Below, in pieces: positions 1-64,000 of a DNA stretch of 64,000 nt (its first letter is position 1; every line of letters begins with the position of its first letter). The stretch is from assembly GCA_964016885.1 (NCBI GenBank), contig OZ024742.1, forward strand, positions 79,794,001 to 79,858,000. Direction: 5' to 3'. Under the pieces are notes generated by a model that worked only from the letters and a program-made list of their open reading frames with translations, was not told the origin of the DNA and did no database searches. The translations under genes and the position numbers were made by a program. The DNA is from Eledone cirrhosa (Eukaryota).

Positions 1-419
1 TCTTTCCATCTCACTGCGCTTTGCATTCTAATTCCACATATATCAACTTTAACTTTCACCACTTCGAAGATCGGCAAATACAATTCCAGATGTTAGACAC
101 TGGAGGCATTTTCACTCTTTCTCCGGGTTTTTCTCTAGTCCACCGTGGAAGAGTTGTTTTGCTCTCAGATCAAGTGTGTGATAAGTTATGTTAGGTTAAG
201 CTGGTCATGGTTTGTTGTATATAAAGATAGCTCAGCTACGGCTTAAATCGGATGTAGAGCAATCAATGGGAGAAAGAAAGGAAGGAAGGAAACACCTTAC
301 CTATACCGGGTGGGAGTGTTAGTGGTGATATTGGCATATGTTTGATACGTTGAGAAATGAAAGATAAAGCTGATCCGAGATAGTAGTAGTAGTTGTTGTA
401 TTATTATTATTATTATTAT

Positions 420-2950
420 TACAGTTGCATTTATCTTGCTTTATGTTCATACGAGTTATCACAAAGTAACAACCAGTGACCTCAAGAGACAACAAGGTCC
501 ACCATGTACAAAAAAGAACATACATACACACACATGCATCTTTAGGTGTTTAGACTTGTGATGTACTTATATTGACAGAATCTTCCTTCGTATATGGGCA
601 GTTCCTATTAGTACAATCTTTTGTATTTCTCCTATACGTGGGTTCCCTGGGATTTGCGATAAGTAAGCATTAAACCCCTTAGGTATCATTCCTAGAGCGC
701 CTACAACCACTGGTATTGTTTTAGTTCTCAATTTCCACATTTTTTCCAATTTCTATCTCCAGGTCCTTATACTTGCTCAATTTTTCAAATGTTTTTATAT
801 ATACATTATTGTCTATTAGAACGGACATATCAATTAGCAGGCATACCCTCTTTTTAAAGTCCTTCAGTATTATATCAGGTCTATTTGCATCTATTTTTCG
901 GTCTGTTTGGATACTAAAGTTCCACAAGATTGAGATGTCATCTTTTTCAAGTATGGGAGGTGGTTGATGCTCCCACCAATTCTTTTGATGGGGCAGGTCA
1001 AAATACTTACACATTATCCAATGTATGTATTGTGCAGCTCTGTCATGCCTGTTTAGGTATTCGGTTGGAGCTATAGGACTGCACATTGAAATTATATGAT
1101 CAATGGTCTCTGGTTGTTTTTTACATACGGCATAATGGGTTGCATCCATTTTTTATTATGTTGGTGATTTTTTGTTGGCAGAGTCTGATCTTGTGCTGAT
1201 ATAGTCAGTCCTTCAGTCTCCGATTTCAGTCTAGAGGATGCCAACCACTGATGGGTTAAAGTTTTGTCAACATCAGGATTGTAAGTTCTTTCTGGGTATT
1301 TTCCATACAGATGCTTTTCTTGCCATTTCTTAGCCAGTTTCTGTAGCAATTCTTTCTTTGCAGTTACTTTTACCTGCTTTGCTTTTTCTGTGTTTTCCAT
1401 TTCAGCAGTAAATGGGACTTCTGAAATTTGTAGTCCATTACTGTATCTTTGTACATCTTTTGTAATGGAGTATGATCTTTTGATGCTTTCATGTGATTCC
1501 CTTAGATATGTAGATAATCCAATTGTTGCAGTTTTCAACGCAATATCTAACTCGATTAACCCACGTCCTCCTTCTTTCATAGGGAGATATATTCTATCTG
1601 TATCTGCCTTAGGGTGATGCATTCTGTGCATGGTTAAGAATTTTCTAATTTTTGTATCGAGCCTACGGGTCTCTGTACTTGACCAGTTGATGACATTGTA
1701 ACTGTAGATTACTACTGGTATGGCAAGCGTGTTTATGGCATCGATCCTATTCCTTGCATTCAATTCCGTTCTTAAGATTGCTCTTACACTGCGGTAACAT
1801 TCCTTCCTTATCCTTTCCCTCATTGTCGAGTGCTTGATTCCGTCTCCTTCACAAACACCTAGATATTTGTAAGTTTCCTCTTGATCAAGTTCTCTTATCA
1901 CATTCCTCCGCTCAAGATTAATGTCTGAACTTTTCAGCAGCTTTCCTCTGGTGAACGTTTCTTTGGCGCATTTATCTAGTACAAACTCCATTTTAATGTC
2001 ATCAATGACCTGCTCCACAGTGGATAATTGCCCTTGCAATTGTTCATCATTTTTTGCAAATAGTTTCAGGTCATCCATGTAGAACAAGTGATTAATGGCT
2101 TTGTCATAGACTTTATATCCATGTTTTGTTTCATTGAGCATTGGTATAAGTGCGATGCAGAATAAAAGCGGTGATAAAGTGTCACCCTGAAAAGTTCCAC
2201 AATTAATATTAACTTCTCCAGCTTCCAGTGATTTTGTTTCACTATTCAAAAGGAGTGTCGTTTTCCATGTCTTCATACTGAATGACAAGAACCTCCTGAC
2301 AACGGGAGATATTTTGAAAATCTCTAACCATTTTTCAATCCAACTGTGTGACAAACTATCGAATGCTTTTTTATAATCTATCTAAGCAATTGATAGATTT
2401 TTGTGTCTATTATGACAATCTTCCAGTATCATTTTGTAACCAAAAGCTGATCCTTACAGCCATATGAGCCTCGTTTACACCCTTTCTGCTCATTGGGAAA
2501 TAGGTAATTTGTTATCAGGTGGTCATGTGTATATTCAGTTAGGACTGATGTTAAAATTTTATACATTGTGGTCAAGCAAGTTATCGGTCTGTAATTTTTG
2601 GGATTGTTTGTCTCATCATTCTTCGGAAGCAGGAATGTAATATCGTTAACTAGCCATGATGGTATCTTTTCTGGCTCAAATATTTCATTGTAAAGTTGGG
2701 CTAACAGCTCATGAGACTCTATGAAGGCATTTATCCAAAAATTTGGTATTTTGTCTTTCGTGGGGATTTCCATTTGCTGGTTTTTCTAAGAGCCAAACGC
2801 AACTGTTCAACTGTTATATTTTCCCAAATGTGTTCCTCAAGGTGAGCTGTATCTTTCATTTGTATGTCTATCCATGGAGCATGTATATTATGAACTTTTT
2901 CTTCGGCCCAGATCTTTTCCCAGAATTCTTGCACTTCCTCCTTGTTTTAG
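420..2950 (-). mobile_element. R4/Dong-like non-LTR retrotransposon (RT + restriction-like endonuclease), 5'-truncated and disrupted
   Basis: Minus-strand ORF pieces contain RT motifs (NYRPITCL, EQKGCK, GTFQGDTLSPLLF, HLFYMDDLKL, YKYLG), a C/H knuckle (CKKQPETIDHIISMC) and an RLE motif (RHD...RPDII...IDMSV...KLSKY). The 3' end runs into (TAA)n at ~399-420, a target type known for Dong elements. Confidence 0.9.
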
Positions 2951-3554
2951 CATCGAGGCCAAAACCAAGATAATTGAAATAGCGAAAGAAAAGCAGGCGA
3001 ACTGGTCCGGATCTGGGATGGAGCTCCTGATCCAAGCGGACCATAAAAGCATTGAGGAGATCCTAGAGGTAATAGACCTCACTGACGGCAGCCACCTCAC
3101 CGTACTCGTCGAGGGCAGAAGACCTAGGTGTGTCGTTTGTGGTGAAGGAACCCACCTAAGGGCTTTCTGCCCTCAGGCTAAAAGGTTGAGGCCACCCCTC
3201 TTACCCACACCAGTGACTCAACCATCAACACCACCAGCAGCAGAAATAGCAGCAACAACTGTAGCAGCAACAACAGAAGCAACTGTAACAGCAACAACCA
3301 CAGCAACAGTAGCAAAAGCAACACCACCACCACCCAACGCGCCAGAACTAGCACCAGCGCCTACACCATCCACCACGCCACAGCCAAAACCAACGCCTGT
3401 GGAAGATTTTCCACTCCCCGGCTTATCACAACTGGAGACAGATTGTGACGACGAGGAGTGGGAAACGGTATCAGGAAAAAAGAAAAAAAGAAACCAAAAA
3501 AGAAAAATTTCTCTTCCTTCCCCCTCCAAAAACAAAATACAGAGGGAAACATAA
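2950..3554 (+). pseudogene. LINE ORF1 (gag-like zinc knuckle) remnant
   Basis: VEGRRPR-CVVCGEGTHLRAFC, then a Pro/Thr/Ala-rich linker and a basic KKKKRNQKRK patch. The annotated ORF start (2874) lies in antisense Dong sequence. Confidence 0.75.
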
Positions 3555-4078
3555 ATTATCAAACAAAAAAGTTAGGACAGATATGCCACCATCCACACCA
3601 GCATCACCAACCCCATCACCACAAACACCAACACTATCACCATCATTAACCCCAACACCACCATCACCAACACCACAAAAGTCACCAAAAAGCGTAACAG
3701 AAACAAACCCACAACAAACGCAAACAAAACAAAACATACAAAACGAAACACACTACACAGCATTAAATTTCAACATCAACCAATTATACACTACATGCAA
3801 CTCAACACAAGCATCACAGAAAAAGACTACACAACAACCCAAAAGTTCACACCACCTCCACACATACAAATCACTCGCATCACACAGAAAACATACACGA
3901 CACTAAGACAAGAAATTCCTCAAAGACATCGGAGACTTCCGACAAACACTCTCCAGGAGGATTTATAAGGACATCCTTCCGGAGGAGGCCACAAGCAGTG
4001 AAAAGGATGGACAAACAATCCTTCCTCCACGAGAAGTAAGGTAAGTGGTCTTTCCCATCTTTTCCACTCCTTCTCAAC

Positions 4079-7000
4079 ATGACCTCACTCAGAATAGGCA
4101 GCATAAATGCGCATGGCTTGGGGTCGTCATGGAAGCAGAGCAACCTGCTCAACGACCTCAGGTCACTAAACATAGATGTAGTGGCCATCAGCAAGACCAG
4201 AATCTCCGAAGCACGGGCCTTCGCACCGATCTTCGGCGGCTACGATGTGTACGCATCTCCCAGCCGTCCCGGATCGGGGGGAGAAGTTGCTGTGCATTTT
4301 CGGAGAGGTTTGGATCTCGCCATACGGGCCATCTCCCTGGACCCAGAAGGTAAGTTGGTGGTGCTAGACGTGACCAGCTGAGACGGGCAAGCTTTCAGGC
4401 TAGTGGCCGTCTATGCCTCGACGGGAGCAGGGCGGCATGATTTCTTCCGGCGTTTGGAGACCTTTCTTGGAACGTCCCGCTCTTTAGTGTTAGTGGGCGA
4501 CTGGAACGGGATCTTAGATGCACGCTGGGATTGTGTGGGATTAGAGGATAGGGGGGAGGGTGCAAGAGTCTCACCAACATGCTCAGGCGCTTTGAACTCT
4601 CTGACAGGTACCGATTGGATTTCCCTAATGTACCAATGTGGACTTGGACAAATCTCATAGGGTCATCCAGATCATATCTAGATAAAGTATTTTGTAGGGA
4701 AATAGATAGGTCTAGCATAGGCTGTCCACAATTCAAGATAGTCAGCTACACGTACCACAAATTCGTGATCTGTGTGCTTGACTTAGATAGGCTTCATAGA
4801 CGAGGACCCGTCTACTGGAAGCTAAACACGTCCTTACCAGCGCGCAAGGCCTACAGAGACCGGATTAGCGAACTAGTTAAGCGGGCGTTGACGGGGGCCA
4901 TCGTCAACAACAAGTGATGGTTTGCTCTGAAAAGAGCAATTAGAATAGAGTCCATTAGGTTTAGTAAGGCTTTAGCAATAGAGAAACATAGAGCAGAGGG
5001 AGAATTAGTTAGAAAATTATACGAGGCGCTTTGCAAAGGCATCGCGACCGACGTACTTGCGGGGAAATTGGCCCTTGACCAATTCTTCAATGCAAAGCAC
5101 GATGGCTGCGTTGTCAGAGCTAGGGTGCGTGCTCTCAGACACGAGGGGACGAAAGCCATTCAATGGGCCCGAGTGTCGGAGGCGCGTCGTGGCAACAAAG
5201 CCACGATCCGGTCTTTGGTGGACCACGACGGGCGCATGCTACTCGATCCCGGGCAAATGTGTGAAGCTTTTCAGCGCACTTCGCTCAACTGTTCGGGGGC
5301 AGCGGCGGGCCGGATCGAGGGATGGACTTTAGTGTCTACCTCGACGGACTGCCGCGGCTCGCGGTCACTGAGGCGGAGTGTTGCGAAAAGCCCATAACAG
5401 TCGCTGAAGTACGGGAGGCAATGACTGGCTGCACAAGGTGTAAATCGCCTGGTTTGGATGGTCTGCCCTATGAACTTTACGTACAAATGACAGACTTGTT
5501 CGGAGGCCCATTGGCGGACGTCTACTACAACTGGCAACAGAACGGCAGAATTCCCAGCTCTGTGAGCCGAGGAGCGGTGGCGCTGCTGAGAAAGGATCCG
5601 AACAAGGGGGATAACATAGATAATTTCAGGCCCATAACTCTGCTAAACACAGAGTTCAAGATTTTGGCCAAGTTGCTAGCAAAGAGGTTTGCGCTTGTCG
5701 TTGGTGGTCTGGTGGGAGAGGCGCAGACATGCGCCATTCCCGGCAGATCCATCCACGACAACCTCCACCTCATGCGATACATCGTAGAGAAGGTAGCTAG
5801 GGAACCTGGCACGGGTGGGTCTGTGATAAATTTAGATCAGTCGAAAGCTTTCGATAGGGTCGACCATCGTTACCTAGCGGCAGTCCTGAGGGCGGCTGGC
5901 TTTGGGCCCGTCTCCAGAGGCTGGATCGCTGCCATGCATAGCGACATCTGCTCTGTGGTGAGAGTGAAAGGTCACCTTTCGGAACCGTTCAACATCATGC
6001 GCTCGGTCCGCCAAGGATGTCCCCTCTCGTCCCTCTTGTACGTATTGATTCTCGAGCCTTTACTGCACCAACTGGAGACGTTGAGGAGGGTCCCGCGCGA
6101 ACTAGAATGCGGAAGATCCGTGTCAGCATATGCGGACGATGTCTCCGTAGTGGTGTCGAACGCCAAACACATCGAGGCGATCGGCACTACACTGGGAGAA
6201 TACGAAGCCGTGACAGGAGCAATGATCAACCAGGGAAAGTCAGTGGGACTGCAGCTCGGCACCTGGAGAGGCAGGTCCATGCCGTCCAACAGCGTCGTCG
6301 GGCGCTGCATGGACGGACCTGTTAAATTGCTAGGGGTCTGGTTCGGTCCGGACCTCCAGACGGACAAAAACTGGGACGAGGTGACGAGCAGGATGGCTTC
6401 TCTCACCCTGAAAGCTCGAGCGGAGGTGGCTAACGCGTATATCGCGTCCGTCATCTACTACCGCCTGACCGTCGTACCTTGTCCTAAGCCCCGCCTGACT
6501 GCGCTGGAGCGTTTGCTCTTTCGCTTTTTGTGGAAGGGACGCGCTCCGATGGTCAGGCGGTCCATCTGCTCTCAACACCCGCTACGTGGAGGGCTGGGCA
6601 TGCCGTGGCTGATGATGCGCAGACACGCGCTCAGGCTACGACATCTCCACCTCTTCCTCGACGGTGATCAGGTGTGGTCGCCGTTTGCTAGACACTTCTT
6701 TCCCCAGCTCGTCTCCTTGACGGAGCTGCAGTCCTGGGTCCAGCGAAGACCGAGAGGGAGCGCTTGGAGACTGGAATGTCTTCAGGCGCTCACAGCTCTC
6801 GACCAATCGGGCAATGTGATCGGTGGAAACTCCACCTTGGCCTTCTATAGAGTATTAGTGGAGGGGAAGAGCGACGTCGTACTGGGAGAAACTCTAGGCG
6901 TCGACGAAAATCAACTAGCCAATCTCTTCGGAAGGACTTTCGGGCCGGGGCCTATGGACAACTTCCAGAAATCCCTGGCCTGGCAGTGCTACCGGGGAGC

Positions 7001-7469
7001 TTTGCCAGTTCGGGATAAACTCTACCGGCATGGAGGTCCCGTCAGCCGGGCATGTCCGAGATGCGCTCAGGGCGACGAAACCGTCCTGTACGCACTCGTC
7101 CAGTGTCCGAGCATGGCTGACTTGTGGGTTTATGTCGAACACCTGCTGTCACGTGTAGGACGGATCCAGCTATCAGCTGAGTCCATCGTGAGGATTGCCC
7201 CGCCCTCTTCCTTTAGCCGGGAAGGGCAGCCAGTTTTTATCTGTCTGGTGGCCATGGCAAAATAGATAGTATGGTGGACACGTTTGAAAGGGCTGAAGAC
7301 GAGCACTTACCTCTTCGGTGATGCCCTGATTAACTTTTTCAAATTTCATTTGAAAAGGAAAATCAGGGTAGAGAGGGAAGTGCTCTCTTCCCAGCATTTT
7401 GTTGAAAGATAGTTGAGAGAAGCAAGTATGGCCCGAGTGAATGGGCCTACTCTGAGTATGTGTCTGTAA
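4079..7469 (+). pseudogene. LINE ORF2 (APE endonuclease + reverse transcriptase), frameshifted
   Basis: Consecutive ORFs 4079-4381, 4403-4660, 4579-4917, 5068-5397, 5322-7265. RT motifs KSPGLDG, FRPITLLN, LDQSKAFDRV, VRQGCPLS, AYADD. Confidence 0.9.
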
Positions 7470-7744
7470 ATTAAAGGTGGAAAACTGGGAGAGGGCACTT
7501 GCCCTGGTACCCAGGGTCACTGTGGTCTTTTAATGGGCTTTCTCCACCACAAATGTCCCTCGGAAGTCTCCCCCCTATTGGGGAATTTTTCTTTGTTATT
7601 TTTTTAGATCCTCTGTTTTTTTTACACGCAGAAATGCCCATTTGTACTGTCCTGTATTGACCTGCACTGTCCTTAATGTCTACTTTATGTAAACCCTTGT
7701 GGTTAATAAAGAAATCGTTATTATTATTATTATTATAATAAATA

Positions 7745-7780
7745 TTAGTAGTAGTAGTAATAGTGTTAGTAGCAGCAATG

Positions 7781-7852
<72 letters not shown>

Positions 7853-7868
7853 CTAGCAGTAGTAGTTT

Positions 7869-7918
<50 letters not shown>

Positions 7919-7919
7919 A

Positions 7920-7954
<35 letters not shown>

Positions 7955-8080
7955 CTAGTAGTAGTAGTAAAAGTATCAGCAGCAGCAGTAGTAGTAAAAG
8001 TAGTAGAGCAGCACTAGTAGTAGTAGTAGTCATAGTAGTAGTAGCAGCAGTAGCAGCAGCAACAGTAGTAGTATTATTAT

Positions 8081-8125
<45 letters not shown>

Positions 8126-8140
8126 CAGTAGTAGTAGTTA
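7745..8140. repeat. (TAG)n microsatellite
   Basis: Directly visible. It explains the poly-L/S/V ORFs. Confidence 0.97.
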
Positions 8141-8254
8141 TTTAAAGATGGAAGGTTTTATAATAAGTAAAAGCGGACATTACTACTTGGTAATTTACCT
8201 TCACATTAGCACTTCTCTTAAGCATCGCATAAAATATTATTGATGAGGGAGAAA

Positions 8255-8852
8255 CATCATCAACTTTTTCAAGTTTCACTTGGAAAAGAAGGTGAGGGTG
8301 GAAAGAGAAATGCTGCCCCCAGTACATTTGAAAGGTGGGTAAATGTGACGAGAATGGCCCGTGTGGGTGGGCCTACTCTGATCATGCTCCTGTAGGTAGG
8401 TGAATTTGAGGCGGTGAGGAGGTGCCCTTCCCGAGTACACTCGAAGTGTCGGGTGGTTCAGGATTGGTGGGGTACCTGAGTGAACCTTGGGTGGTCATCC
8501 CCCCTATTGGGGAAATTTCCTTGTTGTATTTTTATTGTTATTTTGTTATTGTTATTTATATTGTGGATTGGCAGTATCGGTAGAGGGCCGGACGCCATGC
8601 TTTCCAGCATAGTTACGTCCCTTTACGATCTGAGTTCAAATCCCGCCGAGGTTAACTTTGCCTTTCATCCTTACGGGGTCGATAAAACTAAAGTACCAGT
8701 AATGCACTGGGTAATTGCTGGCCTTGTGCCTAAAGTAGAAACAGTTATTTATATTGTTTACACGTTATATATGTAACCCCCCCCCCACTGTCCCTGTCTT
8801 TTGTATTTCCCCCTATATGTCAGCCCTTGTGGCCAATAAATGAAACCATTAT
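8255..8852 (+). mobile_element. 3' fragment of a Tx1-like LINE interrupted by a SINE
   Basis: 8275-8530 resembles 7340-7600 (e.g. atggcccg..tgggcctactctga, cccctattgggga). After the SINE it resumes and ends cccttgtgg..aataaa, as at 7694-7710. Confidence 0.8.
8565..8743 (+). mobile_element. tRNA-derived SINE with 14-bp TSD
   Basis: A-box-like tggcagtatcgg, B-box gagttcaaatccc, core gcctttcatccttacggggtcgataaa. gttatttatattgt is duplicated at 8551-8564 and 8744-8757. Confidence 0.9.
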
Positions 8853-9060
8853 TTGAGCGGAAACAGCCCATATATTGAAAAAGATCTTAGACATGTTGCT
8901 ATATACGAATTCATAGTACTTGTTCCAATTTTATATTACGTTGAATTTGACTTGAGTTTTTCTAAAAAATATGTACCAATATATTATTTCGGCCATGTCA
9001 TATCAAACAGCTATAACAACATCAACTACTGCTACAACTAATATTACAACAACAACAACA

Positions 9061-9095
<35 letters not shown>

Positions 9096-9355
9096 AATAT
9101 TAATGATAATAATGACTACGTTGAATTTTTAGTAGGGATATAAATGATGTTATGTATCATATGTTTTATAATAAACACATAAAAACAAATTCTGAAAAAC
9201 TAGTGTCTGGTGCTTTCAATGGACAATTAAGACAAGTTTGAAATGATCAGAGCTAGACATATATGTGTCCATTATATATAAACATATCGTATGTTTTCAT
9301 ATACCCCGCTAATGTAATGCACATTATGTTAGTGTTACTAACAGACGTACACATT

Positions 9356-9449
<94 letters not shown>

Positions 9450-9451
<2 letters not shown>

Positions 9452-10500
9452 AAAATAACAGATTAAAGTTTAAGCAAAGAATCGCTGCTTTCACCCTTAA
9501 CGGTATCTTCTGAAACTAAAAAAGTGAATGTGAACGCAGAAATAAATATTAAAAAAAACGTTGCAACCGGAGGAAGACAGGAAGACGATACTTTGGTTCG
9601 TGGAAACGTTCCCTATACAAATAAGTAATGGTATAAACATAACATATACTTAGCTACCACATCAAGACGTAAAATATCCGCGTATAGTTCGTACTATCCG
9701 TTAGGGTATAATATGGGCCTGTAATACAGGAATGTTTTGAGCAATTTATGTTTACAAGCCGGAACTGCCTCAGATTTTTTGTTTAAGATGTGGTCTTTGA
9801 CGTAGAGTATTTCCCGGGCCTCAGCCGCGTAGAGGTCACATGTTTTTTTATTTCCGTTATACGATCTAGCCCTAGCTAGGATTTCCCAGTGTAACTTATA
9901 TTGAGTGTGGTTGTCTTTTAGACTCCAGATATAAGCTGAAAGTGACGTCATATTCCTTCTTAAAGGGTTAAGAAAAGAATGGGTGTGCATGTAAAGAGAC
10001 GTTGCTTGAATCTATTGGCGGTTAACCCTATGTAGGCCCAACGGGACGTGGGTGTTTTAACCTTACATTTGTAGACAATGTTACTAGAGAGGCATTTCCC
10101 GGATAAAGAGCAGTCAAACCGATTCCTACAATTTCAGTTAGTACTAGCTACAGGGTTGCACGTGTTCATTCGGCTAGGTAGCTAACTAAATTTGAAGCTG
10201 TGATGTTAGGAGTCATAGAGTAAGAAATTTTAATGGTATTTCAATTAAAAATTTTACTATATTTATGTGCTGGGGAAATGCTTCATAATAAGGGAGAGAA
10301 AGATGTTAGCTAATATTTATTTCTGCGTTCACAGATTGACTCTTTTAGTTTCAGAAGATCCCGATAAGGGTGAAAGCAGCGATTTATTGCTTAATCTTTA
10401 ATCTGTTATTTTAATAAATATTTGCTCTACGGTTCTTATATATTTGATATATATTTTTCCTTGTCGAGACCTCTTTGGATTTTAGTCTTCAAATTTATTA
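9450..10500 (-). mobile_element. Penelope-like element 3' fragment (GIY-YIG) with inverted 5' pLTR copy
   Basis: Minus strand reads NIVYKC..WAYIG..FKQR, then ORF 9694-9990 (LSAYIWSLKD..WEIL..CDL..E). 9450-9552 is the reverse complement of ~10312-10413. (TA)n on both sides. Confidence 0.85.
10347..10397 (+). ncRNA. Hammerhead ribozyme, variant core CAGAAGA (second copy on - strand at ~9467-9517)
   Basis: agttt-CAGAAGA-tcccgataagggt-GAAA-gca..tg-CUU. In the minus copy stem I agttt/aaact pairs fully. Confidence 0.6.
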
Positions 10501-10504
10501 TTAT

Positions 10505-10547
<43 letters not shown>

Positions 10548-10550
<3 letters not shown>

Positions 10551-12780
10551 AATGAATAATAACTGGTAGACATCATAAAAGGGTAATTTATTCCGTGTGT
10601 TTACAAGTGTTTACACGGTGGTACTACAGCCTGATTATGCTATGTGCAAATTCACAAGTACTTGCAGAACTCAAATATCCAATGCTGTGACCACTCGGCG
10701 GAGGTCACGGATCTCGTGGGAATTTACATAGCCCACATATTACATAGTAAATTTAGTAATCTACAGGGGGGGATATACAGAGATGACGGGCTCTTATTAG
10801 TTAATAACTTGAATAACCAAAATCTTGAAAGGCTACGGAAAAATATTAGAAAATCTTTTAGTGAACTGGGTCTAAAAATAACATACGAATACAATCTTAA
10901 AGTAGTAAACTTTCTGGACGTAACTCTTAATTTAAATACCGGACAGATACGACCCTTCCACAAGGTGAATGAGAACCTTACGTATATCAACTTTAACTCA
11001 AACCACCCACTCTCCATGATGAAATCAGTTCCCCGGAGTATTTCTCTTAGAATCTCTCGCCTATCGTCTAACTCTGATATTTTTAGTGAACACGCTGAAT
11101 ACTACAATAATGCATTAAGGAATGCCGACCACCGGGATACAATAGAATACATTGATAGGAATTTCCATAACACATATAGCTCTACACGAAATCAAGGAAT
11201 ACGTAACCGGGGGACTAAAATACAAGCACACACACACAGTACTACAGACATACTAATAATAGAAAATCACCACCAAATAAATCACGTTGTAGAAAGTATA
11301 TCTGGTACAATCCTATTTTTAATGCCTTGATTAGTACAAAACTATCTCTTTCATTCTTTAAGTTAATCAACAAACACTTCCCTAGTTCCCATAAATACAG
11401 CAACATTCTGAACTCTAAAACTATTAGATAATCATACTCCACGGCACCAAACCTTGAAGCATACATTAAAAAACTTAACTTAAGGCAATTAAACAACTCT
11501 ACAAAACAAAACATTTTAGTAACAGATGGGCAGAACGCAATATCTGCCTCCCAACCACTAAATGGGAGACGGGTATTACACAACCCACCTGTACCGCTAT
11601 CACAACCTATCCATGGTATACCCGCTACCCACAACAAAGAATGTAACTGCCATCTACCTGAAAGATGTCCATTGAAGAATGAATGCCTAAAGTCCAACAT
11701 TGTTTACCAATGCACGGATGAATCGAACGACCAGAAATGGTATTATATCGGATCTACCACCACCTCGTTTAAATCTCGCTGGTACCGTCATCGATTCTCA
11801 ATCAAACATCCTAATCACCGTTTTGTGACCACGCTCGCCAACAAGACCTGGCAACTCCGTGAACACAACCAACAGTTCACCTTAAAATGGGATATACTTT
11901 CCAGCGCAAGTGCATATCGGAGTGGATTGAAGTACTGCAGGTTATGTAACCTTGAGCTCTTTTACAAATTAAAATCCAAAAACAAACTACTTAACTATAG
12001 AATTGAATGATCATTATACTGCAACCACAAACTAAAAGCTAAATTCTCTCACTATAAAATAACTTAACATTCGAACCCGTAACTATAACACCGCTTTCTA
12101 TTAACCACCTTCTCTTCCCCCCACACTACAAGACAATACACTGCTTATCACTATAAATGGTAACTCAGTGCAATTCCTAGATTACTACAACAAACCCAAA
12201 GTTCACTCACCACACAAACTTCGTCTGTCCCTCTCTACCTCTCTCTCTACATCCATTACACTCTCTGTCGCTCGCCTTTGGCCTTCCTACCTCTCAACAT
12301 CTATGAACCTGCCCTCTGGGGCAATAAATAATTCCGACCTTAACTATCAACGCATCTCTCCAAAAGTAACCAGTATAATAAAACACCTACCATAACATTT
12401 TGATTAAGATATCTACAAACCACTCTCTCCTACTTCTCCAACCTCTGCATATCTTTCTCTCTCTCTCTCCCTCTCCCCTACTTTTCTCTCTTCCTTTTCT
12501 ACTCTATCTTCCCCAACAACCCCACTTAAGGGTATTTACATTGTACATTTTACCATTCTGCTCTGAGGAAACAGTGGTCACAGCATTGGATATTTGAGTT
12601 CTGCAAGTACTTGTGAATTTGCACATAGCATAACTAGGCTGTAGTACCACCGTGGAAACACTTGTAAGCACACGGAATAAATTACCTTTTTATGATGTCT
12701 ACCTGTTATTATTCATTCTTTATATACACTCCGGAATACAGAAGGATCAGGAACTAAGTTTCTTCAACAATTCTTCCATA
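10548..12780 (+). mobile_element. Penelope-like (Naiad-like) element, 5'-truncated in RT, with inverted pLTR fragment at the 5' end
   Basis: RT (SAEVTDL, GGIYRDDGL, VNFLDVTL, SNHP), linker ECNCHLPERCPL, GIY-YIG (NIVYQC..WYYIG..FKSR). 10548-10695 is the reverse complement of ~12573-12720. Confidence 0.92.
12559..12670 (+). ncRNA. Type I hammerhead ribozyme in pLTR, long stem II insertion
   Basis: tgct-CTGAGGA(12563)-acagtggt...accaccgt-GAAA(12655)-C-actt-GUA-agca; AATAAA at 12676. Confidence 0.8.
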
Positions 12781-14082
12781 ACTCGTAGAGTAACCTCTTA
12801 CCGTACGTCAACCATATCCAGTGTAGTAATTAACCATTACTACATCTTGGATAATCCTATACCTAATATATATATATATAAGTGTATGTGCTTGTGTGCG
12901 AGTGCGTCAGTGTGTGTACATACACACACATATATATATATATATATGTATAAATGAAAAGATGGCGTGCTGCGTCGTTGCAAGTGTGATACATATGAAT
13001 GAAAATTGAGCGAGAAACGGGACTGTCCATCATCAGTGATCTGCTGACTATTATTGGTATTTCTTCGCATTAAAGAGCAGATACCTCAAAATGAGTGCGA
13101 GCAATAACTAAAATAAGTATTTGGGACAGAGCGAATTGGAAGGAGAAAGAGGGACAGTAAACAAACAACATAGTAATAATGCAACGTAAAGAGAGGAAAA
13201 GAGAGACAAGTCAATGATACATGTGAACTTAGGTTCGAACAAATCAATCGACGAGAAGTGGCAGACACATCCGAACCATGCGAAATATGATAGAGAAAGG
13301 GATTTCACACTGGTCAGACGGGAGGAAGTGAGAGAGGGGGAGCAGCAGATAGTGAGTGAGTGAATGTTTGGGGAAGAGGCCAGCCGAGAGAGTGTGTGAC
13401 CAGCAGAGGGGGTGAATGAAAGTAAAAGGTGCAAGGAAAGAGAAGGGGGAGAGAGAAAGAGGATAGCAGTAAGGTGATAGAAAAAAGACAAACCAGTTTG
13501 TAAACTGTTAGTAAAATAAGTTGGATTACTTTGAATAAATAATGAATGAATATTACATAATTTATGTCCTAAATTTCGAAACTAAATTTCGTAAACATAA
13601 ATAATTTAAAATTGACTTCTTTTAAAATGTTCATTCACATTTCTACACTTCCGGTATATCGACGACACCACCACCACTTCAACTACCAAATATATAGAAA
13701 CAGAGAGTACGTGATGAGAGAGATATAGAGATTATAATTTCCCTACGTTGACGCGTATGAGTGTGCGCATACACACATCTATATGTATGAGTATATAAGT
13801 ATAATAGCGCAAACACAAACATATAAAAATACATGCTCACGCGCATTCACGCAAATACATATACATACACACATACTTTCACACAAACATACATACATTC
13901 ACACATATATATTTACAGAAACACACACACACAATCATGATAGCAGCGTTCGGTGAATTGGATATAGGAGGGTAAAACAAGTATAACGTTTTATTTAATC
14001 ATTAACTCTTTATTTATTTAGTAACTCTTTTTTTTAAACTTATTTAATATAATGGTTACAGTACGAAAACACTAACAAATAT

Positions 14083-14465
14083 AATTATTCCTACTTTTGG
14101 CACAAGGCCAGCAATTATCCCAATGTATTACTGGTACTTTATTTTATCGACCCCGTAAGGATGAAAGGCAAAGTTAACCACGGTGGGATTGGAATTCAGA
14201 TCGTAAGGGGCCGTAACTCTATGCTGCAAAGCATAGCATCCGACCCTCTACCGATACTGCCAATCCACCACCCTTTTAATAATTGTTTGTACTTTTGGCA
14301 AAAGGCCAGAAATTACCCCAGTGCATTACTGGTACGTTATTTTATCGACTCCGTAAGGATGAAAGGCAAAGTTAACCTCGGCGGGATTTGAACTCAGAAT
14401 GGCAAGGGCCGTAACTCAATGCGTCAAAGCATGGCGTCCGACCCTCTACCGATTCTGCCAATTCA
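14083..14465 (-). mobile_element. Two tandem SINE copies
   Basis: Reverse complement of the 8565 SINE, present twice (tttatcgaccccgtaaggatgaaaggc, gatttgaactc). Confidence 0.9.
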
Positions 14466-14589
14466 ATATAATATATACAAAGAAAAGGGAAAGGAAAAAA
14501 GAAAGAGAAAAATACACAAGCACGTAATACACACATCTTACTCCACAAAATGCAGACGAAACAATGGAAAAACGAGCCGCTACCAGAGC

Positions 14590-15070
14590 AAAAGATAGCA
14601 ATATAGCGAGGAGCACTGGGAAACCTCTCTAATAATTTTGAGGCAGGCCAGCACGCTCGCATGGGGTGATGGTGAGGCTGAGGTGCTGGAACAACCAAGT
14701 GGCCTCACGAGCATCACCAGTTACCTCTGTTTGGCGAGCCGCCAGTGAAGATAAGAATCTCGCTGTCAGTAGCCCGGTTCTCCCAAACGGCTCGAACGCC
14801 ACAGGCTGGATAATGAAGTTAGCTGACAGAACACGGTATTTAAGGATTTTCTCCTGTTCAGCTGCGGATGCTGTAGCTCTCGCCCTTACCGTTGCATCCA
14901 GAGTGTGGGAAGAAGCAAAAGAGTCACTAACTGTGACGTCCCAGGTAAGGCAACTGCCTCTTGACCAGGAGCACAGAGTAAGACTGTCAAGTATTTTCCC
15001 ATCAATTAAGGACAACCCAGATGGTTCCAAAATTGATGGGATATTTGCCCGGGCCAAAGCTCTTAAGTGG
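14590..15070 (-). mobile_element. 3' fragment of a CRE-like RLE non-LTR retrotransposon
   Basis: ORF 14629-15096: IPSILEPSGL..DGK..D.LTL..WSRG..LTWDVTVSD..A..AEQEK..KY..PVAFE.FG, a typical RLE domain. Confidence 0.7.
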
Positions 15071-15249
15071 TAATAGGACAGTGTGTGTATGTGCACGCGC
15101 GTGAGTTTGACGGCGTTCTTAAATTAGAGACACGTGTATGTGTGTGTCACTGTTTTTAAGTTAGACATATATATTAATGTATCCCTTACCTTTCTTTTAC
15201 ACACATACATTCACACAAACACACATACACTGTGCTTGATGGACGGGTG

Positions 15250-15915
15250 GACAGAAGTCCCTCAAATTTATATACATGTGAATGGAGTTCTACTGAAGCA
15301 GTTAGTGAAATTCAAGTATCTTGGAGCCGTATTCATGAGTGATGGAATGCAGGAGACTGAATTAAGTGCAAGAATTGCAAAAGCTGATGCAGTAATGCGC
15401 CACCCTCAGCATTCAACAATCAGATGAAGGGGGTAGGTGTAGAAGCCAAATTCGCTATCTTCCTGGTGTTCCTGCCAACTCTTACCTAGGATCATGAATC
15501 TTGAGTAATGACCAAAAGAATACAATTGCAAATAAAAGTGGCAGAAATGGGATTCCTCCGAAGGGTCTTTGGAGTAACGTTACTTGATAAAGTGACTAGA
15601 GAGTCACTCCTGGTCACTCTAGAGCCGCTACCTCTCCGAATTGAGAGATCAGAACTCCGATATTATGAGCATGTGGTTAGAATGTCTCAGTAAAGAATCG
15701 CTGGACATATTTTACAGGCAAAACCAACCGGCAAGAGACCCAGAGGTATACCCTGAGCAAGATAATTGGATAACATCCATGAGCTTGGCAGGTCACGCTT
15801 TGGGAGCGAACTGGATCAGTTAGAGATGTTTGCTACTGACAGACTCGCTGGTAGGAGTGTTTTTAGGACTCCGCACCCACGAGCCTCTCAGAAATAAGTG
15901 GATGAAGAAAAGATA
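15250..15915 (+). mobile_element. RTE-like LINE 3' fragment
   Basis: KFKYLG..DG..E.E..ARIAKA; AEMGFLRRV.GVTLLD; IER..LRYY.HVVRM. Disrupted. Confidence 0.75.
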
Positions 15916-16562
15916 TTGTCAATTCTCTTTTCAATTGACATATATCTATATGCATGTGTATAATACCAATAATCACACTACATGTGCTAGCAGAAAACCG
16001 CGCGAGGGCGATTTTTCTGCTAGTGCAGATAATGTAGAACTCACGGCGGTGTTGGTAAGAGTTTGAACATTTATTGAGAAGCACACAATTCTTACATGCT
16101 TCATATGTTTTGATTCATTAAATTTGTATATAACAGTTCCAAATTTCTTAACTTGTGCTGTGGTGACTATAATTTCCGCACCTATTTCTAGCGGAATAAA
16201 CGCCCACTTTTGTTGATATCTATTGCCTTCAGTTTAACGTCATCACGCCATGTCGTCAAAATTCATCTCAAATCCAGTCGTGCCAAATTCATCTTTGGAT
16301 GTTGGCAATTATTTGTTCTATATACTATTTATGCTTCGATATTTATCTTAGAATGCTGAAGACTACACCACTGATGAGTATTCTTAGTCTGCTGTGGTTT
16401 AATTATAATCGATAACCGGTTACATAGATTGATCTTTAAATTACAGTCTACTAAATATGAAATAGCACTATAGGGTCTCTAATGATTCCATCTTGAGTAT
16501 ATATACAATATGGTGTGTTTTTTCTGGATATATGATTTTTTCTTTCTCTCTCTCTCTGTCCC

Positions 16563-18102
<1,540 letters not shown>

Positions 18103-18111
<9 letters not shown>

Positions 18112-18457
18112 AATAATTAATTCAAATATTTAAAATTTGGCTTCGTTTATTAAAGATGTACTGCTATATATATTTCGGTGAGAGCCATCCTTGGCTGTGA
18201 CATCTTCAGGCATCAGTCCTAATTGGTCTGGTAGAGGCAGATACACATGTTGTTGAAGTGTTTAACTCCGTCAATACTCCGATATGCCCAGTTCCTGCTT
18301 GGGTTTTTAACAACATGTGTACCTATCTCTACCACACCAATTCGGCCTGCCTGAAGAGGTCACAGCCAAGGATGGATGTCACCGAAATATATATAGCCGT
18401 ACACCTTTAATAAACGAAGCCAAATTTTAAATATTTGACTTAATTATTTTATTTTAC
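18103..18457. repeat. Fold-back unit (~150-bp arms), each arm carrying a hammerhead motif
   Basis: The arms are reverse complements. Plus arm: CTGAAGA(18351)-ggtcac..gtcacc-GAAA(18384)-tata-UA, AATAAA at ~18409. Mirror core at 18173-18209. Confidence 0.8.
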
Positions 18458-18721
18458 ATTACTCCGGAGTAACCAAACCAACTTGCGCACTTCGTCGAGT
18501 GCTCCATCCTGCATGTCGTTAAACAACAAACATATACTCAAAATTTATATATATATATAATTGTAATTATGTATACGTACATACATATATGTATACAGAC
18601 GTGCAGCAGTATGTATATACATACATACATGCACACACATATATGTAAACAAACAGCCCGAATTTCGCTGTATAGTGTTCAGCAACCATCGTTGCCATTT
18701 TGTTCAACACTGACAAAGGAA

Positions 18722-18762
18722 CGATGAACTAGTTTCGAGCTTCTTAGCTGTCATCAGCACCG
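18722..18762 (-). ncRNA. Minimal type I hammerhead ribozyme
   Basis: Minus strand: cggtg-CTGATGA-c-agct-aaga-agct-c-GAAA-C-ta-GUU-catcg, with palindromic stem III (aactagtt). Confidence 0.85.
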
Positions 18763-18957
18763 TATACCTTCCTGTCAGATGATTGAACGTTTGAAAGTAT
18801 ATACTTTCCTTATGCATATTAACGTCTGAGTAGCCTAATTTGCATATCGAGTGAGTTAGTCGGCCGAGCGCACCTAACACGATAAATGGAAAAAATGAAA
18901 TTTCATTTCTCACTCTTAGTACGGATGATACTTGTGAGAAATGAAATTTCATTTTTT

Positions 18958-19046
<89 letters not shown>

Positions 19047-19433
19047 GTAGGAGGTGAGTTTTATTTAATTTAATACTATTCTTAATTCCTTTTTCTTCAT
19101 GCATGAACCTCAATAACTTGTAATTTCAAAATCTTTTAAATTATCTATTATCTTCCAACGGCTTTTTAATTTCTCTCTGTGAGGCAATATACATTTTTTT
19201 CTCAGTTGTAAAGGCTATCTCTCTCTCTCTATCACCCATCTCTCCTCCTCTCTCATCCTTCCTTCTTATACTCCTCCCCACCATCCTTTACTCTCATTTC
19301 TTCCTCTTCCTTACCTTTTCCAACCTCCCCTCACTTTTTCCAATCTCATACATCAATCTTAATTTATTTTTCATATGTTGATTTAAAACTTCACTATTCA
19401 CAAGTGTTTTTTAAGCTTCATATCATGTCTCCC

Positions 19434-19504
19434 TATTTTATCTGATGAGAACGCAGATATCATCCCATGATGATATTTGTTTTTGAAATGCGCTTAATAA
19501 AATA
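19434..19504 (+). ncRNA. Type I hammerhead ribozyme (stem III mismatch)
   Basis: tattttat-CTGATGA(19442)-..gcagatatcatc/gatgatatttgt..-GAAA(19485)-tgcgc-UUA-ataaaata: 8-bp stem I, 12-bp stem II. Confidence 0.75.
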
Positions 19505-19536
19505 CTTGGAACTCTTTTAACCATCTTTTGATCTTA

Positions 19537-19706
<170 letters not shown>

Positions 19707-21326
19707 AGAAATACAATTTCTTTTCGAAATTTCTTTTCAGAAAATTGTTTTCGCCAGAAATTTCTTAGAAGTAATATTTCAAACATCCTTCGTTTTATAC
19801 ATCATTAAAGAAGGCATACAATTTAACTTTCTTCAAACCATATTCTACCATATCATGTTTTATTGGTGTGTGTGTTTGAATGATGAACTAGATAAAATAA
19901 TTCTGGATGCCCTATGCAAGAGAAAAAAGTTTAGTATTATCATGTATGAAGTCCTCACTTATACATAATTCAACCCGTGCAAGTGATCACCCATCATTGG
20001 CTGTATTGACACCAGCTTGTGCTTCCACAGCATCATATACTAGGTCGCACAAAGAATGACGAATAGACATATTCGATGCAGATATCATCCGTCAGACACG
20101 ATCTCAATTGAGGATTCCAGGTTTATGTGCGAGAAACAGCTATGAGATCATTTTAAATTGTCCGACTAATTTCTTACGCCATCATGAAAGGGGCTACTAC
20201 ATGACTGCACTTGAAGTTCATCCCGTAGTCAGCGGAGTCGTTTTCGATCCCGGCAGAGGTACATTTTGAGCAGGAGTTATGGAAGAGATCGATTCTGCAG
20301 TGACGACGGATTTCGGAATTTGCACAACATTCAAAGCTAGATGATACACGGTTCGGTGGAGACAGTTTTTATAAATCTACAACTCTGATTGTCCAGATCA
20401 AAGGGTGATGATGCGAGCCAGTCCTTATCAATGGAATGAATACATTTGATTATATTTCGGCTCGAGAGCTTTCAGGTCAGAAGGGGATAAACAGCAGAAA
20501 TACAGACATTAAAATCAGCCTCACAAGCCACACTATCGCGATCACACCCTCTATAGGCATTCTGTAAAATATAGTGTTTTTAACAGAGATAACATCTATG
20601 ATTATGTCTACAGAAGGATCGTATAGCGATCGCTATTTATTTCTAGCAAGATGTAGAACATAATTGAAATGGCCAGCCTACTTTGTATGTCGTACATTCC
20701 TATGGAAACGTAATTAACTAAATTGTGAATATTTATGCAGAACACAACGTATATTTAAGATAAATTTGTGAACCGAATGAAGTGTAAACGCCTGTTCTAT
20801 TATGTGATATAATTTGCATAAACATTTCTAATAATAATAAAAAAAACATCAAATAAGTTCCGTACTTCATATAAAATATATTCTCTTATGTTAGATAACT
20901 GAAGCTGTCGTTTAACACAAGGCCAGCACGAATTAAGCATTAGTAAAGCGTTTTAGTCAGGCACATCTCGTCACTTTCAAAATGATAAGATGTATAGGAG
21001 TTATATAATCCAAACTCTTCTGCTATTAAAACAGTATAGTATGATTTGAAATTGAGAGGAGTTATACTTCCAGCATTTGAAAGTACCCGGAAAGATGTAA
21101 TCAATGTTGTTTACTCACAGTTCCACACGGAAAGAACAGACATATAATGATAAGTCATTTTTCGACTACCACTACCCACCTTTTATATTTGAGGCATATT
21201 GTACGAACAAACGTCATTTAGATTTTAAGAACATTTGGAGCAGTTTTTGCGGAGTGTAACAGCTACTTCATGTATGTCAAGCAACTGCGTAGTAACCTCT
21301 TGTAGACGCCTATTTGCCTCCATATC

Positions 21327-21370
<44 letters not shown>

Positions 21371-21470
21371 GGTTTTGAATTTGTTTTGCAAGATTTGTTA
21401 TCTGAAAACTAGTATTGAAACGGATATTGTTATACTTTGGAAGGGTCATGCTGACAATAAAAATCACAAG

Positions 21471-21584
<114 letters not shown>

Positions 21585-22894
21585 TTTTTTTTTACTTAAG
21601 AAGATGGGTGGACGGTTTGAGAAAGGTTAATGTTATTTTTAGCATATGAACATATCACGGACAGGCTCACACATTTGATCAGAACCTTCATATTGCCTAC
21701 ATACAAAGCTGTTTTCTCTATATGTGACAGCCATAGATAGTTCCATTCTCTTACTACATGTTTCTCTGTTCTTCTGAATAATATAATATTTTCTTTTTCT
21801 TTCACGAATTCTGTGATTTCTGTGCCTAGATTCTGTTATATCCTGAATGTTCCGCGGGCTAGCATTGCTGTTTGCTTTACTGTTATTTCTTATTCAGGTT
21901 AGGTTGTTGTTTAACAAGAGTGAGTCCTGTCGAGAATGTTTGTGGTTTCTAAATTTATGAATAGAAATAAATAAAATAACAAACACCCTTTTTTAGAAGA
22001 AGAAGTGAAAGAACACTGATCATACGACAATCTCCACCAGTCAAGGTTGAACATAATATATCCATTGCAATGCCAGCTCTATATTACTCTATATATTTCA
22101 TTCCCATTCACCATACATCTGATTTACAGCGTACACGTCTGTGTCACAGAGTCTGAAGTATTTAGTTTCCGCAGTATTGCATATTTTATAGGAGAGGGGT
22201 TTTCCTGCGCAACGTTTATCACACTTTCACCTAATGGTAATTGTGATGCTGAAGATGATGATATTAACGACGAAGATGATGATGAAGACGATGATTGTAT
22301 TATTGATGACTCCGAACATGATAGGAATGATGATGATGATGATAAATAAAACAAGGATAAGAAAAAGGATGGAGAGGATAATGGTGAGGAAGATAATGTT
22401 GCCATGAGAGAAAAGGAGAAGAAGAAACAGCTGAAGTAAAGTAAGAAATAAGGACAATGTAAATTAAGGTGAGCATAAATGAGTCATTAAAAAAGAAAAA
22501 GCGTAATCAGTTAAACTAGAAGAGGCATATGAAGAATTTGATAATAGTGCTGCTGTGGCTGATTATGATGTTTATGGTGATGGCAGTGATGACGATGAAT
22601 ATCATGGCTATGATGATTAAGGAAATAGTGTAGAAGAATAAATATAAATGGTGATTAAGAAGGAGATAATGAATAGTTAGAATGAGAAAACTTGAATTGT
22701 ATGTAAATGTTATACTTTACTCGGTAATCCCAATAGCAATGGAAAATACTGCTGTTTGTTAATCAGATGAGATGAATCCTTTATTGAAGATTTATGAAAA
22801 ATGTAGTTACAATCGTCGACACACAGCATACACGCATAAATATATACATGCGTGCACACATACACACATACACACGCACACGTACACACGCACG

Positions 22895-22951
<57 letters not shown>

Positions 22952-24512
22952 ATATATATATTTATATGTATATATATATAAACATGTGTGTATGATGGTT
23001 TACGAATACACTTTGAATTTGCCCGACAAAAACTCTGATGTGTTCCTTCCTTTGTTGGAGAATGAACACGTGACAGAGACGCAGTGTGTGCTACTACAGT
23101 CATTTGCGGTGACGCCTCACACCGGCTCCTAGGCACAGAACGGAAACCTGTTGATAACGTGAGTCCGCGTTTCGGTTTACAAATGTCACAAACTTGCATA
23201 TTGCGCAAGTCAAATTGTTGATTTTGGATTTCACAGAGACCAATCGAGGATATTGTACAATACCCTTCAAACGGTCCAGGTTTGTTATTTAACCTGATTG
23301 TATTTTCGTTGTTGTGTTGGCTTCTGTGGTTTTGTCCCCTTAACCAAAGTTTTCAATTTGTCCCGCTATTTAACGTATGTTTATTACTCTAAGATGTAAC
23401 TTATCGATTTATCGATTGTTTCGTGCAACCTCCAAATTGCTTTTTCGTAGATGCTGTTCGGCCGCCGCAACATCGACTTTACTAACTTCAACTCTTATAT
23501 ATATATATATAGATAGATATATATTACACTCCCACAAGGATTACTGTATTAAAGGATTTATTTGATTTACAAAAGTTTCACTAGTCGCACAAGGAATGAA
23601 ATACATCTCAATCTTGTAGGACTTGATCGACAGAGTCAAATGAAATAAAATAATATAGTTTACATACGTGAATATACCAGCGGGAAAGAAAAGTTGTTTA
23701 AATAAATAGAGTTAGACATTACTCATTTTGAAAGAATAAGAAGGCCTGCTTTCACTTTGTAATCGAATGTGAATAAAATAACGTATAAACATGTCGTTGA
23801 ACGACATGTTATAAAGAACGTATAATGTTAATCAATTGTTATACAAATTTAATACTTTTGTACAGTGACTTAAGCTAACTCACTAACTCAATTATTTCGG
23901 CACAAGGGGTTAAAACTACACTAAATATGAGCTGAAAAAATAGAACTTAGGTGGGGCCATAATTAAGTAATATATATACAGAAAATGATGGACAGTCGCA
24001 CTAAGACAGTGTTAAGCAAAATTAAGGCGCATATGAAAGCATATATTATATGCGTATATTGAATAAAATTATGAGAACGTCGCTATCAAAATCTGAATAA
24101 GTTTTGTATTATGAAAAATTTATTTTACACTTTTTTGCTTGCTGAGCAAATGCTAGCTGATGGAAATAACGTACACCTGTGAATCGAAGAAAAAAAAAAG
24201 AAATAATTGAAGAGACGGAAATATAAATAATGTATGAAAAATAGAGAGAATAAGTGAGAAAGAAGAAACACACAGAACATAGCTACACGCTTAAAAAAAA
24301 ATAGCTTATAAAATACAGATTTATATATGTAGTATTACTCTTACTTATTTGAGCACTATCACAATACACAACACCGAAGGCACTTAAGAAAACTACTACC
24401 AGTACATCACGAAAGTTGACACACTCTCTGACTCACACACCTACGCACGACAAACTCACGCAAGCATCAAGAATACACACATTCATCCTAACGAAACACA
24501 CATATCACAAAA

Positions 24513-24551
<39 letters not shown>

Positions 24552-24967
24552 AATATATATAAGCAAAAGGGATATTTAATTTGTTGGTAATTCAACAAAT
24601 ATATATGTATATATATATGTTTATATATATATATATATACAATCAGTTTCAAGGTTTGACCTTCTCTCAGTGAAAATTAGAATTGACCAATCTGCTCAGT
24701 ACACAATATACTTCAAAATATTTTCCTTAGTTCTCCTCATTATTCGGATCTTTCCTCCATTTCTTCCTTACTTTTGGGGGACTTATTGTGTGCAAGACGC
24801 TGCCATTAGCACTTTCAAATCTTCTAAATGTCAACCCAATACTTTCAATATTTATCTTATCAGTATACTGTTTTGAATATTTTGAAATTCGTTCTCTTTT
24901 CATAGCTCTCTCTACTTTACCTCAATATATATAGGAATAAGTATGTCCCCGACGGCAGAGCTAAAAA

Positions 24968-25636
<669 letters not shown>

Positions 25637-25935
25637 AGAATAAGTGAGAAAGAAGAAACACACAGAAACATAGCTACACGTTTAAAAAAAAATACCTTAT
25701 AGAATACAGATTTCTATATGTAGTACTACTCTTACTTATTTGAGCACTATCACAATACACAAATCCGAAGCCACTTAAGAAAACTACTACCAGTACATCA
25801 TATATATACACATATATATATATACACATATATATACACATATACATACATATATATATATGTATATATATATATATGTATATATATATATACGGCGCAT
25901 GTCTCTCAGACATGACACCCTTAATTTAATTTTGT

Positions 25936-26020
<85 letters not shown>

Positions 26021-26141
26021 TGTATATATATATGGATATGTATATATAAATGTATATATATATATATATATAAATGAATATGGATGAACTAACTGTTGAA
26101 ACGGCAAGAGCTCAACCGTCGAGGTCTCAAATCTTTCATAA

Positions 26142-26172
<31 letters not shown>

Positions 26173-26653
26173 ATTCGATTTTGAATTACTTTTGCGAGAT
26201 TTCTCATCTGAAAACGTGTGTTGAAACAGATGTTGTTATAATTTGGGAGGTAAACAAAATGTGTGACGAAAGAGTTTTGACAATATATAAACAATCGTCC
26301 GGTTATCGAACAAACCAACCAACCGGAAATTTATAATAAATTGAAGTGAAAAGCGAAGGTGCGTGTGTTTTTATTGGCAGCATGACCCTCCCAAAGTATA
26401 ACAATACACACACAGACATATATATATATATATATATATACATATATAAATATCAGTGTGCATATGTGAGTGTGCATACATGTGTGTGTATGTGCTTGTG
26501 CTTAGGTGTGTGAGCGGGTGCGCATGTACATTTTACTCTATGTAGATCTTGGTAGTCTACCTTTACTAATGAGTTTTTCTTTCCCCTACTTGTTCAAACC
26601 GAAGATTTTCTATTCAAGTGTTTATACTCATACACCCACACACACAGACAGAC

Positions 26654-26745
<92 letters not shown>

Positions 26746-26827
26746 GAGAGGTATACAAATATATGTGTATACATACATATACATGTATATATAAACATAT
26801 ATATTGTATCTACTATTCCTTTTTATA

Positions 26828-26884
<57 letters not shown>

Positions 26885-27431
26885 GCATACATACATCACT
26901 GACTATCTATTCCTTAAATAAACACTTCTACCTAACAGCTTACCTTCACTTACCTAACAATCTATGTACAAGATAATTCACATAAGTTTTCACTTACATA
27001 CCTGACTGTCTATCGTAGATACCGGATGTGCGGAACATTATAAGTAGATAAAATTTACTAGTATTCCTTAAAGTAGATGACATGATTTTTTCATGACTCG
27101 ATATGTGTATATATACTGTACAAAAAAACTAAACTGTTTAGAAGTAGAGCAGTTGCACATGTAGAATATTCGCCTACGCATACAAATGATGGGACATCTA
27201 TCTTCTAAGGGTTTAGCACCTCTCATTGTACCATGGTTTATATACATATATACACACACACGCATTTAAGCATATTTATGCATACTCGTCTATCATATAT
27301 GTATCAATGGGTGTATGCACACACACACACACACACACACATACATACATGTATACACATTTTCCTGGAAAAATTTGAACCGTTAAAAATCTCCTTCCTG
27401 CATATGTCAATATTTATAAAACAAACTTTTA

Positions 27432-27486
27432 TTTTATCTGATGAGTGTGTACCAAAGTTGTGGTACTCTTGAAATATATATAAAAG
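27432..27486 (+). ncRNA. Minimal hammerhead-like motif
   Basis: ttttat-CTGATGA(27438)-gtgtgtacc..ggtactctt-GAAA(27471)-tata-UA-taaaa, AATAAA at 27487. Stem I register is one base off. Confidence 0.65.
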
Positions 27487-27626
27487 AATAAATATGGTTT
27501 TATAAATATAGTTTCAAGTTATTAATATCATTGATATTATACTCCAGAAAACCTGTCGAGTGCTCCGAATCAATTATAAATATATATATTTGTTGAATTA
27601 CCAACAAATTAAATATCTCTTTTGCT

Positions 27627-27668
<42 letters not shown>

Positions 27669-27793
27669 TATATGTATAAATATACATATAACTAACACCA
27701 GTCTGCTAATATGCAAATCAGACCGATCAGTCACTATATTTTAGAAAATATCATATATTTTCAATAGCTCTGACAGTTGGCAGGTGAACAATA

Positions 27794-27842
27794 AACTGCA
27801 CTGATGAAAGGAAATTACCCAGAAACATTAGTGTCTGCAGTT
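27794..27842 (+). ncRNA. Type I hammerhead ribozyme
   Basis: aactgca-CTGATGA(27801)-aaggaaattaccca-GAAA(27822)-cattagt-GUC-tgcagtt: perfect 7-bp stem I, weak stem II. Confidence 0.85.
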
Positions 27843-27995
27843 CTGTTTACATGCCAACACAAAAGCAAGAATGATGGGCTCATTCTACTGACATGGCTTA
27901 AAAGAGGCTGTTTGCATAATTGCAAATGAATCGAATAGTATTATTGATATTCGAAAAACTCAGATTACATTTATATAAATATACATATATGTATG

Positions 27996-28081
<86 letters not shown>

Positions 28082-28729
28082 ATGTATGTGTGTGTGTACT
28101 ACGTTATTGTATCGACACGTATTAAATGTATGGCGATCATTTTCGCAATAAAAAGCTCAATGGATCTTAAATCAGAGCATTAATTACACACCTACTTCAA
28201 CTTTTATACATTTTTTTGAGTTGCCTTAACTGGAACTGGTTTCTTGCAGCTATTTCTAGCCCACAAAGTATCCTGTCCTATGCATATTTGCTCTTGATGT
28301 TAAACGTGTTTTGTAAACCATGTGGAATAGATTTAAAATCCATCCGCTCCGCAGATATATCGTGTTTTGTACAGTGTGAGACATATAATGACTACCCTCA
28401 CTGATGAGTAGATCCTGTCTTGACTGATTTAACCAAATCGATAGTTGGTAATCGATAATCGATTTCCTATATCGACTGTTTTGTTTCATTCTTTAGATCT
28501 ACGAAACGGTCACATTACTACTTTAAAATACGTATATTTTCTTACATACTGTGTGGTCTCTATATGTGTACACAGTTATATTTGTTTCTCAAATGATATA
28601 TGCCTGCTTTCTTTTTTCCTTTTCATACCTGCGGATATTGCTACACATACACGCACACATATATACGCATAACTTTGTATATATCTGCGGGTTGTTTATA
28701 TCCAGTCTGTAGGTAAGAGAGTGGCGGAT

Positions 28730-29075
28730 GGGAGAGATAAGGGGAGAGAGTAAGGGATGAGAGAAAGAGAGAGAGAGAGTGGAAAATCGGAGAGAGAGAA
28801 AGAGAGAGATAGTGAGTGGATGGGAGAGAGAGAGAGTAAGGGGATGAGAGAGAGAAAGAGAGTAAGGGATGAGAGAGAAAGAGAGAGAGAAAAAGAGAAA
28901 GGGATGAGAGAGAAATAGAGAGAGAGAGAGAGTAAGGGGTGTGGGAGAGAAAGAAAGAGATTAAGGGATGAGAGAGAAAGAGAGAGAGAGTGGGAGATGG
29001 GAGAGAGAGAGAGAATAAGGGGATGTGAGAGAGAAAGAGAGTAAGGGGATGAGAGATAAAGACAATGAAAGAAAG
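28730..29075. repeat. Purine-rich degenerate minisatellite (gagagtaagggatgagagagaaa-like unit)
   Basis: Directly visible. Confidence 0.85.
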
Positions 29076-29880
29076 AGAGGGAAAGCTTCCAGCGTTGTTA
29101 ACTTTTATTTATTTATTATTTTTACACACTCTCCCAATGTTATCTATCTTTTATTTATTTTTTTTGTTCGTTATTCTGTAGAGGATGAGAGAGAGAAAGA
29201 AAGAGAGGCGATGAGAAAGAGAAAGGGAGTGAGGCGGATGGGGAGAGAAAGACAATAAGAAAAGAGAAAAGATGGGAGAGAGAAAAAAATAAAGAGGCAG
29301 GAGAGAGGGAGGGTGATTGCAGGGATTCCTTACCTAACATGTGTCCGCGTTTATATATATATTTACACACACGTATGTGTGTTATGGAGGGGGGGGGGCG
29401 TTCTTTAGTAGAGGATATACGTTACCATCAAAGCTTATTTTCTACATATGTCTAAAGAAATCACAGATGCTTTTATAGAAGTTGTATATATGTATTTAAC
29501 AGACAAAAAAAAAAAAACCGTATTTCTAGAAGATATTATTTGAATATATTATTTTCCGCTGTTATTTGAATTAATACAGAAAATATATTTGTAGTGAATG
29601 ATTTTTTTTAGGGGGGGGGGGGGGGGGATAATTTCAGAATACAGCTGAAATCCCAATATTTTCTACATATGTCTAAATTAATTACACCTAATATACATTC
29701 ATATAAAGAGATCATTTAAAACAACTTTACTGAGTGAACAATACATTCTATAGTTGTTTCTATTTCGGAAAAAGTGTGGTGTGTAATTATTGTTTCTACT
29801 TTTGGCACAAGGCCAGCAATTATTTCAGTGCATTACTGTTACCTTATTTTATCGTGTGGTGTGTAATAATATCACTTCAA

Positions 29881-30709
29881 ATGCCTAGAAAACGTTCCAG
29901 ATCATTATATGAAGGTCATCTTCAGAAGCTAAGAGAAAGAAAACAGCGATCTGAAGAAAGTGAAGAAGTTCGGCATGCCCGTCTAGCTGCTAACAGAACC
30001 CAAACAGCTTTAGCACGAGCACACTGTTTGGATGAAAGTGAACAAAGGACTGCTACTACACGAGAACAACAAATCAAAGAACAGCAGCAAATCAGACGAA
30101 ATGCTAATCAAGCACATCGTACTACTGCCCGAGCAAGAGGCAAAGCCACAAGTAAAATGAACTGGCTGGTGGGTGCTTTTTCTTATGACCCCCAAAAGCA
30201 CTACAGCAGTAATCTACAAATCAACATTGGGAAAATGAACAAATGCTGCCAGTATTTTGGTGCCAAGAAGTGGGCAGCAGAAACACCATGTCTATGCTGC
30301 TCAAAAGGCAAAGTGAGCCTTGAAACAATACAAGAACCTCCTGAATTTCTGAAGAATCTGCTCCTTCAGCATACACCAGAAGCACGACACTTCAATAAAT
30401 ACATTATAAAATATAATTCTGCATTTCAAATGACATATTTTGGGGCTGACAGGAATACCTCTGAAGCCAACTGATTTGCCATTTGAATTTCAAAGACTTC
30501 AATTTCCGATCAGGCTCAGTTTTTCCATGACCATTAATAAATCTCAAGGGCAATCATTGAAAGTCGTTAGTTTGAATCTGGCAGATCCTGTCTTTTCACA
30601 TGGTCAACTCTATGTTGGCACAACAAGGGTTGGGAACCCTGATTGTCTCTTCATTGTGGCACCACAGGGCAAAAGCAAGAATGTTGTTTATCCAGAGGCT
30701 TTGGAATGA
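29881..30709 (+). mobile_element. Internally deleted Helitron (N-terminal Rep region joined to PIF1 helicase C-terminus)
   Basis: IGKMNKCC..AKKW..E..LCCSKGKV and YNSAFQMT.FGA are joined directly to IP..PTDLPFEFQRLQFP..FSMTINKSQGQSL..PVFSHGQLYV..RV..KNVVYPE.L. A SINE 3' fragment lies at ~29788-29853. Confidence 0.88.
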
Positions 30710-31643
30710 GCAATGTCGTAATTCCTCATTCAATGACAATACACACAGATCCTAATTCCTTCGTCATGTAGGTTGCAAGGAATTCTGAAGCCGCAAATTT
30801 ACTGCATGGTGTTACTTTGGAAGAATATGTAGGCATTCCCGGGTACCTCTGCTATATAAAGTAGTATAAGTGAGGACTTTGTTGGGTAGAAATCGCAGCC
30901 AAATTTCCTTCAAATTTCACCTTACTTTCTCAGGTATGTATATATGTATGAAGCAAAAAAGGAATGGTTCTATGTGATAACTCGATCTACTAGAAATATT
31001 AGCAAAATCCATTTCAAATCACAAACAACTGTCTTACACATATACATGTGTGTGTATGTATCTATGTATCTATGTGAGCCACTATAACTGTTGGTATAGC
31101 TAATAGAAATAGAAAACAAATCTCCCTCAAACAAGATCCTACTGCAATAGAGGCACAGATTGGTGAAAGCTACAGTGTACAAATTTAATTACACTTTCCC
31201 CGAATTACAGAAATGAGTAAGTAAATGCTTCATTCAATCATAAACCAATGCTAAATTTATTTTCTTATTTTATTTATGGTTTTTAAAAAAGTCTTTACGT
31301 GTTGTTTGAAATTTCAGAGGTTCAGATTGAACAGAAAAAAAAAAGAAAGAAAAGGATAAATAAATAAAATCTGAATGTATTTTTGGGGTCATTCCCTTTG
31401 CACTGACAACATACCTATTGATTCATCTATGAGTAAAGCATTATATATGCTGACTGTAATAGAGAGCAGTATTAAAAAAATCACCACTGGAAGAAAATAA
31501 TATTTTTATCTAGATGAATTACTTTGACCAAATGGCAATAAATATTCTGCTATAATTCCTACTTTGGTTAAAATTCAGCAATCATATTTGAATGGTCAAA
31601 TATTTTTTAATGTGTGCCAAATACATTGTAACTTTCATAAAAT

Positions 31644-31672
31644 ACCCGAGTATCACCGGGTAGATCAGCTAA
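31644..31672 (+). other. Possible Helitron 3' terminal hairpin + CTRR
   Basis: acccg-agtatcac-cgggt, 7 nt, then CTAA followed by t. Confidence 0.5.
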
Positions 31673-31815
31673 TATTTATATAAATAAATGTAATCTGTGT
31701 TTTTCGAATACCAATAATAATATTCGATTCGTTTGCAATTATGCAAACGGCCTCTTTCAAGCCATGTCAGTAGTATGAGCCCCTCATTCTTGTTCTTGTG
31801 TTGCTATGTAGAGAG

Positions 31816-31864
31816 AATTGCAGACACAAATGTTTCTGCATAATTACCCTTCTTCAGTGCAGTT
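31816..31864 (-). ncRNA. Type I hammerhead ribozyme, same family as 27794
   Basis: Minus strand: aactgca-CTGAAGA-agggtaattatgca-GAAA-catttgt-GUC-tgcaatt. Flanks ~31685-31930 match ~27700-27975 inverted. Confidence 0.75.
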
Positions 31865-32165
31865 ACTGTTCACTTGCCGACTGTGAGAGCTAGTGAAAAT
31901 ATATGGTATTGCATATCAGCAGATAGGCCAGTCAGTTTCATGTATACGAGCAATTAATGGCCGGCTTTGCCATATTGGAATAACTAACAAAAGTTTATCG
32001 CTCTCCATGGCTGAATATAATAAATGTAATCTGAGTTTTTCGAATATTGATAGTAGTATTCGATTCGTTTGCGATTATGCAAACAGCCGCTTTTAAGTCA
32101 TGCCAGTAGAATGAGCTCCTCATTGTTGCTCTTGTGTTAAACTTATATATATATATATATATACG

Positions 32166-32241
<76 letters not shown>

Positions 32242-32247
32242 TATATA

Positions 32248-32289
<42 letters not shown>

Positions 32290-32291
<2 letters not shown>

Positions 32292-34925
32292 TTTTGGATT
32301 CTTTCGAACATGAAAATGATAACCGGAATCAAATTTACAAACGGAAGGAAAAACGAACTGCAACGAGATATTAAAACTCTACTCAACAACCTAAGGAATA
32401 CCAAAGGAATTATCATAAAGGCAGACAAAACTTCGAATCTATACACCCTGGATGTAGAAACATATAACAATTTTATACGTAAGGAATTACATAGGAAATA
32501 CAAAAAAACAAACGCAACTACACTAACCAACATTAATAACGCAGCATGTGATATTGTTAGGAAACTGAAAATTGACGACAGAACGGTACCCCTATCCCCA
32601 GCTACACCGACTTTTAATCTGAAGGACCATAAGGATAACTTCGATACTAACCCTAAAATTAGATTAATATGTCCTTCAAAGTCCGATATAGGTAAGATTA
32701 GTAAGTACATATTAGATCGTATTATCCCCCAAGTTAAGGCTAGGGTAAATATTAAATTATGGGGTAATACTCATCAGGCAATAAGATGGTTCAATAACAT
32801 TAGGGACAAAAACAAATCTTCTTTTATTCAATTCGATATAGATGAATACTATTCCTCTATTTCACCCGAAACCCTGCATAAGGCCCTCTCTTTCGCTAAG
32901 ACTAACTCGGACCTCACAAACGAGGAAATTAATATTATACTTGGAGCTAGACGCACAGTAGTGCACTTTGAAAATAGTTATTGGGTCCGCAGGGATAGAC
33001 CCTCGGAATTCGACATTACGATGGGTTCTAATGATTCGGCGGAGGTCACGGATTTGGTTGGGATCTATATAGCCCATAGACTCCAGAGCGAATTTACGGA
33101 CCTCCACGGCGGAATATACCGCGACGATACACTTCTATTAGTCAAGAATATGAACAAACAAAACCTAGAAAGGCGACGTAAAAACATTAGGAAACTTTTC
33201 TTAGAACTAGGGCTTAATATTACCTTTGAACACAATCTTAAGGTGGTCAACTTCTTGGATGTTACCTTCAACCTTAATAACGGTAATATAGAGCCATTTC
33301 ACAAACTTAATGAAAATCTTAAGTACGTTAATGTAAAATCGAACCATCCTCATTCCATTATTAAATCTATCCCTAAAAATATATCCATAAGGATCTCCCG
33401 ACTGTCGTCTAATTTGCAGACCTTCAACGAGCATGCTGAATATTATAATGACGCACTTAGAAAAGCTGGTTACTGCGAGAAAATTGAATATCTAGACGAT
33501 AACCACATAAGTACTATGAATAAAACACATCTAAGTCGAACTAGTATTGCACCACACACACACACATCAATAGGCATACTAACAGGTGCAAACCAGCAAA
33601 TAGAGTCAGACGTAGAGAGTACATATGGTATAACCCCGTGTACAATTCTTCTATTAGCACTAAGATTATCTCACAATTCTATACACTAATCAATAAACAC
33701 TTTACAACTTCACATAAATACTATAAAATCTTTAACTCGCGCACCATTAGACCCTCATACTCCACTGCACCTAACATAGAACAACTAATTAGAAAACTCA
33801 ACTCAGCAATACTGAATAAGTACATCCCTAATGACTCAGCGCACCAGCATAGCAATATGCAACGCACTAACACGCAACCGCAACCCCACCAAACTATCCA
33901 GGATTCTACTGCAAAACATAAAAATAGTTGTAACTGCACCATACCAGGTACGTGCCCACTGAATAACCAGTGCCTAGCATGCAATATTGTCTACCGGTGT
34001 ACAATAAATTCCGGGACCAACAAATGGTATTACGTCGGATGTACCGCAACTTCTTTCAAGGCTCGCCTATACCAACATCGATCTTCGATCAGGCACGAGA
34101 AAATGCGCTCCGTAACAACCCTCACCGATAAAGCCTGGCAGCTTCGGAGGAACAATCAAGCGTTCTCCCTTGATTGGCAAATTATTGCAGCTGCGCCTGC
34201 ATATCAGCAAAATCATCGATTCTGCAAGTTATGCAATTTAGAGATATACTGCATTTTAACGTCGGTAAACAAACTTTTGAACAGCAAAATTGAACTTTCT
34301 CTATACTGTAACCATCGTTTGAAAACGACTTTTTCTTTTTTTAAATGCATATAATGTTACCTTTTTACACCAACGTTTGCAAATTTCTGTCTTATATGTT
34401 TATACACTAGATATGGCTTTCTATAATAATAGTACTAAACACTGTTTTTCTGGACCCCTTTAGAAATAACCTGCTACTATAATAGCCCTAATAACTTGTC
34501 TGTGACATTGTACCACTTTGAGCCCTCTAACTAAATTTTGTCCGAACAACACCACTAGAAGTATCTACTTCCCAGCCAACCTTAGCACGCCTCATTAAGC
34601 TAACTGCTGCCAAAACATTCTCTCTTCACAATCTCTACTAGTCTGACAGTCTTAAACCCTAAGACTCCCTCCACCTTACTCACTTCCCTCTTCCCTTCTC
34701 TTCCTACCTCCTTCTTTATCTTTTATCTAGTGTATAAAATATTTTCATATCATTCTAATACAAAGGTCTGATGACATGGTGTGTTGGCTTACAGTGTACT
34801 TTCGGTTTTTGATAATATTTGTGTATTATTCAAATAGCGAGGTATAGGTAACTCATACACTATAGAAACAATTGTTACCTAATAAATTCTATATACCCGC
34901 ATTTCCATTTCGTAAATTTTTTTCT

Positions 34926-34930
<5 letters not shown>
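32290..34930 (+). mobile_element. Penelope-like (Naiad-like) element: RT + GIY-YIG, 5'-truncated, one frameshift
   Basis: ORF 32199-33689 ([47 protein letters not shown]) and 33638-34354 (CNCTIPGTCPL, IVYRC..YYVG, CKLCNLE, CNH). (TA)n on both flanks. Confidence 0.95.
34764..34880 (+). ncRNA. Type I hammerhead ribozyme in pLTR, long stem II insertion
   Basis: aggt-CTGATGA(34768)-c-atggtgtgt...atacactat-a-GAAA(34865)-C-aatt-GUU-acct-AATAAA(34881). Confidence 0.85.
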
Positions 34931-34961
<31 letters not shown>

Positions 34962-35073
34962 GTATATATATATATATATATATACATATATATATACGTA
35001 TATATATATATATACATATATATATATACGTATATATATACGTATATATATATATATACATATATATATATAC

Positions 35074-35119
<46 letters not shown>

Positions 35120-36003
35120 GTATATATATATATATATTAGAAAATGTGTGTATATCTGGAAAAAGGAAAATAATTGTTCCTACTTTTTATTTTCACTTGT
35201 TGGTATTCTATAACAATAATAACAAACTGCTCTCTCAACACAAATATAAACACTCATTAAACACTCATTAACTTTGTTTTACACTTTGATTTTTATCTTA
35301 TTCCTTCACCAAAGACATCTTAGAGAGTAAATCTCACTACTTCTCCCTCACCTCCAACACCTTCCAGCCTCACTCTCAATCAAATATCTTGATTTTGCTC
35401 TATGTTTTTATTTTTTATTCTCATTAGAACTTCCCCAGACACAGCCTTTAATATAGAACAATACAGTATGGCAATCACTACCGTTGAATGCAACAAAATT
35501 CTCGAGAAAGTCAAGAAAAACCTTCCACCGAATTTAACAAAAGACTTATTAGATCTACATAATAAAATTATGAAATTATGAAATTGTAAAATTATAAAAT
35601 TAAATTGTTATAAAATACCATCTAGTAAAGTCATTCTTTTTTTTTCTATAATATATATAAATATATATAAATAAAATATATTATATATATATATATATAT
35701 AGGTAAGTTATTCCGGGTTGAATCGGAGGTAACCACAGTAAGTAAGGTACTCAATACATAGCAGAGTATAATGATGATTTCTAAAGAATGAAACAGTTCT
35801 AGTCCTGTAGAATCTCATCTATATATATATATATACACATTATACGTAATAAAAATGATAAACACAGATAAGAAAAATAATTAATCTTATTAATTGCACG
35901 CTTTGGATGAAAGAGAGAAAAGGTTTCGACGTAACGGATGTTATTTATTCATCAGGGAAGTACAATAGTTCAGAATTAAGAAAAGTACAATACTTCAGAA
36001 AAT

Positions 36004-36262
36004 AGACTATTTTGCAACTTCTACCTCTGTCGGTCGCCCTCACGTGTTGATTATTAAGTCTACTTATGACCATCTGGTGAGGGGGTGCAAGCTTATAATG
36101 TGCTACTATCTCCCCGTCAAAGGGAAATGTAAGCGTTGAGGTCATTCCACAATCAAGCTGATTATGCGTGCTCGTAATTGCAACGAAAAATGTTTTTTCC
36201 AAAGAACAAATATCTTCAACAAAGACATACATAGAGAGTAAAAAAGAGAGAGAGCGTGTGTG

Positions 36263-36311
<49 letters not shown>

Positions 36312-37942
36312 GACAGAGGGAGTAAAAAAGAGAGAAAGAGTGTGTGTGAATGAAATAGAGGGAGACATCGCCGAAAGAGAGAGTGTGTGTAAGTGATATA
36401 GAGAGAAAGTGACAGTTTACAGAAGGAGGCTTTTATGAAAAACTTTAAGTGTAATATAGATAGTCACGATACATTTCAGGGTAGGATATAGAGTAAAGAT
36501 AAGCCCTTGCTTAGCGGTCAATAACCAGGACGACTGCGGACCCCCCGCCAGCTCCCCCCAACCTACGTGCCAGCTGTTCCGAGTAATATCGTCTAGGAAA
36601 AGAAATGGAAATTAATTTTTCCGACCACTCCAGGAATGTAACTGTCTTAGGCGTCGGGCGTGTTAGCGGGAAGTCTCCCACCGCCAGCTGGCCAACATAT
36701 ATACCAAAAGGTTACTAGTAAATCACACAAGAGGTGGATTTAGTTAAGTTCTAGTAGTAGTAGGCATGATAGAGCTAATAGTTATGATTAAGCCTAGAAA
36801 TTAAAGGTACTATTTGGAGGTCAATGCCGCGGCGCGGCGAGTTCCAAGCCCATAATGTGAAGTTGAAAGTGGTAAAACGCGATGAAATGCTCTAATAGAC
36901 TATATTTAGTCCCCATTTAGTCCGGTTTATGTGTAGTGTAGTGCTTGGGTGGGTAGGGGGAGTGGATAAAGATAAACAGATATAAGGGTACAGAGAGTAA
37001 TATTCTAGGGTCGTGTGCTAATGAGCACAATTATAAGTATATAATGAGAGTAGGGCGAGTAAGTAAATACATAAATGAAAGGAATAATAAGCAAAAAACA
37101 TAAATAAAAAGCAAAATACATGAATAAAATGCACTCATAACTAGGGTGGTGATGCATGGAGTAAAACGGAAGTATATAAGAACATATCGAAGAAATCAAA
37201 ACACAGGGGAAATACAAGATAGATCAAGGGGCAGTTGGATAATACAAGGTTATACATATAGATATAGAGGATGGAAGAGATGGAATGGTATCAGGTGATA
37301 CCTAGTGTATGTTCGAGTCTTAATATTCAATGTGGATCCCAGGCCCTGAAGTATAGGATAGAGAATTCAGTCAATACAATACACGTTATATTAGAATACG
37401 TAGAATACTTTTGAGGAATCTATGAGGTCTGTCGGAGTCTGAATATTCTCGGCATAGAAGCAGCAGTGGACCAGGTGGGCGGTATACAAAGCTCAAAGCA
37501 GCCAAAATCCGAATGGTGTGTAGAATAGTTTGTAAACTGTCACTCTCTCTCTATCTATATCACTTACCAACACTCTCTCTTTCTCACTCTTTCTTTCTCC
37601 CCCTCTCTGTCGATATCTCTCTCTATTTCATTCACAAACACTCTCTCTCTTTTTTACTCCCTCTGTCACTCTCTCTCTCTCTCATTCACACACACTCTCT
37701 CTTTTTTACTCTCTATATATGCCTTTGTTGAAGATAGTTGTTCTTTGGAAAAAACATTTTTCGCGGCAATTTCGAGCTCGCATAATCAGCCTCATTTTGG
37801 CATGACCTCAACGCTGACATTTCCCTTTGACGGGGTGATAGTAGCACTTTATAAGCTTGCACCACCTCACCTGATGGTCATAAGTAGACTTAATAATCAA
37901 CACTTGAGGGTGGCCGACAGAGGTAGAAACTGCAAAATAGTC
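36004..37942. repeat. ~415-bp inverted repeat arms around a ~1.1-kb spacer
   Basis: 36004-36420 is the reverse complement of 37531-37942, which also gives the near-identical ORF text at 35945 (-) and 37745 (+). Confidence 0.9.
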
Positions 37943-38011
37943 TGCCGCCCCCTTGTCTCTGATTTTCCGCCCCATGGATTTTATCCGTTATATTCATTTG
38001 TTATATTTTGA

Positions 38012-38069
38012 ATACCTGTTGATGTCACCGGATTCATACTGAACCTGGTCATTGAAATGATCATAGTAT
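38012..38069 (+). ncRNA. Hammerhead ribozyme with A6U core change (CTGTTGA)
   Basis: atac-CTGTTGA(38016)-stem II-GAAA(38054)-U-gatc-AUA-gtat-AATAAA(38070). Confidence 0.65.
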
Positions 38070-38309
38070 AATAAACCTTTCAAGGATTTACTCCAGTCCA
38101 GCCTCCTGTTATTTTATAATAATTAACTCCGTACTCGTACCACCAACTACGCAAACGAAGACTGGTGAGTTGCATTACGTTGAGTGCTCTACATAGTTTT
38201 ACATCGAGGTTGACATACGGAATGACCAGCTCTATCCAGTGGTGAACCAACAAGCCTAAACATATAAATAATATACATATACACATACATACATACATAC
38301 ATACATACA

Positions 38310-38398
<89 letters not shown>

Positions 38399-38821
38399 AG
38401 AAACTGTTCTATTTTCTTACAACACACCCATTATGTACAATTCAATTGCATTAAGAATTACATAAGAACAATTTACTGCCTTTGTAATGTATATAATGGC
38501 TGTGATCTAAAACAATAAGCTAAAGGGGAATATGTAAAATCATCTCTTATTTCTTATTGATCTCCCCTCTCATAGCATACACATAATTCATCTATTGATA
38601 CCAATGACGTGGAGTGATCTTTCGTGGTTACACCAAGGTTTGTTGATTGCGTAGATCAACCAACAGGGGTTGTTGAATTGAAAAAAATATGTATATATGT
38701 TAAAACATTTTGTATATATATATATATATATACATAAATACATACATATATATATGTATATATATATATAATAATAATAAGGGTTGACGGACCCAGCATA
38801 TTTATCAATGCCAGTACCGGT

Positions 38822-38892
<71 letters not shown>

Positions 38893-39120
38893 GTTACTTT
38901 GATAGTTTTCGGTCAGTATTGGCCCAGGCCATGTCTAACTTAATAGGATTTTGGACACCATGGCCTACTCAAGTTTATGGAGACATATCCATAACCTTGA
39001 GTAGGTGGTTTATTCGGGATTTCTTGAAGGAATTTTCCCAAAGGCATTTTAAATTTTATGGAATCTGTTTCCGTTTAAATGTATTCTGGTACAATGTTAA
39101 AGAGAGCAGGACCAATTGAG

Positions 39121-39185
<65 letters not shown>

Positions 39186-39250
39186 TCCAGAAATATATAT
39201 ATATACACACACACATATATATATACAGTTCTTAGGCTTTTTGCATTTTG

Positions 39251-39492
39251 CTTTTTGAAAAGCATAAGAACTGTGAAACCGATAAAGGAAACAAATGAAT
39301 ATCACAATGAATATACCAGATGTGAGGAAAACCACAAACCCTCCATCTAAATTCTACTTTCGAAAAGCAGAAGAACTGCGAAACCGGTAAAGGGACCAAA
39401 TAAATATATATTTAAAAAAAAGAAGACTTTTCCTTATACTTTCTCTCGTGTAGGACACCTCGTTTTTTTTTCATTTTGTAAAAAAACCTCAC

Positions 39493-39500
<8 letters not shown>
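39251..39500 (+). mobile_element. Small non-coding unit with two tandem minimal HHR motifs (U3-A8 core)
   Basis: TTGAAAA(39255)..GAAAccgAUA-aagg and TCGAAAA(39360)-gcag-aagaa-ctgc-GAAA-ccg-GUA-aag, 105 bp apart, between (TA)n tracts. Confidence 0.65.
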
Positions 39501-39552
<52 letters not shown>

Positions 39553-40533
39553 TCTTGTTTAACCTCAGTTCAAGCAAGATGCAGGAACCATATGAAGAAA
39601 CGTATTTTACACGAGTCTAACATTTTAATATACAAATATAACCTCTGGTGTATGCATTGAAGGAGAATGAACGTAAAACTGTAAAAAGAAGAAAGAAGTA
39701 TTTGAATGATGCTTGTTTGCACTCTATGCCATCCCTGTTTATAAAGAACTATTGTTAAAAAATTCCATCTTTAACCAACACCTTTGCAGTTATAACTGTA
39801 TTCACATGTGACTCTCAACTGGTTTCAGATGGTAAGGAGATATTTATGTTTTTTCTGCTATTTTTAGTAAGGGATCATGTGGAATCAAATTCTATGGTTC
39901 CATAACCAGCCCTGCTTTGCTGTGAGTCCGGCGGGGTCAAACGATAAACAGTCCTTAATTTCAAAATTAGTCTTTGATATAGCATACACAGAATGGCAGA
40001 AGCAATGTGTTTAAGTCAAATTAAAGAGTATTTCGATAACAAGTGACGTGTCAACATTTTGAAATAGAGGTGACCGTTGTTACTCCAGAGAACAACTCGA
40101 AGCAACATTCCACTACATATAATACCTAAGCCAGTCACAGCAAATAAAGGTTAGAATTACACGAAAAAGTTTCTCAGATCGGATTTCATCATTTATTTTT
40201 TCTCTCAACCTGTCTTCCTTATTACGATTCTATAACATTAAAGATGTTGATATAAGTTAGGTTGGTAGGAATGAATAAACAAGATCCTAAAGATATCAAA
40301 TTTCTCGCATATCAAATTCCAAAGCTCACTATAACGTATTTTTATGGTGTAGATTTTCTCTATAATAAATTCTCACTTTGTATTGTATTATATTATATTA
40401 TTTATATATTTAAGAATATAATATAAAAAGCAGACAGCACATGCTGGCATGTTAAGTGATATTTATCTCAATTCGTAGATGGCATTTAAAATGCTTTGAA
40501 AGGTTGTTAAATATTCTCCGACACACACAGGCA

Positions 40534-40725
<192 letters not shown>

Positions 40726-40941
40726 AAATACAAAACATCTTTCATCTTTTAATATGTTTTCTTTACATTTCGTATAAAGAATAACGGTGTGAATCTATCT
40801 TTGAGACATCAGTGAGAAAGTTTAAAAGGTTGTGAAAAAGTCAAACAGATATGATGGGTGCTAAAGACCCAAACAAAATCCGCTTAATGGTGAACAGCAC
40901 CCTTTTAGTATAAATGTATGCATTCATGCACTTATGTATTA

Positions 40942-40981
<40 letters not shown>

Positions 40982-41674
40982 TATTTTCCGTTGTGTTGTA
41001 ATATAAATATTACACACAGTAGATTATCAGCTCACGTAGAGTTTGCTCGACGGTTCCAGTTGTAGTTCCAAAAGTAATCCGGAGAAAAATAGAAAGATTT
41101 GAATGGATACAGTTTAGTTGAAAGGAATTTATTGACACAGTTTATTTTTCATGGAAGCGTGGCCTTTTCCTGTTACCGCCGTCACCGTGGTGGGATCATC
41201 ACTGGTGTTGTTGTTCTTATTGCTATTGGCGTTTCCATTGTCTGGCACCCGAGTAATGGGTGCTCTCTGCCATTGGCTTGATACTAATATAAATGATGCC
41301 ACCACTATTACGACGAACGTGGTAGGTGATGGGCGGTATTAGTGTTTGTTGCCGTTACCATTGTTGTTGTTGCTATATATGGTCATGGTGGTTGATACCA
41401 CCAATTCTGTGTACCCACCTACCTCAGAACTCCTTTTTATTACTTTGGCCTTATCGTTGTTATTGTCAACAGGGTGATACCGTCACTACGACTGCTGCGG
41501 CCTGTATACACGACGCTGGTCTGTGTTTTTGCAGTTGTTGTCGTTGTTTCTGTTGTTGTTGTAAGTGCTTACTGCAGCTGTTACTTTAGTTGTTGTCAGT
41601 AGAGTAGTAATACCACTACGACTGTTGCGGCTAGTGTGGACGATATTGGTCGGCGGTTTGCTGTTATTGTCGTT

Positions 41675-41722
<48 letters not shown>

Positions 41723-41727
41723 GATGG

Positions 41728-41758
<31 letters not shown>

Positions 41759-41760
41759 GC

Positions 41761-41798
<38 letters not shown>
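41675..41798. repeat. (TTG)n microsatellite
   Basis: Directly visible. Confidence 0.95.
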
Positions 41799-41799
<1 letters not shown>

Positions 41800-42116
41800 C
41801 TATAGGTGGTTCTCAACAAAATATATACGCCACCCTCTCTCAGAGTTCCATTTGTTGCTTCCACTGTCTACTGGGCTTTGGCTACACACAGTTTTTCGTT
41901 TTTTTCGTTGATAGCTTTTTATGGCAAACACGACGGCTGGCAAACCCGTCAAGGAACCCATATGTCTGCTGGGCACACAAGAAATAGGACGTGTGTCTTT
42001 TCCTGCCAGCGACATATCAAACATATGGCGATTCATCTAAGGATACCGTTCTCATAATCAACAACAAATGCATGAAGGACATCTCGATTGCATGGAGAAC
42101 CGTGGAAATAATTATA

Positions 42117-42298
42117 ATTGTTTCTACTTTTGGCACAAGGCCAGCAATCACCCAGTGCATTACTGGTACTTTATTTTATCGACCCCATAAGGATGAAATG
42201 CAAAGTTAACCTCAACGGGATTTGAACTCAGAATGGCAAGGGCCGTAACTCTATGCGTCAAAGCATGGGGTCCGACCCACTACCGATACTGCCAATCT
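42117..42298 (-). mobile_element. SINE with imperfect TSD
   Basis: SINE core, flanked by ccgtgga(a/c)ataattataat at ~42100 and ~42300. Confidence 0.88.
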
Positions 42299-42451
42299 AC
42301 CGTGGACATAATTATAATGATTAAACGATATATGTAACCTCAGCATCTTATTTTGTTATTTTTATAAAAAATTCTCCATCGTAACTAAAAAAAAGGATTG
42401 TTGAGAGCTTTCTCCTGCTTCCTTCTGTTTTTACCAAAACAATTTTTTCCG

Positions 42452-42529
<78 letters not shown>

Positions 42530-42531
<2 letters not shown>

Positions 42532-44260
42532 AAATTGAAACAGTGAAGAATAACATGGTCAACAGTATAAACAAGGAAATTTATTTACAGTCTAACATTT
42601 GTTTCTATGATGGAGTTCTCTGACGAAATGATGGAAACGCTGTCAAAACTGAAAAACACCTGTGAATAACGGCTGAAAAAATAAATTCGGCTACGAAATA
42701 AATAAATTATTAAATTGATGAGGTTTATGATTACAGATATAGAAACTAGGTATATTATTTATTTAGGGTTTATATACTAAACAAATTCTATTAAAAGGTG
42801 TGAAAATGTATTATTAAAATAAAATAAAGTAAAATAAAATGATTTATAATCGTAGAAGACAATATAATGTCATAGTTTGTTTAAATAGAGTGTAATTGAA
42901 AAATGTGAGAAAAATGTGTGAAGAGATATTTATGTGAAAAAATATATATATTTGTAGAAGAAAATAAATAAGAGTAGTCAAACCATGTCAAAAATTAAAA
43001 TATTACTATTACAAATTATAGATAATATATAAAACAAATAGAGATTACATATAAACAAAATTATATATGTGGGAAAACTATTTAAATATTTAAATATTAA
43101 TTTAATCCACAAGTAAATAAAGGAAAATGTTAGTGAGAAAAAAGGATATAAAGAAACATTAAATATGAACTATTTAAATAATATTTTGTATCACCAAGTA
43201 GATAAAGGAATTTGCTAGAGTGATTTAAAGCGTAGAAGACAATATAACTGTCATAGTATGTTTAAAACTTTGTAGAATGTACTGCAATATGCGAGAAAGA
43301 AAGAGTGTAAAAAGATATTTGTGTAAAAAAAATATATATGTGTAAAAGATTTAAACCTTATTCGTGGAATAAGATATAGGGTATTAGCTGTATACTTTGT
43401 GAAATGACCCAAGAGATTTATGGATGCAGAGAGCAAGTAATTCGGTGCGTCTATTTATTATAGAGTTAATTCGAGATAATGGTACATTTTTCAGCTAGAC
43501 ATAAATTACAAGCCCTAGATATCGAAGCATTATGGAGGAACATTGCATATTTTACACCAAGAAATTTTGTAATTAATGTTTTTGTCTTTTAAGGATCAGA
43601 TGTGTTCTGAGAGTGCAGTGTTTGTTCTTTTAAGTGGATATTTAAATGAGAAAGAATGGTTATATAGTCTTGCCTTAAAAGAAGTAGAAGTAGAGCCAAT
43701 GTAGGTATAAGAATTGGTACTAGTTAGCACCTTACATTCATATACTAGATTTTTATTGAGACAGAAATTATTAAGAGGACATTTAGTTCTATTAGGGCAG
43801 TTGCATTTACGATTAAGATTATTAACAGAGTTATTTGCAAGTGGCCCAGGATTAATTATAATAGGAATTGTAGTGGTGGAATTAGATAAAGGAAGTGCTA
43901 ATGTTTCCTGATTTTGATTAAGTTACGTTTGACGTCGTATTTATATTTAAGTTATCTTGTCTAGAGTGTACATTGACGTCGGGCCTTATAGTGTTATTAT
44001 TGTGACGCTCAAGGTTGGATGCATATGAGTTATTATTTAATATTTTAGTATTATGTTTTGAGATAATGTTAGAAATGTTGGAAGTGGTGGAATATGAGAT
44101 GTTAATGGTATGCTTATTAAACATCTTACTATAAATATGTGAAGGAGGGAAGCAATTATCTAACGCCCTAAAAAATAATTTAGGGATATTACTAATAAGT
44201 GAAAGAGAGAATGGAGCGTTGTACCAAATGAAATTTTTATATCTAGGTCTACATTTCAGT
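42530..44260 (-). mobile_element. Penelope-like element 3' fragment (thumb, CxCx5C linker, GIY-YIG, AT-rich 3' region)
   Basis: ORF 43918-44292 (IWYNAPFS..FPPSH.Y.KMFNK.TI.ISYST). Downstream on - strand: CNCPNRTKCPL..CL, YTYIGSTSTSFKARLYNH. Confidence 0.85.
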
Positions 44261-44318
44261 GTCCGCGTTTCGTAAGATCCTGGTGACATCATCAGGTGTT
44301 AATTGCATAATAGTTATA

Positions 44319-44492
44319 TAATTGTTTCTACTTTTGGCACAAGGCCAGCAATTACCCAGAGCATTACTGGTACTTTATTTTATCGACCCCGTAAGGATGA
44401 AAGGCAAATTTAACCTCGGCGGAATTTGAACATAAAGGTCTGTAACTCTTTGCTGCAAAGCATAGCGTCCGACCCTCTACTGATACTGCCAA
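44319..44492 (-). mobile_element. SINE
   Basis: Same family core sequence. Confidence 0.88.
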
Positions 44493-45553
44493 AGGAATAA
44501 TGGTAAACACAATCCAAAAGGCTACAAAAAACCCCAGAGAAAATAGAGAAAAATGTTTTTGACACGAAGGCGATTAAGTTGTCACTTTGGCTGATGGCTT
44601 AGAGTGAGGATGCTCATCTATTTTGTCTTACCGGTTTTGTCAGGGGGTTCTATGATTAGTACGTCTACTACTACTACCCAGTTGGTTTGGTCAGGGGGTA
44701 GTATATCTAGTATGCGTACTACTACCACCCTGCCATTCACTGCTGTTTGGACACATGCTAGTGGTAAATGAGATCAGGTTACAGAAAAATATGTTCAGTT
44801 GGGGTCAGCCTAAAATTCTATACAAATATAGTGAAGGAAGGTGAATTTAGAACTAAAACCTAAAAAGTTTTAAGGTAAATTGTAAAATTAGGATTAAAGA
44901 TTAAAAATGTAAAATTTAAGTTTAAAATTTAAGATTTAAAGATTTAATTAAAGAATTAGGAGAAGAAAGCATTGATAGTCATCATAAAGATCACGTTCCA
45001 TCACTGTGTGTTTGTGATGTAGAGAAATGATTGTGGCTTGTCTTTCGTTAGCTACTGAGATAATGGCTTCACAGTCATCGCAAGTTCATAAACCCACGAA
45101 CATTTCCGAGTAAAATCTCATATCGAAAATAGGGAAATGTTTAATATTTCCAAGCACTCCAGGAAACGCCCACAGACTCATGCCGTACGTGACCAGAAGA
45201 GTCGGAATAGTAGGCCGGTGACGCAAAGTATGCCAGACAGTTAGTTATAAATACAAGTTTTGTTAATGATTCTAAAGGTAGAGTTGTGTAAAGCTGAAAC
45301 ATAAAAAACAAATTAAAACTAAATTAAACTAGATTAGACCACTGTGGGTTCTATGCATTGATCGATATTATATTCATAGGGGCTGTGAAATACTTCTGAA
45401 CTACATTATATAATAATTAACTCTGTTCTTGAACCACCAACAAAATTTAACAACACAGATGAATGAGTTGCATCACGTCGAGTGTCTTTTCTAATACTTC
45501 ATCATGGTTGGGTATACGAATTGACCAGTTCTATCCAGTGGTGAACTACCAAA

Positions 45554-45627
<74 letters not shown>

Positions 45628-45957
45628 ATGATATTAAATAAATGGAAACTATATTTATAAAACCATATTTATTTTATTATATATATTTCAAGGGTACCAA
45701 GACAGCATTGGTACGCTTTCATCAGATAAAATACAAAGTTTGTTTTATAAATAGAGACATACCCATGAAAATCATACCTTATCGGTTGGAAATTCACTGG
45801 ATAGTGGAAATATATTATGGATTTTTCAAACTTATGTGTGAATATGAAAATGAATATGTAAATAACGTTAATTTGGGGGAAATATATTCAAAGTATATAT
45901 ATTAATAGTACGTGTTTAAAATTTGTTTATATTATGATATTTTCTGTTATAAGTAGA

Positions 45958-45992
<35 letters not shown>

Positions 45993-46442
45993 ATGAATAA
46001 ATAAATAGATGGGTATATCATGTTATAGATAATTGTTATTTTAGAATAGCTGATTTTCTTTATATACGAATTACTTGAAAAAGTAAGTCAACATAAAGAA
46101 CCTTACTTCATCTTATCCGAAAATTGTGGTTTATATAAAAAAAAGTGTAGGACACTTACAACAATATCGATTCTTATTTTCGATCTATTTACCACATTGG
46201 GGCAAAGCATCATCTCATTAACTACAGGTTCTCTGACATTTCATCGACATCCTCACCTTGTGTAGCCATGCATATTTAAGAGGCTCTTTGGCTGTCTGTA
46301 TGCATGCATCGATGTATTTATGTGTTTTGTCTGTATGTATGAATGCAAATTTGTTGGTGTGTATATATATATTTATATATAAACATATATATATATATAT
46401 ATGTAAGCATATATATATATATATATATCTACCCACACACAG

Positions 46443-46599
<157 letters not shown>

Positions 46600-46845
46600 G
46601 CTATGTATGAATGTTGATTATTACTCTTATTCTTTGTTAGAAAGATTTAATGTCTTCAGGAATTAAAAAAAAAAGACATAGAGCACTATTTTTGGAATTT
46701 AGAACTCAAAATCTATAAAGAATTTCATGGTAAATTTAAGCAGTCTCGTATATTTTAACGGTTGTATTTGTCTAAACATGCAGAAAATGCGATATTTGTT
46801 TTAAGCTGAGAATATTGAAGATCGTTATTTAAATGTGCCGTTAAA

Positions 46846-47040
46846 AGGGCGGTGGATTAGTAGTATCGGCAGAGGGTCGGACACCAGGCTTTGTGATCTG
46901 AGTTCAAATCCCGCCGAGGTTAACTTTGCCTTTCACCCCTACGGGGTCGATAAAATAAAGTACCAGTCACGCATTGGGGTCGATTTAATCGACTTTCCGC
47001 TCCCCCCAAATTGCTAGCCTTGTGCCTATTTAAGAAACCA
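46846..47040 (+). mobile_element. SINE with 15-bp TSD
   Basis: SINE core. ttatttaaatgtgcc occurs at 46825-46839 and 47041-47055. Confidence 0.9.
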
Positions 47041-47772
47041 TTATTTAAATGTGCCATATCCAAGCACAGTAAGTATTAAAGGTAAAACGGAGTGGGTACA
47101 GTCTATGTCGGATTATTAATATCTTATGTATGGGGGTGAATTATCTGTTTTCCGAGATGTATGTAGGAAGCCCGGCCATTTAAACATGGTTGGTGCCAAG
47201 ACACCACCAGAATTCAGTATTGAAATTTATATTTAATATCGTTAAAAGACTTCTCTCTAAATCTTTAATTTCTTGTTGATATCCAAGAAATATTCACATC
47301 CATTGATAAGTTGACCTACACATCAGTATAATATATGATTAGTCTGTCATTTAGTTGTCATTAGTTTGTAATTCCGATTACATGTTAAATGGTGAAATGA
47401 GTTCAAATCTATGTCCATCAACAGTTATGGTGTTGTTATATCTAGCTGTGACGTTGTAACGCTCAAGACGTGAAGCAGAACCACACACACATACACTCCC
47501 TCTTACACACACACACACATACACATCACACACGCACACACGCACATACACACGCACACATACACACACACACTCTCTCTCCCTCTCACACATACATATA
47601 TTCTAAATACATCACAGCCATACATAGACAAGGGTATCTATGTTTATGTATATTTGTATATATATATATACATAGACAAGGGTATGTATGTTTATGTATA
47701 TTTGTATATATATATATATATATATATATATACCAACATAGACACACCAACTCGCAATCACACACATATATT

Positions 47773-48218
47773 ACTAGACCTGAAAAATGTGCAAGCTCAA
47801 AAGAGCCACAGAATGTTATAATAAACCTTCAAAAGTGTGGGACTAGAGATGTTGCTCAAAAATATTGTAATCATTATCTATCGTACACACTGTGACATCC
47901 TTTTATAAAAAAGACACTCATAACAAACTCAAGACGACACGATAATTATTTAAGCTAATGTTCAATATCTCATATTAGATGTTTAGTAATGATTAATACG
48001 AAATGCACTTAAACCGAATTCTATATTATAAATTCACTTAAATAATTATCGTGTCGTCTTGAATTCGTTATGAGTCTCTTTTTTATAAAAGGATGCAACA
48101 GTGTGTACGATAGATAATGATTACAATATTTTTGAGCAACAACTCTAGCCCCACACTTTTGAAGATTTATTATAACATTCTGTGGCTCTTTTGAGCTTGC
48201 GCATTCTTCAGGTCTAGT
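47773..48218. repeat. Palindromic MITE-like element, ~180-bp arms
   Basis: actagacctga...gataattatttaag (47773-47954) is the reverse complement of cttaaataattatc...caggtctagt (48037-48218). Confidence 0.85.
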
Positions 48219-48903
48219 TTAATATTTTTTTAAGGCAACGCTTGTAATAACTCTAGTTAAACATGATATATATTAATAATAAATTATCGTTGTAATGTAA
48301 TTAGATTATATAATTGTTATTTTATAAATGATCTTATAAATATTATTGTAAGATGTATGAAAATATTTTCAGACTTTTAATAACTACAAAAAACAATCAA
48401 TATTAAATAAAAATATTTTACATAACAATTGTTATGGTTGAATTAATAAAAATTAAATAATCTAACATAAAACGAACAATAATATGAACATATACAAGTA
48501 AATATGATACAACCAATATTCTAAGCATGTTATAACGAACTGAAAAAAAATAGTTAATATAAATTTAAAAAATCATATATAAACTAACAATATAACTTAC
48601 CAAAACGAGAAAAATATTTTGATGACAAAACGACAAAATACAGGAGAGAGATTCGAAAGCGAAACGATAAATAAACGTGCAAACAAAACGTTTTTGAGCA
48701 ACAATTACTCTCGATGGTTGATTAGCCAATAAGACTATAACATTAGCCAATATGACGATACATTACAAAACACGTTTGGAAGGAATCGCCACGGCCAGCG
48801 ATACCCCTTGAATCTTTTATTCACAAGCTACACATATATTGTCAGACAAAATGCAGACTTAAAACATTCTGTTGTTAGTCACTGCGTGTCTATCAGATCT
48901 CTT

Positions 48904-49010
<107 letters not shown>

Positions 49011-50375
49011 CAAATATACATAGACACACTTGTTTGTAAGTATTTGTGTATTTATATGCGGTCTATATAGCATGTGTCATGATTTGTTTTTATTGTCATT
49101 AAATGGGATGTCTCCGTCACGTTTCATCGCATTCCCTTCAATATTTGATGTTTTTTTGTTCTACTACGGGGATTTTCTCTTTGTACGCAGTAAAGCAGTA
49201 AATAGTATTTCCCGGAAAAATAAATTTAAGCGATTTTATAGAATTTTCATCACCAAAAAAATATGTTATTCTAAAAGTCCCACTAAACTGTAGTGCTTCG
49301 TTTCATAATATTTTATTACAACTTGTTTTTTACCCTTAACGAAAACGTTAATTATTTCTGTACAGCTTACAAACACATTTCGATTACTTAGTGAACTTTT
49401 TATTTCTTCGATTCGATATTTTTTCCTGATTTTATGTACGCATTTTCATAGCACTTCTTCCTTTCTCCATTTAAGATTTTCGTAATTTCATTTTATATGT
49501 CAAGTATTATTTCTATAACATCATAAATACTTTCACTGTACATTTTCAGACAAGCTATTTTATCACTTTGTTTATGGTGATTTTAGTGTCAATATCTTTA
49601 GTTAGTATTTGGACTGCTGTTCATATTTGGTATTTTATATCCGATTCGCTTGATATAATTCGATTTCATTTCGCTACAAAATATATCCTTTAGCGCCTCA
49701 TTAAATCTGCTACGATATATTTATTTCTTTTTATTTTCTTATTTTATTTTAGTCTGATGTTAAATACTGCATATCTCTCAAATTCCATAATTTGATATTT
49801 TCAAAAGCATTTTATTATTATCTGCAACCCACTTTATTTCCTATCCAACATGTTCAGTTGACAACTTATATAAGAATATGTTCTTATATTTGTTTACTGA
49901 TGCAAATTCGGAATTTTATATCATTTTATTATAAGAGCAGACCTAACAATGCGGTTAAGAATTCCTATTCGCTATGACAATGTTCCAGATTCCATTTCAC
50001 TTTGTATAAGAACTTGCTCATATTGTCTCTAAGCTGCTTATTTATGACTTTGAGTGAACTGTGGTTGATGGAAATTTTGCGGGCCACACACACACACACA
50101 AACATACGCACACACTCACATAGGCACACAGACAGACAGACGCTCCACAGAGGCATGCACGTATTTGAAAACTTAGTCACCAAAGTAGCTTTCTTAATAG
50201 TTGAATAAACGGGGTTACCTACATTTGGGGAAGGAAAACGTCTACAGAGAGGTCGTTTTCATTTTCTGTATGCAGTGTTTATTTTCCCGATGTATTCAAA
50301 CATTATTATAGTTATCTCTATTGTGGCGACTTAATTTTAATAATTCCCCAATGCTTTGTAATTTAAGAAAAATTG

Positions 50376-50517
<142 letters not shown>

Positions 50518-50579
50518 CACATATATACATATATATGTCAAGTGAGAACATGTTTATTCACACAAATACACAATGATAT

Positions 50580-50908
50580 TATTTGTTTCTACTTCTGGCA
50601 CAAAGCCAGAAAATATCCCAGTGCATAACTGGTACTTTATTTTATCGACCCCGTAACGATGAAAGGCAAAGTTAACCTTGGAGGGATTTGAACTCAGAAC
50701 GTAAAGGGACATAATTCTATGTTGTAAAGTATGGCGTCCGATCCCCTACCGATACTGCCAATCTATGGTAATAATTGTTTCTAATTTAGGCACAAGGCCA
50801 GCAATTATCCAGTGCATTACTGGTACTTTATTTTATCGACCCCGTAAGGATGAAAGGCAGAGTCAACCTCGGTGGGATTTGAACTCAGATCGTAAAGGGA
50901 CGTAACTA
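50580..50908 (-). mobile_element. Two tandem SINE copies
   Basis: SINE core twice. tatggtaataat recurs at the junctions. Confidence 0.88.
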
Positions 50909-52449
50909 TGGTAATAATATTAGTAAGAGGTATCTCCCCTTATAACACACGAACTGTTGACTTCCTTCTCTGAGGAGGAACGAAAAAGTTCGTACCAAAT
51001 AAAGTAAGCCAACGATTGAACCATTTCAAAGAATAAACGAAGGTTCTTCATAGAAACGATGTGGATATTTTGTATCTTACGACATTTTGCAAATTTTGCT
51101 ACAATATTTTTTCTATATTAACATTTGAATAACAGATTGCAGACTTTCTCATAAAATTATTGTTATAGCAATAACTTTTCTGTGTGTAACTATTTTAATT
51201 AAAAATATCAATAGTCAGATGCTTTGCCGATAGTCCTGCGTGCATTATATTATATCACATATAGCGGATCTATGATCGCATTATTCAACGTATTCGGGCT
51301 TTATCAAGATATTAGTTTGCTGAAACATCGGCTGTCATTAGCAGGATGTGAACGCTAGATTATAGAATTGTCAGAAAGTTGTACATAATGCTTTGCAATA
51401 ATTTTCAGTCTCTTTACACCCTGAAGTCAAATCTTACCGATATTCAAATTGCTTACCTCTCTTCCAATAATGGATGATAGGTTTGTGTTGTCACTGCAGT
51501 GGCCTGGCGTTTGGGCATCTCAGTGACTAAGGACTACATTCCAAATTAATGAGTATCTTGCCAACACAGATTGACCACCTTATTAACAAGACCTAAGCCA
51601 TTGTCTGCCAGCGACAAAAATTGCCCACTAACACAAAACCAATTTCACCACTCAAAGAAATTTCTACCACTTCATTAAACATTTTTTTTAAAACAGGCCC
51701 AGAATTCCATATCAGACTGATTGTCTCCAGCATAAAGAAATTCTTTATAAAATTACATAGATCCTCTACTGGATCCTCAGATATATATTTCCTACCAGGA
51801 GCTCCAGTCGGGCTATCCAGTGACACAATCAGCTACGGCAGAGCAAATCAAACATAAAATATGCGCCTTCAGTCTCGACGATACATCCCTCGGATCCACA
51901 TTGCCCATTTCTTTCAGCTGTAAAACAGGTAACCGACTGCATCGTAACTGCTTACCTCTACTGGTTCGGCCTAATTGCGCCTGAAATCTATCAACTTCTA
52001 TCCATTATCATCATTATACGTAGCTTCCCGCAACTACAAATATAAACGGGGCAGCCGCTATGTTGAAGGCATCCAGTCTCCCTAGATTGACGCCCCTCAC
52101 TTATAGGGACCAGTTGGAGCGTCGAGCCCTCGGCTCCTGCAGGACGGATGCTTTCTTCACCAGATGAAAGGTTCGTCTTCACATTAACCGCGAGGAATCC
52201 AAAACATATTTGGAACCCTTTTGAACATGATTGATAACATACGGTCCAGCGTGTTCCTCCACGATGACACGAAATTCCTGCCTCTGCTCGATATTCAACA
52301 AAAATGAGAGAGGTTGATATCATGCACACGAAGATTTGTACACATAACAGCTGCAGAGGCCTGTTTGTACACTACATATCAGCCCCTCCCATCAGTACTT
52401 AGACTGAATGCGTGCTGAGTGGGTTTACACGTGTCCAGAGTGAATACAG

Positions 52450-53010
52450 CAAGGCAGAGAATGGGGCCATACATACCATACGTTTCTTAATGGCACTAGA
52501 CGCCAAAGGATATTCTCTTCAAAGTCTTAAGCTCAGAAAATGTAAAACATCTTCTAAATCCTGTTTGCAGAGTTTGCTACAGTTCAATGGAATTATATAT
52601 ATTTTATTTTGAGAGCAGACCACGGGACCACCCATAAAGCCATTCGCAGGGAGGTAATACATATATACAGATCCCACTCAGGCTCAAAACCACAAAATGC
52701 TTATGAAAAAAAGAAACGGCTTGAAGACAACAAAAATCAATCGGAGTTGACGAGTGATGCCACACACCAAACTATAGTCATGTGTGTTATACCGTATCTC
52801 ATATATCAAATGCGTCAACATTTACGGTAACAGCAAGGTCAGACTATTACACATCCCTGTAAAAAAGAACCACATCAAACATGGATCCTCTTCAGGGAAA
52901 CCATAAATAACTGCCAGAACACAAACGGGAATTGGAATACCGGTAATCTCAGAATCGAAGAGTCTACTCTAATAGCTAAATCAAAATATCAAGTCAACTG
53001 AGCAGAAATC
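52450..53010 (+). pseudogene. Possible highly decayed PLE GIY-YIG remnant
   Basis: Hand translation gives VLYRISYIKCVNIYG and LRIEESTLIAK...VN, which resemble the GIY-YIG N- and C-terminal motifs. No intact ORF. Confidence 0.35.
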
Positions 53011-53284
53011 TATACCTAATGGCGAACATCGACATACCGTCTATCCCATTTCATTCCAATTAAAAAGAAAAACTATAACTGAGAACAGAGCACAACTTAG
53101 ACCATATAACCACATGTTCCACTTACAACTTCCAACGTTGGAAAAGAACCAATCACCGAATATTTAATTTGTTCTCCAGATACTCTTTTCTGTTCCTAAA
53201 CTATTCATTGTTAAATCTTGTATCGAATCAAATAAAACATATTCAGAATAACACGTAGAAGTAGTAGATATATATAAGGTATTA

Positions 53285-54040
53285 CGAGGTCGATAAAATA
53301 AAGTACCAGTAATGTACTGTGTAATTGCTGGCCTTGTGCCTAAAGTAGAAACACTTATTATTATTATTGAGGTGAGGGCAGCGGACTAGTAGTATCAGTA
53401 GGGAGTCGGACGACATGCTTTGCAAGCATAGAATTACAGCCCTTTACGATCTGAGTTCAAATCCCGCCGAGGTTAATTTGCCTTTCATCCTTACGAGGTC
53501 GATAAAATAAAGTACCAGTCACGCACTGGGGTCGATTTAATTGACTTTCCCCTCCCGTCAGAATTGCTGGCCTTGTACCTATATAAGAAACCATTATTAT
53601 TATTGGGGTGAGGGCGATTGGCAGTATCGGTAGAAGGTCGGAAGCCATTCTTTGCAGCACAGAGTTACGCCCCTTTATGGTTTGAGTTCAAATCCCACCG
53701 AGGTACACTTTGCCTTTCCTCCTTACGGGGTCGATCAAATAAAGTACCGTACAAGTAATGTACTGTGATGATTGCTGGCCTTGTGCCAAAAGTAGAAACA
53801 ATTATTGTTGGGGTGAGGGCAGCGGATTGGTAGTATCACTAAGGCATCGGACAACATGCTTTGCAGCATAGAGTTACGGCTCTTTATGATCTGATTTCGT
53901 ATCCTGCCGTGGTTAACTTTGCCTCTCATCCTTACGAGGTCGATAAAATAAAGTACTAGTCACGTACTGGGTCGATTAAATCGACTTTCCTCTTCCAAAA
54001 AATTGGTGGGCTTGTACCTATATAAGAAACCATTATTATG
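53285..54040 (+). mobile_element. Head-to-tail SINE array (one partial + three longer copies)
   Basis: The gtcgat(a/c)aaataaagtac core recurs at ~53290, 53498, 53730 and 53939, separated by (tta)n tails. Confidence 0.9.
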
Positions 54041-54719
54041 GTTGGGGTGGTTGTTTGCGCTCAAGTCTTCCACAGTTAGTGTGACCTTCTCACTCATTAA
54101 TTTATTTGTTTCTGTCTTTAGACTACCACTACGTCGAAAAGAGGGTCCCGAAGAGTTTAGATTCTGTATACCAATTTCCACTCACAAACTATTAGTCAAG
54201 CGAAGGCTGTGGTAGAAGATATATGCCCAAGTTGCCATGCAGAGGGATAAAACCCGAACGAAAACCTATATTTAGTGAGCTAACTACATAACCGCACACA
54301 CATTTCTGCGTCTGTAATCGATGGTATTTTGGCCATAACCACGTTGTCTAGTCAGTGATTTATCGGAAATAAAAAAGACATGCTAAATTACTCACAAATA
54401 CTGAAAACCCAATATTATGCATGGAAGTGTGGTATTTTAATAAATGTAATTATCGTTTAAGGCTGGGCCATTTATGAAGGAATAGAAGAAATTGTTCCAA
54501 TCATTGGTGTCATAATATACCGTTGATATTGTTTCCTACGAATATATCTACTGTCGTAGATTTAAAGGTTTAACGTGTTATTTGAAGGAAATTTGTCTGC
54601 TCTTTCTAACATTTCATACAAATCGAATAGGCCCTTTCAATAGCTTTAAATTAATTAATTGCTAATATAGCTGAACTATCTACCAGTCACGGCTAATATG
54701 ACTTATTTTATGCAAATAG

Positions 54720-55200
54720 AGATCTTCTTCGGTCAATTATTCTGAAGAGAGTTATGCGGGAAGAGATGTCAAACACGCTTTCCAGCGGCTCCTCTTAGAA
54801 GCAGTTGTCTTCACTTTATACGGCTGGATCTCTAAGCCAGACCAGTTGACGTCTGCCTCTGGGTCACCTGAGGGTTGGGTTTTCCCGGAAAATCTGTCCA
54901 GCGATTCTTTCCCGAGACACTCTAACTACATGTACATAGTATCCGAGCAGTGATCTCTCAATTCGTAAAAGTAGGGGCTCTACCTGGTACGATTCTCTGG
55001 TCTCAGAGATATGCAGTCTATCGAATAACGTTACTTCAAAGACCCTTCGGAAGAACCCCATTTCGGCCGCTTGTATTGGCGATAGATTTCTTTCCGTCAT
55101 TGTCCAAGATCCATGGCAATATGTAAGGGGTGGCACGAACACCGAATTGAAGAAAGCGAGTTTGGCTTTTTCCCCTACCTACCTTTATCTGATAACCGAA
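54720..55200 (-). mobile_element. RTE-like LINE 3' fragment
   Basis: ORF 54864-55142 (P.LTYCHGSWTMT..IQAAEMGFFRRV..IERSLL.YY.HVVR), same family as 15250-15915. Confidence 0.78.
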
Positions 55201-55511
55201 TTCTGAAGCTGGCGCATAGCTACACCAGTTCATACCATTCGTAGAGATGTACGTGATAAATATATATAACATAGTTACAGAAAATATATAGGGTACATCC
55301 GATGAGTAAGATGTGATTAATAAAAGAAAAACTACTATCATTAGAAAGATTGAGGGCCAAGGGGATGCATGTGATGGGTCATCAATGTGATGTAGGCAGT
55401 AAATATGATACTGAAAATGCATATATTTTGATAATTAGAGATGGAACGGAAGAACAATAAAGAGTTGTAGGGAGAAAAATGTGAAAATCATGTATAATTA
55501 CCAAAATATAT

Positions 55512-55556
<45 letters not shown>

Positions 55557-55570
55557 TGTATGTAAATATA

Positions 55571-55634
<64 letters not shown>

Positions 55635-55663
55635 TACATATGTATATATGTGTGTATATATAC

Positions 55664-55726
<63 letters not shown>

Positions 55727-56163
55727 CGGGAGAGATGACCCCTTAGCCTAGTTCATTTACTTATTTACTTATTTACTTATTTCTTTATTTCTTTCTTTAC
55801 TTCTTTCTTTCTTTCTTTATTTATTTATCTGCCAAACAATAGCTAGAGACTTAGGTCGTAGAACTTGCTTTACTTTTTTCTTTACACTTATTCGCTTTTC
55901 TTCACTCTCAGTATTTTTTCTTTCATATATACTTTTAACCCTCATTGTTCTACCTACCGTTCCGACCTCCCCCCCTCCCCCTCCCCATTATCTTCTTTGA
56001 CCTCATGCCCAGCTGTAGCTGGCACTACCAACGCTTGATTGGGTCTACTCCACCCCCTCCCCTCTTTCTCCTACTGGCAGGTTTAGCCACCATCTCCCCT
56101 ACTAATTTGCAATCACAGAATTACTACTGACTTTTGACAATCGCTTTGACCATATATGGAATT

Positions 56164-56257
56164 ACCCCTTGAGAAGATCGGCTATTTAAATACCAGGATA
56201 AATTTTCATTTAGTCCAGAATTAGCCGTCGAAACGGCTTGAGCTCAGCCGTCGGGGT
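56164..56257 (+). ncRNA. Full type I hammerhead ribozyme with compensatory U3-A8 core
   Basis: acccc-TTGAGAA(56169)-gatcggcta...tagccgtc-GAAA(56230)-cggct-tgagctc-agcc-GUC-ggggt. All three stems pair. Confidence 0.8.
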
Positions 56258-56399
56258 CTTACCGGTTCCTATTACCCACTCTACTACCCCAAGTATTGAG
56301 TACTTTGGTGCGTTATGGTCCACCTAGTTCCTTACCACATTTCCTTCGTTATATATATATATATATGGCCATCCAAAATCACCGGCAGAGATGACCCCT

Positions 56400-56795
56400 T
56401 AGCCTTTGTCAAGGCAGAATTCTAGGAGAAGGAAAACTCTGATATAACACCTGCAACCCTCATGGTATCCAATGATGTTGACTTGTTCTTCTTTTTGGTA
56501 AATATCATCTTGGTTAAGAGAGTGCGACTGGCTTTGTGCAGTGCCTTTGTTCACTATAAAAGCTTCACGGCACACAGGCATTGCTTTATATCTGGAGATC
56601 TCTCTGCACTTGTCGTCACATCGTACCATGGGCCCAGCACTATGTGTCAGTAATTGTCACAAGTGTAGTGTTTGTACCAGAGTTTTCAAGTCGCTAGCTG
56701 GACTAAAATGTCACACACGTTCAGCGCATTCGTAGGGGTTCTCCTACATGGATATAAAGTAGTGGCCGTACTCGAAAACGAGTTGGCAGCCACCA
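56400..56795 (+). mobile_element. Probable LINE (RTE-type) 3' end with C2H2 finger
   Basis: CSVCTRVFKSLAGLKCHTRSAH followed by a short tail. No upstream domains, so the assignment is inference. Confidence 0.45.
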
Positions 56796-57020
56796 TATAT
56801 ATATAAAATACCCGACATGTCTTTGTATTGTCCCCTTTTTTGTGCGCCCTTGAGGCAAATAAAGAAATCTATCTATCTATCAAACAATCTATCTATCTAT
56901 CTATCTATTTTTCAACCTAGATATCTACCTATATACGTATATATATATAAATAAATATATATATATATGTGTGTGTGTATTTATGTATAAATGAATGTAT
57001 GTATATATATATATATATGT

Positions 57021-57096
<76 letters not shown>

Positions 57097-57232
57097 GTGA
57101 GGGTTTTTTTTTTACAAAATGAAAAATAACCGAGGTGTCCTACACGAGTGGAAGTATAAAGAAAAAGGGATGAAATCGAAAATGCAACTGAAGTCTTATT
57201 TTTTGTTAAACTCACCTTTTTTTCTCAACTCA

Positions 57233-57270
57233 CCTTTTGAAAAGCAGAAGAACTGCGAAACCGGTAAAGG
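57233..57270 (+). ncRNA. Minimal hammerhead, U3-A8 core (family of 39251)
   Basis: cctt-TTGAAAA(57237)-gcag-aagaa-ctgc-GAAA(57257)-ccg-GUA-aagg, AATAAA ~6 nt downstream. Confidence 0.75.
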
Positions 57271-57339
57271 AACCAAATAAATATATATATTTTAACAAAA
57301 AATAAGACTTCAGTTGCATTTTCGATTTCATCCCTTTTT

Positions 57340-57388
<49 letters not shown>

Positions 57389-57529
57389 CATTCATTTATA
57401 CATAAATACACACACACATATATATATATATTTATTTGTATATATATACGTATATAGGTAGATATCTAGGTTGAAAAATAGATAGATAGATAGATAGATA
57501 GATAGAAAGATAGATTGTTTGATAGATAG

Positions 57530-60500
57530 ATATATTTCTTTATTTGCCTCAAGGGCGCACAAGAAAATGGGACAATATAAAGACATGCCGGGGATTTTAC
57601 ATACAGTCGTGTAAAAAATGTAAAACAAACAATTACAAGAATCGAAATCCCTAATAGGGGGAAGCACCACAAATGGATTGTTTAATACCCCGTCGATAGA
57701 ACAACCCTCAACTCCAGGAGCGTGTTGTGCAAGTGCTCCTTCCTTCCTTTTGCTCTCTTCTTTAACCTACAGGCTTATAAACAGAGAGCCAAATCACTCG
57801 GGCCATTTTCGCTTCATTCACCCACCTTTCAGTAAATTTACTGGGGTGCACTGCCTCTCTCTCCACTCTAATTCTTCTTCTAAAGTGATACTTAAAGAAG
57901 GGAATCGATTGTTGTCCGGAGAGAAAGGCATCTGTCCTCAGTCCTCTCAATCTCGTCCACCATATAACTTTTTTCACCATAACCACTGTACAGAGAAAAC
58001 CGAATCTCTTTCCTTTTTGAAAAAGACTGGCGGTTTGATCCTGACTATGGACTCGACATTCAACTGTATTTGTCCCATACGCGACAGCAGTTGTTCTGCA
58101 TAGTTCCCGGGCAGTGTACAATTGAGTGCAGGGCTGTTTCAATGTCCTGCGCGCATCTTGGATACGTCCTCTTGGAAGGATCTCTGCCGAGGCGTCCGTG
58201 CCTGTAGATCTTGTCACGAACCGGTAGAGCTCCTCGGTAGCACTGCCAGGCTAGGGACCTCTGGAAGTTGTCTTTAGGTCCCGGGCGGAAAGTCCTACCA
58301 AACAGACTGGTGAGCTCATCTTCTTCGACCCCCAGAGTCTCTCCGAGCATGTCATCGCCTTTGTAATGTACATCCCTCTATAGAATGTTGAAGTGGAGTC
58401 TCCACTAATTGCTGTGCCCACTTACCAGAGAACTGTGAGCGCCTGAGCGCATTCAATGTGCCAGGCGCCCATCGTTTTCGGTCGTTTCTTGACCCAGGAC
58501 TGCAGCTGCGTCAGCGAGACAAGCTGCGGGAAAGCCTGTCTCACAAACGGTGCCCACACCGGTTGGGGATCGGTGAGGAATACCTGGAGATGCTTCAGCA
58601 TCAGCGCATGTTTGCGCATTATCAGCCACGGCATTCCCAGCCCTCCGTTGGAGGGGTGCTGACAGCAGACGTATCTCCTCACCAGCGGAGCCTGCTTCTT
58701 CCACAGAAATTGGAAGAGCATGCGTTCCCTCTTGGCGAGGTGTTCATGGGGACAAGGCACGACAGTCAAGCGGTAGTAGATGACGGACGCTATGAAAGTG
58801 TTCGCCACCTCCGCTCGACCTTTTAAGGACAGTTTGCACTCTGTCCACTTCTGGGTGAGCGCAAACACCTTGACCGTGACCTCGTTCCAGCTTTTCTCCA
58901 CCGGGAGGTCTGGACCGAACCAGACCCCGAGCAATTTCACCGGTCCGTCCGTCCAGCATCCAACGACGCTGTCGGACGTCATCGGTTTGCTTCTCTACGT
59001 ACCGAGTTGCAAACCGACAGACTTGTCCGGATTTAGTTTTGCTCCCGTCAGCGTTTCGTATTCTTTCAGTAAGTTGCCGATCACGCCGATTTCCGAGGTG
59101 CTCGACACCATTACCATTACGTCGTCGGCATAAGCCTACGCCGCTTTGCGCAGTCGCGATTCTAGAGGGATGCCCTGCAACAGCTACAATTTCCGCAGTA
59201 GTGGCTCTAGAGTCAATACAAACAGAATGGAGGAGAGAGGGCACCCCTGTCGAATGGAACGAATGATTGCAAACGGCTCCGATAGGTAGCCGTTTACCTT
59301 GACCCTCGAACAGATGTTGGTGTGCATCGCCTCGATCCAGCCTCTGAAAACGGGACCGAAACCGGCCGCCTTGACAACCGCTTCCAAGTATCGGTGGTCG
59401 ACCCTATCAAATGCCTTAGACTGATCCAAATTGATCAGATCCCCACCGAAGCCGGGTGTACTACCCACCCTCTCTATGATGTATCGCATGAGGTGGAAAT
59501 TGTCGTGTATGGACCCGGTCGGGATTGCACAAGTTTGGGCTTTCCCTACCAGGTTCTCGACGACAAGCGCCAACCTCGTCGCTTGCCCCTTGGCCAAAAT
59601 CTTTAACTCTGTGTTGAGGAGAGTTATGGGCCCGAAGTTGTTAATTTCGTCCCCCTTGTTCTCGTCTTTCCTGATCAGCGTTACTACGCCCTTGCCTGCA
59701 GAACTGGGAATTCTCACGTTCTGCTGCCAATTGCAGTAGACGGCTTTGAGGACGCCAGAGAACAAGTCCGGCATGCCTATGTAAAACTCATAGGGTAGAC
59801 CATTTAGACCGATTGACTTACATTTCCCGCAGCGGCCCAGAGCGTCCCGTATCTCAGTGTCCATGATCGGTCTTTCACAGAACTCGGCGTCCGTGTTCGA
59901 GAGACGCAGCAGGCCGTCTAGGTATGAACTAAAGTCCATTGCCCCGTTCGGCTCACCGTCGTTCTGCACAAACAGTCGCGCAAAGTGCTGCTGAAAGGCC
60001 GCGCACATTCGCTTGGGGTCAAGAAGCACGCGTCTTTGGTCTTACAAAGAACGAATCGTGGACTTGTTGCCTCTGCCACTCGGGCCCAGCTGACAGCTTT
60101 GGCTCCTTCGTTTCCTAGAGCACGTGTTTTGCTTCTGACCACGCAGCCTTCGTGTTTCGCGTCGAAGAACTGGTCCAGTGGCGTTCTCGACGCTAACACA
60201 CTAGCCGTGTTGCCACTTCTAAGTGCCTCCTCTACCTTGGCTACTAGTTCTCTTTCTATTTTGTTTTTCTCTAAGGCTAACTCTCTGCTAAACCCTATCG
60301 ATTCTACTCTAATTGCTTTCTTGAGCGAGTACCACCATCTATTGTCGACGATGGCTCCCGTTAACTGCTGTTTGACTAGTCTACTTATCCGTTCACTGTA
60401 AGCTTTACGTGCCGGCAACGAAACGTTCAGCTTCCAGTACCGGGTCCCTGTCTATGTGTTCTATCACGGTTGACTAAGCAGACGACTAATTTGTGACCTG

Positions 60501-62157
60501 AGTAGGCAACCATGTGCATTCGTAGACAGCTTAACATCTCCTTGTCCCTTTCTCTAATGAAGAACCTATCTAAATACGATCTAGATGTTCTGCTGCAGTT
60601 TGCCCACCTCTACTGTGGTGCAGTCGGGAAATCCAGTCGATACCTATCGGCCAGTTGGAATTGGCCGATTAAAGTTTTGAGGCTGTTGCACCCCCCTCTA
60701 CTGGGACATGCTCCCACATTGTCCCACCGTGCATCTAGGATACCATTCCAGTCACCCACTAGAAGTAAGGAGCGATATGTTCCCAGAAAAGACTCTAGAC
60801 GCTTAGAGAAGTCTGGCCGTGATTGCGATTGCCCGGTCAGGGCATAAACGTCCACCAGTCTGAAGGCTCCACCTCCAATACTATTCACGTCTAGGACTAC
60901 CAGTCTACCCTCCGGGTCCAAGTGTACTTGCTGTACTTCGCGTCCAGGTTCTTCCGAAACATGACAGCCACTCTACCTCCACCTGCTGGCTGACAGAGAG
61001 ATGTGTAGATCTCAAAGTCGTCGAAGATGGGGGTTAGTTGCTGCCTGTTGTGGATTCTGGACTCGGTGATGGCTATCACATCCATACCATGTGACCTAAG
61101 GTCGTTTAAAAGTTGGCCCTGTTTCCAGAGCATCCCTAGGCCACGCACATTCACGCTTCCAACTCGTAAACTAGCCATGTTGGTGAAAAAGAGTTGGAGA
61201 AAAAGGACGAAAAGGTGCACTTACCTTTTCCTTTCCTGGAGATCGGGTTGTTCAATGTCCATTTGGGTGTTGGAGGGGTGTTGTTTGGGGTGGGGAAACA
61301 TTTTAACAGGATGCGGTTGATGGGTTTCCGGAAGGGGTTGCCCACGTCCTGCGAAAATTTATTTTTCAGGTCACTATAGGTCTCCATAGAGACCCTTATA
61401 AGATTAAGGTGTGGAGACGATGAAGTCCTTCGAACTGTCTCTTCTTTAATATCGAGGGGTGAGTTAAAACCCACCCTTGTCTTCGAAAGTTACAAATGTT
61501 CTCCCTTGCTGGAGCATATATCTTGCATTGGAGATGTCAAGATTTATAAAATCTTTTTTTTTATACACTGTTTCAGCGAAATACATTTTTATTTTGTGTG
61601 GTGTTGCTGTTGTTGTTATCGTTGTTAGGCTCGATGTTAGAAATCTCAATTCCTTGACGAGGTGAAACTTTATGTGTAGATGTATCTATGGAGTTGTTGA
61701 TGTTGTCTTTTTCATGTGTATGTATGTTAATGGGTTTAATTCCTGTGTTTTCCTGTGTGTTATTGTTATTTTTCTCCGCTTCGACAGTAGAAATTTTAAA
61801 ATCTTCAAGTGGTAATATTTTGTTCTCTTTGTTGACAGTCGTATCTATGGAGACGTCCATAGTAGCAGAAGCAGATGTAACGTTAATATCTGCCTCTCTA
61901 CCTCTCTTCTCTCTGTCGACGTTCTCTAGCGTTCTTTCCGAGATATTCATGTTTTATAGTTGGCAAAATTTGATATTTTAAAACAATTTTAAAATTAAAT
62001 TTTCGCCCCTAAAGGGGCGAAAAATTGGATTACGACCCAGCTGAAAATTCAGCTTGGGGGTTAATCTACAAGATGTTATGGTTTTTCAAAAAATTAGTTC
62101 GGTTTTTTGCATAGAAATTAACAAAAAGGCTTACCGGCGATGTTCCACGCGTCAGGC
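57530..62157 (-). mobile_element. Tx1/L1-like LINE, apparently near full length, disrupted
   Basis: ORF2 from ATG 61178 (SVNVRGL, VGDWNG; RT PITLLN, LDQSKAFDRV, IRQGCPLS, AYADD), clearly homologous to 4079-7469. Short ORF1 remnant ~61950-61220, 5' hairpins ~62000-62060, polyA signal ~57540, (GATA)n flanks. Confidence 0.92.
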
Positions 62158-64000
62158 AGATAAAGAGATAGATAGATAGATTGTTTGATAGATAAATAGC
62201 TAGCTATCTAGATATATATAGAGATAGATAGAGTGTCAGCTATATAATTCCACATAACGATAGAACAAGTAAAGATATGCAGGGAAATATTTGAGTGAAG
62301 CGAAGAAATTCTAATTTGAAACTTTAGCTGAAGCGCATGATTAAGGGCGTAGTTGCAATTTACACGTGGAAATCAAATCCTCTGAGCAACATATCAGTAT
62401 AATTGTTCCTTCTCGTGTCTTGCAATATTTCTAGATAATATTCCTGGAAATGTACAAAGACATTACAAAGAAGTAATTGAGGTTGATATACAATTGAAGT
62501 AATTGAGGAAAATATACAAAAATTGATTCAGTGTGTGCTCCAAATTGACAGGAGGTGTTTACTCTCTCTTGCCTTATACATGTAGTTATATATATATGTG
62601 TATATATTATATGTATTACATGCAAATAGTTATATATAAGTGTATATATTATATATATATTATATATGCATATATATATATGGTCGCATATGGACGCTCA
62701 TTTCTATTATGCTAGCACACACACACACATACATAAATATTTATGTATGTATGTAAGATACACAGATATATTAAATGTTGGGGATTCGGAGACTGAGAAG
62801 AGAGCTCGAGGCATCTTTAGTTATAGGGCTGTTAGAGATATTATTCACTAAAGGATGAAGAAAAACGTGGCCCTCCCCATCTCGGCTAGTGTGTAAGCTG
62901 TTCGATTATTATATACCAACAAGAAGCCGAAACAGAGTGTGCTCTCCGCATCAAGTCACCGAATCCTTCTCTCTTTCTTAACACGGACACACCCAAACAC
63001 TCTCACATCTGTATGTGTATATATTATATACACAGAACAAAGTTTATCTAAGGGAAACAATTGATCTAAATGATGGCGCAATGAAAAGGAACACAAATGA
63101 TTTTGAAGAAAAATTATTGAAACTATATTAACAATAAATTTACTTTAGAATTATACTACGATCGTAAATTAATATATTGTGTGTTACAGATAAATTCTCG
63201 TGCCAGAATTGATTATTTTTCATGGAACAAAAACAACAAAAACATTTCGTAGCTTCTACCACGAGAAGTAAAAACTAGACATACTATATCCGGATAACAT
63301 AATCCAATTTAAGCTGAAACGTAATATATAAAGAGACCAAAGGGATTGCCTGTCAATTTCGTCACATTAGGGAATGATTAAAACTGGAATTCTTTAGAGA
63401 GTAGTGTTCTTTAGGGATCGTTATGTGTTCTAACAAGCTTTTCGTTTTAATGATATATATGTAGAGAGAGAAAGAGAGAAAGAGAGAGAGAGAGAAATAG
63501 GGAGTCGGCGAGAGGCAGAAAGAGAGTAGGAGCCAGAGTGAGAGACAGGGAGAGAGAGAAAGTGTCAGAGAGAAAGAGAGAGAACTTACGAATCCTAACT
63601 TATCTGCCATGAAGACGTCCAAATAACGTTTTTAGCAGAATTTAGTGACACTGCAGATATTTATATTAGATGTTGTTTATACCCATGGGACTTCCAATTG
63701 TGCAAGACTTATGAGAAAATGCTTTTCAACCTTGACAATCTAATCTTGTTTTCGGTAATATTGTTTCTGTAAATACGATGTCTAACTTACCCTTTCAAAA
63801 ATATGGGGAACAACTTCACCGACGCCATCATCATTAACTCGAGGTTCTACTGTCAAAACGTATACAGCAATTTGAATTTCTGAAGTCTATAAAAAAATAC
63901 GTATAATCGAAAATATAAGAAACATAATTGACGCTGTGGAGGAAGCTTGTTAACATTTAAACTGGTTGAGTATTAAAAAGAATTTGCAAGAAATATTGAA

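What the first reader, a model, noticed from the sequence alone, without database searches (positions are those of the whole stretch)
56164..57270. Hammerheads with compensatory U3-A8 catalytic core in two unrelated families
Seen: cores UUGAGAA (56169) and UUGAAAA (57237, 39255; UCGAAAA at 39360) replace CUGANGA, while stems I-III, GAAA and GUC/GUA are intact at 56169 and 57237. Established: C3-G8 is a Watson-Crick pair in the active fold and U3-A8 can substitute. Inference: the paired change in independent families argues for selection on cleavage rather than decay, and CUGANGA-only searches would miss these elements.
Basis: partly seen in the sequence, partly recalled or inferred. Interest (0 to 1): 0.75.

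Follow-up and report, generated by a model that had tools for sequence, protein, structure and literature searches.

The report
Penelope hammerheads with breakable U-A pair
The two motifs are hammerhead-shaped RNA ends of two abundant Penelope-type jumping genes whose U-A core pair is a variant already in print; one family made an estimated thousand or more copies while that pair was broken and later regained it, so self-cutting (predicted, untested) is likely helpful but not essential for jumping.

Summary
56164-56257 and 57233-57270 are type I hammerhead motifs in the pseudo-LTRs of truncated Penelope-like elements (PLEs): family A is Hydra-clade, family B Neptune/Nematis-type. U3-A8 is the family state, not decay. 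The young A subfamily has 2,132 U3-A8 of 2,157 copies; B has about 6,600 copies, with 17 non-U3 and 10 non-A8; neither has a C3-G8 copy. U3-A8 is published (Perreault 2011; Schistosoma PLEs, Cervera 2014). Strict selection on cleavage is only partly supported. Along family A's lineage the core and stems are conserved (6/52 positions changed versus 19/37 in loop II). But trees of pLTR and ORF show U3-A8, then a C3·A8 mismatch stage, then U3-A8 again. That stage holds 37 of 100 listed copies of 3,443 middle-aged ones, with the ORF under purifying selection. A8 did not follow position 3. No copies pile up at the cut site, and A's sister family has a fixed U4A core. The scan noted U3-A8 PLE hammerheads, a mismatched subfamily and U4A before, in this and other genomes. 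Cleavage is untested.

The parts
55747..56351 (+). 5'-truncated copy of family A (Hydra-clade PLE): 3' UTR/pLTR and tail, followed by (TA)n; no ORF left
   Evidence: 95-97% identical over about 600 nt to other loci; full units of about 3.53 kb carry an RT + GIY-YIG-type ORF ending 1,076 nt upstream of the core; 3' ends cluster at +98..101 and +20/22 from the cut site
56164..56257 (+). Hammerhead A, type I: core U3-A8 (56169/56174), long stem II, 5-bp stem III, predicted cut after C17 (56252)
   Evidence: 2,132 genomic copies with exact flanks
57089..57210 (-). Inverted arm of the family B insertion (tail side, no hammerhead)
   Evidence: 57155-57210 is the exact reverse complement of 57291-57346; 57090-57165 matches the tail of the 39360 copy
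57214..57346 (+). Short pLTR fragment of family B (Neptune/Nematis-type PLE), ending at the +80 end before (TA)n
   Evidence: full 4.66-kb unit with RVT_1 and GIY-YIG in L085
57233..57270 (+). Hammerhead B, minimal type I: core U3-A8 (57237/57242), palindromic ACCGGU stem III, predicted cut after A17 (57266), predicted to fold for cutting only as a dimer
   Evidence: 6,602 genomic matches
39251..39288 (+). Degenerate family B hammerhead (U3-A8 kept, stems I-III mismatched)
39356..39500 (+). Older family B copy with U3-A8 plus a U4C change, continuing to the +148 tail end
   Evidence: 1 of 23 family B cores in the non-targeted set has U4C

Best explanation
Both motifs are type I hammerhead sequences in the pseudo-LTR of truncated copies of two protein-coding Penelope-like retrotransposons, with U3-A8 as the inherited family state; they are predicted to cut their RNA after GUC (A, alone or paired) or GUA (B, only as a dimer), and selection likely keeps the fold and core while treating the 3-8 pair, and so probably cleavage, as helpful but dispensable. 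Shown: PLE identity, family consensus, conservation of core and stems along family A's lineage, and a U3-A8 > C3·A8 > U3-A8 history with A8 fixed. Inferred: that U3-A8 arose from C3-G8 at least three times in this genome (Hydra A, Hydra C, Neptune-type B plus its sister); that the two 3' ends are the two reverse-transcription starts on uncut RNA; that the return to U3 reflects weak selection for the pair. Predicted, untested: cleavage itself, and low activity of C3·A8. The window copies are ORF-less fragments and are probably inert unless read through.
For: PLE identity; Hydra motifs DKT, CxCX5C, CxxC/CxH, RW(R), (TA)n targets. Consensus: young A 2,132 U3-A8, 17 non-U3, 8 non-A8, 0 C3-G8; B 6,602 matches, first 100 all UUGAAAA, 10 non-A8 all U3, 17 non-U3 all A8. 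Across families the pair covaries: in 1.2 Mb of evenly spaced tiles 25 C-G, 11 U-A and 1 U-C of 37 hits, against 1 hit in reversed sequence. Fold under selection: 0/10 invariant core, 0/8 stem I, 3/17 stem II (one A-U to G-C double change), 3/17 stem III versus 19/37 loop II positions changed over five subfamily stages (Fisher p 7.8e-5). Pair dispensable: 37 of the first 100 of 3,443 middle-aged A copies are C3·A8 and none has G8 (counted by eye; 6 of the first 30 by script). The pLTR tree with positions 3 and 8 masked is a ladder, C3·A8 monophyly is rejected (p-AU 1.5e-9), and the ORF tree repeats the order. dN/dS between early and late C3·A8 copies is 0.22-0.31. A's sister Hydra family has U4A in 21 of 24 tile copies. 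No 5' ends at the cut site: A 0/98, B 0/29, U4A 0/64. Ribozyme-dead mutants of an Anolis PLE insert normally in vitro (PMC11167929).
Against: No cleavage assay here. In one saturation-mutagenesis study of a type III hammerhead only the G3-C8 swap rescued the core, so U3-A8 may be slow (PMC9901934). C3·A8 might keep some activity, in which case cleavage could still be needed. Reversion to U3 could be mutation bias, and a small young clade went back to C3·A8 again. The node for the return to U3 has only 44% support in the ORF tree (100% in the pLTR tree), and the entry node 71% in the pLTR tree (95% in the ORF tree). Trees use 44 and 19 copies of thousands, and 15 of 59 candidates were dropped as too short. 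The tile descriptor is incomplete: it missed the C3·A8 copy in tile L163, so its lack of mismatched cores is not absolute.
Confidence: 0.62

Rival explanations
1. The fold is kept as a handle (RT/EN binding, promoter or template-start signal) and cleavage is irrelevant; U3-A8, C3·A8 and U4A are relaxed, poorly cutting cores.
For: Prolific C3·A8 stage and U4A sister family; no cut-site ends; family A 5' ends pile at -31..-46, inside the motif; HHR mutants insert normally in vitro.
Against: U4, G5, A6, A9, GAAA, U16.1 and C17 never changed along A's ladder; families show almost only Watson-Crick 3-8 pairs, and that pair forms in the active fold (PMC3884650).
Confidence: 0.2
2. One reading: cleavage is required, U3-A8 is a strictly maintained compensatory pair, and mismatched copies are either still active or were moved in trans by paired masters.
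For: Across families only C-G and U-A are common; A returned to U3; U3-A8 has been shown active in vitro according to PMC3088659.
Against: C3·A8 copies occupy several successive nodes of the master lineage, carry the ORF with C3·A8 in both inverted arms (L328, L329), and show dN/dS 0.22-0.31 within that stage.
Confidence: 0.13
3. The U > C > U history is an artefact of recombination or gene conversion between subfamilies.
For: Tandem and inverted PLE insertions allow template switching; support at single nodes is 44-71%.
Against: Two regions more than 1 kb apart give the same order; AU test p 1.5e-9.
Confidence: 0.04
4. Chance match or decay of CUGANGA copies.
For: Folding z-scores are modest; no Rfam hit.
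Against: 0 C3-G8 among 2,157 young A copies and about 6,600 B copies; controls give 0-1 hits.
Confidence: 0.01

Closest known systems
Minimal hammerheads of metazoan PLEs, including the U3-A8 variant of Schistosoma mansoni Cercyon elements (Cervera and De la Pena 2014, PMC4209133; parts 1-2 of 4 read)
   Same: Type I motif in the pLTR, short stem I, palindromic minimal stem III, solo and head-to-head copies, U3-A8 core. Family B fits fully.
   Different: Family A has a 5-bp stem III that folds as a monomer and a 37-nt structured loop II. A mismatched C3·A8 stage and its reversion are not described in the parts read.
Hydra-clade PLEs (Craig et al. 2021, PMC8557442; section 11, passages, File S1 Hydra sheet and File S2 read)
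   Same: DKT, CxCX5C linker, CxxC/CxH around the EN E/N, no GxKF, (TA)n insertion, 3' hammerhead.
   Different: All 25 Hydra families with a motif in File S2 have C3-G8 and small motifs; family A has U3-A8, a long stem II and a 3.5-kb unit.
Natural U3-A8 hammerheads (Perreault et al. 2011, PMC3088659; section 8 read)
   Same: Covariation of C3-G8 to U3-A8 seen in nature.
   Different: The section read does not tie them to PLE subfamily histories.
PAc (Poseidon of Anolis; Frangieh et al. 2024, PMC11167929; passages read)
   Same: Two internal RT starts define the tail; hammerhead in the pLTR; cleavage not needed for insertion in vitro.
   Different: Canonical C3-G8 core and a 30-40 nt tail; here the tails are about 80 nt (A) and 68 nt (B), and the evidence is genomic.

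Membership tests
Type I hammerhead ribozyme | Three helices around YUGANRA / GAAA / NUH in type I order | tested here: met
   (for B, stem III only as a dimer)
Type I hammerhead ribozyme | Watson-Crick pair at 3-8 | tested here: met
   U3-A8 in both window copies; not met in the C3·A8 subfamilies of A
Type I hammerhead ribozyme | Conservation and compensatory change in core and stems | tested here: met
   core 0/10 changed; A-U to G-C double change in stem II
Type I hammerhead ribozyme | Self-cleavage at N17 | not testable with these tools
   no assay; no RNA holder listed
Type I hammerhead ribozyme | Match to an Rfam hammerhead model | tested here: not met
   a search result, not a defining trait of PLE motifs
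Penelope-like element (EN+) | RT followed by C-terminal GIY-YIG, pLTR with tandem/inverted copies and a tail | tested here: met
   Pfam RVT_1 (28.3 bits, just under cut-off) and GIY-YIG for B, no Pfam hit for A
Hydra clade (family A) | DKT, CxCX5C, RWK-like motif, CxxC/CxH, no CCHH cysteine pair, (TA)n targets | tested here: met
   (RWR in place of RWK)
Hydra clade (family A) | Placement in a tree with published Hydra RTs | not tested
   no reference sequences were used; the tree holds own-genome copies only
Neptune/Nematis (family B) | GxKF, DKG, CX2-5CxxC linker, cysteine pair inside GIY-YIG | tested here: met
Neptune/Nematis (family B) | Neptune versus Nematis by RT phylogeny | not tested
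   no reference sequences were used
Non-LTR retrozyme | Short non-coding tandem repeats with one hammerhead per unit | tested here: not met
   A and B units are 3.5 and 4.7 kb and coding

The most novel reading that the evidence does not exclude
The genome holds a dated fossil record of a ribozyme's catalytic base pair being broken and repaired: an autonomous Hydra PLE lineage transposed more than a thousand times with a catalytically crippled C3·A8 hammerhead and then reverted to U3-A8, while its sister spread with U4A. This would be in vivo evidence that PLE hammerhead cleavage is dispensable yet favoured. U3-A8 cores would also prefer C17 to avoid a U3-A17 trap.
Probability: 0.45. Interest if true: 0.65.

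Novelty: new member of a known kind. Interest (0 to 1): 0.43.

Why it matters
U3-A8 itself is known. What PLE hammerheads are for is still open. Family A supplies natural alleles (U3-A8, C3·A8, rare U3·G8) in one sequence background, each with a copy count, so cleavage rate can be set against transposition success. About 30% of the descriptor hits with a U4 core in the tiles are U3-A8 (11 of 37), and the commonest family seen there has U4A, so CUGANGA descriptors undercount hammerheads here.

Tried and rejected
Rfam scans: only microsatellite-driven miRNA hits and noise. The repeat finder was swamped by microsatellites. No RNA holder listed. Cut-site scars, a lead from earlier notes, were not found in A, B or the U4A family. 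A C3-G8 ancestor inside family A was not established: the oldest subfamily is U3-A8 (about 90 of 100 listed rows, 5 U3·G8, 1 C3-G8, counted by eye; 27 U-A and 3 U-G of 30 by script). Family D's link to a Hydra ORF is doubtful because it is a 593-595 bp tandem unit starting where the shared 3' region ends, so the AU test that included it was set aside and redone for A+C only. The first copy tree was distorted by inverted arms and was redone. The upstream flank count (106/146) may be inflated by alignment, so only loop II was used for the test. Coding constraint on the motif's 3' half was rejected: the young subfamily has a stop in loop III and subfamilies differ by a 2-nt indel after stem I. 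Papers not held: PMC5785218, PMC1986816, PMC2271363, PMC4008931; they may report PLE core variants and U3-A8 or C3·A8 kinetics. Supplements of PMC4209133 and PMC3088659 were not read.

Full report
Observation. Motif A (56164-56257) has a 5-bp stem I, core UUGAGAA, a long stem II with a 37-nt loop, GAAA, a 5-bp stem III and GUC; its minimum-energy fold is the hammerhead junction (z -1.67). Motif B (57233-57270) is minimal, with a loop-less ACCGGU palindrome and GUA; stem III appears only when two molecules are folded together (-22.5 versus 2 x -7.5 kcal/mol). A also folds as a dimer through its near-palindromic stem III (-67.3 versus 2 x -25.4). The 39255 copy has broken stems and the 39360 copy has U4C. 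A descriptor free at 3, 7 and 8 finds 4 motifs in the window and 1 in 30 shuffles. Rfam finds none.

What they belong to. Both are ends of truncated Penelope-like elements in a 3.0-Gb animal genome. Longer copies carry an RT followed by a GIY-YIG-type domain, with the motif repeated at unit length (3.53 kb for A, 4.66 kb for B) and in inverted 5' arms. Family A has DKT, CxCX5C, CxxC/CxH and RWR and ends in (TA)n, the Hydra signature of Craig et al.. Family B has GxKF, DKG and CX4CxxC, so Neptune/Nematis type. The two RTs are about 24% identical where they align. Copies end at two fixed points: +20/22 and +98-101 from the cut site in A, +80 and +148 in B. By analogy with PAc (PMC11167929, passages) these are likely the two reverse-transcription starts on uncut RNA.

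U3-A8 is the family state. Exact-flank patterns give 2,132 U3-A8, 17 non-U3 (all A8), 8 non-A8 (all U3) and 0 C3-G8 for young A. For B they give 6,602 matches with the first 100 all UUGAAAA, 10 non-A8 and, with a slightly wider pattern, 17 non-U3, with no C3-G8. The decay alternative is refuted. In 120 evenly spaced 10-kb tiles the strict descriptor gave 25 C-G, 11 U-A and 1 U-C of 37 hits, against 1 in reversed sequence; the looser one gave 30, 13 and 4 others of 47. The descriptor missed some real copies, including a C3·A8 one in L163. Clustering gave about 7 U3-A8 and 19 C3-G8 families.

Independent origins. All 25 Hydra families with a motif in Craig's File S2 have C3-G8. In a protein tree of 23 own-genome Hydra copies, A's sister family has C3-G8 (with U4A), and joining A with the other ORF-linked U3-A8 Hydra family, C, is rejected (p-AU 0.00015 on 17 of the 23 rows). 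B and its Neptune-type sister share UUGAAAA (20 of 21 anchored copies, the other a register shift). At least three gains are therefore inferred, assuming C3-G8 is ancestral and the motif travels with its ORF.

Prior art. Perreault et al. reported natural U3-A8 and cite earlier in vitro activity (PMC3088659, section 8). Cervera and De la Pena found U3-A8 in Schistosoma PLEs and about 1,300 hits with a dedicated descriptor (PMC4209133, parts 1-2 of 4). Against automatic activity, pairwise mutagenesis of one type III hammerhead rescued only the G3-C8 swap (PMC9901934, passages). Also seen: PMC6765202, PMC3884650, PMC6155905, PMC7229834 (passages) and bioRxiv 10.64898/2026.07.22.740005 (part 1 of 5). 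Seven searches showed no paper describing a mismatched-core stage in a PLE lineage, but four key papers were not held.

Selection: the fold yes, the pair not strictly. Family A has older subfamilies. Among 3,443 middle-aged copies, 37 of the first 100 listed are C3·A8, 63 U3-A8 and none G8, which extrapolates to roughly 950-1,600 mismatched copies. The oldest subfamily is U3-A8. With positions 3 and 8 masked, a 446-column tree of 44 copies (15 of 59 dropped as short) is a ladder: old U-A, 8 C3·A8 copies over successive nodes, U-A again (support 100), young U-A, and a small young C3·A8 clade of 5. Holding the 8 together is rejected (p-AU 1.5e-9). A tree of 19 ORF pieces repeats the order, though the return node has 44% support. 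L328 and L329 have C3·A8 in both inverted arms and 277 and 612 codons of ORF; dN/dS between early and late C3·A8 copies is 0.22-0.31, so those masters were likely autonomous. Contigs of run X1 show C at 56169 in 24% of depth and no change at 56174 above 10% (run type unknown and possibly not independent). Meanwhile the invariant core (0/10) and stem I (0/8) never changed, stem II shows a compensatory double change, and loop II changed at 19/37 positions. No 5' ends fall at the cut site (0/98, 0/29, 0/64); about 60 of A's 98 5' ends lie at -31 to -46 instead.

Mechanism. Shown: identity, consensus, conservation, the excursion. Inferred: the element is copied from uncut RNA, the hammerhead likely trims read-through or tandem transcripts, and the benefit is enough to conserve the core and restore the pair but too small to stop a mismatched master. 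Predicted: cleavage of A as monomer or dimer and of B as dimer only. A side pattern: 6 of 7 U3-A8 families have C17 against 4 of 19 C3-G8 families (p 0.005, families not independent). This fits avoidance of a U3-A17 pair like the proposed C3-G17 trap (PMC3884650); family B is the exception and may be slow.

Verdict. Real, more than chance, and a new member of a known kind. The U3-A8 core is published. The break-and-repair history is the part of value, and earlier scan notes had touched the mismatched subfamily and U4A on other pieces of this genome. Interest 0.43.

Noticed in passing
window 10348-10396 (+) and 9468-9516 (-); L101, L112, L218-L237: Hydra family sister to A (about 51% protein identity) whose hammerhead core is CAGAAGA (U4A, C3-G8 kept) in 21 of 24 tile copies; the commonest hammerhead family seen in the tiles.
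   Followed up: partly
window 25408 (+), 18757 (-), 34768 (+): Canonical C3-G8 hammerheads of other families; the one at 34768 has a very long stem II and lies 422 nt after a Hydra ORF at 32397-34345.
   Followed up: partly
L119 2380/2975, L025 706/1301, L150 3568, L203: Family D: U3-A8 hammerhead in a 593-595 bp tandem unit with no secure ORF link, possibly a non-LTR retrozyme.
   Followed up: partly
L140, L173; L208 3181; L002 881/1199; L238-L257: Further U3-A8 families: Hydra family C, two small families without ORF link, and a Neptune-type sister of B with a weak stem I.
   Followed up: partly
family A copies, window equivalent 56207-56222: About 60 of 98 non-targeted copies begin 31-46 nt upstream of the cut site, at the end of loop II; possibly a transcription start inside the ribozyme or an RT stall.
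   Followed up: partly
G000:C4:213654054, C2:163370742 (L313), C18:16127329: Three copies of the oldest A subfamily with G8 (one C3-G8, two U3·G8) share a loop II variant; possible trace of a C-G > U·G > U-A route.
   Followed up: no
window 55731-55749 and 56387-56405: A 19-nt direct repeat flanks the family A copy, with 20 extra nt between the (TA)n tail and the right copy; not a simple target-site duplication.
   Followed up: no
window 56800-57043 and 57343-57603: The family B insertion sits at the centre of a 90%-identical inverted repeat of another element.
   Followed up: no
window 5265-7265 (+), 58400-61500 (-), 1092-2381 (-): Non-LTR retrotransposon ORFs (RVT_1, zf-RVT); Hydra ORF remnants at 9715-10267, 10695-12046 and 43557-44244.
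   Followed up: no
L085 3684-4583: Family B has a separate 300-codon reading frame upstream of the RT ORF with no Pfam match above cut-off.
   Followed up: no
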